Source: Patescibacteria group bacterium (GTDB taxonomy: Bacteria > Patescibacteriota > UBA1384 > DATEAH01). Taken from it: 64,000 nucleotides of DNA. Under the pieces are notes generated by a model, which had not been told where the DNA came from, ran no database searches, and was given only the letters and a program-made list of their open reading frames with translations. Numbering within the stretch: the first letter of the stretch is position 1; the number at the start of each line of letters is the position of its first letter. This document shows positions 1 through 64,000 of the stretch, piece by piece. Position numbers and translations under genes: made by a program. The DNA lies in the NCBI GenBank assembly GCA_035288465.1, contig DATEAH010000005.1, positions 67,636-131,635 on the forward strand, read 5' to 3'.

Positions 1-417
1 GTAGAGGACTCGGAGTGGCGAGGCCCGCCCTCTGCCCTTAACAATCCCTCTCCCGGCACGCCAAAAGTGAATTTTTCATTCAGTGGAACAGTCCTTCCGA
101 AAACGGAGTTTCGGCTTTCCACGAATTCCAAAATCCACTTTTTGATACAAATAATTCCTAGGTTTTTAAAATTAAATTTGCCTGTTAGAAGTTGGTACTG
201 ATTCGGAGCCTGAAAACATTGGAAATTGATAAATTTAATAAGCGACAAGCTCGATTTAAAAGAAAAACGTAAATACCAGAGTGTCTGACAGATCAGCAAA
301 TTTAATTTTTCTGAGCGTGGCAGGGGATGGAGTCGTAGAGGTAAGGGGATGGCCTTTGCAACTTCGAATCCCCTTATCTTTACAAAAAATAAGTATCTTT
401 TACCCTCACAAAAATAA

Positions 418-522
418 TATAAGAACCTCTCGCTTCGCTCGAGAACCTTGTTGCGTGCTTGCGCTACCCCTTCGGGTCTGCGGCTTCGCCTTGCAAGCGA
501 TGCAATAAAAAAGTCACCATCG
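418..522. repeat. GC-rich structured repeat copy 1 (about 95 nt, 90% identical to copy at 3738-3842)
   Basis: Direct sequence comparison: ataagaacctctcg...gcaataaaaaag shared by both copies; internal inverted repeats (tctcg...cgaga; ttattgc...gcaataa); GC-rich in AT-rich intergenic DNA. Confidence 0.8.
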
Positions 523-632
523 AGGCGACAAAAAAATATTACAAAACTTGACAAAGTTTGACACAATTTGCTACAATATAAATATCATAAGAGAGAAACG
601 AACTTGCAACTGCGTGCTGCAAGCAACGCCTC

Positions 633-1160
633 TCATTTTTTATACTCTAATTTTTCCTTTTCATACTCAAGAAAAGTCTTATACGATTGAAAATCTTTTA
701 ATAAAGAAGATTGTGCTTTTAGATTTGGGATAATAATTCTTCGCAATTTTCTTTTTGAGATCAAGTATTTATAAAGGCAACGAAAATCTCCATCTCCCGA
801 GACAATTACCGCTTTATCGTAATTGTTGTATTCGATCGCGGCGGAATATAAAACCAATTCAGCATCAATATTTCCTTTTGGTTTGCCTAAATTATCTTTG
901 GTGGTTGGTTTAAAAATTAGTTTATACCCGCAAGATTGAAGCTGTTGATACATTTTTGATTGTTCTTTAATATAGCCGATAAAAAGGAAAGCTTTTGAAA
1001 CACGGAATTTGTCAGTTAGATAAATTCTGAATTTTTTAAAATCGAGCCGCCAACCTTTATAAATTTTCTTCCCCTTTTTATTAAAAAGGTCTTTATTCGT
1101 CCCAAGATTTAAGTTTTGGCTATCAATGAAAGCATAAATTATGGGAAATCTTTTTTTCAT
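633..1160 (-). CDS. NYN-domain (LabA/PIN-like) predicted ribonuclease
   Basis: 175 aa; FIDSQN...SGDGDF motif pattern of NYN/DUF88 family; RBS ggaga upstream of ATG. Confidence 0.6.
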   Translation of the reverse strand: MKKRFPIIYAFIDSQNLNLGTNKDLFNKKGKKIYKGWRLDFKKFRIYLTDKFRVSKAFLFIGYIKEQSKMYQQLQSCGYKLIFKPTTKDNLGKPKGNIDAELVLYSAAIEYNNYDKAVIVSGDGDFRCLYKYLISKRKLRRIIIPNLKAQSSLLKDFQSYKTFLEYEKEKLEYKK

Positions 1161-1270
1161 ATTTTTTCTCCAGCTTTAATCCTACTCCAAAATCAGCCGA
1201 AAAGCAATGTTATTTTTTGACAAAAGAGCTTATTTTTTGTAAAATAAAGTGGCTCAAAAAGGAGATGAGA

Positions 1271-1858
1271 AATGTGGGCATCCTGAACAGGTTGTTTGGC
1301 GGTTCAAATCCTTTAGATCAAAGAGTTAAACAGATCGCCGATGAATTGGGTAGAAAATGCCGAGAATATCTTCAACAGCACCAGATTAACCCACAAACAG
1401 AAGCAATTAATATTGGTACTGCTTGTGGAATTATAAGAAAAGCCCATCACCCCGCACAATTTACTGATATTGCTTTTGACCTAATGACTTATCCTTCGGA
1501 AGTAGCTTATGGAATTGTAAATTATTTTGACTATTTTACCCCACAGCTCGGATTTATCCCGGTTGGCACGATAATGGTTGCTTTATCAAAAATTGAATCG
1601 TTGTATCCGGGAGGCGTAATAATCCGGCTATCATTTGCCAAAGAAAATCCAGAACTTATGGAGGTTATTGAGTCAAAAGAAGAAAGAATCAAAAGAGCCG
1701 GCAAAATAATTGCGGTTGGCATCCTTTTTACTCAAGAAACTCTCCGAGGAGCAAGGACAATGTACAAAAATAATGTCTTTGATCCATTGGTTCAAGCGGC
1801 AACCATCGAAGAATTGCGGAATTTTGACCCAGAAGTTGCTAGCGCAATTATCAGTTAA
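1271..1858 (+). CDS. hypothetical protein
   Basis: ORF 1217-1858; start moved to ATG 1271 preceded by aaaggag RBS; no recognizable domain. Confidence 0.5.
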   Translation, partial: NVGILNRLFGGSNPLDQRVKQIADELGRKCREYLQQHQINPQTEAINIGTACGIIRKAHHPAQFTDIAFDLMTYPSEVAYGIVNYFDYFTPQLGFIPVGTIMVALSKIESLYPGGVIIRLSFAKENPELMEVIESKEERIKRAGKIIAVGILFTQETLRGARTMYKNNVFDPLVQAATIEELRNFDPEVASAIIS

Positions 1859-1895
1859 GCCCTAAGAGGCTTCGCCCTTTCAGGGCTTTTTTTAT
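1859..1895 (+). terminator. rho-independent terminator (plus strand)
   Basis: gggcttcgccctttcagggc hairpin then TTTTTTT. Confidence 0.6.
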
Positions 1896-1936
1896 AATAA
1901 AAAAACCCGTTGGGGGTGGTGAGACCCGAAACGGGT
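1896..1936 (-). terminator. rho-independent terminator (minus strand)
   Basis: cccgtttcgggtctcaccacccccaacggg hairpin followed by T-run on minus strand. Confidence 0.6.
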
Positions 1937-1958
1937 GGATAATAAAGAAAAGTTGAAA

Positions 1959-2978
1959 TTAGATGCCGAGGATTAGTTTGGCTTGATTAATAAGATCTTG
2001 AGTTAGTGATATTGGCTTGAGTTGATATGCTTTCTCGAGATTGCCGAGAGCTTCCTTGATCATTGCCTTATCTTGAGTTAAAACTCCGAGTCGAAATTGT
2101 GAACGACCATATCTCATATAGATATCGGGTGTTTTTTTATAATTTTCAACATAAGATTTACAGTAAACATTTATCAATTGGTATCGAGAAATATTATATT
2201 TATTGAAGCTTTCTTCGAGGTCTTTTAAGTGTTGTTTGATACTATCAGGTACCCCTACGAAGGGATCCCAATTAAAAGTTTTTTCTTCTTGAATATATAA
2301 TTCATCTGCTTCCATGCTTATTTCAAGAAACCATATATTAATAAGACACCCTATTACTGTTAAATCTTGTGGATCTGATATCTTAGAAAATTGTTGTTTA
2401 AATGATGCGAATGCCTCAGATCCAACATCTCGATAACTAGTAAGCTTAGCTTCATCTAGCTTGCGTTGACAAGCGACACAAAGAGAAATCATCTTTACAA
2501 CTTCTGTAGTCTCTTTGGGGTGAGAGAAAACTCCTTCATCTATAATTATTTTTTCGGTTGCAGCTGAATCAGCAAGATATTGTTGGCTAAAGTCTGGATC
2601 TTTAGAGAATAAAAAAGACTTGGCATCCCAGACTTCATTTTTTTCATTATTGGCCAAATATATCGACGCAGAAAGAGTATAAGCCATTACTTTTTTTCCT
2701 AAAGCATTAGAAATTTTCGCCGACCATCTTATTAATTCAAAATCTTCATTGAATTCTATATCATTTTCTTTGTCTTCTTTCTCTAAAATATTTAACATAT
2801 TTACGGCATCTATATATTTCCCTTCATCAAAATATCCCTTCATAAGAGCTAGTGAAATAATTCTGGACATTTCGTAATCTGATACTACAAACTTATCTTC
2901 GGCATAAATTATGTTGGAGAATACTAATATTAATAGGACAAAGAGTGCGAGGAAAATGCTGCGTGGCGCTTGTTTCAC
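1959..2978 (-). CDS. secreted hypothetical protein (signal peptide)
   Basis: 339 aa; N-terminal hydrophobic signal MKQAPRSIFLALFVLLILVFSNIIYA; gaggtga RBS. Confidence 0.6.
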   Translation of the reverse strand: MKQAPRSIFLALFVLLILVFSNIIYAEDKFVVSDYEMSRIISLALMKGYFDEGKYIDAVNMLNILEKEDKENDIEFNEDFELIRWSAKISNALGKKVMAYTLSASIYLANNEKNEVWDAKSFLFSKDPDFSQQYLADSAATEKIIIDEGVFSHPKETTEVVKMISLCVACQRKLDEAKLTSYRDVGSEAFASFKQQFSKISDPQDLTVIGCLINIWFLEISMEADELYIQEEKTFNWDPFVGVPDSIKQHLKDLEESFNKYNISRYQLINVYCKSYVENYKKTPDIYMRYGRSQFRLGVLTQDKAMIKEALGNLEKAYQLKPISLTQDLINQAKLILGI

Positions 2979-3128
2979 TTGTCTTCACCTCGGGTTGGTA
3001 AGGTACAAGGCGCTTGGGTCTTGCCTTTTGTTCAATTGACATTATTTTAGCTTTATTGCCTAAAATTGTCAAGAAAAAACCCACCTTAGGTTTGGTACCC
3101 CTGGGTGGGCAAAAAAATAGTGACAAGG

Positions 3129-3659
3129 TTATTCGGTGGCAGAAGCCAAGATGTTAATGCCACCGACTAATGGTAGTTGGAGACAATTGTTTGGAATTTG
3201 ATAATTCTTCTTGACAATTATGGCTGAAATTGCACCTTCGTGCGACGCAGTCAGCCAATAAGGTTCTTCCCCAATGGGAATGCGAGCATCATACAATGGT
3301 TGAATCCAATATTGTCCGCCAGCAAACGCATAAACAGCGACGTCATGCTGATCAGGATTAACATTAAAGGTTCGCCCCTCAACTACTTTGACAATTGGTT
3401 CGTAAATGTTAGTATCATCAACATGGACATTGCCATAATAGGCTTGGGTGCCGTCGATAATGATTTCGGGTTGATCTGAGGGTGTGTGCGATATTGGCGA
3501 AATACTGATTTTGTATATCGGCAATAAGGTAATTTCCCTAACTGACGAATTACTATAAACATAACCGACACTATAACCGCGTTGCTCCGAAGATGCGCAA
3601 CCGGCAACGAAGATAGTGATTAGTGCCAAAATGGCGAGCACAGCCAACACGTGTTTCAT
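3129..3659 (-). CDS. hypothetical lipoprotein
   Basis: Start at MKHVLAVLAILALITIFVAGC (lipobox VAGC) with gagagga RBS; ORF track gives longer 3129-3698. Confidence 0.6.
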   Translation of the reverse strand: MKHVLAVLAILALITIFVAGCASSEQRGYSVGYVYSNSSVREITLLPIYKISISPISHTPSDQPEIIIDGTQAYYGNVHVDDTNIYEPIVKVVEGRTFNVNPDQHDVAVYAFAGGQYWIQPLYDARIPIGEEPYWLTASHEGAISAIIVKKNYQIPNNCLQLPLVGGINILASATE

Positions 3660-3707
3660 CTGGATCTCGTCCTCTCGGGGTAGGTTGTTAATGTTCAAAT
3701 TAGTTAA

Positions 3708-3736
3708 ATTTTACACTTATAGTATAATTTTGTCAA
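3708..3736 (-). promoter_or_regulatory. sigma70-like promoter TTGACA-17-TAAAAT for lipoprotein gene
   Basis: Minus-strand TTGACAaaattatactataagtgTAAAAT about 40 nt upstream of start codon. Confidence 0.5.
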
Positions 3737-3737
3737 T

Positions 3738-3842
3738 AAGAACCTCTCGCTTTGCACGAGAACCTTATTGCTTCGCTTACGCGCTACCCTTTCGGACTGC
3801 GGCTTCGCCTTGTAAACGACGCAATAAAAAAGCCGCACTTGG
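3738..3842. repeat. GC-rich structured repeat copy 2
   Basis: About 90% identity to 418-522; abuts the -35 box of the lipoprotein promoter. Confidence 0.8.
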
Positions 3843-3883
3843 GCTGGATGAGCCGGGCGCGGCATTTGAAAATGGAATAATTA

Positions 3884-4501
3884 TTATCCCAAATCTATAT
3901 CGTCTTCGGGATCAAAACCCTCAAATAAACGCTCAAAGATCGCAGCTTCCTCTGATGACAGATTGTTGATTTGAGCAATATCAATACCATAATTAGCGAG
4001 AACCTCCCGAATCGTCGGCAAGAAAAGATCGCTAGCCTGATCAAGTTTATCCTTAAGTTCTGGCGTCATGGCCTCGGCGGGAATATGAACCATAATACTT
4101 CCCCATGGGGCACTGACCAAAAGAGAAATAACTGACTTTACCCTAATCCCCAAATCTTCCATTGTTTTGACAGTCTCACTCTCTCGACCTTCGAGCAATT
4201 TATTTTCAATCTGGCCTAAGAAACTAAAGACTTCCTTAATATCTTCAAGATGAGCGTATTCATCCGGATGTTCGCGACAATAAACCTTAAAGTCATCAAT
4301 CATTTTGCTTTTTTCGCGATTAAACATCGCGTTAGTTATCCCGCCGGTAATCATTCCATTAAATAATTCGGAAATCATTGGATGTTGTCGCCAAGCATTT
4401 GCTCGTTGTTCGACAAAAATTTCAATGCAGACACAGATCTCTTCGTAGGTCAAGCTGATCGTCTCCTTTGGGGTGATATACTGAAAAAACAGATATATCA
4501 T
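3884..4501 (-). CDS. hypothetical protein
   Basis: 205 aa ORF, no recognizable motif. Confidence 0.5.
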   Translation of the reverse strand: MIYLFFQYITPKETISLTYEEICVCIEIFVEQRANAWRQHPMISELFNGMITGGITNAMFNREKSKMIDDFKVYCREHPDEYAHLEDIKEVFSFLGQIENKLLEGRESETVKTMEDLGIRVKSVISLLVSAPWGSIMVHIPAEAMTPELKDKLDQASDLFLPTIREVLANYGIDIAQINNLSSEEAAIFERLFEGFDPEDDIDLG

Positions 4502-4603
4502 ACTTTTTTGATTAAATAAAGTCAGGAAAAAAAGAGGCGGTGCAAATTTTGTAATTTGAACTGCCTCGGGCAGAAAAAGATTAGAAATTAATTATTAAGT
4601 TGG

Positions 4604-5296
4604 TTATGTAGCGACAGTTGGCTCTGGAACTTCCGGTTCGGCTGGAATTTCTGGTTCAAATTGTTCATAGCCTAGTTGCTGACAAACTTTGATTATGTAT
4701 TGGAGGTTCTCTAATTTACCGCCATTTTGCTCGAAGTATTCCAAACGCACTGCTGGCGACGTTACAATAATATCTTGTCCAAAACCACCCGTTAGAAGAT
4801 GATAACGCCACTCACCCATATTGATTTCGCAACGTTCCGGATTATCAAATTCCTTATTGTCACAGGCATCGCTATAGAAAGTGAACCGGCCTGAATATTC
4901 AAGTCCCACAAATCCTTGAGCAATCTTGATCGCTTCCTCAAATTTCATCCCGAAATCATGGCCTACCTGGCTAAAGGAGACAAAATCCGGCCACATCCTG
5001 TCAACTGCAATAGCATAATAATTCGCTGGCTTGTAATTCTGTGTATCTGCATCATATCCACCTTCAATTATCGGGCTATCCGTATGGTTAAAACGAGCAA
5101 TTTGTAATCCTGTTCCAACAACGACTCTTCCGGTATCAATTAAGTCTTGTGGAGCTTCAAGATAAGCATTAAACCAGCGTTGATTTCTTCGAGCCTCTTT
5201 CCAGCCGATTACCACCGCGTTAATGACCGTGCAAACTGCGTTCTTTAGTCGCATGTGATCTGGAAACTTGAAAAACAGTTCTTCGGTTGCGCTCAT
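4604..5296 (-). CDS. hypothetical protein
   Basis: 230 aa ORF with aaggagg RBS; acidic Pro/Glu-rich C-terminal tail; locally elevated GC. Confidence 0.55.
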   Translation of the reverse strand: MSATEELFFKFPDHMRLKNAVCTVINAVVIGWKEARRNQRWFNAYLEAPQDLIDTGRVVVGTGLQIARFNHTDSPIIEGGYDADTQNYKPANYYAIAVDRMWPDFVSFSQVGHDFGMKFEEAIKIAQGFVGLEYSGRFTFYSDACDNKEFDNPERCEINMGEWRYHLLTGGFGQDIIVTSPAVRLEYFEQNGGKLENLQYIIKVCQQLGYEQFEPEIPAEPEVPEPTVAT

Positions 5297-5380
5297 ACTA
5301 GCTGACCTCCTTGCCTTTCTTGGATTGTCTGTATTTTACAACAGAAAATTTTACTTGTCAATAATTAACTATACAAAGGG

Positions 5381-5409
5381 TTTACAAATGACAAAAAAAT
5401 GTGTATAAT
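5381..5409 (+). promoter_or_regulatory. sigma70-like promoter TTTACA-17-TATAAT for typA
   Basis: -10 ends 8 nt before ATG 5418, implying a leaderless or near-leaderless mRNA. Confidence 0.5.
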
Positions 5410-5417
5410 AACAAAGT

Positions 5418-7238
5418 ATGGAATTAAGAAATATTGCAATTATTGCCCATGTTGATCACGGCAAAACGACTTTGGTTGACGGGCTCTTAAAACAATCGAA
5501 CACCTTTCGAGATAATGAGGCAGAAATGTCTCAGGATTTAATTATGGACTCAAATGATCAAGAAAGGGAACGCGGGATTACCATTTTAGCTAAAAATACG
5601 GCGGTGCATTACAAAGATGTCAAAATCAATATTATTGATACACCCGGACATGCTGATTTTGGTGGTGAAGTGGAACGCACTTTGAATATGGCAGACGGGG
5701 CGATTTTGCTAATTGATGCCCAGGAAGGACCGATGCCCCAGACCAAATTTGTTCTCAAAAAAGCTTTGGAAATTGGCTTAAAATTAATTGTGGTAATTAA
5801 TAAAATCGACAAGCGCGATGTCCAAGTGGCAAACACCCTTAATAAAACTTATGATTTATTTTTAGATCTGGCGACTCATGAATCTCAACTGGATTTTCCG
5901 GTTTATTTTTGTATTAGCCGTGAAGGCAAAGCTTGGGATGAATTGCCCCAGGATTGCCAAGAAGCGGCGGATTTGACGCCAATTTTTAAAGCAATTCTAA
6001 AATATATCCCAGCTCCTGATACAGATAGCAATAAACCTTTCCAAATGCAGGTGACTAATTTGGATTGGGATAATTTTCAAGGCAAATATGCGGTTGGTAG
6101 AATTACGAATGGTAAAACTGAGGAAAAACTCGCGGTTTCAATTGTAAATTCCGAGGGGGTTTTAGGAACTGCTCGGATTGAAAAAATTTATGTCAACCAG
6201 GGCTTAAAAAAAGTTGAAGTAAAAAAGGCGGAGGCTGGCAATATTGTGGCTATTACCGGAATACCGAATGCTAATATCGGCGACACGATTGCGGATTCTA
6301 AAAATCCAATCGCCCTGCCGCCAATTAAAATCGAAGAGCCAACTTTGAAAATGGCGATTTCGGCTAACACCTCGCCTTTTGCCGGTCTGGAAGGCGAATT
6401 TGTGACCAGCCGTCAAATTTTAGAACGAATTAAAAAAGAGCTGCAAACCAATATTTCCTTAAAGCTCGAAGAAAATGGGACCGAATTTATTTTGTCTGGC
6501 CGCGGAGAATTACATTTGTCGGTTTTTATCGAAACTTTACGGCGTGAAGGTTTTGAACTTCAAGTGAAAAAACCACAGGTTATCACCAAAGGAATTGACG
6601 GCACAATCTCGGAACCGGTTGAAGAATTAACGATCGATGTTGATTGCGATAAAATTGGGGTTGTTAAAGCCGAAGTTGGTAAAAGAAAAGGTATTTTACT
6701 TTCTCATGACCAAAACAGTGATGGGACAACCCGTTTGGTGTACGAAATTACCACCAGAGGTTTATTGGGCTTGAGAAACCAGTTGCTGAGAATTACTCGC
6801 GGCACGGCAACTTTGAATTCGATTTTTCTTCGTTTTCAGCCTGCTGGCGCTGAGCTGCCGAAACTTCGAAACGGGGTTTTGATTGCTTCGGCTGGCGGAA
6901 AGGCGGTTGCATATGGAATAAATATCGCACAAGGTCGCGGCATGACCATAATTGAACCTAATGCCCAAGTATACGCGGGACAAATTATTGGTTTAAATAA
7001 TCGTGGCGAAGATCTTGAAATTAATGTCACCAAAGAAAAACAAAAAACCAATATTCGTTCTTCGACTTCTGATATCGCGGTTATTTTAACCCCGCCAACC
7101 CTTTTGTCGCTCGAACAATGTTTGGATTTTTTGGAAAACGATGAATTTTTGGAAGTAACACCGAAGAATTTGCGGCTTCGAAAAATAATTTTAGACGCAG
7201 TATCGCGCGCAAAAGCCAAAAAAGTGAACTCAAATTAA
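5418..7238 (+). CDS. typA: translational GTPase TypA/BipA
   Basis: 606 aa; [13 protein letters not shown]1 motif, [13 protein letters not shown]; full-length BipA architecture. Confidence 0.95.
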
Positions 7239-7246
7239 TTTTTTAA

Positions 7247-7783
7247 TCAACCTTTGCCAAGAGTTTTTTGGCCAGGTTTCCAGCCAGCCGGACTCATTTC
7301 GCCGGTTTGTAGGGCTTTGAGAACTCGCAAAATTTCGGTCACACTTCTGCCAACATTATTATCGGAAACTAAAATATAACGAATGATTCCTTTGGGATCA
7401 ATGATAAAAGTGCCTCTTGAGGAAATTCCGGAGGCTAAATCTATTTCATATTTTTGAATGGCTTCTTTGTTGATATCTGATAAGAGCGGGAATTTTATAT
7501 CGCCTAGTTGTCTTGACCATTCCTGATGGGCATAAACGCTGTCGACACTGACTCCTAAAATTTCCGTGTGGCTATCTGCGAATTCCTGATATTTTTTATT
7601 CAGAGCGATAATTTCCGTCGGACAGACAAAACTAAAATCCAAGGGATAAAAAAAGAGAATTACCCACTTTTTACGATAATCTTTTAAGTTGTATTTCTTG
7701 ATATGGTTGGCTTTGAAACCTTCAAGAATAATATTGGGGGCTTTTTGACCAAGTTTAATCATTTTTTTCCTTTCTTTTGCCAC
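7247..7783 (-). CDS. peroxiredoxin (AhpC/TSA family)
   Basis: 178 aa; FFYPLDFSFVCPTE peroxidatic-cysteine motif. Confidence 0.9.
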   Translation of the reverse strand: MAKERKKMIKLGQKAPNIILEGFKANHIKKYNLKDYRKKWVILFFYPLDFSFVCPTEIIALNKKYQEFADSHTEILGVSVDSVYAHQEWSRQLGDIKFPLLSDINKEAIQKYEIDLASGISSRGTFIIDPKGIIRYILVSDNNVGRSVTEILRVLKALQTGEMSPAGWKPGQKTLGKG

Positions 7784-7797
7784 GAGATGGCGAAGTA

Positions 7798-7990
7798 TGG
7801 CTGAGCCATTTTTCGTGGCTCCGGGACAGGGATTCGAAGGGCTAAAGCCCGTCTCAACGCAGTCGTGGTATTTTTATTTCACGATTTGTGTAATAATTTC
7901 AGCATAAATAATTTTGTGGTTTGCGCAACGGGGTTCTCGCCAGATCACGGACAACTCAAAATCTTCCTATAAAACTGAAAAATTTTGAGT
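7798..7990 (-). mobile_element. putative miniature tRNA-linked element A (between tRNA-Gln and peroxiredoxin gene)
   Basis: Contains terminator-like hairpin, gaacccNNNgcg block, AT-rich block, conserved hairpin gggctttagccc (7839-7850) and a 23-nt duplicate of the tRNA-Gln 3' end (7816-7838). Confidence 0.4.
7816..7838 (-). repeat. duplicate of tRNA-Gln 3' end (T-loop to CCA), 1 mismatch
   Basis: ttcgaatccctgtcccggagcca vs tRNA tccgaatccctatcccggagcca at 7991-8013; lacks T-stem 5' strand so not a tRNA. Confidence 0.85.
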
Positions 7991-8064
7991 TGGCTCCGGG
8001 ATAGGGATTCGGACCCCAATTTTCAGGACCAAAACCTGACGTCCTGCCATTAGACGATCCCGGA
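7991..8064 (-). tRNA. tRNA-Gln (anticodon TTG), CCA encoded
   Basis: Hand-folded cloverleaf: acceptor tccggga/tcccgga, D-stem gtct/ggac, anticodon stem tcagg/cctga, loop ttTTGgt, T-arm tgggg-tccgaat-cccta. Confidence 0.85.
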
Positions 8065-8130
8065 ATCTGCTTTAATTCTATCACAAATTATGCTTATTTA
8101 AAATAAAATCACCCAATTTGGGTGATTTTG

Positions 8131-8151
8131 TATATCTTGAGTGGATAATAA
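8131..8151 (+). repeat. 21-bp direct repeat identical to rnpB 3' end (copy distal to rnpB)
   Basis: atatcttgagtggataataag identical to 9165-9185; both copies preceded by a GC hairpin plus gatttt. Confidence 0.85.
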
Positions 8152-8187
8152 GATGAATTAATAATATAATACAACCAGGAGGAAATA

Positions 8188-9108
8188 ATGAATGGACCAG
8201 AAATATTTTCGGAATCAAATGGAGAACATGATCACAACGAATTTTCTAATATTCCAATAGACCCAGAAATTTCAGAGGAAAATACTAAAGCCCGAGAACT
8301 TACAAGTTTAACGATAGACTTTTTGCATAATGCTCACATTTCTAAAGAAAAAAGAGGTAATCCAGAGCTACAAGATGCAACTTTAATGAGATTATTCCAA
8401 GACCAGTCCTGGCGTCTCAGAGTTAATAAAGCAACCCAGAAAGCAGATCAAGAGTGGCAAAAGACAGCCAAAACTTTTACAGTCGCGAGAGAGTTGTCGC
8501 GAGAAGCACCCTTTGTTACTCCGTCGTTTGCTTGTCCTTCGCCATTTGTTGAATTGTTAGCTGATTATGATCAGGGCTTAGAAATTGCTAAACTTAAAGA
8601 AAATTCACCATTGGAAAGTTGGCTAGAAGCTTATATTCGCGAAAGACCGGTTAAATTTTATAATCCTTCTCATAGTCTTGCATCTCCTGATCTTATTGCA
8701 CTTAGACGTGAAGGAAAATCGGCAGTAATAGTTGCCGTTGGCGAAGCGAAAAGAGGTTATCTCGGTGTCGGGGAAAGACCTTCTCAATCTAGGGATCGCA
8801 GAGAGGGATTGCCACAATTTAGAAAAATACTTAGAGATCTCCCTAAAAGAGTTAAACTTCTCAATTCTAATCTTTCTTCCATGAGAGAAAAAAGGCCATT
8901 TCTAAAAGAAATTGATGAATTTGCGGTTGCAGGTTTAACCGAATTGAAAAAATATTTAATAGTCCCATTTGATGTCGCTACTCCTCGTGAAGACATGAAA
9001 ATTCGAGGTCTTGAGCCTTGGGAAAGAGATGAAATGAGTTTTTCACGCCAAGAATTGGCTTACCTTTCATTGTTATTAGTGCGTCAATCAAAAATAAAAA
9101 AACAATAA
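8188..9108 (+). CDS. hypothetical protein (cargo of the segment bounded by rnpB 3' end repeats)
   Basis: 306 aa; strong aggagg RBS; no recombinase or other recognizable motifs. Confidence 0.6.
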   Translation: MNGPEIFSESNGEHDHNEFSNIPIDPEISEENTKARELTSLTIDFLHNAHISKEKRGNPELQDATLMRLFQDQSWRLRVNKATQKADQEWQKTAKTFTVARELSREAPFVTPSFACPSPFVELLADYDQGLEIAKLKENSPLESWLEAYIRERPVKFYNPSHSLASPDLIALRREGKSAVIVAVGEAKRGYLGVGERPSQSRDRREGLPQFRKILRDLPKRVKLLNSNLSSMREKRPFLKEIDEFAVAGLTELKKYLIVPFDVATPREDMKIRGLEPWERDEMSFSRQELAYLSLLLVRQSKIKKQ

Positions 9109-9126
9109 GATCTAAATCAAAAATTA

Positions 9127-9160
9127 TAATTTAAAAAATCGTCCTAAACTGGGACGATTT
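9127..9160. terminator. bidirectional rho-independent terminator
   Basis: aaaaaatcgtcctaaactgggacgattttt: hairpin flanked by A-run and T-run, between convergent ORF 8188-9108 and rnpB. Confidence 0.6.
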
Positions 9161-9164
9161 TTAA

Positions 9165-9540
9165 ATATCTTGAGTGGATAATAAGCCGAGTTTTGTTCCG
9201 CCAATTGGCGGAAGATAATCATCTATCTTTGCGGTGGGTCCCAAAATGTCCAAAACGAGCAGCTTCATTACCATATGGTGACATTTCAGTCCATTCCACC
9301 TTGCACCGGATAGGGTTTACCACTTTCCGATGTTACCATTGGAAAGAGAGGCTTCTTAGGTCCTCACTTTTCACCCTTACCACGCCTCATCGGCGGGCGG
9401 TTTAGTTTCTGTGACACTTTCCCTCGTTCGCACGGCCCTTCATCCCCAAATGTTAATCTGAAGGGTGCGGGGTATCCTGCTCTGTGGTGCTCGGACTTTC
9501 CTCTCCACCTCATCGGTGGAGCGATTATCTAATCCACTCA
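9165..9540 (-). ncRNA. rnpB: RNase P RNA (bacterial type A)
   Basis: Minus strand contains GAGGAAAGTCCGagCaCC (P4 5' strand) and ACAaAACtCGGCTTAT (P4 3' strand); P1 helix gtcttgagtggat/atccactcaaga; length about 375 nt. Confidence 0.85.
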
Positions 9541-9544
9541 AGAC

Positions 9545-9573
9545 AGCCTAATTTTACCAAATAAAGCCTATTT
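9545..9573 (-). promoter_or_regulatory. sigma70-like promoter TTGACA-17-TAAAAT for rnpB (inside uvrA 3' end)
   Basis: TTGACAaaataggctttatttggTAAAAT, -10 ends about 5-7 nt before P1. Confidence 0.55.
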
Positions 9574-9575
9574 TG

Positions 9576-12446
9576 TCAAGTATTTTTCAAGAGTTTTTTG
9601 AGGTATTGGCCGGTGTAGGATTTGGCCACTTTGGAAACCGCTTCAGGGGAACCGGTGGCTGTCACATAGCCGCCTTTTTCGCCACCTTCTGGGCCTAAAT
9701 CTATTAGCCAGTCGGCAGCTTTAATGACATCCATATTATGTTCGACGACTAAAACTGAATTTCCCATCTCCACTAAGCGATCTAAAACACCCATTAATTT
9801 GGTAATATCTTCAAAATGCAAACCAGTGGTAGGTTCGTCTAAAATATACAGGGTTGAACCGGTGGCTTTGCGCGATAATTCCGTGGCTAATTTAACCCGC
9901 TGCGCTTCCCCACCAGACAAGGTAATTGCCGATTGTCCCAAATGAATATAGCCTAAACCAACGTCGTCTAAAATTTTTAATTTTTCTCGAACTTGGGGAA
10001 TATTTTCAAAAAATCCAAGAGCCTCAACCACCGTCATTTCCAAAACATCCGCAATAGTTTTGCCTCGAAAATGGATTTCCAAAGCTTCTTTGTTGTATCT
10101 TTTGCCTTTACATTCTTCGCAGGTGATCCAAATATCGGGTAAAAAATGCATTTCAATTTTTATCTGACCTTCGCCATGGCAAGTCTCACATCTGCCGCCC
10201 TTAACATTAAAGGAAAAACGACCGGCACGATATCCTCTAAGTTTCGCTTCTGGAGTTGAGGCAAAAAGTTCGCGAATTGGTGTAAACAAACCGGTGTAGG
10301 TAGCCGGATTTGAACGAGGAGTGCGGCCAATCGGCGATTGATCAATCATAATGACTTTGTTGAGATATTCAAGGCCGCGAATTTCTTGGTGTTTGCCGGG
10401 CGCGACTCTTGAACGATGGAATTTTTTCGCCAAGGCTTTGGCTAAAATTTCACAAATCAAGGTTGATTTTCCCGATCCAGAAACGCCAGTAACACAAGTT
10501 AGTAAACCTATTGGAATTTTAACATTGATCTTTTTGAGATTAAATTCTTCGGCACCAATAATTTCCAAAAATTTATGATTAGGTTGGCGGCGTTTTTCAG
10601 GGATGGGGTTGGCTTTTTTACCAGATAAATATTGGCCAGTAATTGATTTAGGATTTTTTGAAATTTGGCTGACGGTGCCTTGAGCAATAATTTTTCCACC
10701 TAAATCGCCGGCTCCAGGTCCAATATCAAAAATATAATCGGCAGCTATTATAGTTTCCATATCATGTTCAACTACAATCACGCTATTGCCTAAATCACGC
10801 AAATCCTTGAGAGTTTTGAGCAATCTGCTGACATCGCGCTGGTGCAAACCAATCGAAGGCTCATCTAAAATATAAACGACGCCGACTAAACCAGAACCAA
10901 TTTGCGTGGCAAGCCGGATTCGCTGCGCTTCCCCACCAGCCAGAGTGGCAACATTACGATTTAAGGTTAAATAGGATAAACCGACATTTTCCAAAAATTT
11001 TAAACGCGCTTTAATTTCTTTTAATATCTGGTTGGCAATAATTTTATTTTTTTCGCTTAATTTCGCGTCAAGTTTTTTAAAAAATTCAATTAGTTTTTCG
11101 ACAGATAATTGCGCCACTTCAATAATTGATTTATCGGCCAAAGTGATAGCTAGGGCTTCGGGTTTTAAGCGCTGACCATGGCAAGTTGGACAAATTTTTT
11201 CTACCATATATTTTCTAATTTCCGAGCGAATAAAATCTGAGTCAGTTTCCATATATCGACGCTGAAGATTAGGAACAACACCTTCAAAATTTGTCACATA
11301 TTCTCGAACGGATCCGGCACCGGATGAGACTTGATAAACCTCGTTGCCGGTACCATATAAAACCAAATTCAGGGTCTTGCCGCTTAATTCTCGAACCGGG
11401 ACATTAACGGAAAATTTATGTACAACGGCGACCTTATCTAAAATTCTTTGAAACCAAGTAGAATGGGAAACAGTTCTGACCCATGGCCGAATGGCGCCCT
11501 CAGCCAAGGTTAAATTTTTGTTGGGAATTACCAAATTTGGTTCAACCTCTAATTTTGTCCCTAATCCTTGGCAATCCGGACATGCGCCATGTGGGGAATT
11601 AAAAGAAAAAAGCCGAGGCTGAATTTCTGGCAAACTAATCCCACAATCAGGACAGGCAAAATGTTCAGAAAAAATTATATCTCGGTCATTTTCAAAATCA
11701 TGAATATAAATAATGCCATCACCCAGATCTAAAGCTGTTTCCACCGATCCTGAGAGCCTGGTTTTATCTAAACCCTTAGATAACATCAAGCGGTCCACTA
11801 CGACTTCGATTGAATGTTTTTTATTTTTATCCAATTTTGGGACTTGCGATAAATCGTAAACTGATTTGTCAACCCGGACCCGCACAAAACCGGCTTTAGC
11901 AATTTCTTCAAAAACCTTTTTGTGCTCGCCTTTTTGGTCTAAAATAATCGGCGATAAAATCATCACTTTTTTTTCGGGTTTTTTAGATTTGGCAATTAAG
12001 TTGGCAATTTGTTTGACAATTTGGGTTGGGGTTTGGCTTTGTATGGGTTTGCCACAATTTGGACAATGCGGTTCGCCGATTCTGGCAAATAATAAGCGCA
12101 GATAATCATAAATTTCGGTAATGGTGCCGACCGTGGAACGAGGATTTTTAGAGGCTGATTTTTGGTCAATGGAAATAGCCGGAGACAAACCTTCAATGTA
12201 ATCCACATCTGGTTTTTCCATCACCCCTAAAAATTGTCGCGCATATGAAGATAAACTCTCGACATAACGGCGCTGGCCTTCGGCATAAATTGTATCAAAA
12301 GCTAAAGATGATTTTCCAGACCCGGATAACCCGGTAAAAACGACTAATTTATCTCTGGGAATTTCCAAACTGATATTTTTTAAATTATGTTCACGAGCAC
12401 CAATTATTTTAATTTTTCCGCCAGCAAATTTTGGAGTTTTTGGCAT
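9576..12446 (-). CDS. uvrA: excinuclease ABC subunit A
   Basis: 956 aa; two ABC ATPase modules ([18 protein letters not shown]), zinc-finger cysteines, LSGGE signature motifs. Confidence 0.97.
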
Positions 12447-12671
12447 CTTGAAGCCTTTCTATGAGTTCAAATTTATAATATTATAATAATATGTCAAAAA
12501 TATATACCAATGAACAATTATATCACGAATGTCAAGAGAATAAAAGTGTTATAAATTGCGTTTTTGAAAATTAAAATTTATTTTTTGGAATTTTTAAATC
12601 ATTTGATATATAATAGAGTTAAATTATCAGCTTTAATATAAAGAGTTTAATTAAATAGATTGGAGTCTATT

Positions 12672-13097
12672 ATGGCAATGTTCGATCAAAACAAACCGGT
12701 GACCAAGAAGGTCTCGGAAACGGTTGTCGGCGTGGATGTGAATTTAACTGGTAATTTGAAAAGTGACGGCGACATCCAAATTAACGGTAAGGTTAAAGGA
12801 GAAGTGGACACCAAAAGCGATTTATTTATTGGTGACCAAGCAGTCATTGAAGGTTCAATCAAGGGCAAAAATGTGGTTGTCACTGGACAGGTGCGTGGAA
12901 ATTTACAGGCTTTGGAAGATTTGGAAATCTCGCCGACTGGTAAAGTTTTTGGCGATTTAGTGACCAAAAATTTAATTGTGAAAAAAGGCGCTTCTTTTAC
13001 CGGCAAAAGTACGATGGGCGAAAACGGCAAAAAAGAATTAAAACCAATTTATGAATTAGAAGAACTCAAAGCTAAGGACCATATAAAGAATTCATAA
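12672..13097 (+). CDS. bactofilin (CcmA/DUF583) cytoskeletal protein
   Basis: Repetitive beta-helical sequence GNLKSDGDIQINGKVKGEV...; start taken at ATG 12672 after ggag RBS (ORF track starts at TTG 12660). Confidence 0.75.
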   Translation: MAMFDQNKPVTKKVSETVVGVDVNLTGNLKSDGDIQINGKVKGEVDTKSDLFIGDQAVIEGSIKGKNVVVTGQVRGNLQALEDLEISPTGKVFGDLVTKNLIVKKGASFTGKSTMGENGKKELKPIYELEELKAKDHIKNS

Positions 13098-13103
13098 ATT
13101 AAA

Positions 13104-13919
13104 ATGTACTATTTTGTTTTAGAGCAAGCGAAAAATCGTTGGCAAGCCGGTTTTCAAAATCGCATCGCAGCCTTTTTGGATGATTTGCAGATTGTGGGTG
13201 AAATTGCGAAGGCAAATCCAATTCAAAAAGTCGAAGAACTCTGCCAGCTCGGTTTGAAAAAAGGGTATCATACGATTGTGATTATTGGCACCGACACCAC
13301 TATCAGCACTTTGGCCGCTCTGATTGCTAAACAAGGTGCCACTTTGGGAATTGTGCCGATTGATCCGGAAAGCAGTTTTTACAATTTAATTGGCTGCACA
13401 AATTGGGAACAAGCCTGCCTCGCATTGCCAAAAAGAAGGGTTGCCACTTTTGACATGGGACAAGCTGGGGCAGAACGATTTTTTTTAACCTATGTTAAAA
13501 TTGCCCCTGATAAGGCTAAAAAACCATCGCAAGTTTTGTTGGAGATTGCGGACTTTAAAGCTGAGGTACCGGCTTTAAGTATGACCGTGGCAAATGGTCC
13601 TTTGGGAGATGCTGATTCTGAATTAATGCGCCAAGGTTTTTCGGATAGTCTCTTGGATATCTATGTCACCACTCAAGTTGGCCAAACCAATAGTTCAATT
13701 ATCTCCTCAATCTTCAAAACAGAACAAAAAACCACCTTTTCAAGCTTATTTCACGCCGATAGATTTAGAGTTTCGGGCCTGGAACAAATTTTAAATGTTT
13801 TGGGACCTGACGATAGAATTTTGACGAAAACTCCAATCGAATTTTCAATCGTTCCGAGCGCGATTAAAGTAATTATTAAAAAATCATCTGGGGTAAAGGC
13901 TCCAGTGAAACATCAATAA
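13104..13919 (+). CDS. hypothetical protein (weak resemblance to lipid/NAD kinase catalytic fold)
   Basis: 271 aa; VIIGTDTTIS region weakly like GGDG(T) kinases; low confidence annotation. Confidence 0.35.
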   Translation: MYYFVLEQAKNRWQAGFQNRIAAFLDDLQIVGEIAKANPIQKVEELCQLGLKKGYHTIVIIGTDTTISTLAALIAKQGATLGIVPIDPESSFYNLIGCTNWEQACLALPKRRVATFDMGQAGAERFFLTYVKIAPDKAKKPSQVLLEIADFKAEVPALSMTVANGPLGDADSELMRQGFSDSLLDIYVTTQVGQTNSSIISSIFKTEQKTTFSSLFHADRFRVSGLEQILNVLGPDDRILTKTPIEFSIVPSAIKVIIKKSSGVKAPVKHQ

Positions 13920-13978
13920 GGTTAAGGCTTGATTATTTTGCTTTCCTATTATATAATATAAAAACATAGGAGGTTTCG

Positions 13979-14494
13979 ATTAAGAAAAGATTAATCTCAA
14001 ATTGGCAAATCCAATCCCCCAAAGTGCGTTTGGTTGATGAAAATGGTGAGTTTGTGGGAATTTTAGAGCGCGATAAGGCGATTTTTTTTGCCAAAGACCG
14101 CGGTTTTGACTTGGCGATCGTGGCTGAAAATGCTAATCCACCAGTGGCCAAATTAATTGATTTTGGTAAGTACCAGTATGAACAGGAAAAAATTGCCCGC
14201 AAACAAAGAAAAGGTAAAACAGGTGAATTAAAAGAAATTCGAATTGGCTTTAAAATTTCCGAGCACGATTTGGACATCAAGATCAAACGGGCGGAAAAAT
14301 TTATTGTCAAAGGCCATCGCGTTCGCGTAAATTTAAGGCTCAGGGGACGGGAAATGCAATTTCAACCCAGAGCTTATGAAATGCTGGCAAAATTTGCCGA
14401 AAAATTAGCAAAAATTAGCACCATTGAATCCCCAGCCAGCAAAGAACGCAATCAATTTAACATCTTGTTAAAACCGGCCAAAAGCCAAAACTAA
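13979..14494 (+). CDS. infC: translation initiation factor IF-3 (ATT start codon)
   Basis: IF-3 N- and C-domain motifs (VRLVDENGE..., KEIRIGFKISEHDL); in-frame ATT at 13979 6 nt after AGGAGG; ORF track begins at internal 14024. Confidence 0.9.
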   Translation: MKKRLISNWQIQSPKVRLVDENGEFVGILERDKAIFFAKDRGFDLAIVAENANPPVAKLIDFGKYQYEQEKIARKQRKGKTGELKEIRIGFKISEHDLDIKIKRAEKFIVKGHRVRVNLRLRGREMQFQPRAYEMLAKFAEKLAKISTIESPASKERNQFNILLKPAKSQN

Positions 14495-14560
14495 AAAGAT
14501 TATAAAATTTAAATTTGAAAATATTTATTTTGATATTGATGAATAATTTGAAGGAATGAA

Positions 14561-14758
14561 ATGAAGTTAAAAACACATCGAGGATTAGCAAAAAGAATTA
14601 AAAAAACTAAAACTGGCAAGATTAAACGCAGATCAGCCTTTATTTCGCATTTATTAAGTAAAAAATCAGCGGCTCGCAAACGCCGACATGCTGTGTCACA
14701 AGACGTAAGCATGGCAGATCGAAAAGTGGTGAGAAAATTAGTCCCATATAATAAATAA
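14561..14758 (+). CDS. rpmI: 50S ribosomal protein L35
   Basis: 65 aa highly basic, [16 protein letters not shown]...KRRH pattern; aaggaa RBS; follows infC. Confidence 0.85.
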
Positions 14759-14870
14759 GATTAAAAATAAAATTGAAAAAATTAAAGATGCAGAGTAAAA
14801 ATTAAAAATCTAATAGTATTTTTATCTTTTCTCTCTAATCTTTTATTTTGAACGACCAAAGGGAGTAAAT

Positions 14871-15218
14871 ATGCCAAGAATCAAGCGCGGCGTAATGGTT
14901 CGAAAAAGACATAAAAAAATTAAAAAGCTGACCAAGGGTTACATGAAAACCCGCCAGGCTTCAATTAAAAAAGCCAAAGAGGCGGTGGTGAAGGCTGGAC
15001 AACACGCCTATCGAGATCGCCGAGGCAAGAAAAGATTAATGCGCCGACTTTGGATTAGCCAATTAAATGCCTATTTGAAAGCCAACGAGATTAGTTATTC
15101 AAAATTTATGGGTCTTTTGAAAAAGAATAAAATTGAACTTAATCGAAAAATTTTAGCCGAACTCGCCCAAAATGAATCCGGGATTCTTAAGAAAATTATT
15201 GAAGAAGTCAAAAGTTAA
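14871..15218 (+). CDS. rplT: 50S ribosomal protein L20
   Basis: MPRIKRGVMVRKRHKK...; classic infC-rpmI-rplT order. Confidence 0.95.
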   Translation: MPRIKRGVMVRKRHKKIKKLTKGYMKTRQASIKKAKEAVVKAGQHAYRDRRGKKRLMRRLWISQLNAYLKANEISYSKFMGLLKKNKIELNRKILAELAQNESGILKKIIEEVKS

Positions 15219-16750
15219 TACATGTTTTGGTCTTTGGGACGATATTGGAGAGCCTCAGCTAAATGTTGAGGGTGAATTTGAGTACTATTTTCTAAATCGG
15301 CAATGGTTCTGGCTAATTTTAAAACCCGATGATATGCTCGAGCAGATAAATTAAGTTGCATAGCGGCATTTTTAAGTAAATTCTGCGATTTTTCGTCCAA
15401 TTGGCAGAATTTTTTTATATCTTGAACTTTCATTTCTGAATTGGTGAGGATTTTTAAATCTGAAAAGCGAGTGCGTTGTCTATCTCTGGCTGATTCAACC
15501 CGTTTTCTAATTTTGGCAGATTCTTCGGAAACTTTTTCCGAGGTTAATTTTTCTAATTTTACCGCGGGGATTTCAATATGAATATCGATTCGATCTACGA
15601 GAGGCCCTGAGATTTTTTTCTGATAATGCATAATTTGGCTTGGTCCACAAACGCATTGCCTTTTGGGATCATTTAAATAACCACACGGGCATGGATTCAT
15701 GGCGGCCACTAAGGTAAAATGGGCGGGAAATTGCAGGGTTCCTAGGGCCCTGGAAATGGTAATGATTCGATCTTCCAAGGGTTGCCTGAGAGCTTCTAAA
15801 ACTGCCCGGCCAAATTCTGGCAATTCATCTAAAAACAAAACTCCTTTGTGCGCTAAAGTGACTTCACCTGGTCGAGGATGTGCGCCACCACCCACCAAAG
15901 AGATGTTAGAAGCAGTATGGTGAGGCGAGCGAAATGGCCTAGAAGAAATTAATGGTGAATCATATGGCAAAATTCCTGCCACCGAATAAATTTTGGTGAT
16001 TTCTAATGATTCTTCGGGGGTCATTTTGGGCATAATCGAAGGCATGGCCCGTGCCAGTAAGGTTTTGCCAGATCCTGGCGGTCCAGACATTAAGACATTA
16101 TGTGCGCCAGCGGCGGCGACTTCTAAAGCGCGCTTGGCTTGTTCTTGGCCAGCGATATAGGCCATATCAAAATCATATAATTCATCCTTATCTAAAGTTA
16201 ATTTACCGGCAGATTTGATTTTGGAAATCTGTTTTTCCATTTTAAGATGATATATGAGTTGTTTAAGACTTGAAACTGGATACAAATCTAGGCCAGCCAC
16301 TAATTCGGCTTCGGCTAAATTTGATTCCGGCAGATAAATTTTTTGAATGCTTGATTTTTTGGCCATTAAAGCCATGGGTAAAATCCCAGAAATCCGGCGC
16401 AATTTGCCATCTAATGATAATTCACCCAAAAATAAATTCTCGTGCGAATTTAAAAAAGTCGGGATTTGCTCTGAGGCTGCTAAAATCCCAACTGCAATCG
16501 CTAAATCAAAAGCTGGTCCAGATTTTGGCAAATCAGCCGGCGCTAAATTTACTGTTAACCGACGATCCGCCATTTTGGCTGATGAATTCTTGATCGCCGC
16601 TCGGACTCGCTCTTTTGATTCTTCAACGGCTTTGTCTGGTAAACCAACCATATTAAAAGCAGGTAAACCAGAAGAGATATCGGCTTCGACCTCAATTGGT
16701 AAAGCTTCGAGTCCAACCACTGATGCGGCTAAGATCTTTGCCACAGCCAT
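15215..16750 (-). CDS. comM: Mg-chelatase-like AAA+ ATPase ComM/YifB
   Basis: 511 aa; N-terminal Lon-like domain, Walker A GPPGSGKT, C-terminal conserved cysteines. Confidence 0.9.
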   Translation of the reverse strand: MAVAKILAASVVGLEALPIEVEADISSGLPAFNMVGLPDKAVEESKERVRAAIKNSSAKMADRRLTVNLAPADLPKSGPAFDLAIAVGILAASEQIPTFLNSHENLFLGELSLDGKLRRISGILPMALMAKKSSIQKIYLPESNLAEAELVAGLDLYPVSSLKQLIYHLKMEKQISKIKSAGKLTLDKDELYDFDMAYIAGQEQAKRALEVAAAGAHNVLMSGPPGSGKTLLARAMPSIMPKMTPEESLEITKIYSVAGILPYDSPLISSRPFRSPHHTASNISLVGGGAHPRPGEVTLAHKGVLFLDELPEFGRAVLEALRQPLEDRIITISRALGTLQFPAHFTLVAAMNPCPCGYLNDPKRQCVCGPSQIMHYQKKISGPLVDRIDIHIEIPAVKLEKLTSEKVSEESAKIRKRVESARDRQRTRFSDLKILTNSEMKVQDIKKFCQLDEKSQNLLKNAAMQLNLSARAYHRVLKLARTIADLENSTQIHPQHLAEALQYRPKDQNMY

Positions 16751-16802
16751 ATTTTCTCCTAATCTTTTAGCTCTGTTTTATCTTAACTATATTCTACCAC
16801 AA

Positions 16803-16860
16803 ATTTGAAATTGTTATTTAAAAAAGCCGTGACAGGGTATTGATCTCGAAGGATCAGTTC
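16803..16860 (-). terminator. rho-independent terminator with nested hairpin
   Basis: Minus strand aagccgttgcacggaactgatccttcgagatcaataccctgtcacggcttttttaaa. Confidence 0.5.
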
Positions 16861-16881
16861 CGTGCAACGGCTTGAAAAAAA

Positions 16882-17262
16882 TTAGTACGAACCTCCTCTT
16901 TCAATGTATGGGAGCGAAGATTTTCCAATTTTATTATTGGCAAAACTTGTAAAAACCCTCCAACCTCCGTGACTGCGTAAATGCGCAACCTGAATTCTTG
17001 AATTGAGCCCATTCCATCTTTCGGCAAAGGGGTAGGCGGCAACTTGATCTTCAAAAAGCTGGATGTCTCCAGCCCTCAATAATCCCAGGGCGGCAAATGC
17101 CACATCTGTCCGAAAACAACCTAATTCTTCAGGATAGGTGGGAAAACGACGCAACCAAAATATGGCTTTCCTTCTAATAATTCTTGGGGCAAAATAGCAT
17201 AGGGTAATAAGAATCCATCTTTTAAATTCCACAATCATGCCACTCTTGCTGACTTTCCACAT
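16882..17262 (-). CDS. hypothetical protein
   Basis: 126 aa ORF co-oriented with pyrG, 7-nt gap from upstream ORF. Confidence 0.45.
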   Translation of the reverse strand: MWKVSKSGMIVEFKRWILITLCYFAPRIIRRKAIFWLRRFPTYPEELGCFRTDVAFAALGLLRAGDIQLFEDQVAAYPFAERWNGLNSRIQVAHLRSHGGWRVFTSFANNKIGKSSLPYIERGGSY

Positions 17263-17268
17263 TGACGA

Positions 17269-17934
17269 TCACGCCCCTTTGTCCTTTAGGATGGTGGTAA
17301 TTTCTTCATCTGAGAGACCTAACGATTTACCCATCCCTAGAGTGCAAGCCTTCCAAATATGACCTGAGGCCATTCCTTTCAACCTGGCAGTAATTATCTT
17401 TCTTCCCTCTTCTCGCCTTGTTGTAATCTGGCAGAGATAAATGGCATATGTGAATGCGCAATGGTTAATTGAATGGGGATGTCCTCCCTCACGATGAAGC
17501 CTTGTGTACCTTTCCTTGTATTTATCTGCCAAAAAGTTATAAATGCGTTCCTGATCTTCTGGAGATGTCCTTTCCCGCCAGACTTCAAGACCCGCTAAAT
17601 GAAGCTCCTGCTCTAAGAAATAGTCGCTGTCTTTGCCCAGCCAGGGCAAATAATCATTCCCCATACACATAAAGGGAAGATCCGGGTAAACCTTCACTCT
17701 ACCTTCGATATGGTCTAAACCCGCATCTGTAGTTAGAAATCTGCTTACCTCCGGGTCAAGCCTAAATGGTGGGGAAAGTACAATGATATCTTGACCCCAA
17801 TCATCAAATCCGGTAGGTCCGGCTTTACGCACAAGAATGTCTTGCAGGCTTTGCATATTCCACACCTCACCTGGTTCGAGATGTCGTCCCAAGAGTACTA
17901 AAGATATTTTATTATAATTTATAGCAATTGTCAA
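17269..17934 (-). CDS. hypothetical protein
   Basis: 221 aa; start overlaps pyrG stop region; elevated GC; no recognizable motif. Confidence 0.5.
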   Translation of the reverse strand: MTIAINYNKISLVLLGRHLEPGEVWNMQSLQDILVRKAGPTGFDDWGQDIIVLSPPFRLDPEVSRFLTTDAGLDHIEGRVKVYPDLPFMCMGNDYLPWLGKDSDYFLEQELHLAGLEVWRERTSPEDQERIYNFLADKYKERYTRLHREGGHPHSINHCAFTYAIYLCQITTRREEGRKIITARLKGMASGHIWKACTLGMGKSLGLSDEEITTILKDKGA

Positions 17935-17937
17935 GAG

Positions 17938-19539
17938 TTAATCTCTATTTTTTATCGCCGCTCCAATAAAACCCAAAAATAATGGATGAGGTTTAATTGG
18001 TCTTGATTTGAATTCGGGATGGGCTTGGGTAGCAACGAAATAGGGATGATTCGCCAACTCAATAAATTCGACTAATTTTTTATCAGGTGAGTTGCCGGAA
18101 AAAATTAAGCCATTTTTTTGTAAAATTTGATGATATTCCGGATTAACTTCATAACGATGTCGATGCCTTTCTGCGATTTGATTTTTTCCGTATAATTTTC
18201 TGATCTTAGAATCTGGTTTTAAAATTGCCGGATACGAGCCCAAACGCATCGTGCCGCCCATTGACTTAATTTTTAATTGCTCTGGTAAATATTCGATAAC
18301 TGGATACTTAGTTTTTGGGTTAAACTCGGTGGAGTTTGCATCATGCAATTTACACATATTTCGAGCAAATTCGATTACAGCAACCTGCAAACCCAAACAT
18401 AAACCCAAAAAAGGAATTTTATTTTCACGGGCAAATTGAATCGCTTTGACCTTACCTTCGATGCCACGAATCCCAAAACCTCCAGGCACTAAAATGCCAT
18501 CAACTTTAGATAATATTTTATTAATTTTAAGGGTATTTTCGCTATCTACCCCGATAATATTTATTTTCGTTTGGTAAGCTATGCCGGCATGACGCAAAGC
18601 TTCCACCACGGAAATATAGGCGTCAGGATGATCTAAATATTTTCCAACCATAGCAATATTAATCGTTTTTTTAACATCGTGACATTTTTTGACAATTTGC
18701 CGCCAATCATTAAGGTTAGGTTTTTTAAATCTTAATTTAAATTTTTTAGCCACTTGCCGAGCTAATCCGGCTTTGGCTAAATTTAAAGGAATTTCATAAA
18801 GTGAATTGGCATTTATTGCTTCAATGACATTTTTTTCATCAACATCACAAAAAAGAGCAATTTTTTTACGGATTGAATCACTTAATTTTTCCTTACATCT
18901 AACGACTAAAAGACCGGCTTGAATGCCATCGCTGCGTAAAAGTTGAACGCTTTGCTGAATCGGCTTGGTTTTGGCTTCTTCAGACGGATAAATATAAACA
19001 ATTTTTACCACATGAATATATAAAACATTTTCTTCGCCGACGTCATGACGAAACTGGCGGGCAGCTTCGATAAAAGGCAAACCTTCGATGTCACCAATCG
19101 TGCCACCAATTTCACAAATTAAAAAATCCGCCTGAGATTTTTGGGCGGCTAATTTGATGCGACGTTTAATTTCCTCGGTAACATGAGGAATAATTTGGAT
19201 GGTGCTGCCCAAAAAATCACCATGCCGTTCTTTTTCGGTAACAGCGGAATAAATAATTCCCGTAGTAAAATTTGAAAGTTGCGATAAATTTTCGCCAACA
19301 AACCTTTCATAATGACCTAAATCCAAATCGGTTTCGGTACCATCTTCGGTCACAAAAACCTCACCATGTTGAAAAGGATTCATGGTGCCAGCATCCTTAT
19401 TTAAGTACGGATCAACTTTTAGCATTCCAACTTTGAAACCTGATTTTTTTAACAATAACCCTAACGATGCTGCCGTAATCCCCTTACCAATACCGGAAAC
19501 AATGCCGCCGGTAATAAAAATATACTTAGTTTTGGACAA
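17938..19539 (-). CDS. pyrG: CTP synthase
   Basis: 533 aa; N-terminal synthetase domain (IFITGGVVSGLGKG-like) plus C-terminal glutamine amidotransferase (GLCLG, HRHRYEVN). Confidence 0.95.
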   Translation of the reverse strand: MSKTKYIFITGGIVSGIGKGITAASLGLLLKKSGFKVGMLKVDPYLNKDAGTMNPFQHGEVFVTEDGTETDLDLGHYERFVGENLSQLSNFTTGIIYSAVTEKERHGDFLGSTIQIIPHVTEEIKRRIKLAAQKSQADFLICEIGGTIGDIEGLPFIEAARQFRHDVGEENVLYIHVVKIVYIYPSEEAKTKPIQQSVQLLRSDGIQAGLLVVRCKEKLSDSIRKKIALFCDVDEKNVIEAINANSLYEIPLNLAKAGLARQVAKKFKLRFKKPNLNDWRQIVKKCHDVKKTINIAMVGKYLDHPDAYISVVEALRHAGIAYQTKINIIGVDSENTLKINKILSKVDGILVPGGFGIRGIEGKVKAIQFARENKIPFLGLCLGLQVAVIEFARNMCKLHDANSTEFNPKTKYPVIEYLPEQLKIKSMGGTMRLGSYPAILKPDSKIRKLYGKNQIAERHRHRYEVNPEYHQILQKNGLIFSGNSPDKKLVEFIELANHPYFVATQAHPEFKSRPIKPHPLFLGFIGAAIKNRD

Positions 19540-20455
19540 TTGTGGCTCCTCCTGCCCCTCTTTTTAAAAATTTGTTTATTGCAATTTCTGCATTTTGGAC
19601 ATTTTCTATCCAGATAATATTTTTATCTCGACGAAACCATGTCATTTGCCTACGGGCGAAGTTTCTGGTTCGAGTTTTAGCAGTTTGTAAGGCTTCTTCA
19701 AGACTTATATTCCTGCGAACATATTCACCTATTTCCCGATATACTAAACCTGATATGGCCGGTAAATTAAAGTCATATCCGGCTTTATATAATTTTTGAA
19801 CTTCCTCAACCAATCCCTTTTTAACCATTTCGTCTAACCGCTGATTTATCTTTTCATATAATTTTTCCCGCGAGACTTTGACGCCAATTTTTAAAATCCG
19901 ATAACATGGTTTATCGGCAGTCTTAAGTTTTGAAAACTTCTTGCCAGAGGTTATGCATACTTCCAAGGCGCGAATTAGACGCCGTTTATTTTTTAAATCA
20001 ATCTTGCCAAAAGTATCCGGGTCTTTAATTTTGAGTAATTTTTGTAAAGCTGCGAGCGATTTTTTGGCTAATTTGAGGCGTAATTTTGAATCCAAGCTAA
20101 TGGGTGGAAGCTTAAAATTATAACAAACCGCATCAATATATAAACCGGTGCCGCCAACCATAAAGGGTAATTTACCTTTTTTATGGATTTGATTTATGGT
20201 TTTTTGGGCTAATTTTTGAAAATCAGCTACGGAAAATTCTTGATCTGGTTTGATAATATCTAACAGATAGTGCGGGACAACTTGTTGTTCTTTTTTTGAA
20301 GGCTTGGCGGTTCCGATGTCCATTTTTTCATAAATGGTCCTCGAATCTGCAGAAATTATTTCACCATTAAATTTTTTGGCAAGGTGAATTGCCCAAGAAG
20401 TTTTACCCGAGGCGGTTGGTCCTAAAATTACAATTAACGGTTTTTCGATAGTCAT
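19526..20455 (-). CDS. miaA: tRNA dimethylallyltransferase
   Basis: 309 aa; P-loop ILGPTASGKT, DSRTIYEKMDIGTAKP. Confidence 0.9.
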   Translation of the reverse strand: MTIEKPLIVILGPTASGKTSWAIHLAKKFNGEIISADSRTIYEKMDIGTAKPSKKEQQVVPHYLLDIIKPDQEFSVADFQKLAQKTINQIHKKGKLPFMVGGTGLYIDAVCYNFKLPPISLDSKLRLKLAKKSLAALQKLLKIKDPDTFGKIDLKNKRRLIRALEVCITSGKKFSKLKTADKPCYRILKIGVKVSREKLYEKINQRLDEMVKKGLVEEVQKLYKAGYDFNLPAISGLVYREIGEYVRRNISLEEALQTAKTRTRNFARRQMTWFRRDKNIIWIENVQNAEIAINKFLKRGAGGATIVQN

Positions 20456-20613
20456 TTATCTTTATAAACCTTTTTGTAAAACATCCGCTAAAATTATAAA
20501 ACCACCGGTTTTTGATAACCAGGCAAGCGTGATAAAAGCTGAAAAAAGCAAAATCACAATTAATCCGGCCATTATTTTATCGCGCCTTGAAGATAACATT
20601 ATTACTCCTTAAA

Positions 20614-20817
20614 TTATTTTTTAGGTTTATTTTTGGCTTTATTTTTTTCCGCCATTTCCGCTTTCATTTTCCAAACTTCAAATAAGCCAGCGCCCTCAAC
20701 TGGCATTTTTTTACGATGTTTTACCTCTCTTTTTTCGGCTTTGGTCTTGCCTTTCCAGTCTTCATAATTTAGCGCATCAAGATCATTAATTGATTGATTT
20801 CGAACTGGTTTGAACAT
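20614..20817 (-). CDS. small basic hypothetical protein
   Basis: 67 aa Lys-rich ORF. Confidence 0.35.
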   Translation of the reverse strand: MFKPVRNQSINDLDALNYEDWKGKTKAEKREVKHRKKMPVEGAGLFEVWKMKAEMAEKNKAKNKPKK

Positions 20818-20862
20818 TTAAATTTCTCCTACTTCAAAATCCAAAAACCTAAAATAGATATA

Positions 20863-21066
20863 TTATCTTTCGACTAAAAAGGCGATTTTGACATTAGCTT
20901 TAAATTCGGTGATTTTATTATCCTGAATAGTCGCGTTTTGTCCAACGACATCAACACCGGTAATATTTCTAATGGTTTTTGCGGCTTGATCAACCGCGTG
21001 CTTGGCGGCATCTTCCCAGCTGGTTTCGGAAGTGCCAATTAGTTCGACAATTTTTACAACGGCCAT
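20863..21066 (-). CDS. dodecin (flavin-binding) family protein
   Basis: 67 aa; VKIVELIGTSETSWEDAAKHAVDQA...VKIAF pattern typical of dodecins. Confidence 0.7.
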   Translation of the reverse strand: MAVVKIVELIGTSETSWEDAAKHAVDQAAKTIRNITGVDVVGQNATIQDNKITEFKANVKIAFLVER

Positions 21067-21078
21067 AATTCTCCTTTA

Positions 21079-21984
21079 TTATTTTAAAAATTTGTAAACT
21101 GAATGAGCGGCGATGGCGCCCTCTGCCATTGAAGGCAAAATCTGCCAAAATTGCTCAGAACCGGTAGTAATATCACCGGCCGCCCAAACGCCTTTAAGGT
21201 TGGTCGCACCACCCGGGTCAATCACAATAAAACCTTGTTCGTCTAATTTAATGCCTAAATTTTTCGCTAAAGTGGCATTTGGGGTTGAGCCGATTTCAAT
21301 AAAAACACCATCAACTTTGAGATCTTTTTGGGCAGTCGGGCTTTGCAAACTCAAACTTTCAACCACCTCTTTGCCGTTAATTTTGGTCGTTTTGGTAGAA
21401 AGAATAATTTCAACATTTTTTCGAGCTTTGATTTTATCTTGCCAATAAGGTTCCGCACGCAATTTATCCTCAGCTTCAATAATATAAACTTTTGGACAAA
21501 TGTCAGCTAATAAATTTGCCGAGGCTAAACCGGCATCGCCACCACCAATCACAGCGACAATACGATCTTTAAAAAAGCGGCCATCACAAGTGGGGCAATA
21601 ACTGACGCCCCGACCCAAAAGTTCTTCCTCGCCTGGCACACCTAATTTGCGGCGTTCCATACCAGTAGTTAAAATTACGGTTTTAGTGGGGATTTTTTCA
21701 GCTTGTTCGGTTTCGACTTCAAAACCAGTCTCGGTTTTTTTAATCTTAGTAACTTTGTCGTTTTTCATCTCCACGCCCAATTTTTTAATCTGGGCAATAA
21801 TTTTCGAGGCTAACTCAGCCCCTGAGATTTTTTCAAAACCTGGATAATTTTCGATCTCATAGGCATTTTCCATTGCCCCACCAGAGGCGACACAAATTAA
21901 TAAAGTTTTTAAATCGTATCTGGCGGCATAAAGAGCGGCGGCTAAGCCGGCTGGTCCCCCACCAACAATAATCAAATCATACAT
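21079..21984 (-). CDS. trxB: thioredoxin-disulfide reductase
   Basis: MYDLIIVGGGPAG FAD motif, CPTCDG redox-active disulfide, second GGGD NADPH motif; start at MYDL after gaaggaga RBS. Confidence 0.9.
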   Translation of the reverse strand: MYDLIIVGGGPAGLAAALYAARYDLKTLLICVASGGAMENAYEIENYPGFEKISGAELASKIIAQIKKLGVEMKNDKVTKIKKTETGFEVETEQAEKIPTKTVILTTGMERRKLGVPGEEELLGRGVSYCPTCDGRFFKDRIVAVIGGGDAGLASANLLADICPKVYIIEAEDKLRAEPYWQDKIKARKNVEIILSTKTTKINGKEVVESLSLQSPTAQKDLKVDGVFIEIGSTPNATLAKNLGIKLDEQGFIVIDPGGATNLKGVWAAGDITTGSEQFWQILPSMAEGAIAAHSVYKFLK

Positions 21985-22194
21985 GTTATCTCCTTCTAGT
22001 CGCAAATCCGAAATTCGAATATCTAAATCATAAATAAGTTACAATTTTTAATATCTAATTTTCAAATTTTTGGGTACTTATTACATAGAATCTTATAACC
22101 ATATTTATCATACCAAATTCTGAGGACAAAAAAAGCCCCGTACCTTGGGAAAAGCACGGGGTCAACCGCAAACGAGAAATATTGAAATAATTAA

Positions 22195-22653
22195 TTAATG
22201 TTGACGAGTGGCTCGATGCTGACCTTTTTGATATTGCGTATAATCATAAAGGGCTTCAAAGAATTGTTGAAGTTTGTCAAAATCTTGAACTATAATAACC
22301 TGATTGGTTATAATGCTTGAACATAACCCTCTTAACATTTTCATTTCTTCCCGAAACGCATCCTGTCCAGAAAAAGTCTCAACACCATCACTTGCCTGCA
22401 AGTCATCCCGGGCACCTTTAGCCAATAAATAATTTGGCTCATTCTTAAAATGCCGAGTATGAATCCTTAGGGTTTCAATATCTTCAATCTCTTGAACAAC
22501 AGAATTTAGAAATTCTTGAGCTCTGCCAATTGCCCAAAGAGTTTTTTGATCACGGTTGCCCCTTTCAATATTAACTAAGGCAGTTTTCACCCTAATTGTT
22601 AACAATGCCGTAATGGAAATCATCTCTCTATTAACAAGTTGGTCAGTCGCCAA
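22195..22653 (-). CDS. hypothetical protein
   Basis: 152 aa ORF, last gene of GC-elevated cluster. Confidence 0.45.
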   Translation of the reverse strand: MATDQLVNREMISITALLTIRVKTALVNIERGNRDQKTLWAIGRAQEFLNSVVQEIEDIETLRIHTRHFKNEPNYLLAKGARDDLQASDGVETFSGQDAFREEMKMLRGLCSSIITNQVIIVQDFDKLQQFFEALYDYTQYQKGQHRATRQH

Positions 22654-22705
22654 TCAGATCACCCCTTTTCTTGATGTAGATTTGAATAACAATCTTTGTC
22701 CAAAA

Positions 22706-23752
22706 TTAATCGTCCCATTCGGGAGGATAAGGAAAAGTGTCTAAATCGTAACCGACCTCCACCAAATCACGATCAATAGCTCTTTTAATACCGGTTTTGG
22801 CTTCAAAATCTAATTGGGCAGCCAGGCGCCGGTGAATGGCTGGCCAATCCTCTCTTGGCAAATACTTCTCGGTTGACCAAGCAAAGTCAGTCCAAGGATT
22901 ATCTCGCATCCGCTTTAAATATCCTGCTAAATCTAAGGTTTCGAAATAGGCGCCATAAAGATGCAAGCTAGTTGAAAGTCCATTCATCTCGCCCGGTACA
23001 ATTTGAATTCCCAAGGCATTCGTGAGCCTAATTGCCCATAACCTTTGGTATTCCGACAAAGCATACATATTCATAGGCCAGCCATTGAAAAGATCATGGG
23101 ACCGAAATATTATGACCCAAACTAGATTATAGGTTTCTTCTTCACAATTCGGATCCTGCAAAAGCCGGAATTGGATCATTTGCAGACAGGGGGCATCTTC
23201 AGAAAAGTTATCAATTTGTGGAATCCAAGTATGCAGCATGTAGTCGCGACCAAAACGATGTTTTGACATCCAGTCTTTTTGCATTTTCTCAATCATTAAC
23301 TTGTCTTGCGATTCAAAATATGTCGTGGCCGGTAAAACAACTTGTACCTCTCTTTCTAAGCGCTGATGGTAAGAATAATCCCAATAAGCTTCCTTTTCAT
23401 CCTCTTCGGTTCTAATGGTAATATCTTTCACCCAGCCATCATGAACTCCAAAACAAACCTCATCTCGATAAACTAACAAACCCTCGGGGGCATCACAACA
23501 ACCAAAGCTATGCAATCTCGGTTCATTAAGCGGCTTTCGGATTGTGTAACCCATGCACGCATCAAATCCGAGCGGAAAGCCTTCTTGATGTTTGGGGGTC
23601 CGTTCCCTTGATCCCAAAAACCAGCAAGCTAAACAAAGTTTGTGCCAGACTTCAGGGACATAATCTCCAACAATACCGATGAACGGGAGCGTACCTTGTT
23701 GTGGTAATTGTGTTAAGTCTTCGATAAGAGCGCGTTCTTGCTGATTCGCCAT
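22706..23752 (-). CDS. divergent thymidylate-synthase-superfamily enzyme (ThyA-like fold, function uncertain)
   Basis: 349 aa from MANQQ; ThyA-like GFPL motif, active-site region DAPCLQMIQF (PCL instead of PCH) and FRSHDLFNGWPMNMYAL matching ThyA [19 protein letters not shown]. Confidence 0.7.
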   Translation of the reverse strand: MANQQERALIEDLTQLPQQGTLPFIGIVGDYVPEVWHKLCLACWFLGSRERTPKHQEGFPLGFDACMGYTIRKPLNEPRLHSFGCCDAPEGLLVYRDEVCFGVHDGWVKDITIRTEEDEKEAYWDYSYHQRLEREVQVVLPATTYFESQDKLMIEKMQKDWMSKHRFGRDYMLHTWIPQIDNFSEDAPCLQMIQFRLLQDPNCEEETYNLVWVIIFRSHDLFNGWPMNMYALSEYQRLWAIRLTNALGIQIVPGEMNGLSTSLHLYGAYFETLDLAGYLKRMRDNPWTDFAWSTEKYLPREDWPAIHRRLAAQLDFEAKTGIKRAIDRDLVEVGYDLDTFPYPPEWDD

Positions 23753-23798
23753 TACTGATCGACCTCCTCGGGTTTTGCGCGGAGTTATAGATGGGATT

Positions 23799-24170
23799 TC
23801 AACGGCAGTACGGGCTATCGCGCCAACCGGCTTCAATATTCTGAATTTCTGATTTAATATCCTCAACCACATCCATTCCACTGGCTTGTAATGCAGCTAC
23901 CATTTCTCTGGTAAAAAACACGCAATCTATTTTCCCATTAACTAATGCCTGATAACTCGTTTCTGTTTCTCGAGGTGGTTTGGGAATAGGACTGACAACA
24001 AAAAATATATTTGCCCGCTCTGCTGGCCGCAGCCCAAACATTAAACCTAATTCTTGGATTTGACTAATTTCTACCGGAGTTAATAGCTCTTGAGCCGCCT
24101 CATCGATAACTAACATTTCTCTGACTTCAAGTTGGTAAGGAAAAAATTCAGGTGAATCTTTAGTTGCCAT
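23799..24170 (-). CDS. hypothetical protein
   Basis: 123 aa ORF between dCMP deaminase and TS-like gene. Confidence 0.5.
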   Translation of the reverse strand: MATKDSPEFFPYQLEVREMLVIDEAAQELLTPVEISQIQELGLMFGLRPAERANIFFVVSPIPKPPRETETSYQALVNGKIDCVFFTREMVAALQASGMDVVEDIKSEIQNIEAGWRDSPYCR

Positions 24171-24184
24171 GGGTACCGACCTCC

Positions 24185-24724
24185 TTAAATAACCTTGCGG
24201 GTTGTTTTGGTTTCATAATTATATTGTTCGACGGCAATATTTGATTCCATCGCCAGTTGGATCGCAAGCTCAAAATCGGTTTTTTCTTCTCCTTTTTCAG
24301 CCTCATCAACTCTTTTAACCCGAGCATATTCTTGGGCAAATACAATCCTTTTTACCCCATAAGCGGCTTGCCTTTTCATGCATTGAGTGCAACATAATCT
24401 CGAAATATACAAAGTGCTACCATCAAATTCACTTCGCGAACGAGAAAGCGTGGCGTTGTCTTCAGCGTGCAAACCCCTACAAGCGTTTCCATGCTTTTTT
24501 GCACAACCAACATGAGGATTATTACAATGCGGATGATCAGGCAATGGTCCATTATAGCCGGTATCAATAATATGATGATTGGGATTGGCATAAACGCAGG
24601 CGACCCGATTATTAATACAGACTGGTCTTTTTGCAAATATAGCCACAATATCCATAAAGGTTTCGTCCCAAGACGGACGTTCGGGTTCGAAAATATCTTC
24701 TTGGTCTTTGTCCACTCGACTCAC
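24185..24724 (-). CDS. dCMP deaminase (ComEB-like zinc deaminase)
   Basis: HAEDNA zinc-binding motif and CCTQC (PCxxC-type) motif; probable GTG start, a second in-frame GTG at 24715 has a better-spaced gggagg RBS. Confidence 0.8.
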   Translation of the reverse strand: MSRVDKDQEDIFEPERPSWDETFMDIVAIFAKRPVCINNRVACVYANPNHHIIDTGYNGPLPDHPHCNNPHVGCAKKHGNACRGLHAEDNATLSRSRSEFDGSTLYISRLCCTQCMKRQAAYGVKRIVFAQEYARVKRVDEAEKGEEKTDFELAIQLAMESNIAVEQYNYETKTTRKVI

Positions 24725-25018
24725 CTCCCGGAGAGTAACCAGCCAAATAAAATCGTTTCAGCTACAACAGCAATTACAACCGCGCCAACTATAATTAATA
24801 TCCCCACCAACCCCATGACAAGTTTGTTCAGCCCTCGAACCATCATTCGCTCATCTCCTTGTTAAGGAACTCACTTATAAAAAATAGAGTTTAAGCCCAT
24901 TTGAATTTGGGTAAACCCTCCTTAATTTTTATCTTACATTTTCAGTAATTAATTGCAAGTGGATAAATTTATTTCACCTCTGTATTTTGACCATAAAATT
25001 TGCTATAATCATAGCTAA

Positions 25019-25091
25019 GCCCCTGTAGCTCAATGGATAGAGCGCTTCGCTTCGGACGAAGAGGTTGCGGGTTCGACTCCTGCCAGGGGCG
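25019..25091 (+). tRNA. tRNA-Arg (anticodon TCG)
   Basis: Hand-folded: acceptor gcccctg/caggggc, anticodon stem cttcg/cgaag, loop ctTCGga, T-arm gcggg-ttcgact-cctgc. Confidence 0.85.
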
Positions 25092-25094
25092 AGT

Positions 25095-25166
25095 GGGCCT
25101 GTAGCTCAGTGGTAGAGCATCTGCCTCTTAAGCAGAGTGTCGAGGGTTCGATCCCCTCCAGGCCCT
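25095..25166 (+). tRNA. tRNA-Lys (anticodon CTT)
   Basis: acceptor gggcctg/caggccc, anticodon stem tctgc/gcaga, loop ctCTTaa, T-arm gaggg-ttcgatc-ccctc. Confidence 0.85.
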
Positions 25167-25259
25167 TTTCCGGAAAGAAAACTCTTTTGAGGTTTTTTTC
25201 GGAAAATGGCTTGTGGTGGTAAGAACCCACAGGCGATAAATAAACAATTGAGTAAAAAG

Positions 25260-25288
25260 TTGATATTTTAGCAAAGACTTAATATAAA
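25260..25288 (+). promoter_or_regulatory. sigma70-like promoter TTGATA-17-TATAAA inside element C
   Basis: ttgatattttagcaaagacttaatataaa; 30-nt block nearly identical to element B (47338-47366). Confidence 0.45.
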
Positions 25289-25323
25289 TCAAAATGTTGT
25301 TGCATCGGGACGGGGTTTACCCC

Positions 25324-25343
25324 TTCGATCCCCTCCAGGCCCT
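25324..25343 (+). repeat. exact duplicate of tRNA-Lys 3' end (T-loop to discriminator)
   Basis: ttcgatcccctccaggccct identical to 25147-25166. Confidence 0.9.
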
Positions 25344-25437
25344 ATAATCAAAAGCGCTCTTTTTGAGAGGTTTGCGATTATTGCTTGGAAGATGCGAGAA
25401 GCCGTTAGCGGCAAGGTAAAAACCAAAAATAAGGTAG

Positions 25438-25698
25438 TTATTTAACAACAACCTTGTAGATTTTAACGAAGACCCAAGTAGCAATATAACCGGCAATAAA
25501 AGCGGAAACCAGTCCGAGAAGCAGTTTACCAAACGACATGGTGGTCGTATCCCAAATAATACTTAGATTGACTCCGTGAAACCATGTTTGAAAGATAGAC
25601 CGGCTAATGTCGGGCAACAACCAAACTAATAAGCCGCAAAAAAGCGAGACCAAGGTTAAAAATGTTGCCACCGCCAAAGGCGTTTTCTTGGTGTCCAT
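25438..25698 (-). CDS. small membrane protein
   Basis: Start MDTKKTP after gggaggg RBS; two predicted TM helices. Confidence 0.5.
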   Translation of the reverse strand: MDTKKTPLAVATFLTLVSLFCGLLVWLLPDISRSIFQTWFHGVNLSIIWDTTTMSFGKLLLGLVSAFIAGYIATWVFVKIYKVVVK

Positions 25699-25739
25699 AA
25701 ACCCTCCCACTAATTAATTTATTTTTTAGCTAATTTTAT

Positions 25740-26120
25740 TTAAATTAGTTTACCCAAGACAACGATAGCAAAAAGAACTATCGCGTTGATTATTGTCAAA
25801 ACGGTTAAATTCGGAGTGGGTACCTTTTTTATTTTTCGGTCAATTATTAAAACCGCGATTATCCCATCAAGAACAAAAAGTCCCATTTTTATCCAGAACA
25901 GAATATTACCCTTAAGTTCTTCCGCTTCCTGAAAATAAAGCACCAACCCGGTTGCCAAGAGCCAACCGGCGGCAATTGTACCTGTCAATCGCATCATCTG
26001 AAAAATTTTGAGCCGTTCCTGACTTACTCCCTCCTTGATATTAAGTAAAACAGAAAAAACAACAACACCGATAATTACTCCGGCACCAACGATGTGCAGG
26101 ATAAGAAACAATGCGTGCAT
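25740..26120 (-). CDS. small membrane protein
   Basis: Start MHALFLILHIVGAG after agaggt RBS; multiple TM helices. Confidence 0.5.
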   Translation of the reverse strand: MHALFLILHIVGAGVIIGVVVFSVLLNIKEGVSQERLKIFQMMRLTGTIAAGWLLATGLVLYFQEAEELKGNILFWIKMGLFVLDGIIAVLIIDRKIKKVPTPNLTVLTIINAIVLFAIVVLGKLI

Positions 26121-26235
26121 ATTACCTCTTTGTTTAATTATATCAAAATCCGAGGTAAGGTTCAAACGAGCATATTAAACCTGAGGTTTTTTGTGGTATT
26201 ATTAAGATATAATCATATATTAAAAAAGGAGAAAT

Positions 26236-27039
26236 GTGGAGACAAAATTGACTCCGTTTGATAAATTGCTTGATTTGACCGGCAAAACAGCGATTGTTAC
26301 CGGCGGAGCGATGGGAATAGGTTTAGGAATCACCGCGCGTTTGGCTGAGGCAGGAGCCTCTGTTTTAATTGCGGATTTGGACGAAAACGCCGCTAATAAA
26401 AGTGCTCAGGGCTTAAGCACACAAGGATTCAAAGTTAGGGTAGTTAAAACCGATGTTTCGAACGAAACCGAGGTTAACAAAATGGTTCAAACTGCTGTTC
26501 AGGATTTTGGTGGTCTCGATATTATCATCAACAATGCCGGCATTTACCCCCAGATGCCGCTTGCCAAAATGACTAAGGAAGATTTCGATCGAGTTGTTGC
26601 CGTTAATTTGCGCGGAGTTTTTTTATGCACGGAAGCAGCCTCAAAACAGATGATTTCCCAAGGCCGGGGCGGTAAAATTATTAACATTACTTCAATAGAT
26701 GCTTTACATCCGTCGATGGTTGGTCTTGCCCATTACGACGCTTCCAAGCATGGTGTCTGGGGCTTTACTAAAAATGCGGCCCTTGAACTTTCTCAACATA
26801 AAATTTGGGTTAACGCCATCGCACCGGGCGGTATTACAACCCCCGGGGTTTCTAAAATGCCGCCAGCGCCAGGCGTTGATATGAAAAAATTTATGGCGGC
26901 TTTTCTGGCGAAAATCCCGATGCACCGCATGGGAGACCCTGACGACATCGGCAAAGTTGCTTTGTTTTTGGCTTCGGACATGTCCTCGTATCTGACTGGC
27001 GAGCAAATCGTGGTTGACGGCGGCGTGTTATTAAGTTGA
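26236..27039 (+). CDS. SDR-family oxidoreductase
   Basis: TGGAMGIG Rossmann motif, NNAG, catalytic YxxxK (YDASK). Confidence 0.85.
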   Translation: METKLTPFDKLLDLTGKTAIVTGGAMGIGLGITARLAEAGASVLIADLDENAANKSAQGLSTQGFKVRVVKTDVSNETEVNKMVQTAVQDFGGLDIIINNAGIYPQMPLAKMTKEDFDRVVAVNLRGVFLCTEAASKQMISQGRGGKIINITSIDALHPSMVGLAHYDASKHGVWGFTKNAALELSQHKIWVNAIAPGGITTPGVSKMPPAPGVDMKKFMAAFLAKIPMHRMGDPDDIGKVALFLASDMSSYLTGEQIVVDGGVLLS

Positions 27040-27226
27040 TTTTAGTAAAATGATAAATATATTAATCGCAAAAGGGGGAATATCCGATTGTATGAATGCC
27101 CGAATGTCCCTGATTGAAAATACTATCCAAGCCAAAAATCTCTGATTTTTGAAAAAGAGCGACACCAAATCGGAATAAAATTAATTCTTTGAATTAATTT
27201 ATTGATAACGGAGATTACCGCGATGT

Positions 27227-27309
27227 GCCCGCGTGGCGAAATGGCAGACGCGCTAGGTTTAGGACCTAGTGAGCGAAAGCTCATGGGGGTTCAAGTCCCT
27301 CCGCGGGCA
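27227..27309 (+). tRNA. tRNA-Leu (anticodon TAG), class II with long variable arm
   Basis: acceptor gcccgcg/cgcgggc, anticodon stem gctagg/cctagt, loop ttTAGga, variable arm tgagcgaaagctcat. Confidence 0.85.
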
Positions 27310-27311
27310 GA

Positions 27312-27345
27312 GACCAAAAATCCTCCAAATTAGGAGGATTTTTTA
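27312..27345 (+). terminator. rho-independent terminator after tRNA-Leu
   Basis: aaaaatcctccaaattaggaggatttttt. Confidence 0.6.
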
Positions 27346-27491
27346 ATATTACCCTATAAAATTTTCTATCGTAACGATTAGAGGGCGGGATTGTGGGGAT
27401 CGACCCCACAAAAAAAGGCGAAAACCTACTGACAATTCAAATAGGCTTTCGCCAAAAATAACAAATGAAAATAAATCAAATAAACTCAAAG

Positions 27492-28367
27492 TTACGAACG
27501 AATAAAGTTCCGGCTAATTTCTTGCCACAAGCTAATATCCAAAGAAGTATCTTTGGGCAATCTAACCGGAATATCGGCTCGTGTAATCGGTTTGACATCA
27601 AGGTTGGTTTTTTGAGCTAATTCAAAAACTGATTTTCTTTCTTGAGCAATATGGATAATTGAGGGTCGACCAGATTCATACAAGTAATCTCTTACAAACT
27701 CATAATCATCAACTGCCAAAGCAATTTCTGGGCCAATTTGATCAACATAGCCTGCCGAAGTCCACATATCTGTTGGTGCTTGAGGATGTTCAAAGGGAAC
27801 CGGCTTGAATGAAGTTCTAATAATCAAATAATTACGTGAGTTGTTGTGATTCGAAAATATCTTTTCGCCCATTAACTTAGTTTCAGCATAATAATTAATA
27901 GGATTAGGGCAATCTTTTTCAGAATACAACCCGCGCTTGCCATCATAATCGGACGGATAATCTCGCTCCCCATCAAAAACATAATCGGTAGAAATGTAAA
28001 CGAAATAACATTCAGCTCCTCGCGCCGCTCTGATTTCGGCAGCTATCCTCGAAAGAATATTCGTACCTCTAACATTAATCTTATGGCAAAGTTCTCGATC
28101 TTTTTCAGCACCGGCAACATCTGTAAAAGCAGCTAAATGCAAAACGACATCGGGCCGGAATAGACAAAATACATTTCTCACTTGATCAATATCACAAATA
28201 TCCATGATTTGAAATTCAGCTGCAGGAAATTCGCCTATGCAATTACTATCAATTTCGACAACATCGGTCAACATTAGTTTGTGACTATCAAGCCGATAAA
28301 CCAACTTTGAAGCCAAAAGACCGGCTGCGCCAGTAACGAGGATCTTGGACGGTTTTGGGATTCTCAT
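27492..28367 (-). CDS. rmlD: dTDP-4-dehydrorhamnose reductase
   Basis: ILVTGAAGLLASKL Rossmann N-terminus and STDYVFDG motif. Confidence 0.8.
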   Translation of the reverse strand: MRIPKPSKILVTGAAGLLASKLVYRLDSHKLMLTDVVEIDSNCIGEFPAAEFQIMDICDIDQVRNVFCLFRPDVVLHLAAFTDVAGAEKDRELCHKINVRGTNILSRIAAEIRAARGAECYFVYISTDYVFDGERDYPSDYDGKRGLYSEKDCPNPINYYAETKLMGEKIFSNHNNSRNYLIIRTSFKPVPFEHPQAPTDMWTSAGYVDQIGPEIALAVDDYEFVRDYLYESGRPSIIHIAQERKSVFELAQKTNLDVKPITRADIPVRLPKDTSLDISLWQEISRNFIRS

Positions 28368-28888
28368 CGGTTCTCGACCTCCAGGAAGGGATATTGGTCA
28401 TAGGGGATGGGATGTTCGTCGGGCTTTGTTGGATTATATATATGACTGACGTAGTAATTCAAGACGCAAGGTTTGTTGTATAGGGGTGTAAAACCATGAT
28501 ACCAACCGGGTGGGATAACAACAATTCCCGGTTTTAGGTCACCAATATAATATTCAAGATACCAATTAAGCTCTAATAATTCGGATTTGGTACGGCGACC
28601 ACTACCATCCAATCTGAAAACTACTATTTTAGCGTTTCCATGGCTCACGCGCATACAATCTGTTTGCAACTTGTGAAGGTGCCAGGCCCTCTTAACCCCA
28701 AAAGCAGTTTTGCTTTCGTTGGATTGTCCTGAGTTTTTATCAAAATAGATGTTGTTCCGGTCAAGTGGCGCATATACATTATAAATTCCGTAGCCACGAT
28801 CATCCATCTTAATATCTTCGGGTTGATAATAAAATACCTGCGGTTTTATAATGGTTCGATCCAGAGTAGGATCCAACAACTCAACCAT
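28364..28888 (-). CDS. rmlC: dTDP-4-dehydrorhamnose 3,5-epimerase (cupin)
   Basis: 174 aa cupin with RmlC-like AWHLHKLQ...KIVVFRLDGSG region; overlaps rmlD start by 4 nt. Confidence 0.6.
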   Translation of the reverse strand: MVELLDPTLDRTIIKPQVFYYQPEDIKMDDRGYGIYNVYAPLDRNNIYFDKNSGQSNESKTAFGVKRAWHLHKLQTDCMRVSHGNAKIVVFRLDGSGRRTKSELLELNWYLEYYIGDLKPGIVVIPPGWYHGFTPLYNKPCVLNYYVSHIYNPTKPDEHPIPYDQYPFLEVENR

Positions 28889-28996
28889 CTCCTTGAGATA
28901 TGATTCTGGGACTGAAAATATTATATCAGAAAGTTTGATAAAATCAAAGATAAGGCATAAAAATGCCTCTTCTTCTTTATATCTTAAGGTCTAAGA

Positions 28997-29131
28997 TTAT
29001 TTTTTATCTTTTTTTTGACAGCCACACTGACAGCCCTTGTCACAGGTACAGCATTTACAGCAAATGCCCGGTTCGCAAGAACATTCACAGTCTTTGTCAA
29101 TTGGCATAGTACATTTTTTACATTTTGCCAT
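28997..29131 (-). CDS. cysteine-rich 44-aa protein (metallothionein-like)
   Basis: Not in ORF track (<60 aa). MAKCKKCTMPIDKDCECSCEPGICCKCCTCDKGCQCGCQKKDKK: 14 Cys/44; aaggaag RBS 5 nt before ATG. Confidence 0.5.
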   Translation of the reverse strand: MAKCKKCTMPIDKDCECSCEPGICCKCCTCDKGCQCGCQKKDKK

Positions 29132-29156
29132 TAAGCTTCCTTTCATTATATTAATA

Positions 29157-30251
29157 TTAATTTTTAAAATTTTTGGAAGAGGGGGCGGTTTTTGTGGGTG
29201 TAGGAGCAGGGGTAGCTGGGGCGGGCGTGGCAGAAGCTGGCGTGGCAGTTGGACTGATACCTTTTAAGAAAAAAGAAATTATAATCATCACCACACATAT
29301 TCCAAAAATAATTGCCAACTCAATAATTTTTCGGTTATTAATTTCGTTAAAAATGTTGCGAATTAAGGGATCAATAATTTTGGCGATTAATTTGCTTTCT
29401 TTAGTATCAGAAACTGAAGTAAGACTAGGGATAAACCGATAAATTAAATTTGCAGTTGAACTTAAAATTAGCAATAACCCAGAAGGAATCATAATTGGTA
29501 TTGACAACCAGCGGAAAAAAGATCGCCAAGAAACTCGAGCCATCAACCCAATCACAAATAGAAATAAAATTAACAAAAAACTTAAACTATAGAAAACGAT
29601 TCGAAAAACTAAATACCATGAACCACCTTTTGCCCAAAATAATGCCGTACCACTCGTGGCAGTGGGCTGAAAGGAATAAGTAAATGAATCATTTAATTTG
29701 GAATTTTCGGTTTGAAATTGGCTTATAAATTCAGTTTTTAAATCAGCAAAAGACTTGCCAGAAATTCGGCATTCAAGTCCATTTTCGCTAAAGATATTAT
29801 AATTTGTAACTTGGGCTTGAGTACATACCGGTAAACTCGGATATTTAGCTTCTAAGCCCTGGAAGAAAAAATCTTCAAAACTTTTAGTCAATTCACTTGA
29901 GGCAAGATTAATTTCAAATTTGTCAGTTTTGCCATAAAGCCAAGCATAAGAACTATCAATATTTTTTTCTATTTCAGATTGGAGCAGTTCGGGCTTGATG
30001 TCTTTTTTAACAAAATCAATCAGGCGGTCGAATTGCGCCGCTTCTTTTGGATCTTTAGTTTCAACTTTGAGCAACTCTAAAAAGCTGGGGATGGTTTTGG
30101 TTAAATTAGTATAAAAATTAGCTTTTCTAAGTTCCTTTTTAACAAAATTGGCATTTAAAAAAGTGGCTTTAAAATTTACCATATAAATTACGACTGAAAA
30201 AATTAAAACCACTAAAAATGCTAAAAAAAACCCTAAACACGAGTGGCGCAT
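29157..30251 (-). CDS. membrane protein with Pro/Thr/Ala-rich C-terminal tail
   Basis: 364 aa; N-terminal TM, multiple C-terminal TM helices, tail TATPASATPAPATPAPTPTKTAPS. Confidence 0.55.
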   Translation of the reverse strand: MRHSCLGFFLAFLVVLIFSVVIYMVNFKATFLNANFVKKELRKANFYTNLTKTIPSFLELLKVETKDPKEAAQFDRLIDFVKKDIKPELLQSEIEKNIDSSYAWLYGKTDKFEINLASSELTKSFEDFFFQGLEAKYPSLPVCTQAQVTNYNIFSENGLECRISGKSFADLKTEFISQFQTENSKLNDSFTYSFQPTATSGTALFWAKGGSWYLVFRIVFYSLSFLLILFLFVIGLMARVSWRSFFRWLSIPIMIPSGLLLILSSTANLIYRFIPSLTSVSDTKESKLIAKIIDPLIRNIFNEINNRKIIELAIIFGICVVMIIISFFLKGISPTATPASATPAPATPAPTPTKTAPSSKNFKN

Positions 30252-30349
30252 TGTCCTCCTTTAATTTTTAAAATAGATTCGAGACAATTTTATTATAACT
30301 AATATGAAGGGCAAAAAAAAGAGCCCGAAAAGGTAAAAAATGAATTACC

Positions 30350-30778
30350 CTAACGGGCTGGAGATAGGTTTGGAATCTCATTAAAATTAAAATCTTCGGG
30401 AAGATCTTCAGCAAGAACAGGCTCACCATTTGCATCGAGAATGATTTGGCTGGCAAGATGATATTTTTCTTCGATTTTCCGGCGAATTGAAACGAGTTGT
30501 CCGGGAGTGAGTTTTTCGATAATTTCGAGGGGATATAGATGTTGAACTGGAACTAAACCAAAGTGATTCATAATCACTTTCCATGATTCATGGTCTAAAC
30601 CTTCACGAATAACATCCCATGGTCTTGAACCACCAACGTCATGGGATCCACTCCATTGTTTCCCCTGATGTCCAAAATCAACGGCAAATCTTTCCATTTT
30701 GGAGGTAAATTTATCTGGTTGTTCATATTCGATTGAAAAACAACCAATAGTAACCCGGCGCTCAACCGATGCTACCAA
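30350..30778 (-). CDS. hypothetical protein
   Basis: 142 aa ORF. Confidence 0.45.
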   Translation of the reverse strand: MVASVERRVTIGCFSIEYEQPDKFTSKMERFAVDFGHQGKQWSGSHDVGGSRPWDVIREGLDHESWKVIMNHFGLVPVQHLYPLEIIEKLTPGQLVSIRRKIEEKYHLASQIILDANGEPVLAEDLPEDFNFNEIPNLSPAR

Positions 30779-30842
30779 GTTGCTGACTCCTTTCCGAAAA
30801 TACCGTTTGGTTGGGATTCGCGACTTATTAAATTTTACCTCG

Positions 30843-30882
30843 AAACTTAAAAAAAGTAAATAAAAAAAGCCCGTTAGGAGTC
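30843..30882. terminator. bidirectional rho-independent terminator
   Basis: aaaaaaagcccgttaggagtcaaaagcacagggttttcccctaacgggttttt. Confidence 0.55.
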
Positions 30883-30927
30883 AAAAGCACAGGGTTTTCC
30901 CCTAACGGGTTTTTAAAATCGCGAAAA

Positions 30928-32055
30928 TTATGATGGCTGATAATTTGTGGTCCAAGAAATATTACCGTACCAACCACCATTTTCCGTGGCTTTCATTTGT
31001 TCATAGCTCGATTCATGCAAGCGATAAATATAAATTCCTGAAGGGGCGAGCATTGCCAAATCTCGAGGGTTGGTCTTTGGACACCAACACACATCAGTAA
31101 TTCTTTCATTAACCTTTATGATTTGGTTTTCAAGCCAGGTGTCACAATTCACCAGATATAATTTGCGAGGATTGGCAATAATTCGATTCCCAAAATACAT
31201 TACTACTTTTGCATCAGGCGAAAGATAAATTCGGTCAATATCACCATTATTAATCACTAAGTGTGGCTGAGCTGGTGCGGATTGAGCATTAACTACAAAA
31301 GCGCCAATATTATTAACCTTAAAGAGAAGCTGTTCGCCACTTGGAAGCCATTGCAGACATAATGGTTCAAATTCAATGAAACTGTCTCCCTGACAAATCA
31401 GGCGAGGATCAGCACCGTTAGCCCCAATGATCATAATCTGGTAATGGTTTTCCGAGGTCCAACGTACAAAAGCGATTTGGGTAGCATCCGGAGAAAAGAC
31501 TGGAAATTGATCAGTGCAGTTTTCATCAGATTGATAAAATCGTTCAGTTTCAGAACTGAGTCGATATCGATAAAGACCATCATTTTCTACTCCATAAATT
31601 AGCAAATCTTCCTTAGGTGACCAAGATCCCGGAGTCGCATTATAAAAAACGACTTGATCTTGACCATGATCGTCTACCACCGCCAAATAGTGAAAATCGT
31701 CGCCGACTCGACACATATAGGACAAAAGCTTGGATGATGGCGACCAGGACATAAAGGCTTCTGGAGCAACATTGCTCATCACTAATCCTAACCAAGGTTC
31801 ACCACTAGCTTTGTAAAGCATCATGGAGGTTGAGGCAAAATTTGAGGAAGATACATTATAAGCTATAAATCCAACAGGCAAAGGCTTGAGCTTTGGTCCC
31901 AAATAGTGAGGATCATTATTTGAATCATTAGTGACACTACCACAGCCTATTAACATAAAGCCCAGAAACAAGAAAATCACCAACCAAAGCACAAATCTGA
32001 AAATCTTTGCAGTTTGCAGTTTCATCTCGAGCACCTCCTTGAGGTCTTTTTTCAA
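30928..32055 (-). CDS. periplasmic beta-propeller protein (TolB/PD40-like repeats)
   Basis: 375 aa; N-terminal TM/signal; repeated SPD(A/G)... PD40-like motifs. Confidence 0.6.
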   Translation of the reverse strand: MKKDLKEVLEMKLQTAKIFRFVLWLVIFLFLGFMLIGCGSVTNDSNNDPHYLGPKLKPLPVGFIAYNVSSSNFASTSMMLYKASGEPWLGLVMSNVAPEAFMSWSPSSKLLSYMCRVGDDFHYLAVVDDHGQDQVVFYNATPGSWSPKEDLLIYGVENDGLYRYRLSSETERFYQSDENCTDQFPVFSPDATQIAFVRWTSENHYQIMIIGANGADPRLICQGDSFIEFEPLCLQWLPSGEQLLFKVNNIGAFVVNAQSAPAQPHLVINNGDIDRIYLSPDAKVVMYFGNRIIANPRKLYLVNCDTWLENQIIKVNERITDVCWCPKTNPRDLAMLAPSGIYIYRLHESSYEQMKATENGGWYGNISWTTNYQPS

Positions 32056-32217
32056 TTTATTAAAGAACGGGAATTCATTATCTAATATTGGGTTAAATAT
32101 AGTCTTTAATAATCAATTTGTCAAGTTGTTTTGGAAAATAAAAGATCAATAATGGGTTGTTCATAATATTGGTTTGAGATTTTTAAATAATAGTTTATAC
32201 TGGGTTTAGGAGGAATT

Positions 32218-32622
32218 ATGGAAGAAGCTAAAAAAATCATTTTAATTGTTGAAGACGAGCCTTCTTTGTTAAACGTACTCGAGGAAAAATTTACTAAAGA
32301 AGGTTTTGAGGTGATGAGGGCCGCTGATGGCCAAGAAGGCTTGGACAAATTTGGACAAAAAACACCAGACTTGGTTTTACTAGACATTATTATGCCGATT
32401 ATGAATGGAATTGAGATGTTAACTAAGATGCGCGAAATGCCAAAAGGTAATCAAATTCCCGTGATCTTATTAACCAACCTGACGAGTCCGCCAGAGCCAT
32501 CTTTTCGAAAAATAATTGGCGAATCGTCAGAATATTTGGTCAAAAGTGACTGGAAACTTGACGACGTTGTTGAAAAAGTTAAAAATAAATTGGCCAAAGA
32601 TAATTTGCCAACTCAAAAATAA
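32218..32622 (+). CDS. single-domain response regulator (CheY-like receiver)
   Basis: KIILIVEDEP...LLDIIMP...K receiver motifs (phospho-acceptor Asp context). Confidence 0.85.
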   Translation: MEEAKKIILIVEDEPSLLNVLEEKFTKEGFEVMRAADGQEGLDKFGQKTPDLVLLDIIMPIMNGIEMLTKMREMPKGNQIPVILLTNLTSPPEPSFRKIIGESSEYLVKSDWKLDDVVEKVKNKLAKDNLPTQK

Positions 32623-32638
32623 TTTCAAAATTCAATTT

Positions 32639-34204
32639 TTAGGTCAAATTTCTTGTACCCTCTTTTTCTTTCATCCCAGAAAGCGGCAAACTGACATAAA
32701 AAGTGGCGCCTTTATTTTGTTTTGATTTAAACCAAGTCTTGCCACCGACCTGATCTAAAATCGCTTTCATCAAATATAAACCTAAGCCGGCACCTTGGGT
32801 GCTTCGCTCTTTGATATTATCAGCTCTAAATAATTTATTATAAACATTGGCCTGCTGTTTTTTGGGAATCCCATAACCATTATCAGCCACTCTAATTAAA
32901 ACATTGGTTTTATCTTCTTTAATAGTAATACTGACTTTCCCTTTATTTGGAGTATATTTAATCGCGTTAGTAATTAAATTTTGCAGAATGACGCGGACAA
33001 TTTTTTCATCGGCATTAATTTTTGGCAAGCCTTTTTCATATATTTGCTTAATATTTAATTTCTTTTCAGCAATTTTTGGACCTAATTCATCAAGAACTGA
33101 TTTAGCAATTAAAGGAAAATCTACAGGCACGGGTTTGATGATCAAAGTGCCCATTTCAATTCGTGAAACATTTAACAAACCATTCACCAAAGCGATCATT
33201 CTTTCATTGCTGTTATAAATTTCCTGAAGATAATTTTGTTGGTTATCGGTTATTTTGCCCGCATCGCCGGCCATTAATAATTCAGCATACCACTTAACCG
33301 AAGAAAGTGGGGTGCGAAGCTGGTGGGACGCTAAAGAGACAAATTCAGTTTTTGCCCGATCGATTTCTCTTTCTTTGGTGACATCTCGCAAAACTACCAC
33401 ACAGCCGGTTACCAAACCTAATTTATTTTTAAGAGGAGCGGCTGATCCCGAAACTGGAATCCGATTTTTGTCTTGACGAATTAAAACTGTCTGATTAGGA
33501 GCGTCAATAATTTCACCACTGGTTAATGAATTTTTAATGAATTGGTCGCAAATTGCTTCATCAATTTCATTAATTAATTTAATAATTTCTTGATATTGCT
33601 TGCCAATCGCTTGATCGGCGGTGTATCCGGTCACTTTTTCGGCAACCCGGTTAAACATCGTAATTTTTAAATCCCGATCAAGCGTAAAAACCCCGTCACC
33701 AATGCTGTGCAAAATCGCATCGGTTTTTTCTTTTTCTTTGGTAATATAGCTTACCGTATCTTTAAGCTCAACAGTTCTTTCCTTAACTTTTCTTTGCAAA
33801 TTATTGGTATTTTCTCGCCGTTCGTTGTCTAATTCCTTTAAATCATCAATCATTAAATTTAGAGTGACAATAAATTCGGTAAATTCATCTTTGATATTAG
33901 GTACTTCAATTCGACTGCTAAAATCTCCTCGGATGGCTTTTTCCATTATAGGAATTATTTTTGCCAATCGATTCTGGGCATACTTTTTTTGATTCTCTTT
34001 CTCCAGATGTAATTTATCAATCATTGAATTTATTGCTAAAATAAACTCGGAATCTGGATTAGAATTATCAAGTTCGGACAATTTTTCCGAAAAATCACCT
34101 TGAGAAATTTTCTTAAGAATTGGTAAAATCGCTTGGATTTGGTTTTGGTGATTTTGGCCAAGATTGTTAGCGGTTTCTTTTTTATTTTTTGAGAACAAAA
34201 ACAT
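32639..34204 (-). CDS. sensor histidine kinase with PAS domain
   Basis: H-box SHQLRTPLSSV, G-boxes DNGYGIP / GAGLGL, PAS-like segment. Confidence 0.85.
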   Translation of the reverse strand: MFLFSKNKKETANNLGQNHQNQIQAILPILKKISQGDFSEKLSELDNSNPDSEFILAINSMIDKLHLEKENQKKYAQNRLAKIIPIMEKAIRGDFSSRIEVPNIKDEFTEFIVTLNLMIDDLKELDNERRENTNNLQRKVKERTVELKDTVSYITKEKEKTDAILHSIGDGVFTLDRDLKITMFNRVAEKVTGYTADQAIGKQYQEIIKLINEIDEAICDQFIKNSLTSGEIIDAPNQTVLIRQDKNRIPVSGSAAPLKNKLGLVTGCVVVLRDVTKEREIDRAKTEFVSLASHQLRTPLSSVKWYAELLMAGDAGKITDNQQNYLQEIYNSNERMIALVNGLLNVSRIEMGTLIIKPVPVDFPLIAKSVLDELGPKIAEKKLNIKQIYEKGLPKINADEKIVRVILQNLITNAIKYTPNKGKVSITIKEDKTNVLIRVADNGYGIPKKQQANVYNKLFRADNIKERSTQGAGLGLYLMKAILDQVGGKTWFKSKQNKGATFYVSLPLSGMKEKEGTRNLT

Positions 34205-34258
34205 ATCAGCCTGTGTTTAACCGGTTAAATTAAATTTGATGGTTTTTATTTTTAATAA

Positions 34259-34699
34259 TTAGCGCGTGACTGAAATCGTAACATTATTTTCCGCATCAGG
34301 TGCAGAAATTGTTACCCTCCCATTTGCAGTTTTAACAATTTCGTAGCCGGCGCCATTAGTCGAGACCCCTTGGGGATCGGTAGGAATTGAGGTTAAATAA
34401 ACTTCATTGGTGGTCAAAACTGACAAATCAATCAAGCCAGTGCAGGTTCCGCCTGATTTGCAAATTTCTGTGTTGACTGCGGTAATTGAAGCTGGTAAAT
34501 TGCCATTGTTATCCAGAGAATACTGATAAACGGCGTTGAGAACGGTGTTGACGTTCGTCCATCTTTGGGCATTTCTGGAGTCTGCTAATTGTTTGCCAGG
34601 ATTAATAGCAACAATGACAATTGCCGCTAAAATGGCAATAATAGCAATCACCAATAAAATCTCCAAAAGAGTGAAGCCTTTTTTTGAAAACTGATACAT
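34259..34699 (-). CDS. type IV pilin (major pilin candidate)
   Basis: Start [27 protein letters not shown] (prepilin cleavage/methylation motif) after aggagg RBS; ORF track extends to 34768. Confidence 0.8.
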
Positions 34700-34743
34700 T
34701 GATACCTCCTTGTTATATTTTAATTTTATTATAACATATTTGT

Positions 34744-35151
34744 TTAAAAATTTGCTACCTCCAGCCATGAGGTAAGATGAATTTGTGGAGAAATGGTATC
34801 AAGAGTAACTCGGACTTTTTTTATAACTGACTTAACCGTACCAGTCGCGGTCACGGTTCGATTTTGACCAGATTGTATGGTGACAGTATAATTACACGTT
34901 CCCGGGCCTAAAATTAAACTACCAGAGCCTTCATACGAAGTGGCGTCTCTAATTTTTTGTAAACCTTCCTCAGCACAGGCGTTGGCTAATGATTTGGCCT
35001 GACCAGATTGCTCTTTGGAAAAACTAGTCCTTGAGCTTCCTAAGCCGAGCAAAATTAAGGAAATTGCCACCGATAAACTCACGGCGCCGGCAATTAAAAC
35101 ACTAATTAGGGTGATATAGCCTGAAAATTTTACTTTACAATTAGATTTCAT
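34744..35151 (-). CDS. pilus-associated minor pilin-like protein
   Basis: 135 aa, N-terminal hydrophobic segment, in pilin gene array. Confidence 0.45.
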
Positions 35152-35163
35152 TTAATCCCCATT

Positions 35164-35700
35164 TTATCTTAAACTGGCGCTGGTATAAAAAGTTTTATGA
35201 TAATCATATTCATTTCTCGAATTATTATTAACATAACTAATAGTCATTTGAATTCTAATAATGTCTTTAGTGCCGGTTCTGGTAAGATTTTGAAAGGTTA
35301 AATTTGAAATTGTAATTCGTGATGATATTAAGGAAACTGGCGCTAAGTTTCCCTCTTTAATCCTCAAAATTCCCGAAGATTGATCAAAAATTGTGGGACT
35401 TTTGCTAACATCTGGCACATTTAAAGATAAGGTGGGAGACGAAATCCCTTGGTTGGGAGAATTAATTCCGGCTGAGTTGCGAATAGTTTGGGAAATAATT
35501 TGCATTGCTTGCGAACCTTGCTCTTCGACCTCAGCCATGGTTTGATTTTTGATTCGAGATTCTAAGGTTAAAGAAATAAAGATTGAAATAGCCAAAAGTA
35601 ATAGAGAAGCTAAACTCGTATAAAGTAATAATTCAATCATGGTAAAACCAGCCTTAAAGCTTGTTTTTGGGGCAGATTTTAGAGATTGATTATTTTTCAT
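35164..35700 (-). CDS. prepilin-type N-terminal cleavage/methylation domain protein (minor pilin)
   Basis: KAGFTMIELLLYTSLASLLL motif. Confidence 0.7.
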   Translation of the reverse strand: MKNNQSLKSAPKTSFKAGFTMIELLLYTSLASLLLLAISIFISLTLESRIKNQTMAEVEEQGSQAMQIISQTIRNSAGINSPNQGISSPTLSLNVPDVSKSPTIFDQSSGILRIKEGNLAPVSLISSRITISNLTFQNLTRTGTKDIIRIQMTISYVNNNSRNEYDYHKTFYTSASLR

Positions 35701-35726
35701 TAATTTAGACTCCTAAAACTTACTCG

Positions 35727-37520
35727 TTAAAAAATACTCCAAGCAAAATCATACCAAAAATCTAAAACTGCGGAACCATTGGTGCCGTGTTGGCTAAATG
35801 CATCGCCTGCAGGTGCGGCATAAAAAGCATTATTAGCGCCATCCCAAACCAATGAATATAAATCTAAATTAGAATCTGCTAACAAAACCATAATATCATC
35901 GGTATCAGTTTCTGAAATCATTCGCACACTTGAGACATCACCCAAAGAATATGGCGCCGTATTGATCGCGGTTGAGGTTAAATCCCAAGTATTTGTGGCG
36001 GGATTATAAGTTTTAAATTTAGGGGCATAATTTCCAGATAACTCAGAAAAAACTATTAATGCTAAGCTGGCGCTAACCGGTTCAAAACCAGGTTGATAAT
36101 TTCGGGAAATTCTAAGATCTGCTGAGGTGGTGATTCGACCATTAGTGGTAGCGGTTAATAAAGGGGTATAATTAGCCCGGTAACAATTAATTTGAACATT
36201 TCGTGTCGTAGAATCTTTGTCGCAGGCGAGAAAATAATCTGCTCCGGGTTGACCAATAATTGAAACTGGTCCGACGGCACCAGGTTGTGTTGGGCTAACT
36301 GCCGCAGTTGCCCAGCCTCCCCCACCACTTCCATTGGCGGTAAAAACATTAACACTTAATCGTTTATTAGAGGAGTTGCTGGTATAAACTAAACCACCTT
36401 TAGTGTTATTATTTGGGCTCCAATCAAAATCAACAACCCGGTTGGAATTCAAATTTGATCGACTAGGATGGGTAGTAAAAAGGGTCCAACTATCTTGAAC
36501 ATAGCTTGAACCATTAAAATATTGAGTGGTAATAATTTTCGCTTGGTCATAAATTGCCAACATCACTTCGTTTGAACTTGGTCGATTCTTCAAAACAATA
36601 TAATTAGGCCTCGCCGTCGCCGCACCAATTAATTGACAGGAAATACTTGAAGCTGACCAGGAAATCCCATTCCAAATCTTGAACTTGGGAATATTAGTAT
36701 TATCAGTATATACCACCATAAAATCACCGTTTGACAAATATGCACCATCAAAATTCTGGACGTCCAAAAAGGTGTTTGCAGACCAGCTTGATAAAAGATT
36801 TACATTTCCCCAACCAGTCCCATTAAAAACCTGAGCGTAAATAAATTGAGTGGTACTATTAAAGTGACGAGAAACTAAAATTTTCTCATTTCTGGTCGCC
36901 GAGGCAAAAATTCGAGCGGCTCGCAAAGCCTTATTAGCAGTTGCCAAATCAATATCAGCAGCCGCGGTCGCAGCCCCCCAAATACCAGAATTAGCATCAA
37001 AAGTTTTATACATAATTGTATCTGCAGTTGTACCACCATCTCCATAAACCAAAAAACCGCCTTTTTTGTTTTGTATCGTTTTTTGCCAATTAGTCAGATA
37101 GGTTACCAAAGAAATGGTACCTGGACGCTGCAAATTTTGCGGCCAGGTGACAGTTGAGGTGATCTGCTTTCGATTGACATCAACGGTTGAGATGGCGATT
37201 TGACGAGTAAAAATATCTGTCACATCTTGAGTTCCAGAAAAAGTCCAAACATTTGCCGAGATTGCCAAACCATGATTTCCATCAGTTAAATTTGTAAAAT
37301 TGGCATTTCTAATGTTTCTTGTCGCTTCCAAGCCTTCTTCGGCTAAATCTGCGGCACGTGCTTTTTGGCCCGCGATCATGGTAGTTTGTTTACCGTAAAT
37401 AATCGTCCCGACAAGAGTGGCGGTGATTAGTGAAAATAAGGCGGCTGACAATAAAGCTTCAATTAGCGAAAAACCAGTTGAAGATTGTTTGTTATAAATT
37501 AGGAAAAATAATTTAGTCAT
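35727..37520 (-). CDS. large prepilin-domain protein (597 aa minor pilin / tip-associated candidate)
   Basis: N-terminal GFSLIEALLSAALFSLI prepilin motif followed by long Ser/Thr/Asn-rich region. Confidence 0.65.
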   Translation of the reverse strand: MTKLFFLIYNKQSSTGFSLIEALLSAALFSLITATLVGTIIYGKQTTMIAGQKARAADLAEEGLEATRNIRNANFTNLTDGNHGLAISANVWTFSGTQDVTDIFTRQIAISTVDVNRKQITSTVTWPQNLQRPGTISLVTYLTNWQKTIQNKKGGFLVYGDGGTTADTIMYKTFDANSGIWGAATAAADIDLATANKALRAARIFASATRNEKILVSRHFNSTTQFIYAQVFNGTGWGNVNLLSSWSANTFLDVQNFDGAYLSNGDFMVVYTDNTNIPKFKIWNGISWSASSISCQLIGAATARPNYIVLKNRPSSNEVMLAIYDQAKIITTQYFNGSSYVQDSWTLFTTHPSRSNLNSNRVVDFDWSPNNNTKGGLVYTSNSSNKRLSVNVFTANGSGGGGWATAAVSPTQPGAVGPVSIIGQPGADYFLACDKDSTTRNVQINCYRANYTPLLTATTNGRITTSADLRISRNYQPGFEPVSASLALIVFSELSGNYAPKFKTYNPATNTWDLTSTAINTAPYSLGDVSSVRMISETDTDDIMVLLADSNLDLYSLVWDGANNAFYAAPAGDAFSQHGTNGSAVLDFWYDFAWSIF

Positions 37521-37522
37521 TT

Positions 37523-37981
37523 TTAATAACTTACCATGCCTTTTTCGTTTAATATAATCGTTCTCGTATTATTAGAGGTGGACAAAATAATATTACCAAT
37601 ATTGATTGGAAAGCCGGTTAATTTATCAAAAACTACTTCGGTGGCATTTCCTGAACAGCTGATGGTCGAGGGCAATTCAAAAACTTCATCAAAACTGCTC
37701 TCGCGTCCAAGGTAATTGTTACCTTTAAAAAGCACCAAACTTCCAATTTGCGCTTTAAATCCCCAGCTTGAATCACCTTCGCCAGATCTAGATAAAGCTT
37801 GGGCACGACGCAAGGTTTGGGCGGTGATTTCAGCGGCAATATCCAAATCATTTTTTACCTGAAAAGATTGAAAAATGGGAGCTGTTAAACCAACCATAAC
37901 GGCAAAAACCGAAATGGCTAATAAAACTTCCAAAAGAGTAAAACCCAAGCGATTTTTAGTTTTTCGATGATCTCTTTTCAT
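37523..37981 (-). CDS. prepilin-type pseudopilin
   Basis: LGFTLLEVLLAISVFAVMVGL motif. Confidence 0.7.
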   Translation of the reverse strand: MKRDHRKTKNRLGFTLLEVLLAISVFAVMVGLTAPIFQSFQVKNDLDIAAEITAQTLRRAQALSRSGEGDSSWGFKAQIGSLVLFKGNNYLGRESSFDEVFELPSTISCSGNATEVVFDKLTGFPINIGNIILSTSNNTRTIILNEKGMVSY

Positions 37982-38013
37982 AAATCTATCAGCTTCTATT
38001 ATTAGTTCATTAT

Positions 38014-39120
38014 TTATTTGTTCATGCCGCCGATTAAACTATAAATTGGCATAATTACCGATAAAGCAATTAATAAAACTACCACCCAAACGATAATGAG
38101 CAGCACTGGCTCTAAAATAATGGCTAAATTTTTGGTGGTAAGATTAATTTTTTCTTCATAAATTTTACCAATTTTTAACAAAACATCTGATAAATTTCCG
38201 GACTGTTCTCCGGCGACAATCATTTGCTGTAAAGGGTTTGATATTAAATTATTAATCTTGGGAAGATTGGCAAAAGTTTTTTTAAAAGAATTGCCTTCAG
38301 CAATACTAACTTCAAAATACCCATAAAGTTTTTTAAAAGCCCGAAAAGTCGCCACCCCCTTCAAAGAACTCAAAGCATCACTTATCGGTAAACCTGCCTC
38401 TAATAAATTTCCCAAGATATAACCAAACCGAGAAATTTCAATTTCTAAAATTAATCTTTTGGTGCCAGGCAATCTAAATAATAACCCTTGACCTAAATGT
38501 TTGGTTTTGGAATTAAAAAATAAAAAATAGACTAAAAAAATTGTAAATAGTAAAAAAAATGGGACAACATAAATACCATATTGACCTAAAAATTCGCCTA
38601 GCGCAATTAAAGCCCTAGTGGTGATTGGCAAATCAATTCTTAATTGTTTAAAAACCGAGGCTAATTTTGGTAAAATAAACCAAGCGATCCCGGTTCCAAC
38701 TACTAACGCCATAAGTAATATCAAGATTGGGTACATGGTCGCGGAATAAATTTGTGATTTGAAAATTCGATCTTTGCGACGTTCCTCGACAATCATTTTT
38801 AAATTTTCAGCTAAACGACCAGATTGTTCACCAACCCGCACCAAAGAAATAATATAGTCTGGAAATATTTTTAATTTAGCTAAGGCCCGCCAAAGTGCGG
38901 AACCGGAATTTATTTCTTCTTCAAGGTCAGTCATAATTTTCAACATTTTAGCAGTTTTGGTTTCAGATTTGACCGCTTCAATCGCTTGAATCATGGTCAT
39001 GCCAGAAGTCAAAAGCATGGCTAAATTTTCAATAAAATAATCTTTTTCTTGACGAAAACCGATATTAAAAGGCGAACGAGAACGTTTTTGTGGAGGTTTT
39101 TTGGTAGCAGTTTGATTCAT
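38014..39120 (-). CDS. pilC: type IV pilus platform protein PilC (GspF family)
   Basis: 368 aa with two GspF-type repeats and three TM segments. Confidence 0.85.
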   Translation of the reverse strand: MNQTATKKPPQKRSRSPFNIGFRQEKDYFIENLAMLLTSGMTMIQAIEAVKSETKTAKMLKIMTDLEEEINSGSALWRALAKLKIFPDYIISLVRVGEQSGRLAENLKMIVEERRKDRIFKSQIYSATMYPILILLMALVVGTGIAWFILPKLASVFKQLRIDLPITTRALIALGEFLGQYGIYVVPFFLLFTIFLVYFLFFNSKTKHLGQGLLFRLPGTKRLILEIEISRFGYILGNLLEAGLPISDALSSLKGVATFRAFKKLYGYFEVSIAEGNSFKKTFANLPKINNLISNPLQQMIVAGEQSGNLSDVLLKIGKIYEEKINLTTKNLAIILEPVLLIIVWVVVLLIALSVIMPIYSLIGGMNK

Positions 39121-39126
39121 ATAATT

Positions 39127-40773
39127 TTATCCTTCGGGCGAAGCAACCCTGAGCAATTCTTCTAAAGTGGTGAGTCCAAATTTGACTTTTTGAATACCAT
39201 CTTCAAACATAGATTTGTGCCCCTGAGTTCGAGCTAAGGCTTGAATTTGATTTGAAGAAGGATTTTTCAAAATCAAGCTATTTAATTCGCCAGAGTTTGG
39301 GATTAATTCAAAAATTGCCGTTCGTCCCTTAAAGCCGGTTTGGTTACAACTTGCACAACCCTTGCCCTCATAAAGGGTTTGATTCTCTTGAAAATATTTT
39401 TCAGCATTTGGAAGAATTTTTTTAAGGCTGGCTAATTTGACATTTTTTGAGTGACGACAACTTGGACAAATCTGGCGTACCAATCTTTGGGCAACCACTA
39501 ATTCCAAAGTCGAGGCCAAGAGAAATGGCTCAATACCCATATCTAAAAGTCTCGGAATTGCGGTCGAAGCATCATTGGCGTGAAAACTTGAAAGTAATAA
39601 GTGTCCTGTTAAAGCGGCATTAACGGCAATTTCGGCAGTTTCACGATCTCTAATTTCGCCAACCAAAATAATATCTGGATCTTGCCTGATAATTGAACGC
39701 AAACCTTTCGCAAAAGTTAAATTAGTCCGAGGATTGATTTGAATTTGACTGGTACCGACAATTCGATATTCAACTGGTTCTTCGATAGTGGTAATATTCA
39801 CTTCAGTGGCATTTAATATTTTGAGCAAAGCATATAAACTGGTAGTCTTACCAGAACCGGTCGGACCAGTGGCTAAAATCATCCCAAAAGGTTTTTTGGC
39901 AATTTTTTTTACTAATTCCTGATCAGTCGGAGAAAGTCCTATATCTTCTAAGGTAAAACTCCTCACATATTGGGAAAGTAAACGAATCGCTACGGTTTCT
40001 CCATCCAGGGTTGGCACGACCGAAATTCTCATATCAATTATTTCTGATTTATGAATAAGACGCATGGTGCCGTCTTGCGCCGCGTAATGTTCGTCGATTT
40101 GCATATTAGAGGAAACTTTGATGCGGTTTAAAATATTTTCATAAATTAATTTAGGTAATCTGCCCGCTTCTCTTAAAACACCGTCAATGCGAAATCTAAT
40201 AACTGCTTCTTTGCTTTGCGGTTCAAAATGGATATCTGAGGCTCTAAAAATCAAAGCATCTTCAATAATCGCTTGAATGATTTCTGGAGCGATTCTTTTT
40301 TCTGAAGCGATAATTTCGCTAAAACGAGTTTTAAGAGGCGCCTTATAGTGGATAAAGGCAGTTTCAATTTCTTCACCAAAAGCATAAGCTAATATAATTT
40401 TTTTATCTTTGAAAATTGTCTTTGTTTTCTCATCTAAAATCTGACTTGGATAATCTGTGGCTAAAATAACTTGATCTTCAGTTTCTTTAAACAACAAAAG
40501 GTGTAATTTTTTGGCAATTTCTTTGGGTATTCGCAAAACTTGTTCGCGAGTCGGTTGATAATAATTTAAATCCGCAAAAGCGACCTTATATTGCTCAGCG
40601 ATCGCTTGACCCAGGATAGCTTTACTAATAATACCGGTATTTAATAAATATTCAATCACTGAAACACGATTGAGTTTATGATTTTTTTCAGCTTGCTTGA
40701 GATCTTCTTTGGTAATATATTTTTCGCTTAAAAGGATTTCTTTGATCTTTTCTTCAAGAATTCCTAATTTCAT
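39127..40773 (-). CDS. pilB: type IV pilus assembly ATPase PilB (GspE family)
   Basis: Walker A GPTGSGKTT, Asp box, His box, tetracysteine motif CxxC...CxxC. Confidence 0.9.
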   Translation of the reverse strand: MKLGILEEKIKEILLSEKYITKEDLKQAEKNHKLNRVSVIEYLLNTGIISKAILGQAIAEQYKVAFADLNYYQPTREQVLRIPKEIAKKLHLLLFKETEDQVILATDYPSQILDEKTKTIFKDKKIILAYAFGEEIETAFIHYKAPLKTRFSEIIASEKRIAPEIIQAIIEDALIFRASDIHFEPQSKEAVIRFRIDGVLREAGRLPKLIYENILNRIKVSSNMQIDEHYAAQDGTMRLIHKSEIIDMRISVVPTLDGETVAIRLLSQYVRSFTLEDIGLSPTDQELVKKIAKKPFGMILATGPTGSGKTTSLYALLKILNATEVNITTIEEPVEYRIVGTSQIQINPRTNLTFAKGLRSIIRQDPDIILVGEIRDRETAEIAVNAALTGHLLLSSFHANDASTAIPRLLDMGIEPFLLASTLELVVAQRLVRQICPSCRHSKNVKLASLKKILPNAEKYFQENQTLYEGKGCASCNQTGFKGRTAIFELIPNSGELNSLILKNPSSNQIQALARTQGHKSMFEDGIQKVKFGLTTLEELLRVASPEG

Positions 40774-40806
40774 TTCCCTCCTTTGAAATTAGAACTGGCG
40801 GTATTT

Positions 40807-41190
40807 TTATTTTTTGAAAAAATCCTGAACGTGTTTAACAATTTCCACAATCGGCACATCAGATTTAATATAATATTCATTTGCGCCTAAATCTTTGGCT
40901 TTTTGAATATCTTCTTCTTGACTTAAATTCGAAAGAGCAATAATTGGGGTCTGGTTATGCATCACTTTTAATTTTTCCATCACCTCATATCCATCCATAT
41001 CAGGCATAATTAAATCTAAAACAATTAAATCAAAATTTTCTTTTTCTAATATTTGCATGGCTTTAATGCCATTATCTACAGACACAATTTTAAAACCCGC
41101 ATCTGATAATTTTAATTCAAGAGCTCTGGCTAAGGATTTTTCATCATCAGCCACAAGGATTTTTTTATAAATTGCTTTTGGGACAGCCAT
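40807..41190 (-). CDS. single-domain response regulator (CheY/PilH-like)
   Basis: KILVADDEKS...LDLIMPDMDGYE...K receiver motifs. Confidence 0.85.
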   Translation of the reverse strand: MAVPKAIYKKILVADDEKSLARALELKLSDAGFKIVSVDNGIKAMQILEKENFDLIVLDLIMPDMDGYEVMEKLKVMHNQTPIIALSNLSQEEDIQKAKDLGANEYYIKSDVPIVEIVKHVQDFFKK

Positions 41191-41285
41191 AAAAGCCTTT
41201 CCAAAATGATAAATTCATTTTCAATATTAAAAACTAATCGCCGATTAATAATGGCTAATTATATTTGAATGTTATTTCAAGATTA

Positions 41286-41603
41286 TTATAAAATCTTAAT
41301 CCAACCGTCAACTGCATTGACTAAAATTTTATCACCACTTCGAATTGCCAGGGTGGCATTTCTGGTGCCAACCAAACAAGGGATATCTTTTTCTTTGGAA
41401 ATAATCGCCGCATGTGAAGTCAAGCCGCTTTCATCAGTAATAATGGCGCCGGCTTTTTTAAGCGTGGAGGCAATACCAGGATTAATCGAGTGGGCGACAA
41501 AAATCTCACCTTTTTTAAAACCTGTTAAATCAGCTTTGGTGCCAATAATTTTTGCAATCCCAGTATATTTGCCTGGATTTGCGACTATTCCCTTAATTGT
41601 CAT
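41286..41603 (-). CDS. stand-alone PEP-utilizing enzyme mobile (phosphohistidine) domain protein
   Basis: 105 aa; ITDESGLTSHAAIISKEKDIPCLVG matches PEP-utilizers GGxTSHAAI phospho-His motif. Confidence 0.7.
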   Translation of the reverse strand: MTIKGIVANPGKYTGIAKIIGTKADLTGFKKGEIFVAHSINPGIASTLKKAGAIITDESGLTSHAAIISKEKDIPCLVGTRNATLAIRSGDKILVNAVDGWIKIL

Positions 41604-41698
41604 CGCATCCCCTTTGTAATTTGATTATACCACAAATTATACTAAAAATAAAAAAGAGGCGATAGGCAATTCCGGCGGAAAATAATTTCCAACTAGAA

Positions 41699-42211
41699 TT
41701 AGCCGTGCCTCTGGCTAAAAGATCGGGGTGGTGGTTGGTTATAGGTGATGAAAACACAAATTGCTTCCACAATTGAAAATGGCCAATCCTCACCAGAACA
41801 AATGATTGATCCTTGATGGTTGTGCTTATCTTCAATTAAGCAATGCAAACTTGCGCTTGGTCCCATCTTAAAAGTCATTAAATATTCTGCCTCAGCTGGG
41901 TTTTGGCAAATCTTGGCGCCTTTGCTGCGCAAATATTGTTCGAAGGAAAGCCTTGCTTGATTGACGCCACATGAGTATGTTGTGCTATTAATATGGAAGG
42001 TCCTGTTTGTAACCTTAATGGAGATTGTAATTTCATCAATAAAAATACGGATAAAGATAAAGAAAGCTAAAAGAGCTAAAATTGTTAAAGGGATTATTGG
42101 CGATAATTTAAAACCGTTAAGATAGGCTGAGGTAATTTTTCCCGCAACAACAACAATAAATAATAAGCTCGCCGATGTTAATATCCATCTTATGATTTGG
42201 CACTTATTCAA
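41699..42211 (-). CDS. membrane protein
   Basis: 170 aa, two N-terminal TM helices. Confidence 0.5.
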   Translation of the reverse strand: MNKCQIIRWILTSASLLFIVVVAGKITSAYLNGFKLSPIIPLTILALLAFFIFIRIFIDEITISIKVTNRTFHINSTTYSCGVNQARLSFEQYLRSKGAKICQNPAEAEYLMTFKMGPSASLHCLIEDKHNHQGSIICSGEDWPFSIVEAICVFITYNQPPPRSFSQRHG

Positions 42212-42311
42212 GAGGTTAACCCTCCTTCATGAGTTCTGGAAAAACCAAACCAATATTTCGATTATATTCTACTTTTAACTAAAAATCAAAACCCAAATTA
42301 ACAGCCAGAAT

Positions 42312-43241
42312 TTAACAGCCAGAATCTACTCTTAAAAGAGGGCTATTTATTTTTTCTTCATAATTTAAGATCGTGGTAATATTTTTATTTTCAATTGTCG
42401 TCAATAACGAATTTGAATAGCTCGTATTTACACTATACCAATTCTGTTGGGCAAAATAACATTGTAAATCTTTATGAACAAAAGCTCGGCCATGTCTGGC
42501 ATATATTTCATTTCTGGCGACTTTTAGCAACCAAGGGGTTAAATTAATTAATTCAGATTCTGAAATTATTCGCGTATTTGAATCACTAATCACATAATTA
42601 TTCGTGGGAGTAGTTCCAGATTTAGTAGCTGACGAAGTTGATTGAGAGGAGTTAGTCGGAGGAGTCAGATCATAATCATAATCGGTACTGGCAGTAAATT
42701 GACCAAGTTGTAAAGAAAGCTTAATATTGACCTTGCTGGTGGCGTTATTTTTTTCAAAATTTAAATAAGCTTGAAAATCTTTTTCTTCAATCCTTATCCG
42801 GGCTGCGCCGCCACCCGTAGAATATCCGCGGCTACCCAAACCCCATTTTTGGTCAGAGGCTAAAAGCATATAATGATAATAAACTTGAGTCAGACTATCG
42901 GTGGTTTCCATTGTTTTTTCAATACTTTCATTAGTACCGGTTCCCTTTTCGGATTTAGTAACAACTGAAGCTGGATATTTTAGAGCCTCTTCGAGATTTT
43001 GCAAAGTTTGGGAACTATTCTGGGTCGTGGTGGTAGTGGGTGTGCTGGTCTTTTTTAATTTAGCGGCTAAGTATCGCCAACCGAAAAATCCGCCAACTCC
43101 CAATAAGATTAGAGCAAAAACAATTATTAAAATAATAATCAACAGCGTCTTGCTGCCTTTATTTGGCGCAGGTGTTGATGGTGTGGGCGAAGCAGGCACT
43201 GGAGACGGTTTTGGTGTAGATTCAGTTTTAGAATCTACCAT
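42312..43241 (-). CDS. YARHG-domain membrane-anchored protein
   Basis: N-terminal TM; C-terminal ...RNEIYARHGRAF... YARHG motif. Confidence 0.7.
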   Translation of the reverse strand: MVDSKTESTPKPSPVPASPTPSTPAPNKGSKTLLIIILIIVFALILLGVGGFFGWRYLAAKLKKTSTPTTTTTQNSSQTLQNLEEALKYPASVVTKSEKGTGTNESIEKTMETTDSLTQVYYHYMLLASDQKWGLGSRGYSTGGGAARIRIEEKDFQAYLNFEKNNATSKVNIKLSLQLGQFTASTDYDYDLTPPTNSSQSTSSATKSGTTPTNNYVISDSNTRIISESELINLTPWLLKVARNEIYARHGRAFVHKDLQCYFAQQNWYSVNTSYSNSLLTTIENKNITTILNYEEKINSPLLRVDSGC

Positions 43242-43321
43242 TTCCCCTCCTTTTTTAACGCTAAAATTCTTGCGATAACTTTATCATACCATATTAAGAA
43301 TAATATTTAACCTATTTATAT

Positions 43322-43729
43322 TTAATTTATTATATTTTTCAGAAAAAATTTCAAATCTAAACTAGTTTTTTGCGTAAGATCATATTGAGCGATTTTTGAA
43401 ATATCAATCCAGCTAAAATCTGCTCCCTCTTTTAAAGTCATGGCTGATTTCGCCAAATCACTTTCAACATAAAAAACATAACGATAAGTATTAAATTCTT
43501 TGTTTAAATAATCTCGAACTGGTTTGATTTGTTCAGTCTGGATATTGATACCTAATTCTTCTTTTAATTCACGAATAAAACAATCTTTTGGTGATTCTGA
43601 TTTTTGGTTTAAACCACCAAAAAAAGCCCATTTTCCAGGATTAAATTTAGTTTTAAAATCCCTTTGGTGTAAAAGGATGGTTTTGTTTTTCGGATTATAT
43701 AAAAACCCGCCGGCCCAAAATTTTTCCAT
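43322..43729 (-). CDS. NUDIX hydrolase
   Basis: Nudix box GGLNQKSESPKDCFIRELKEELGI. Confidence 0.85.
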   Translation of the reverse strand: MEKFWAGGFLYNPKNKTILLHQRDFKTKFNPGKWAFFGGLNQKSESPKDCFIRELKEELGINIQTEQIKPVRDYLNKEFNTYRYVFYVESDLAKSAMTLKEGADFSWIDISKIAQYDLTQKTSLDLKFFLKNIIN

Positions 43730-43864
43730 AATTCCATTTTAACCAAAAAATCAATCAATCTCAAATATTAAAGTCTTGATTTTAAACATTAATCATATTA
43801 CAGCCATAATCAGCGTGTAAAAAATACAACGCGAAAGATAAGCCCTGGAGGTGAGTCCTATTTT

Positions 43865-44236
43865 TTATTTCTCGAAAGGTTCTTTAATAATTTTTTTGGC
43901 TTCTTCAACGCCTTTGCGGGCGGCTTCGCCAACTTCCTCGGCACCCTCTTTAGCGGTGCTGCCAATAGCCGTTACAGCTTTTTTAGAAACCTCCTCAACC
44001 GCTTCTTCGGTAGTTTTTCCCGAACCCTCCAAAGCCTTTACGACCCCAACAAAAACCCCTTTAACGCCTTCGGTAACATCAACTACACCCTCTTTGCCAA
44101 GATCAATAATGGCGCCAAAAATATCGCCAATGTCATGCGTGCCTTCTTTGACAATGTCGGCGGTGGTTTTCATTAAAGCTTCTGAGACTTCGCCAGTCCC
44201 CTCAACTGAACTTTTTAAAATCTCTTTTAAATCCAT
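43865..44236 (-). CDS. hypothetical Ala/Glu/Lys-rich repetitive protein
   Basis: 123 aa; aaggagg RBS; the overlapping plus-strand ORF 43851-44324 lacks RBS. Confidence 0.5.
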   Translation of the reverse strand: MDLKEILKSSVEGTGEVSEALMKTTADIVKEGTHDIGDIFGAIIDLGKEGVVDVTEGVKGVFVGVVKALEGSGKTTEEAVEEVSKKAVTAIGSTAKEGAEEVGEAARKGVEEAKKIIKEPFEK

Positions 44237-44312
44237 TTTCCTCCTTAAAATTATTTTTTTATTTCAAGATATTTCTGTGCTTAAAAAACTTATCCTTCGA
44301 AATCTTGGCAAA

Positions 44313-44390
44313 TGGGGTGGCTGATGGGATTTGAACCCACGATTTCCAGTACCACAAACTGGCGCTTTAGACCGCTAAGCTACAGCCACC
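44313..44390 (-). tRNA. tRNA-His (anticodon GTG) with encoded G-1 and CCA
   Basis: g-gtggctg/cagccac-c-cca, anticodon stem ccagt/actgg, loop ttGTGgt. Confidence 0.85.
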
Positions 44391-44395
44391 ATATT

Positions 44396-44947
44396 TTATT
44401 TCACAATGCTGACTTCTATAGAATCGTCGAGAAAATGATGCGGATTTGAATCATATTTTTCTGATTTTCTAACTTCATTCAAATAATCTTTCATGACATG
44501 GCTTTCAGATTGGGCTCTTGAGGCTAAAATAATTGAACCTGGGTGTAATTTTTTTTCTAACATTTTTAGATATGTTGAATTTTCTTCGGGGTTAGCATCC
44601 AAAAAAACCAAATCAAATTTAATATCCATGACGGGTAAAGTTTCTAAAATATCGCCAGAAATAACCTCAACAATATGATCTAATTCGGCGGATCTAACTG
44701 TTTGCATTAATATTTGGATGGCATGAAAATTGCTCTCCGCGGCAAACAAATGACCATCTTCGGGCATTGCCGCCGCTAAAAATAAACTGGCATAGCCAAT
44801 ACCGGCGCCAATATCTAAAACATTTTTAGGTTGATTTTTTTGCACGGTTTCGCCCAAAAAGATGGCCTCTTCGCGGCTAATAATGGGAATTCTTTGCATG
44901 GCGGCTTCTTCTTCTAATTTGCTGATTAAATATTCATATGTTTGCAT
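44396..44947 (-). CDS. SAM-dependent O-methyltransferase (class I)
   Basis: VLDIGAGIGYASLFLA motif I; start at MQTYEY after AGGAGG RBS; ORF track's longer version overlaps tRNA-Arg. Confidence 0.8.
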   Translation of the reverse strand: MQTYEYLISKLEEEAAMQRIPIISREEAIFLGETVQKNQPKNVLDIGAGIGYASLFLAAAMPEDGHLFAAESNFHAIQILMQTVRSAELDHIVEVISGDILETLPVMDIKFDLVFLDANPEENSTYLKMLEKKLHPGSIILASRAQSESHVMKDYLNEVRKSEKYDSNPHHFLDDSIEVSIVK

Positions 44948-44967
44948 TTTGCCTCCTAATATTGGCT

Positions 44968-45043
44968 TGGCACCCTCGGCCAGAATCGAACTGGCAACCT
45001 CCACCTTAGAAGGGTGTTGCTCTATCCGTTGAGCTACGAGGGC
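44968..45043 (-). tRNA. tRNA-Arg (anticodon TCT), CCA encoded
   Basis: acceptor gccctcg/cgagggt (G1-U72), anticodon loop ctTCTaa, T-arm ttgcc-agttcga... Confidence 0.8.
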
Positions 45044-45143
45044 ACAATTTTCAATACCTAAATCAAGCATATTATAACACAAAATAGAAGTGATTTAAAC
45101 TTTTATTTTGAGTTTATATTTTTAAAAAAGAGCTAAATTGTTT

Positions 45144-46199
45144 TTAGAGTCCGGCTTCAAGTTTTTTACGGCGATGAATCAAATACCAAAGCAAAAAGCC
45201 CAAAATTGCTACTCCGGCTAAGCCAAAAAATGCTAAATAAATTGGATCTGTCCAATTTATTTGGTCAATAGATAAACCATTGGTGGACGTGGATTTTTTC
45301 GTGCTACTTTTAGCTAGGGTAATTTCGGCTTCGTTGGAGTTAACTGATTCTTTAGTGCCTTTGTAGGCTCGAACCATATAAGTATATTTTATATCTGTGG
45401 TTACATTAGAATTAATAAAATTAGTAATAGCAGATGTGGTTTGTGCAACTTGCTTAAAATCTTTAACCTCGCCGCCTTTGCGAAAAACTCGATAACCATC
45501 AACATTGGTGGTGACAGATTTTGTCCAAGAAATTTTTGCCGCGGTTTTTGAGTCTGAGGTGATTTTTTCGGCTCTGACGGCGGTTGGAGCTTTAATGGTG
45601 GTGGTAGTATTGGCAGCGGGTGAAGCCCCAGCATTAGTAGAAGTATCGACACCAGTTGGAGTATCATCAGCATCAGCAGGCGCAGCAGGCGGCGTGGTAT
45701 CAATTCCAAAAGTTTTAAAACCAAAGTCTTTATCATTATCAACAGTTGAATCCCAATAAGCGTGGCCATTGACGTATTTATTACTATCAGTATATGACCA
45801 TTGCGTGTTTGTGGTTGAAGCATTTAAATAAATACTGTAAGTTTGTCCAGGAACAACATCAATATTGGTGATATCAAAACTATTCCAACCATTAATAGCG
45901 GCTTGGCCAAACATTTGCGTCAAAACCGTACCCGCTTCACCCGAACGAACATATAGATCGAGGGTACCAACAGCATTTGTGATATAGACCACAACCATGG
46001 TTAATTTTTCCATGGTGGGTTTAAAAGTTTGCCCGATCCGCTGATGGCTTTTAATTGCCAATGAGCCATCTGAACTGGTCACTTCATGACTTTGATCTAA
46101 GGTACCATCAGCCGCCTGAAGCGTCCCGCTTGAGGCAAAAACCAAGGTAAAAATCGCAAAACTAACCAAGATATTAAAAATCTTTTTAATCTTGAACAT
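45144..46199 (-). CDS. secreted surface protein with fibronectin-III-like domain and C-terminal TM anchor
   Basis: Signal peptide, FN3-like segment (ISWTKS...GYRVFR...YTYMVRAY), C-terminal hydrophobic helix plus RRKK. Confidence 0.6.
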   Translation of the reverse strand: MFKIKKIFNILVSFAIFTLVFASSGTLQAADGTLDQSHEVTSSDGSLAIKSHQRIGQTFKPTMEKLTMVVVYITNAVGTLDLYVRSGEAGTVLTQMFGQAAINGWNSFDITNIDVVPGQTYSIYLNASTTNTQWSYTDSNKYVNGHAYWDSTVDNDKDFGFKTFGIDTTPPAAPADADDTPTGVDTSTNAGASPAANTTTTIKAPTAVRAEKITSDSKTAAKISWTKSVTTNVDGYRVFRKGGEVKDFKQVAQTTSAITNFINSNVTTDIKYTYMVRAYKGTKESVNSNEAEITLAKSSTKKSTSTNGLSIDQINWTDPIYLAFFGLAGVAILGFLLWYLIHRRKKLEAGL

Positions 46200-46301
46200 T
46201 CCCCCTCCTTTTAGAATTAGGTTATAGGTTTCAGGTTCGAGGTTTTAGTTAAAATTAGAAGCTATCACATAGAAGCTATAACCTATTTTATTATTTAAAA
46301 T

Positions 46302-46646
46302 TTAAAAACCATTTGGCAATAAAATCCAGATAAATCTATTATACCCAAGGACTGCTGATAATACAATTAGAAGTCCGGCTTCGACAATAACTACTCCCCA
46401 CAACCAAGTACGATTTTCTAATTTTTTATAATAGATTAAAGAAAGCATCACAAAAATTGTTAAACTGCCGACCAGCATGAGTGAACCCATTGTCATATCA
46501 AAGGTTTTGGGGCTTGCGATCCAAGTGGCTTGTGGATTTCTGATTTTAGCGTATTCATATTCCAAAAAACTGCTACCGAGCCAAAAAAATCCTGCTGCCA
46601 AGATTAAAAGTAATAAATTATTTAGATGTTTGATGTTTTTTTTCAT
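46302..46646 (-). CDS. membrane protein
   Basis: 114 aa, 3-4 TM helices. Confidence 0.5.
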   Translation of the reverse strand: MKKNIKHLNNLLLLILAAGFFWLGSSFLEYEYAKIRNPQATWIASPKTFDMTMGSLMLVGSLTIFVMLSLIYYKKLENRTWLWGVVIVEAGLLIVLSAVLGYNRFIWILLPNGF

Positions 46647-47266
46647 TTATTTGATACTTCTTTTATCACCCCATATTTGGCAATTTTTTGATGATTTCTT
46701 TCTGCCCACCAAATATCACCATATGACCAATGCCAATACTCACTTGGATAATTTGATAAACCAGCCTTAGCCAATGCTGTAAACATTATTTTCCGATTAT
46801 TTTGAAGATACACCGGCAATTTAGATTGAATGGATTTGGCATTTTCTTGATAAGATAATTTTGAGCTTTTCATCGGTACTTTTCGGTCATTCTTCCACAA
46901 CCTCAAATCTACGGCTCCACCAGTCATATGGCCGGAGGCATATTTGCCATCAGCGGGGGCAACATATTTTTCAACTTCTTTGATAATTCTTTTTTCTGAC
47001 CATTTGGGATATTTTTTAGTAAATTTACAGATAAAGTCTTTAAAAATTTTTCTTTGAACATATTGTGGCCGCCACGCATCACCAATAATAAAGGTCATTC
47101 CGTTTGGTAAAAATTTTTCTGCTTTTTGCAACATTTTAGCAACAGTTTTTCTTAAATATGCGGTTTTTTCTTTTTTCATTCTTGAAGCATCTAAATCAAT
47201 CACAAAATTAGGACATAATTTTTTAAGATTAACCAAAGGCTCATTTGATTCAATAATTTTTATCAT
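46643..47266 (-). CDS. D-Ala-D-Ala dipeptidase (VanX-like, peptidase M15)
   Basis: DAWRP, SGHMTGGAVDL, EYWHW motifs of VanX family. Confidence 0.8.
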   Translation of the reverse strand: MIKIIESNEPLVNLKKLCPNFVIDLDASRMKKEKTAYLRKTVAKMLQKAEKFLPNGMTFIIGDAWRPQYVQRKIFKDFICKFTKKYPKWSEKRIIKEVEKYVAPADGKYASGHMTGGAVDLRLWKNDRKVPMKSSKLSYQENAKSIQSKLPVYLQNNRKIMFTALAKAGLSNYPSEYWHWSYGDIWWAERNHQKIAKYGVIKEVSNK

Positions 47267-47282
47267 TAGGGTAATAACTTCT

Positions 47283-47450
47283 AGTGGGTAACGAGAGTCG
47301 AAGGGCTGAAGCCCGTCTCAACGCAATTGAATTAAAATTTATTTAATGTTTTTGCTAAAATATCACGTTGATTTTAATAAGTGACTAACGCTTCGGGTTC
47401 GACACACTTACTTATTTCTTTTTGCCGTTTTTAGACGGTACAAAGAAATA
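47283..47450 (-). mobile_element. putative miniature tRNA-linked element B (downstream of tRNA-Trp, upstream of vanX-like gene)
   Basis: Terminator-like hairpin, gaacccgaagcg block, promoter-like block, conserved hairpin gggcttcagccc, 20-nt duplicate of tRNA-Trp 3' end (47283-47302, 2 mismatches). Confidence 0.4.
47338..47366 (-). promoter_or_regulatory. sigma70-like promoter GTGATA-17-AATAAA inside element B
   Basis: Minus-strand gtgatattttagcaaaaacattaaataaa; would transcribe hairpin + tRNA-end copy + vanX-like gene. Confidence 0.4.
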
Positions 47451-47522
47451 AGCGGGTAACGGGAGTCGAACCCGTGTCTTCAGCTTGGAAAGCTGACATA
47501 ATAACCACTATACGATACCCGC
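47451..47522 (-). tRNA. tRNA-Trp (anticodon CCA), no encoded CCA end
   Basis: acceptor gcgggta/tacccgc, anticodon stem cagct/agctg, loop ttCCAag, T-arm acggg-ttcgact-cccgt. Confidence 0.85.
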
Positions 47523-47526
47523 AAAC

Positions 47527-47603
47527 TGGTCGGGGTGGTGAGATTTGAACTCACGATCTCCACGTCCCAAACGTGGCGCCTTAAGCCACTAGGCCACACC
47601 CCG
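47527..47603 (-). tRNA. tRNA-Pro (anticodon TGG), CCA encoded
   Basis: acceptor cggggtg/caccccg, anticodon stem ccacg/cgtgg, loop ttTGGga. Confidence 0.85.
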
Positions 47604-47697
47604 TTAAAAATTCAAATTATAAATTCAAAATAATATTCGAACTTCGAATTTATTTAATTATACTTGAAAATTGACAAAAAATCCAGATTAATTTAAA

Positions 47698-48450
47698 TTA
47701 AACTTCGCGCATTTTAGCAACTGGTTTTTTATATAAGCCGCGAATCAAATTCCATCTCACCACTTTTAAAGCCCATAAAAAGCGAATGCCATCACGAATC
47801 GGATTCACTGTGCCTTTGGTTCTCGCAAACCAGTCAACCGGGACTTCAGCAATTTGGTATCCTAGAAATTTGGCGATCGTTAAAATTTCAATATCAAAAC
47901 TAAAACGGGCAAAGGTTTGCCTGGGAAATATCTCTTGCGCGGCTTTGGCGGAAAATAGTTTAAAGCCGCACTGCGAATCTTTTATTTTTAAACCAGTAAA
48001 AATCTTAAAAAAGAAATTCAAAAACCGACCACCCAAAATGCGGTATAAGGGTTGTTTTTTCTTTAAATGTCCCTCTTCTAAATATCTCGAGCCAATCATC
48101 ACCTCAAATTTGTCTTTGTAGGCTAATAATTTTTCCACTTGTTCAATTGGGGTGGCATTGTCGGCATCAGCAAATAAACGCCAATCACCTGTCGCCTTGA
48201 GCATGCCAGTTTTAACAGCAAAACCTTTGCCATGATTTTTATCTTGAATAATTGCCTGACAAAAATCCTTGCCGGCAGTTAATTTTTGTAAAACCTCGGC
48301 AGTATTATCTGGGCTACCATCATCAACAAAAATTAATTCCACGGAATAATCTTGCGAGGTGGCAAATTTTTCAAAAACAGCCCATGTCGTTTCTAAATTT
48401 TTCGCTTCTTTATAACAAGGAATTATAATTGATAAAAAAGGTTTATTCAT
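47698..48450 (-). CDS. GT2-family glycosyltransferase (polyprenyl-phosphate sugar transferase-like)
   Basis: LSIIIPCYKEAKNL, DDGSPD, DADN motifs. Confidence 0.85.
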   Translation of the reverse strand: MNKPFLSIIIPCYKEAKNLETTWAVFEKFATSQDYSVELIFVDDGSPDNTAEVLQKLTAGKDFCQAIIQDKNHGKGFAVKTGMLKATGDWRLFADADNATPIEQVEKLLAYKDKFEVMIGSRYLEEGHLKKKQPLYRILGGRFLNFFFKIFTGLKIKDSQCGFKLFSAKAAQEIFPRQTFARFSFDIEILTIAKFLGYQIAEVPVDWFARTKGTVNPIRDGIRFLWALKVVRWNLIRGLYKKPVAKMREV

Positions 48451-48465
48451 TTTTCTCCACTCTAT

Positions 48466-50667
48466 TTATTTCAAATCATAGACTAAAATCGAATCACCAA
48501 TCACCGCCGTCGGTTTAATATTATCCAAATATGAATAATCTGGTTGATTTTCTTTTGGTCCAAAATATTTTGACATCTGATAAAAAGTTGCGGAAACTGC
48601 CAACCAGCCCTTGGTTTCTCCAAATTTAGAATGCCACTCAACTGCACCCGGAATATAATATGTTGGTACGCCACCGCCAAAATAATCAACTTTAATTTCA
48701 GAAATATGATTTTCTTTCGTATATTCGGCTAAGCGTTTAAGATCTTGGCCCCAATCTAAGTTAGAATCTACCAAAATTTGATGTTTTTTTAAGCCCAAAA
48801 CCAGTCTAATTTCATTAAAATATCCCATATAATGCGGATAAGTAAAAGCAGTTTCCAATAATAGCCATACACTCAAACCAGAAACGGCAAATGTTCTCCA
48901 GCTAATTTTAGAAATTAAGACTGGTCGGACAAATCTGCCAATCAAGAGATATAAAAATGGTAAGGTTGGAATCAAATGCCTAATGCCGATATTTAAATTA
49001 CCATTAATGGAAACGGCAAAATATATTATTGGCATCACCAAAAACAATACTAAGTTCCAAGCATCTTCGCGCCGTTCGTCAGGAGAAATTAGACTACTTT
49101 TTCTCTTTATTAATCCAATGATTATTCCCGCAAAAGAGGCAAAAAGCAAAATCAAAACTGGCAAAGATTCTTTGAATAAGAAAGCAAGTGGAAAGTATAA
49201 CTTAAAGCCCATTTGCGAAAACTTACCCAGCAAAAAGGCGGTGTGACCTCCTTCGGCGTGGGCAAAAACCATTATAAACCCTAATAAATAATGTCCAAAG
49301 GCTGAGACAACCGGAATGCCAGCTAAAGTTTTCAAGAAATGGTTAAAAGGCGCTTGGCCGACAGTTGGCAAGGAAACATCGATTAAATGTTTTTCGACGT
49401 CGAGCGGAGTTCGCCAATAAAAGGCAAGATACACCAACCAAACCAAAACAAAGCCGATTACCACAATTTGTATTAACGCCCACATTTGCTTGCCAAAAAA
49501 TGCCCAAAATTTTTGGTCTTTGCGCATTAAAATTACCCAAAAAATTAAATAAACCCCCATCATTGGGATTAATAAAAAGGCGGAATATTTTAGTAATTGC
49601 GCCACCCCAAAAATCAAGCCGGCGATAATTAAATTTTTCCGAGTTGCGTGACGTAAGTAGCGATCATAAAAGAATATTCCGGCCAAAAAAGCCAATGTCG
49701 CGGCAATATCAGTCGTCACCCAATGGCCATGAGCTAAAATATTTGGACTTAATATATATAGGAATAGGACAAATAAGCTTGTTCTGGTGCCGTATAATTT
49801 TTTAGCCCAAATAAATACCAGCCAACCCACTAAAAGCGTTAATAAAATCATGGGAATTCTTGACCAAAACAGAATAAAATCTGCGGAATTGCCAGCTCGA
49901 TACAAGAATTGCCAGCCTGCTTCCCACTGATTAGCGTCTTTCCAGCTCCAATCATCAAAAAAGTTATTCAGCTTTACAAAGGTTAACGGCAGGGCCGCAA
50001 AGGCTTTAGACAATGGTGGATGTTCAGGATTTAAGCGCATGTCCTGTTTTTCGAGATAACCATAGCCGGCGGGAATATGAGCAATTTCATCCACAATACC
50101 TGAATCATTTTTAGAAACAACTAAAGAAACCGTGAACATAACCAATAACATTAGCATTGCCACTAAATATACATTTTGGTCTTTGCGCACTTTTGCCAAA
50201 GATTCAGGATTAATTTTGTAGGTCCAAAATTTATTCGCCAGAAAATTCCAAATCAAAACTGCTAAAGTCGCCACCAACAAAGCTGATAATTGTGCTAAGG
50301 CTGTTTGGCTAAAAATCATGCCGGCCGCTGGTCTAATAATCATAAAAACCAAAGTGTTAAAAATTAAACCCACAACACTGACAGCGATAAATCTGCCAAA
50401 ATAAATCGCGCCGACCGTGCGTTTATCTTCAGCTTCCAAGCCGGCTTTGTATTCCTTGCGAAAAGTCCACAAACTATTCCAAATAAAACTATTGGTCACT
50501 GCCACCGCAAAAGAAATGACCTTGGCAAAAACCTCATTCGAGGCAAAATAAGAGGTCAAATGCGTCAATAGAAAAAAGATTAGCCAATCGACTAAAGTGT
50601 TCGAAACGCCCACCACGGCAAATTTTAGAAATTGAATAAAATTGTCTTTTTCTAATAATTTCATCAC
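48466..50667 (-). CDS. GtrA-like domain fused to GT39/GT83-type (ArnT/PMT-like) membrane glycosyltransferase
   Basis: N-terminal GtrA motif (FLKFAVVGVSNTLVDWLIFFLL), about 14 further TM helices. Confidence 0.7.
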   Translation of the reverse strand: MMKLLEKDNFIQFLKFAVVGVSNTLVDWLIFFLLTHLTSYFASNEVFAKVISFAVAVTNSFIWNSLWTFRKEYKAGLEAEDKRTVGAIYFGRFIAVSVVGLIFNTLVFMIIRPAAGMIFSQTALAQLSALLVATLAVLIWNFLANKFWTYKINPESLAKVRKDQNVYLVAMLMLLVMFTVSLVVSKNDSGIVDEIAHIPAGYGYLEKQDMRLNPEHPPLSKAFAALPLTFVKLNNFFDDWSWKDANQWEAGWQFLYRAGNSADFILFWSRIPMILLTLLVGWLVFIWAKKLYGTRTSLFVLFLYILSPNILAHGHWVTTDIAATLAFLAGIFFYDRYLRHATRKNLIIAGLIFGVAQLLKYSAFLLIPMMGVYLIFWVILMRKDQKFWAFFGKQMWALIQIVVIGFVLVWLVYLAFYWRTPLDVEKHLIDVSLPTVGQAPFNHFLKTLAGIPVVSAFGHYLLGFIMVFAHAEGGHTAFLLGKFSQMGFKLYFPLAFLFKESLPVLILLFASFAGIIIGLIKRKSSLISPDERREDAWNLVLFLVMPIIYFAVSINGNLNIGIRHLIPTLPFLYLLIGRFVRPVLISKISWRTFAVSGLSVWLLLETAFTYPHYMGYFNEIRLVLGLKKHQILVDSNLDWGQDLKRLAEYTKENHISEIKVDYFGGGVPTYYIPGAVEWHSKFGETKGWLAVSATFYQMSKYFGPKENQPDYSYLDNIKPTAVIGDSILVYDLK

Positions 50668-50739
50668 CCTCCTTAAATAGCACCTTTTTATAATAAAGTC
50701 ATCTTATTCATTTTATCAAATTATTATCAATTTTAAAAA

Positions 50740-52371
50740 TTATCGGGAAGCCGGATTTGCCGTTTTAGCGACGGTGTCTTTTGGTGTTACCCAAAAACCT
50801 AAGTATTTGCCAATCATTAATCGAGTTTGAGCTTCAATAGCCGGTAGAGAACCAAAAATAACCGCAGAAATGGGAATTAAAAACCATTGCAAAACCATTT
50901 CAATATATTTAGCCGGTGAATAATGCCTTGGCCGAGGTGGTAATAACAAGGTGGAAATTGTGGCGGAAATAATAATACCGGCCCAAGTCAACATCAATAA
51001 ATATCTGGCGAAAATTGGCAAATTATGACCCAAAACATCGGTTCGAAATTCGGGGTGGAAAACAAAAGGGAACCAAATCGTAAAAGCAATCAGCAAAGAA
51101 GCGGTCGCCCAATTAATATGCCCCTCAATCATGCGAAAAATCTGCACCAATTTTTCCCATCTCGGGATATCTTTATGACGGTGTGATTCTCTAACAAAAT
51201 AAGGAAAATGTTCAATTCCCCAAGCCCAGCGTCTTTTTTGAAGATATTGATTTTTTAACGACAGCCACCAATTTTTTCCTAAAACTGCGTCCATATAAAC
51301 CGGACAGGAAATTGGCACCGTTTGATGATCGCCAGCATATTTGAAAAAGGCGCGATAATATTGCCTTGAATCCTCAGAAACAATGGTTTTATCCCAAAAA
51401 TTAATATCTTTTAAAGTCCGCCAACTCATCGCTTGTGAGGAAAAATTGACCATTCGATAAGGCCGGGTCGATTCAATCATTTGCCAAAAACTGCTTGAAA
51501 ATGCCACCAAACGGTTAATCGAGGGCACTTGCCAAATATTGTTGGAATATAAAGGAATTGGTTGGAAACTGCGAAAACGGCGTTTGGGATGAATAATATA
51601 TTTATAAGTCAAACAGGAGAAATATTTCGGATGGACTCGGGTATCAGCATCAAAATTAGAAACTAAAATGTTTTCATCGGCAATTTTTTGCGAGCTCAAA
51701 TATTTTTTTAAAATTCCGGCGGCCCAACTCGAATTAGCACCCTTGCCCTTGAGCTCGCCGACAATATCGGCAGGATGATAGGTAATCATAAATTTATGCA
51801 TTTTCCCGCCAAATTCTTCTTGCAAGGCTTTGGCTTTTGGGTGGATTTCTTCGCCTTCTCTTTCTTCCATGGCCACGACCACAATTAAACGATTATTTGG
51901 CCACTCAGCATTGAGATAAGAATTAATTGAAGCTGACAAAACCTGCAACGGTTCTTTGAAGGTTGGTAAAATTACGACTTGGAATATTTTTTCCCAATCT
52001 AAAAAGCCAATTTTGAGGGCTTTTTTAGCTTTGCGAATTTCAATAGCTAATCTTTTTCTTTCAAAATAGCCTGCTTTTTCTTTTTGTTCTATTAAACTCC
52101 ATAAATAAAGTTTGGGATTTTTCTTAAGTTTTTTCATACGTGTTATCCAATTAACGCGACAATCCCGTTTAATTCGTAAATACCCTGAAATCAAATAACC
52201 GCCAAAAATAATGGCACGGACCAGCCAGTAAAAATCAAAAATAATCACAAAAATTGCGATCCAAGTCGGATATGTGGCGGCAATAATGATTGGGGCGATT
52301 AGGACTAACCAGGAAATTGTCCCCGGGATATAATCCAAAAAGCGGGTTTTATAATAGAGATAATTGATCAT
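50740..52371 (-). CDS. membrane-bound processive GT2 glycosyltransferase (cellulose/chitin-synthase-like)
   Basis: DAD motif (FDADTRV) and QxxRW motif (QKRRWAWG) between TM segments. Confidence 0.7.
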   Translation of the reverse strand: MINYLYYKTRFLDYIPGTISWLVLIAPIIIAATYPTWIAIFVIIFDFYWLVRAIIFGGYLISGYLRIKRDCRVNWITRMKKLKKNPKLYLWSLIEQKEKAGYFERKRLAIEIRKAKKALKIGFLDWEKIFQVVILPTFKEPLQVLSASINSYLNAEWPNNRLIVVVAMEEREGEEIHPKAKALQEEFGGKMHKFMITYHPADIVGELKGKGANSSWAAGILKKYLSSQKIADENILVSNFDADTRVHPKYFSCLTYKYIIHPKRRFRSFQPIPLYSNNIWQVPSINRLVAFSSSFWQMIESTRPYRMVNFSSQAMSWRTLKDINFWDKTIVSEDSRQYYRAFFKYAGDHQTVPISCPVYMDAVLGKNWWLSLKNQYLQKRRWAWGIEHFPYFVRESHRHKDIPRWEKLVQIFRMIEGHINWATASLLIAFTIWFPFVFHPEFRTDVLGHNLPIFARYLLMLTWAGIIISATISTLLLPPRPRHYSPAKYIEMVLQWFLIPISAVIFGSLPAIEAQTRLMIGKYLGFWVTPKDTVAKTANPASR

Positions 52372-52740
52372 TTAAAAACCTTGAGAAAGATAAAATCTAA
52401 TTAGTTCTAAAGTTAAAATTTCAATAAATGTAATAATTAAAATCAAAAAATAGCTTGCCATTTTTTCCCGAAGATAAGCTTTTTGCGCCAAATATAAATT
52501 CATCATTAAAACCAAAGTGTTAAAAATTGGCAGTAAATATAAAGTATAATTGGCTAACAAGCGGTTGGTAATCAGCGGCGAATAAATTTGGCCAATTGCG
52601 CGCATTTTCCAAATCCACAAAATCCAAATCACCACTAGCATGGCTAAATTTGCCAAATTAATTGACAAAATTACTTTATTTTTCCAAAAAGAAAAGGATC
52701 TTTTGGGAAGAATTTGATTTAATAAACTGGTAAAATCCAT
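52372..52740 (-). CDS. small membrane protein
   Basis: 122 aa, 4 TM helices, abuts previous gene. Confidence 0.5.
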   Translation of the reverse strand: MDFTSLLNQILPKRSFSFWKNKVILSINLANLAMLVVIWILWIWKMRAIGQIYSPLITNRLLANYTLYLLPIFNTLVLMMNLYLAQKAYLREKMASYFLILIITFIEILTLELIRFYLSQGF

Positions 52741-52751
52741 TTTTATTTCCT

Positions 52752-52823
52752 AGCCGTCTCCCGGATTTGAACCGGGGACCTTCACTTTACGAAAGTGCTG
52801 CTCTACCGCTGAGCTAAGACGGC
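52752..52823 (-). tRNA. tRNA-Thr (anticodon CGT)
   Basis: acceptor gccgtct/agacggc, anticodon loop ttCGTaa, T-arm ccccg-gttcaaa-tccgg; no CCA. Confidence 0.8.
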
Positions 52824-52872
52824 AAAATCTGAGTAATTTCAATCTTATTTTAGCACTTTTTGGCAATCTTCA

Positions 52873-52931
52873 CAATTTAAAAAGCGGGATACCGGGATCG
52901 AACTGGCGCCTCCACCTTACCTGCCCGCCAT
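52873..52931 (-). repeat. degenerate tandem copy of tRNA-Gly 3' half immediately downstream of tRNA-Gly
   Basis: gtggaggcgccagttcgatcccggtatcccgct vs tRNA-Gly aagaggtcgccggttcgaatccggtctaccgct; preceded by GGCGCC palindrome; cannot fold into full cloverleaf. Confidence 0.7.
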
Positions 52932-53003
52932 CGATAGAATGAGCGGTAGACCGGATTCGAACCGGCGACCTCTTCCTTGGGAAGGAAGCATTCTGCCACT
53001 GAA
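52932..53003 (-). tRNA. tRNA-Gly (anticodon CCC)
   Basis: acceptor gcggtag/ctaccgc, anticodon stem cttcc/ggaag, loop ttCCCaa, T-arm cgccg-gttcgaa-tccgg. Confidence 0.85.
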
Positions 53004-53170
53004 CTACTACCGCACTTCTTATATATTAGCAAATTCAAGGCTAATAAAAAAGGAAGGCCATACTCGGATGATGCGGGGGTGATAGCAAAAATCTGCTATC
53101 CATCTTCCGAACACGGCCTTTTCGCCTGTTGGTAGGGTTTTCTGCTGGTTGGGATGGGTTGGGTCGCGGT

Positions 53171-53497
53171 CTATCGGATGAGTGGTTCGACGGACAACTT
53201 GATCCCGGTGCGTTCCTGGCCATCAATGACCAGATTAGCGAAAGCCGGCCGGCAGATCAAGTCAATCCCTGAGGGAGCCAAGTAGCCGCGCGCGACAGCG
53301 ATCGCCTTAACGGCCTGATTCAAGGCGCCGGCGCCGATGGACATGATTTCTGCCCGACCCTTTTCACGGATGGTACCGGCGATTGCGCCAGCGACTAAAT
53401 TGGTATTGGACTTGCTCGAGACCTTGAGGATGCCGTTTGACATTTGCCGCGGGGACGACGATGACTTTACTGCACTCGGTGCAACAGATCCTGCCAT
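53171..53497 (-). CDS. spoVS: SpoVS-family protein (stage V sporulation protein S homolog)
   Basis: ILKVSSKSNTNLVAGAIAGTIREKGRAEIMSIGAGALNQAVKAIAVARGYLAPSGIDLICRPAF...GIKLSVEP closely parallels SpoVS; start may be internal Met 53443; GC about 58%. Confidence 0.8.
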   Translation of the reverse strand: MAGSVAPSAVKSSSSPRQMSNGILKVSSKSNTNLVAGAIAGTIREKGRAEIMSIGAGALNQAVKAIAVARGYLAPSGIDLICRPAFANLVIDGQERTGIKLSVEPLIR

Positions 53498-53595
53498 TTC
53501 TGCGACTCTCCCTTCAGTTGTGTGGCGGGTTTTGCGACTGGTTTGTGGCTGTCCCCCAGGCTGAAGTCAGCAGAAAATCCCTTGAAACTGCTTTA

Positions 53596-53624
53596 TTTAT
53601 AGCAAAAAACTCTGGAAATGTCAA
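53596..53624 (-). promoter_or_regulatory. consensus sigma70 promoter TTGACA-17-TATAAA upstream of spoVS
   Basis: Minus-strand ttgacatttccagagttttttgctataaa in AT-rich DNA immediately before GC-rich leader. Confidence 0.5.
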
Positions 53625-53693
53625 GATTAAATTAAAAAATACCCTAAATAAAGGGTAAAAAATCATTTAAATCTTGATAAAAAAATATATAAA

Positions 53694-54290
53694 TTAAAAC
53701 GAACGGGCAATAGTTACGATAATAAAAATTCCGGTGGCATTGAGGAAAAAAGACAGTAGCAAGAATTGCCAATTTTTCATTTTGGAGATTCCTAAAATGC
53801 CAATTCCCATTTCGTCTGGCATTGGCGAAGCAATAATTGCAGCACCAATTAAAGGAGTAAACCATGCAAAATAAGGGGTATTAAATATTTTAAAAAGATA
53901 TGATCCTTTAATTTTTTCAAAAAATGGTTTCAACTCCCCAAAAATTTTATCTTTAAAAAAACGAAAGATTAAATAGTCACCAATTACCGCACCAGTTCCA
54001 GTTAATATTGCAACTTCGAAAGGATTTAATATATCAGCCAAATTATACAAAATCACCATTGCCGGTGCAACCGTAAAGGTAGAGACGAAAAACATCCCAG
54101 TAATAACTGCTCCGAAATACCCCATTTCCCCAATTTTTTCAATAATATTTTTAATCAAATCAGATTCGGCAAAATAAAATAAGAGAAATATACTAATAAC
54201 CAACAAGGTTGTATTTTTATATTGCCAACCCTGATAAGTTTTAACAGGATAGTCAATAATTTCTTTTATTTTCTGGCGATATTCAGCCAT
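53694..54290 (-). CDS. membrane protein
   Basis: 198 aa, 5-6 TM helices. Confidence 0.5.
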   Translation of the reverse strand: MAEYRQKIKEIIDYPVKTYQGWQYKNTTLLVISIFLLFYFAESDLIKNIIEKIGEMGYFGAVITGMFFVSTFTVAPAMVILYNLADILNPFEVAILTGTGAVIGDYLIFRFFKDKIFGELKPFFEKIKGSYLFKIFNTPYFAWFTPLIGAAIIASPMPDEMGIGILGISKMKNWQFLLLSFFLNATGIFIIVTIARSF

Positions 54291-54397
54291 TTTCCCTCAC
54301 TCTTTCTTGATTTAATTTTATCAAAGACAAGACATAAAATAAAGCCAAATCATATTTACAAATACGAATTTTATGGTAAAATAAGATTACAAATCAT

Positions 54398-54472
54398 GGG
54401 GCCGTGGTGTAGCCTGGTTAACACGCGAGCTTGTCAAGCTTGAGATCGCCAGTTCAAATCTGGTCGGCCCCG
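54398..54472 (+). tRNA. tRNA-Asp (anticodon GTC)
   Basis: acceptor ggggccg/cggcccc, D-stem gtgt/acac, anticodon stem cgagc/gcttg, loop ttGTCaa. Confidence 0.85.
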
Positions 54473-54550
54473 GTTTTAAAATCTTTCTTTCGAAAGATTT
54501 TTCTTTATTTTAAGAGTAAATTTTGATAAAATAGAACAAGGGATTAAAAA

Positions 54551-55435
54551 ATGAAAAGAAAAATTATTTTAATTTGCGACACCAAAAATGAAATTGATGA
54601 CCAGTTTGCGATCGCCTATGCTTTAAAATCTCCCGAGATTAATCTTTTAGGCATAGTGGCTAGCCAAAACAATCGCAAGCAAGGCAAAAAATCGCTGGAA
54701 ACAAATTACCTTGAAGCTAAAAATATTATTAAATTGGCGAAGGCGAAAATTCCAGTTTTTAGGGGCGCTAATTCCCCACTAAATTTAGCAGATAAGCCTA
54801 AAAATTCCGAGGGGTTAATTTTTATTATTCGAGAAATCACTAAAAACCCACAAAAAATAGATTTGGTTTGCACTGGTCCTGCCACTGAATTAGCGAGTTT
54901 AATCCTAAAACGACCAGACTTAGTAAAAAAATGTCGCATGATTTGGTTGGGTGGTTTTAAAAATCAAAAGGAAGCTGAAAAATTTAAATGTCGAGAGGAA
55001 AATTTTTTGGGCGATATTAAAGCTGCAAAAATTTTGTTTGAGACTGAAGCAAATTTAATTATTATACCAGCATGGGGAACAGCTGATGATTTGGTCTTAC
55101 AATCGAAGAATTTGAGCGAAGAGTTAAAATCACAAAAATCGCCTCTTGCAAATTATTTAGGAGAAATTATTGATAATAATTGGACGAAACCCAAAATTAT
55201 TAGTAAAATTTTACCACACGTACTAAAAAGATTTTGGGTATTTTTTGACTTAGCCGCCGTGGCGGTGAGTAAAAATTATGGGATAGTTTCTCAACAAAAA
55301 ATTCCAGCTCCTAAAATTCGAAAAAATCAATTTATTTTTCCAAAAAACAACAAATTTAAAATTACGATTATTGATAAAATTGACGCGCCAGCGATTTTGA
55401 CGCAAGTGAAAAAATACTTGCTTGGCGGAAATTAA
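54551..55435 (+). CDS. nucleoside hydrolase (IU-NH family)
   Basis: N-terminal DTKNEIDDQFAIAYAL aspartate cluster. Confidence 0.75.
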   Translation: MKRKIILICDTKNEIDDQFAIAYALKSPEINLLGIVASQNNRKQGKKSLETNYLEAKNIIKLAKAKIPVFRGANSPLNLADKPKNSEGLIFIIREITKNPQKIDLVCTGPATELASLILKRPDLVKKCRMIWLGGFKNQKEAEKFKCREENFLGDIKAAKILFETEANLIIIPAWGTADDLVLQSKNLSEELKSQKSPLANYLGEIIDNNWTKPKIISKILPHVLKRFWVFFDLAAVAVSKNYGIVSQQKIPAPKIRKNQFIFPKNNKFKITIIDKIDAPAILTQVKKYLLGGN

Positions 55436-55988
55436 AATTAAACCAAAGGAGAAAATGAAAACCAAAGATAATAGCAAATTAGCTTTTGTCGATATTGAAA
55501 CTACTGGTCTTGACAGACACAAACACGAAATTATCGAAATCGGTTTATTGATAGTCAATCCTGAAAATTTTGAGATTTTAGAAACCTGGCATAAAAGAAT
55601 TAAACCTTATAATTTGCGCGGCGCAGATCCGGTCGCTTTGCGAATTAATCATTTCGACCCGAAAATTTGGGAAAAAGCTTCAGAACCCCGAGCGGCCCTG
55701 GAAGAATTTTCTCGCAAAACCCGCGATAGTTATTTGGTCTCACATAATATTTCTTTTGACCGACCATTTTTAGAAGATCATTTTCGACGCTGGCAAATTC
55801 CGGTACGCTGGCATTACCATAGTTTAGACACAATCTCATTTGCTTACTGCAAATTGCAGGATCTGGAAAGTTTAAAATTATCCAGATTGGCTGAGAGGCT
55901 CGGAATTGTTCAAGAAAAAGAACACGCCGCGCTTGACGACGTGATGACTTGTTATCGGGTTTTTCGAAAATTAGTTGAGGAAAATTAA
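55422..55988 (+). CDS. DnaQ-like 3'-5' exonuclease (DEDDh)
   Basis: FVDIETTGL Exo I motif, YLVSHNISFDRPFL Exo II, HAALDD Exo III. Confidence 0.8.
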   Translation: MAEIKIKPKEKMKTKDNSKLAFVDIETTGLDRHKHEIIEIGLLIVNPENFEILETWHKRIKPYNLRGADPVALRINHFDPKIWEKASEPRAALEEFSRKTRDSYLVSHNISFDRPFLEDHFRRWQIPVRWHYHSLDTISFAYCKLQDLESLKLSRLAERLGIVQEKEHAALDDVMTCYRVFRKLVEEN

Positions 55989-56013
55989 TTATAATTTGTA
56001 TAAAAAATCATTA

Positions 56014-57072
56014 TTATTTTACAAAACGCCAAATTCTCGTTTTCTTTTTAACATTTTCAAACCAAACATTTATAGCGTCATTAATCTTGCCTTTGCGCTC
56101 GGTCAGCATCACCACATGATAGGCATGCTTACTTTTGCAAACCACAATTTCGTTAGTGCCCATTTTGCCAATTTTATCATTACATTCTGTGCCTAATTTG
56201 GCAGCGACATCTTTCATATATACCCAGCCCAAATCGCCACCCTTATCTTTGGAATTGACATCTTCAGAGTATTTTGTGGCTAAAGTGGCAAAGTTATTAT
56301 TTTTGCTCGCATCGGCTCTAAAGGCTTCAGCTTTTGCTGATAAAGCATCCTTGGTTTTTTTATCAGCTTTATCTGGAATCTGAAGTAGGATTTGCTTGAG
56401 GTTAACTTTTAAGGGTATTTCTTCATTTAATTTCTCACGCAATAAACGATCACGAATTAAGCTTTTAAAATATTGGATGTCAAAACCCCACAATTCCTCA
56501 AGAAGTTTGGTGACTTTATCTTCGCCACCTTCTCCAACGACTAATTGTTGATAAGTATCTTCAACTTCTTTGTCGGTGACTTTAATGCCATATTTGGCAG
56601 CTTCACGTTTGTAAATTTCTTGGTTAATCATATCTTCGAGTGCCGCCGCTTTATAATCTTGGCTTGGTTTTTGTTTGGTTTTTTCATAATAATGTTCCAA
56701 ATATCCCAATCTGATATTATAATCTTTGAGTAAAATTGGGTTAGCGCCCACGGTTGCGGCTGGATATGGCACAATTTTTTGCGCCCATTTTGCGGCTGTA
56801 TTATTCCAATGGTACTTATATAATCCAATTCCAAAAACTACCACTAAAATTATAAAAACTGCCACAATTCCAATCACAATACTCCAAATTAAACGTTTGC
56901 GAAAAGTATGAACATCTTTTGAACCAGTAAAAATAGTTTTAAAGGATTTAAAAAAGTTTTTGAAAAAGTTCAAAAATCCGAACCAAATTCGAGCAAATAT
57001 TGAAAGTAAAGACTTAGGTTTTTTAGTTTCATTTGGCTCTTCGGCATGATAAGATACAAAACCATTTGACAT
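56014..57072 (-). CDS. membrane-anchored parvulin-type peptidyl-prolyl isomerase (PrsA/SurA-like)
   Basis: N-terminal TM; C-terminal rotamase region KGGDLGWVYMKDV...KSKHAYHVVML. Confidence 0.7.
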   Translation of the reverse strand: MSNGFVSYHAEEPNETKKPKSLLSIFARIWFGFLNFFKNFFKSFKTIFTGSKDVHTFRKRLIWSIVIGIVAVFIILVVVFGIGLYKYHWNNTAAKWAQKIVPYPAATVGANPILLKDYNIRLGYLEHYYEKTKQKPSQDYKAAALEDMINQEIYKREAAKYGIKVTDKEVEDTYQQLVVGEGGEDKVTKLLEELWGFDIQYFKSLIRDRLLREKLNEEIPLKVNLKQILLQIPDKADKKTKDALSAKAEAFRADASKNNNFATLATKYSEDVNSKDKGGDLGWVYMKDVAAKLGTECNDKIGKMGTNEIVVCKSKHAYHVVMLTERKGKINDAINVWFENVKKKTRIWRFVK

Positions 57073-57093
57073 AAAACTCCTTATTTAATCTCT

Positions 57094-57876
57094 CTAAAAT
57101 ACAGTATACCATTTTAAAGTCGCAAGTATAAGGGCAAAAATAATGATGAAAATTATAATAAATTCAGCAATATCACGATTTTTTAATTCTTTTTTAGCTT
57201 TTAACAGCAACAAACCCGAAAAAGTATAAAAGACTAAAATTAATATGATACTTTGAGTGGCAAAACTGGCTGGCCAAAATGATAACACGACAAAAACTTC
57301 GAGCATGACTAAACCGAGCAGAGAAACAAAAGGTAAAATAAAATCTGAAAAAACATTTGTCGCCCAAAATAAATAATAAAAAAGCCCAAGGCTGATTATT
57401 AAAATTAAAACCATGCTAAACCAAAGGGCTAAGCCGAAATTAAAATAAATGCTATAAATTACCCAAAAATCTAAAAATGCCGCGAGATTTAAAACAAAAA
57501 ATAAAAAATTAAAAACTAATATATTTTTGGGATCTTTGGGCCTTTCGAGGGGAATTTTTTTATAATTTATAAAAAAGAGTAAGTTGGCAATAATACCCAA
57601 AAAAATCACAATTTGTCTTAAAAGTCCGGAAGCTTCAAAAAATAGGAAAAAAACCACGCCAAAAATTAAGAGTAGGGGCAGGATTAATTTTTTCATTTTG
57701 AGCCGTTTGCGCCTAATAAGATCCGGGCCCAAAATCCAAAAAATTGCGAGGATAAAACCAATGGAAATTGGAATCAAGATTGCCCAAAAAAATTGTTGCT
57801 TAAAATATAAAGCTTCAAAAAAACCAAAAAGAACAAGGATGAAAACTGTAATTTTAATTTTATCGGCAAAGTTCAT
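57094..57876 (-). CDS. polytopic membrane protein
   Basis: 260 aa, about 8 TM helices. Confidence 0.5.
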   Translation of the reverse strand: MNFADKIKITVFILVLFGFFEALYFKQQFFWAILIPISIGFILAIFWILGPDLIRRKRLKMKKLILPLLLIFGVVFFLFFEASGLLRQIVIFLGIIANLLFFINYKKIPLERPKDPKNILVFNFLFFVLNLAAFLDFWVIYSIYFNFGLALWFSMVLILIISLGLFYYLFWATNVFSDFILPFVSLLGLVMLEVFVVLSFWPASFATQSIILILVFYTFSGLLLLKAKKELKNRDIAEFIIIFIIIFALILATLKWYTVF

Positions 57877-57881
57877 TTGGT

Positions 57882-59294
57882 TTACTCCCCTGAGCTCGAA
57901 CTGCTCGAAGAGGTGATTGATTGAAAATCTGCGCCTAAAATTATGATGATATCGGCTTGGGTGGTCGAGGCTGGATTTTGTTGGGAAACTTGAGCAGAAA
58001 TTAATTGCTGCAGTAATTTAAGCGTGGCGGGCTTGGCGCCAGAGGTATAATCGATTATTTTAGTAGTTGAGGTTTTTTCGGCATTAGTAACATTAATAAT
58101 ATTTAGGCCTTCTTTTTTGAGCAAATTGGCGGTAGTGGTAGCCAGACCCACTGTCGTAGAGCCATTTTTAACTTCAATTTTTGCCGCTTCGGATTCGACA
58201 TTACCTGTTTCAAAAATATTCTTGGCAATCAATTGAATTTGATCATAATCGCCAATGCCCGCTTTTGGAATTAAAACAAACATGCCATTATATGTTGCCG
58301 ATTTCAAAACACCCTTGGTGCTATTATCAAACACCTTGTTGATTATTTTGCTTCGATCAATATTTTTGGTAAGTGTGACTAAGCGCTCAACTTCCTTAAA
58401 GCTCAAATCTGTAGTGAAATGCTGATCAATTATTTTGAGTAATTTAATAATTTTTCCAACATCAAAAAATGACAATTTAACCGCTTTATCTTTAATCGCG
58501 GTTAAAACCTGCTGCTGCCTTTTAGCGCGGTCAAAATCAGAACTAGTTTCTCTGGAACGGGCATACTTTAGGGCTAAGGAGCCGCTCATATGTTGCTGGC
58601 CTTTAGAAATTTTTAAAGTTTGGTAACCATAATTATCTGTTGGATAATAGGGATCGTAAAGATTTTTTTCAACATAAATATCGATACCGCCCAACTCATC
58701 AACAATATTTTCAAAACCGACAAAATCCATTTTAATATAATAATGGATGGGCAAATCAGTCACATCTGTAATAGTTTGTTTCAAATATTCATAACCATTT
58801 TCTGGCGCCTTAGCAATTAATAAACTATGTTTGGTAGTGGAATTTTTAGCATTATTGGCTTTCTCCTTACCTAGGGCATAAACAGAATTAATTTTTACAT
58901 AAGAACTTGTGCCCGGAGCTTTGACATATAAATCTCGGGGGATAGAAATTAAAGCCGCTTTATTTTCAGAGGGTTTAATTGATAAAATCATAATTGTATC
59001 GGTTAATTCTGGCCCCTGATGACCCGAACCTGGCATGCCCAGCAAGAGCACGTTTACCCGATCAGCGTCTTCACCATTAAGTTTCGCATCAGATTTGCCA
59101 GTCACTCGAGAGATTAAATTTAAAAATGGTGATTTTGATGCTGAACCTTGGTTGAAAAAATTAAAAATTGAGGAAATTCCAAAAGCCGCTAGCCAAGCAA
59201 TTAGAATAATCCCAAAAATTACCGAAGTCCAAATTAAAGCTTTTTTAGCTTTTTTGGGTTTTTGTTTTGGTCCAAGATTCATATGGTTAAGCAA
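57882..59294 (-). CDS. LytR-CpsA-Psr (LCP) family cell-envelope phosphotransferase
   Basis: N-terminal TM; VNVLLLGMPG...TDTIMILSI...ISIPRDLYV LCP core motifs. Confidence 0.8.
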   Translation of the reverse strand: MLNHMNLGPKQKPKKAKKALIWTSVIFGIILIAWLAAFGISSIFNFFNQGSASKSPFLNLISRVTGKSDAKLNGEDADRVNVLLLGMPGSGHQGPELTDTIMILSIKPSENKAALISIPRDLYVKAPGTSSYVKINSVYALGKEKANNAKNSTTKHSLLIAKAPENGYEYLKQTITDVTDLPIHYYIKMDFVGFENIVDELGGIDIYVEKNLYDPYYPTDNYGYQTLKISKGQQHMSGSLALKYARSRETSSDFDRAKRQQQVLTAIKDKAVKLSFFDVGKIIKLLKIIDQHFTTDLSFKEVERLVTLTKNIDRSKIINKVFDNSTKGVLKSATYNGMFVLIPKAGIGDYDQIQLIAKNIFETGNVESEAAKIEVKNGSTTVGLATTTANLLKKEGLNIINVTNAEKTSTTKIIDYTSGAKPATLKLLQQLISAQVSQQNPASTTQADIIIILGADFQSITSSSSSSSGE

Positions 59295-59408
59295 ATTACC
59301 TCATATTATTTAAAAATTAAAAGATCTTTTTTAACAAAGATTGGTTTTACATTCATTTTTAATTATATGGCACGAGGCTTAATTAGTCAATAAAATTGTA
59401 GAATTTGA

Positions 59409-59807
59409 TTATTTAAGTTTAAAATTGTAAAAAGGCAAGACTTGGCGATTTTTAGAAAATTTGTGGTTTTTAAACTTAATAAATCCAGCCTGGGTCATTT
59501 TGAGAATATTTTTTTCGTTTTTGATGCCGATAATTGGGATTTTTAGGCTTTCAGCCAAAGCATTTGCACAAGAAATTCCAACCCTCAAACCCGTGAAAGA
59601 ACCGGGTCCGTGGTTAACAATAATGGTTTTGAGATCTTTGAGATTGACTTTGTTTTTTGATAATAGCTGGTCGATTCTAATTAATAAATTTTCTGATTTT
59701 TTTTCAGAATGCCATTTTAAAACTTTTTGAATTTTTTTCGGCCAAAAAAGGCAAATTGCCAAATTTGGTCCGGCAGTATCAATTGCCAAAATCATAATTT
59801 TCCTCAC
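59409..59807 (-). CDS. tsaB: tRNA t6A biosynthesis protein TsaB (truncated YeaZ-type, N-terminal domain only)
   Basis: ILAIDTAGPNLAICLF...GPGSFTGLRVGISCANALA; only 132 aa. Confidence 0.7.
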   Translation of the reverse strand: MRKIMILAIDTAGPNLAICLFWPKKIQKVLKWHSEKKSENLLIRIDQLLSKNKVNLKDLKTIIVNHGPGSFTGLRVGISCANALAESLKIPIIGIKNEKNILKMTQAGFIKFKNHKFSKNRQVLPFYNFKLK

Positions 59808-60264
59808 TTAAAACAATTTTTCGGCGATTTTCGTCAAGATATTCAAAGTTGAACCATTTCGTGTTTGAAGGTAAAATATGTTTAATTTTTTCTGGCCATT
59901 CTATCACCACCAAATTTTCGGGCGTAAAATATTCTTGGAGTTCTTTTTCGAAAACAGGATCAACTCCCCTTAACCGATATAAATCAATATGAATTAGATT
60001 TTTAGCTGCAAGATGCTTACTGCTAACTCGGTATTCTTTTATTAATATAAAGGTCGGGCTAGTGATTGGTTTTTTAATTCCCAATCCCCTAGCCAATCCT
60101 TGTACAAAACAGGTTTTACCACTCCCTAAATCTCCAGCCAATGCTAAAACTTGCCCATTTTCACGGGCTAGTTTTTTGGCAAATTTTTTGGCAAATTCCT
60201 GGGTATATTTAGCGGAATTAGAAATTTTTTGCAATTTTATTTCTCCAAATTTGAAATCCGACAA
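59779..60264 (-). CDS. tsaE: tRNA t6A biosynthesis ATPase TsaE
   Basis: LAGDLGSGKTCFVQGLARGLGI P-loop; overlaps tsaB start. Confidence 0.8.
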   Translation of the reverse strand: MSDFKFGEIKLQKISNSAKYTQEFAKKFAKKLARENGQVLALAGDLGSGKTCFVQGLARGLGIKKPITSPTFILIKEYRVSSKHLAAKNLIHIDLYRLRGVDPVFEKELQEYFTPENLVVIEWPEKIKHILPSNTKWFNFEYLDENRRKIVLSEENYDFGN

Positions 60265-62278
60265 AAATAATTAATAAGCTGGAACCTGCAATGGCCAAGA
60301 TCCAGCCTAAATTTGAAATTGCACCATTAGATTTTACCCTATTATCAGTCCCAATTGCAAGATCTGAAGGTGCGGCTTTGGCAGTTTTCGCCCCGAGTAA
60401 TGAATTTTGATTAGTTTCCCCGGTTTTTTCTTTTGTATTTTTACCTTGAACATTTAAAATAATTTTAATATCAGCTAAAAATCTGGGCATTAACCTAAAA
60501 CCAGCCGAGGTTTTGGAAATTATGCCGGTGATTTGAACCCAATCTCCTTTTTGCATTTTTGGCTTTTTAAAGCCAGCTGAAGTTGAAATATAAATTCGAA
60601 CTTTTCCTGAGCCATCATCTATATAAAAAGTATTGCCTGATGATGAAATAATCTTACCCTTAATTTGGACTAATTGTCCTGAATATTCTCCCACATCACC
60701 TGATTTAATATTTTTCGCCGCCGGAGTACCAAAAGAACCAAGAATAATAATATCGCCAGGTTCGCGAATTTTAATGCGTTTTTCCCCACCAGATTCGGAA
60801 ATTTCACCTGAGACCCTAATTTTATCGCCAATTTTTAAATTGGGAAAAAGTTTTTTAGAAAAATAAATTTGAATTCCTGAAGTTTCGTCTTGAAGATAAA
60901 AATATAATTTAGAAAAAGTGCCCGGCAAAACTGTGACTAATCCTTCAACTAAGATCGGTTTGCCTTTGGCTAATTTTTTAGCATTTAAAATCGTGGAGAT
61001 GGTTGGGACGGTTTGGATTTCCTGAATGATATTCTTAGCATTTGGAGTAATTTTTGTCGTCCAAAACCAACTTGTTCCAGATTTTGCCCAACTTTGGCCT
61101 TCAGGAGCTAAAACGTATTTTGCCGATGACGAAGCTTGGCCAAAATTAGGCCATAATAATCTGGCAACATCACCCGAATCATTTAGGGAAATTTTGGTTT
61201 CTTTTTTGTAAAAAACTAGAAAACGACCAGGCAAAATTTGGGTATTGTCGGGAATTAAAAATGGCGTGCTCCCGCCCTCGCCATCATCCAAATACCAACC
61301 AGAAAGATCAATGGTTTTTGTGCCGGAATTATATAATTCAATAAACTCATCATCTGTATCAGTGGCTGGGTGGGGCAAAATTTCAGATATTATGACATTA
61401 TATATAGGAATAAAGAAAGTGCCAAAAGAAATTTGATTAGAAATACTAATTTTTTTAGGCTCAAGGGCAATGGTTTTAATGGTCAGATAATATGTTTGAC
61501 CAGGATCTAAATCTGAAAGTAGATATTGGGTTTGGTCAAGATTATCAATTGTGATAATAAGACTAGTTGGTCCGGTGGAAGAAGTAGCTTGCAAGATTTG
61601 GTATTGGAAAAAGTTTGCATCAAGACTCTTTGTCCAATTTAGTTTTGCGGAATTACCAGTAATTTCCGCGGCTTCATCCAAATTGACTGGTGCGGTTCCC
61701 GGTGATGGATTTGCCTCATCTATAAAATCCATCGCAAAATCATCAGAATCTTCATTGACTGGCATCCTTGTTAAAGAATGTCCTGTGGGAACGCCTGGGT
61801 GGGGATCAAAACAAGTATCAGGGGTTGGGCAATATTCTTTTTCCCATACCACCATATCAATTTCTAAATTTGCACTATCCTTTAAAATCACTAAATCGCC
61901 GGTGTTAGAAAGACTAAGTGGGGAATTTTCAAAGTCTGGGGTAAAATGATATAAATTTTCAAAACCATTTTTCTTCCTGGCAATTGTTAAAAATTTGTGA
62001 GCACCAATTTTTACTCCCGCCGGAAAAATAAAAGTCTCGGACAAATCTGTTAATTTCCAGTTCTCAAGATTAATATCTGTTGAGAGCGGATTAAAAATTT
62101 CGAGCCACTCCTCATCAGCATCTGTGCCCGGAGTATCATAAAAAACCTCAGAAATTAACAAGTGACCAGCACTCGAGTTTTGGGCTTGGGCTTTAGAATT
62201 TTGAGGAAAAACTAAAAATACTAAAATAAAGATTAAAATTAGCCCAAAAAAATTAAATTGAGTTCGCTTTTTGAGCAT
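60218..62278 (-). CDS. secreted surface protein with two lamin-tail domains and C-terminal TM anchor
   Basis: Signal peptide; LLISEVFYDTPGTDADEEWLEIFN and VIISEILPHPATDTDDEFIELYN LTD signatures; C-terminal hydrophobic helix. Confidence 0.65.
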   Translation of the reverse strand: MLKKRTQFNFFGLILIFILVFLVFPQNSKAQAQNSSAGHLLISEVFYDTPGTDADEEWLEIFNPLSTDINLENWKLTDLSETFIFPAGVKIGAHKFLTIARKKNGFENLYHFTPDFENSPLSLSNTGDLVILKDSANLEIDMVVWEKEYCPTPDTCFDPHPGVPTGHSLTRMPVNEDSDDFAMDFIDEANPSPGTAPVNLDEAAEITGNSAKLNWTKSLDANFFQYQILQATSSTGPTSLIITIDNLDQTQYLLSDLDPGQTYYLTIKTIALEPKKISISNQISFGTFFIPIYNVIISEILPHPATDTDDEFIELYNSGTKTIDLSGWYLDDGEGGSTPFLIPDNTQILPGRFLVFYKKETKISLNDSGDVARLLWPNFGQASSSAKYVLAPEGQSWAKSGTSWFWTTKITPNAKNIIQEIQTVPTISTILNAKKLAKGKPILVEGLVTVLPGTFSKLYFYLQDETSGIQIYFSKKLFPNLKIGDKIRVSGEISESGGEKRIKIREPGDIIILGSFGTPAAKNIKSGDVGEYSGQLVQIKGKIISSSGNTFYIDDGSGKVRIYISTSAGFKKPKMQKGDWVQITGIISKTSAGFRLMPRFLADIKIILNVQGKNTKEKTGETNQNSLLGAKTAKAAPSDLAIGTDNRVKSNGAISNLGWILAIAGSSLLIIFVGFQIWRNKIAKNF

Positions 62279-62370
62279 TTTCTCCTTGGTGGGAAAATAA
62301 AATCAATAATTAATCTAATTATACCACGCCAAATTAATAGTTAAAAGTTTTTAAAATTTGTTAAAATCTA

Positions 62371-62399
62371 TTGACAAATTAGATTATTTTTGATATAAT
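62371..62399 (+). promoter_or_regulatory. perfect-consensus sigma70 promoter TTGACA-17-TATAAT
   Basis: ttgacaaattagattatttttgatataat directly upstream of GC-rich transcription unit. Confidence 0.55.
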
Positions 62400-62469
62400 G
62401 TGAAAATTGCGAAAGCAAGGCCGAAAATCCGCCTTTCGGTGGATGATTCTGCTGCAAAGGGGTGTTGTA

Positions 62470-63786
62470 ATGTCTAGGTTGTATCCGGTTGTTCTGCTAG
62501 TGCTGGTTGTCTCCGTCTTCTCTGGCTGCGGAGGTAGCAATGAGAGTCTGATTCCACCAGTTGGTGGACAGGTTGTCACCACGCCACCGACCGGCCGCGT
62601 CATCGCCTTTGGCGAGGTTGCGAACCTTGCCCGCGGCACGACCATGCACCTCCGGCTGAACCGACAGGGAACAGAGGTACGCGAGTACGAGGTGGCGTTC
62701 CTGTCAACGTTCACACAAGGTCCGGATCACCTCATTGTCTGCCAGACCCCCGCCAGCTTGGCGGTGGGAGCCGGGGATTCCGGATCCCCTCTGATGACGT
62801 CCGATGATCAACTCGCTGGCGCGCTGGCTTTTGGCTGGGACGGCGATGACCACCGGTTCATGGCCCGGTCCATCGACGACATGCTCCGGCTTACCCCGGC
62901 GTCACCCGATCGCGGGATTACATTCAAGGAGCAGGAGATCCCGCTGTCCTATTTCCTGCAAGGAGTCTCTATCCCCACCCTTCAACGGCTAGCAACCCTG
63001 GATCGGACAGGGGTGTCTGACAAGTTCCAGATAATCCCTACGAATCCAGGGAGCAACCGACTGGCTACCTCGGTGCCCATGCCAGGTCAGTCAATCTCGG
63101 TGAATTACATCACCGGACCGCTGGTGACCGGCGGAGCAGTCGGGACCATCACCCATCAAACAGGTGATGACCAGTGGCTGATCTTCGGCCATCAGCTGGA
63201 CAACTTCGGTGAAAGGGCGTTGCCGGTTTCTCTCGCGTCGATGGACGTGATGGTCGAGACGACCTTCGGGTCGTTTAAGCAAGCTCATCCACTCAACCAG
63301 CCAATCGGAACTCTAGTCGAGGACCGGATGTACGGCTGTCGCGTTGACCCTAACCGAAACCCCGAGACGTTCCCGGTGACGGTTCGAGTCAACTACAACG
63401 ACAAGACCGAGAAGTACATCCATCAGGTCGCTGCCGACAAGAGCAGTGGTGTTGAGTTGTACTTCATCTTGGTCGGCATCCTGGCACCACTCGACCAGGT
63501 CTTCAATAAGTATGGACCTGGTACGGCCGAGGGCACATTGATTCTTCGTCTCCAGGGCGCAGGCACACAAACCTACGAAATCACCGTGCCCGAGCCGGCC
63601 ATCGACTACGGCGGCGACGAAGGTTACTACGAGGAGAATCCTTCTCCTCCGTATGTGTCGGATCTTTCCTTGGGTGTCGCGGAGGTGGTGATGACGAAGA
63701 TCTTTGACCTTGCACGGTACCATCCAGGTGTTTCTTTCGCCCGGGTGGAACTCAACGTCACACTCCACGACTTCAAGCCGACATAA
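62470..63786 (+). CDS. GC-rich lipoprotein with trypsin-like serine-protease signature
   Basis: Start MSRLYPVVLLVLVVSVFSGCGG (lipobox) after aaagggg RBS; GAGDSGSPLM resembles S1 GDSGGP catalytic-Ser motif; about 58% GC vs about 35% background. Confidence 0.55.
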   Translation: MSRLYPVVLLVLVVSVFSGCGGSNESLIPPVGGQVVTTPPTGRVIAFGEVANLARGTTMHLRLNRQGTEVREYEVAFLSTFTQGPDHLIVCQTPASLAVGAGDSGSPLMTSDDQLAGALAFGWDGDDHRFMARSIDDMLRLTPASPDRGITFKEQEIPLSYFLQGVSIPTLQRLATLDRTGVSDKFQIIPTNPGSNRLATSVPMPGQSISVNYITGPLVTGGAVGTITHQTGDDQWLIFGHQLDNFGERALPVSLASMDVMVETTFGSFKQAHPLNQPIGTLVEDRMYGCRVDPNRNPETFPVTVRVNYNDKTEKYIHQVAADKSSGVELYFILVGILAPLDQVFNKYGPGTAEGTLILRLQGAGTQTYEITVPEPAIDYGGDEGYYEENPSPPYVSDLSLGVAEVVMTKIFDLARYHPGVSFARVELNVTLHDFKPT

Positions 63787-64000
63787 TCACCGAGAAGGGA
63801 GGAAAACGCTTGCACGGTCAGAAGATCAGATTCTGCCGAGCTGCATGGAAAAGGCTGACAAGGGCGATTATCACCCACCAGCCCATCGAGGTCATCCTCA
63901 CGCGGCTTGCCGAGAAAGATCGAGCCGTGAAAGAAGCGGCGATTTGGTGCAGACGGCACCACGCCCATCCCGGCCTGACCATGTCACGGCTCCGAATCGC

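Follow-up and report, generated by a model that had tools for sequence, protein, structure and literature searches.

A spoVS transcription unit among tRNA genes

A spoVS homolog occupies a GC-rich islet on the minus strand of the window, the whole 64-kb stretch of DNA that was analysed (Table 1). The interval marked in the first-pass annotation encloses one complete transcription unit with promoter, coding sequence and its own terminator; the terminator of the upstream 198-aa gene marks its upstream limit. Downstream lie tRNA-Gly(CCC), with a TGnTAAnAT-like extended -10 just upstream of it that is conserved in related loci, and tRNA-Thr(CGU). The annotation had pictured the islet as wedged between tRNA genes: tRNA-Gly is indeed adjacent, but tRNA-Asp stands about 770 nt upstream of the spoVS promoter, beyond the gene for the 198-aa protein. 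The degenerate tRNA-Gly duplicate that it reported is real, but sits downstream of the tRNA and not beside the islet.

Table 1. Features of the spoVS locus, its tRNA neighbours and the second GC-rich unit, with positions in the window.
Feature	Position	Strand	Remarks
tRNA-Thr(CGU)	52752..52823	-	conserved neighbour
Degenerate copy of the tRNA-Gly(CCC) 3' half	52883..52918	-	30/37 identical
tRNA-Gly(CCC)	52941..53013	-	conserved downstream neighbour; starts 29 nt past the spoVS terminator
Two-tier intrinsic terminator	53043..53120	-	outer stem, C-rich internal loop, inner hairpin GAUAGC...GCUAUC, then CC and UUUUUUAUU
3' spacer, stop codon to hairpin	53121..53170	-	47-50 nt; A 38%, C 43%, G 15%, U 4%; A+C 81%
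spoVS coding sequence, stop codon included	53171..53497	-	ORF call and profile match; 108 aa, GC 57%, GC3 0.66
SpoVS/Alba-fold domain, residues 23-104	53186..53431	-	beta-alpha-beta-alpha-beta-beta; profile, structure match and model
N-terminal tail, residues 1-22, MAGSVAPSAVKSSSSPRQMSNG	53432..53497	-	lineage-specific; predicted disordered; L009 equivalent MAGTVAPNATKSSS...
5' leader, about 92 nt, start site inferred	53498..53589	-	CA-rich, U 17%, unstructured
Sigma-70-type promoter TTGACA-17-TATAAA	53596..53624	-	TGn extended -10; AT-rich; conserved in L009
Terminator of the upstream 198-aa gene	53640..53657	-	hairpin and T-run; upstream limit of the spoVS unit
tRNA-Asp(GUC)	54397..54473	+	conserved divergent upstream neighbour
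Second GC-rich unit	62371..64000	+	TTGACA-17-TATAAT, lipoprotein, 77-aa ORF, two-tier terminator just past the window end

The SpoVS protein

The identification of the gene as spoVS holds up. The ORF matches the SpoVS profile PF04232 over positions 2-83 of 83 with 120.3 bits (E=3e-35; curated threshold 24 bits), and residues 24-104 match the solved SpoVS structures 2EH1/2EK0 from Thermus thermophilus (E=2.3e-25; 54% identity to 2EH1). An AlphaFold (AF2) model, computed with 29 homologs as input, has a mean pLDDT of 83.8, with values above 88 in the domain and disorder at residues 1-22. Foldseek places this model nearest to solved or modelled SpoVS (target-normalised TM-score 0.86-0.92), with Alba proteins next; archaeal and plant Alba proteins are retrieved with probability 1.0 at a TM-score of about 0.5-0.6 and a sequence identity of only 12-16%. 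By profile and model, then, the protein is an ordinary SpoVS member with a predicted Alba-like fold. SpoVS has been assigned to the Alba superfamily, with nucleic-acid binding predicted (PMC2732212, PMC11621453); the protein described here has its fold in common with the chromatin- and RNA-binding members of that superfamily, and is likewise a predicted nucleic-acid binder.

Like known SpoVS proteins, it has the full-length domain, the same core of strands and helices and the invariant IGAGALNQAVKAIA motif. It differs from them in its disordered, Ser/Ala-rich tail of 22 residues, in reading LICRPAF in place of the usual LICIPAF, in a gene with a GC3 twice the host level, and in the position of that gene, which is away from rny-ymdB and upstream of a tRNA-Gly/tRNA-Thr operon. 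The typical family context, recA-(recX)-rny-ymdB-spoVS, is absent here, where the order is a 198-aa membrane protein, spoVS, tRNA-Gly and tRNA-Thr; this leaves family membership intact, because the context is typical and not defining.

Is a sporulation protein out of place here? In B. subtilis SpoVS acts at stage V of endospore formation, spore formation is not known from the host phylum, and no sporulation machinery was seen in the 64-kb window. The first-pass annotation had found the gene odd in such a background, a view that does not survive: many non-sporulating phyla carry SpoVS (PMC2732212), the gene has a native composition in a CPR2 genome, and it is common on viral contigs. The stage-V role is therefore not family-defining.

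Anatomy of the unit

The promoter hexamers, TTGACA at 53624-53619 and TATAAA at 53601-53596, are spaced as first described; together they agree with the consensus at 11 of 12 positions, so 'perfect' was slightly too strong a word. Such sites are rare in this DNA: TTGACA-N16-18-TATAA occurs twice in the 64-kb window against 0.2 expected, and two occurrences were reached in none of 100 shuffles. The leader, claimed at about 100 nt, is close to that length and carries a Shine-Dalgarno sequence, GGGAG at 53508-53512, 10 nt ahead of the ATG (53497). It is not a structured element: its fold shows no excess of structure over shuffles (z=0.10; z=0.50 for the related locus L009, on a 952-bp contig), and with a whole-mRNA z of -1.3 a globally structured mRNA is ruled out as well. 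The 3' end is another matter. The nested hairpin and T-run seen at first reading are borne out, with the hairpin (53054-53120) at -34.5 kcal/mol (z=-4.5) and the T-run at 53043-53051. In L009 the terminator is built alike around a different inner hairpin (z=-7.2). Rfam searches at gathering and at permissive thresholds returned only tRNAs in the islet region, which rules out a known RNA family.

Promoter, leader start, Shine-Dalgarno sequence, the protein tail MAG[ST]VAP[SN]A and the outer stem of the terminator are common to the window and L009, and alignments of their flanks reach z>10. The 3' spacers of the two loci align poorly, yet both are low in U (2-4%) and rich in A+C (74-81%). The 3' flanks of high-GC relatives are G-rich, unlike the CA-rich spacer of the window, whereas the 3' UTR of the CPR2 spoVS is likewise A/C-rich. 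The U-poor, A+C-rich spacers of the window and L009 hint at a constraint on transcript composition.

These features suggest that the unit is a cassette complete in itself, from which a single gene for a protein of the SpoVS family is expressed. The near-consensus sigma-70 promoter with its extended -10 would drive an unstructured, CA-rich leader bearing a strong Shine-Dalgarno sequence, probably at a high level of expression, and the two-tier hairpin and U-run would end the transcript after a CA-rich, U-poor spacer. The terminator would also insulate the spoVS transcript from the downstream tRNA-Gly/tRNA-Thr operon, which appears to have its own extended -10 promoter.

A real compositional anomaly

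GC content is 38.1% in the window, 54.3% over 53041-53600, 57.2% in the coding sequence, 53.8% in the leader and 53.7% in the 3' UTR, so the islet is real, and the roughly 58% first quoted for it fits the coding sequence. The peak over 100 nt is 61%, against 18-34% immediately outside. Codon usage tells the same story: host GC3 is 0.34±0.08 over 65 non-overlapping ORFs of the window, among which only two are outliers, spoVS (0.66) and the ORF at 62407-63786 (0.68). Codon choice in spoVS is inverted with respect to the host (AAG 6, AAA 0; ATC 9, ATT 2), and C- and G-ending codons are both enriched, including AAG, CAG, CCG and CGG.

Neither the protein nor its expression accounts for this. Written in host codon usage, SpoVS would have 46.9% GC against the 57.2% observed, so amino-acid content is not the cause, and highly expressed genes do not share the GC-richness, with ordinary GC3 values in IF3 (0.39), ribosomal protein L20 (0.39) and BipA (0.36), which rules out high expression as its cause. 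The GC3 of spoVS closely follows flank GC when 78 species genomes and 80 metagenome loci are compared (slope 1.77, residual SD 0.07). From this trend the window deviates by +0.42 (about 6 SD) and a locus from a Candidatus Berkelbacteria genome (L010) by +0.475, whereas every other locus lies at or below +0.23. The three Patescibacteria copies in the window, L009 and L010 have a GC3 of 0.66-0.73 in backgrounds of 36-39% GC. The CPR2 genome has a spoVS of the LVCKPSF type with its own near-consensus promoter and a native composition (GC3 0.39), so GC-richness is not intrinsic to spoVS in Patescibacteria. Protein sequence and level of expression are thus not enough to explain how far the composition of the gene departs from that of its host.

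The sharp switch in composition at both edges could also mark a chimeric contig, as the first-pass annotation had cautioned, or a GC-rich structured non-coding RNA taken for a gene, RNA genes being the usual GC-rich patches in AT-rich Patescibacteria genomes. We find either scarcely credible. Alignments of a 160-kb ENA contig and of a JGI contig with the window run across both junctions, the three assemblies being identical there except for 1 nt; 15 contigs carry the exact SpoVS protein, 17 carry the protein of the neighbouring islet, and both proteins are in one NCBI 'Patescibacteria group bacterium' MAG, as HLC38758.1 and HLC38768.1. Misassembly is excluded and the GC-rich patch is real. As to an RNA, Rfam returned tRNAs only, leader and whole mRNA fold no better than shuffles, and the ORF encodes SpoVS over its full length and evolves under purifying selection.

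A second GC-rich unit

The second outlier ORF belongs to a unit that starts at 62.4 kb. Its promoter, TTGACA-17-TATAAT at 62371-62399, is the other of the two consensus sites in the window, so that each of the two GC-rich units in 64 kb begins at one of the two full-consensus promoters. The unit is 1.65 kb long, starting at 62400 and ending slightly beyond the last base of the window, and has 57% GC against 16-30% directly upstream; its third-position composition matches that of spoVS, and its two-tier terminator hairpin scores z=-5.7. The lipoprotein that it encodes (447 or 438 aa, starting at 62443 or 62470 and ending at 63786) carries a GDSGSP motif, and no more than six homologs could be detected for it in a set of 5.8 billion proteins; its distant relatives match Peptidase_S55 (SpoIVB). 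At the locus of a 37%-identical homolog elsewhere, an extended -10 promoter stands upstream and the gene is GC-richer than its upstream flank.

Conserved synteny and the tRNA neighbours

The order tRNA-Asp, spoVS, tRNA-Gly(CCC), tRNA-Thr(CGU), small membrane protein, GT2 and PMT_2 also occurs in the Candidatus Berkelbacteria genome L010, and L009 shows its central part only, from spoVS through tRNA-Gly and tRNA-Thr into the beginning of the gene for the small membrane protein. These lineages are deeply diverged: between window and L010 the GT2 neighbour is 49% identical and the membrane protein 29%, and the tRNA sequences differ in their stems. L010 also has a serine recombinase beyond tRNA-Asp, outside the spoVS unit. 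In all, this site is occupied by the unit in the window, in L001, L002, L178-180, L009 and L010-12; no empty site was found in the small sample of relatives, and a metagenome scan returned no further loci of the Berkelbacteria type.

The first-pass annotation had suggested horizontally acquired cargo; a stronger form of that reading is a recent islet inserted by an integrase that targets tRNA genes, the tRNA-Gly fragment being its scar. The foreign-like composition, the nearness of tRNA genes and the degenerate 3' half of tRNA-Gly all speak for this, and tRNA adjacency with a partial 3' duplicate is what tRNA-linked genomic islands show. We nevertheless regard it as very improbable. In contrast to such islands, the duplicate lies on the far side of the tRNA, opposite spoVS, there are no flanking att repeats, and no polymorphism of presence and absence was seen for the unit, again in a small sample. 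Both L009 and L010, which still have the islet, are without the 117-nt insert that separates tRNA-Gly from tRNA-Thr in the window and contains the fragment; the fragment looks like the scar of a separate, lineage-specific event. No integrase or recombinase was found among the neighbours in the window or L001, and no integrase within ±5 kb. The only repeat flanking the unit is a 12/13-nt AT-rich match at chance level, and the 13-nt match between promoter and terminator loop has no conserved counterpart in L009. Three diverged lineages carry the islet, and its synonymous sites are saturated against every sampled relative. Because two diverged lineages have kept the layout tRNA-Asp, spoVS, tRNA-Gly, tRNA-Thr, the nearness of these tRNA genes gives no evidence of integration; the spoVS unit is not recent tRNA-targeted cargo. 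What stands of the cargo reading is the foreign-like composition, shared with relatives of 60-68% GC; the event itself would be old and fixed, at a conserved site.

Relatives and the source of the gene

All three Patescibacteria proteins read LICRPAF where most SpoVS read LIC[IV]PAF. The LICRPAF form is common to a sizeable group from contigs of 60-68% GC, on which spoVS follows recA-recX-rny-ymdB, an order as in Bacillus; a further carrier, L263, is on a low-GC contig with near-native GC3. The window protein is 82% identical to L005, of high-GC subgroup B, and 76% identical to L010, whereas the L010 protein is 88-92% identical to L095-L098 of subgroup A (92% to L096). The RecA of L005 is nearest to named Armatimonadota sequences (66-74% identity), from which we tentatively give the donor group that label. 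Within the high-GC group spoVS has a dN/dS of about 0.02 and is among the best-conserved proteins sampled.

Two proposals about the source can be set aside. SpoVS is common on viral contigs, but those proteins are at most 62% identical, below the cellular relatives, which rejects a phage origin. Nor did donor flanks travel with the gene: no donor DNA or flank similarity was detectable against any sampled high-GC relative. In the focal comparisons, identity at synonymous third positions is 31-53% and dS is 1.3-1.9 or unmeasurable; this saturation rules out a recent transfer. Window and L009 are themselves separated by a dS of about 1.5-1.7 (dN/dS about 0.12), and both keep a high GC3.

In a neighbour-joining tree of 83 sites with 200 bootstraps, window and L009 group together in 85, the LICRPAF group in 81, and all Patescibacteria copies as one clade in 1; the Berkelbacteria copy nests in one high-GC subgroup. 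A single acquisition is not secure on this tree, because the Patescibacteria copies do not form one clade and the Berkelbacteria and window proteins are nearer to different high-GC subgroups. This has two readings: either the long branches of window and L009 mislead the method, or the locus was filled or overwritten repeatedly.

Origin of the cassette

How did a GC-rich gene come to lie at a conserved site in AT-rich genomes? We prefer, with trust and doubt in about equal measure, a single old acquisition from a high-GC lineage, kept at the same tRNA-flanked site by related lineages. Lateral transfer would have brought the gene into an ancestor of a Berkelbacteria-related Patescibacteria lineage, from a donor of 60-68% GC with a LICRPAF SpoVS in the recA-recX-rny-ymdB-spoVS context and a RecA closest to Armatimonadota, while AT-rich host DNA would have contributed the promoter at the upstream junction. 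The transfer would be old, as the cassette appears to predate the split of the window and L009 lineages and the Candidatus Berkelbacteria site is likewise occupied. Import from a high-GC lineage is favoured over native descent because of the LICRPAF signature, the identities to proteins of high-GC genomes and the native composition of the CPR2 gene. Against it count the lack of detectable donor DNA or flank similarity, the neighbour-joining tree, the RecA identities of only 66-74% behind the name of the donor group, and the absence of mobility genes nearby in the window; neutral amelioration, too, should have erased the GC excess of a single ancient acquisition, yet the excess persists. The comparison with the amelioration model of compositionally atypical horizontally acquired genes, reportedly due to Lawrence and Ochman, cuts both ways. 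As in that model, the GC and codon usage of spoVS are far from the host, and the genomes of its closest homologs match the composition of the gene; it departs from the model in its conserved syntenic site across deeply diverged lineages, in synonymous turnover without drift to host composition, and in an islet whose edges are those of a transcription unit, with neither mobility genes nor att sites.

A locus filled or overwritten more than once, with the alleles of window/L009 and of Berkelbacteria from different high-GC donors, could have arisen by in-situ replacement of a resident copy or at an insertion-prone site; the copies would then be just incompletely ameliorated, and selection on composition unneeded. 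The near absence of Patescibacteria monophyly from the bootstraps and the nearness of L010 and the window to different subgroups, with less identity between the two, speak for it, as do the flanks of L010, which share nothing with those of the window or L009, and its missing N-terminal tail. The three tRNA genes around every copy, however, are the same, and so is its position between them; the subgroups are told apart by conservative K/R, S/T and I/V swaps, which are prone to homoplasy, and window and L009 sit on long branches. At about 70%, the nucleotide identity to any donor is low for homologous replacement, and window and L009 kept a GC3 of 0.66-0.73 over a dS of about 1.6. We judge such repeated filling unlikely. 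The same degree of doubt attaches to a native, vertically inherited spoVS that became GC-rich and U-poor in place through selection on its transcript, by this account a very highly expressed mRNA, for stability or translation. That account would fit the conserved locus, the window's two full-consensus promoters heading its only two GC-rich units, the spacers that diverged in sequence but not in composition while donor 3' flanks are G-rich, and the A/C-rich 3' UTR of CPR2. It fits poorly with IF3, L20 and BipA, which are not GC-rich, and with the CPR2 gene, whose promoter is consensus-like but whose GC3 is native; enrichment of C- and G-ending codons alike is unlike translational selection, the whole-mRNA fold is unexceptional, and it is towards high-GC genomes that the signature of the protein and its best identities point.

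Wherever the gene came from, its composition may be actively maintained and not a fading trace of transfer, AT-rich Patescibacteria keeping a few compositionally distinct cassettes behind their strongest promoters; the window would have two of them, spoVS and the lipoprotein unit at 62.4 kb. We consider this possible, though doubtful. Selection on mRNA composition could be the route, for example through escape from AU-directed RNA decay or autoregulation by the Alba-like product; so could repeated overwriting by alleles from high-GC neighbours or hosts. Our literature searches returned nothing on SpoVS in Patescibacteria or on a pattern of GC-rich cassettes.

Implications

SpoVS is a very widespread small protein, and the compositional pattern is more unusual than the gene itself, one of the two GC-rich units being conserved across deep lineages. 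What merits follow-up is the persistence of the spoVS composition and the pairing of two consensus promoters with two GC-rich units. If the composition is maintained, it would bear on amelioration, mRNA stability and DNA uptake in episymbiotic bacteria, and could reveal the DNA-exchange partners of these organisms. For the family, the occurrence of spoVS as a conserved, strongly promoted single-gene unit in the reduced genomes of Patescibacteria speaks for a core housekeeping function in the handling of nucleic acids over one in sporulation.

A second GC-rich unit and its promoter

The window holds another GC-rich unit with sharp boundaries besides that of spoVS. It has 57% GC and a GC3 of 0.68, is preceded by a TTGACA-17-TATAAT promoter and is found on 17 contigs. 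Its product is a lipoprotein with a GDSGSP motif and a weak likeness to SpoIVB/S55, for which only 6 homologs occur among 5.8 billion proteins; downstream of the lipoprotein gene lie a 77-aa ORF and then a two-tier terminator. A 14-mer within the promoter, TTGACAAATTAGAT (62371-62384), is the same in the spoVS promoter of a Candidatus Berkelbacteria genome (L010, 4905-4918), and may represent a promoter type that is clade-wide, or a coincidence.

Organization of the tRNA region and its flanks

Between tRNA-Gly and tRNA-Thr the window carries a 117-nt insert (52824-52940) that contains a degenerate tRNA-Gly(CCC) copy; the two genes are 2-3 nt apart in the Berkelbacteria genome and in L009, a 952-bp contig from a related lineage. 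An unrelated event, either an integration or a deletion, has probably left the insert with its degenerate copy as a scar. About 12 nt 5' of tRNA-Gly, an extended -10-like motif is conserved (TGCTAATAT, TGCTAAACT, TGATAAAAT), which suggests that the tRNA-Gly/tRNA-Thr pair has its own promoter. Beyond tRNA-Asp, L010 encodes a large serine recombinase, a GIY-YIG protein, a SpoVG-like protein and small ORFs (754-4718), probably an integrated element adjoining the spoVS locus; a 53% GC segment there (4702-4801) showed no significant structure (z=-1.1). The window also encodes an RNase P RNA.

Coordinates of the second GC-rich unit and of RNA-related features
Feature	Window	Strand	Other contigs	Remarks
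Second sharply bounded GC-rich unit	62371-64000		L178 (same spoVS locus as window) 9929-11640	runs ~50 nt past window end
Degenerate tRNA-Gly(CCC) 3'-half copy	52883-52918	-		30/37 identical
Extended -10-like motif upstream of tRNA-Gly	53014-53042		L009 620-652; L010 5345-5375	
Bacterial RNase P RNA, class A	9167-9540	-		175 bits

The SpoVS protein and its relatives

Where does the SpoVS protein of the window begin? The NCBI entry (HLC38758.1, 90 aa) places the start at an internal ATG (the region concerned is 53443-53497); the 108-aa form is supported over this annotation because the SD is conserved and the N-terminal tail is conserved in L009 and in protein P0129. Codon 98 (53204-53206) is polymorphic in the population, encoding Gly (GGG) in the window and Trp (TGG) in two other assemblies carrying the locus (L001 and L002); at least 90% of aligned homologs have Ala here.

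SpoVS relatives are common on IMG/VR viral contigs (L181-L260), being encoded by 583 of the 600 candidate stretches at 45-62% identity to the query. Tandem-duplicated SpoVS proteins (P0002/P0003; 189 aa, two domains) are encoded at 5001-5570 of L003 (GCA_053996615.1), a 41% GC genome in which the composition of spoVS is native (GC3 0.34). The top structural match of the SpoVS model is B. subtilis SpoVS within an integrative model of the YunD-SpoVS complex (PDB 9a7h). In the high-GC relatives, spoVS adjoins the genes for the YmdB phosphoesterase and RNase Y, whereas at the Patescibacteria locus this adjacency has been lost.
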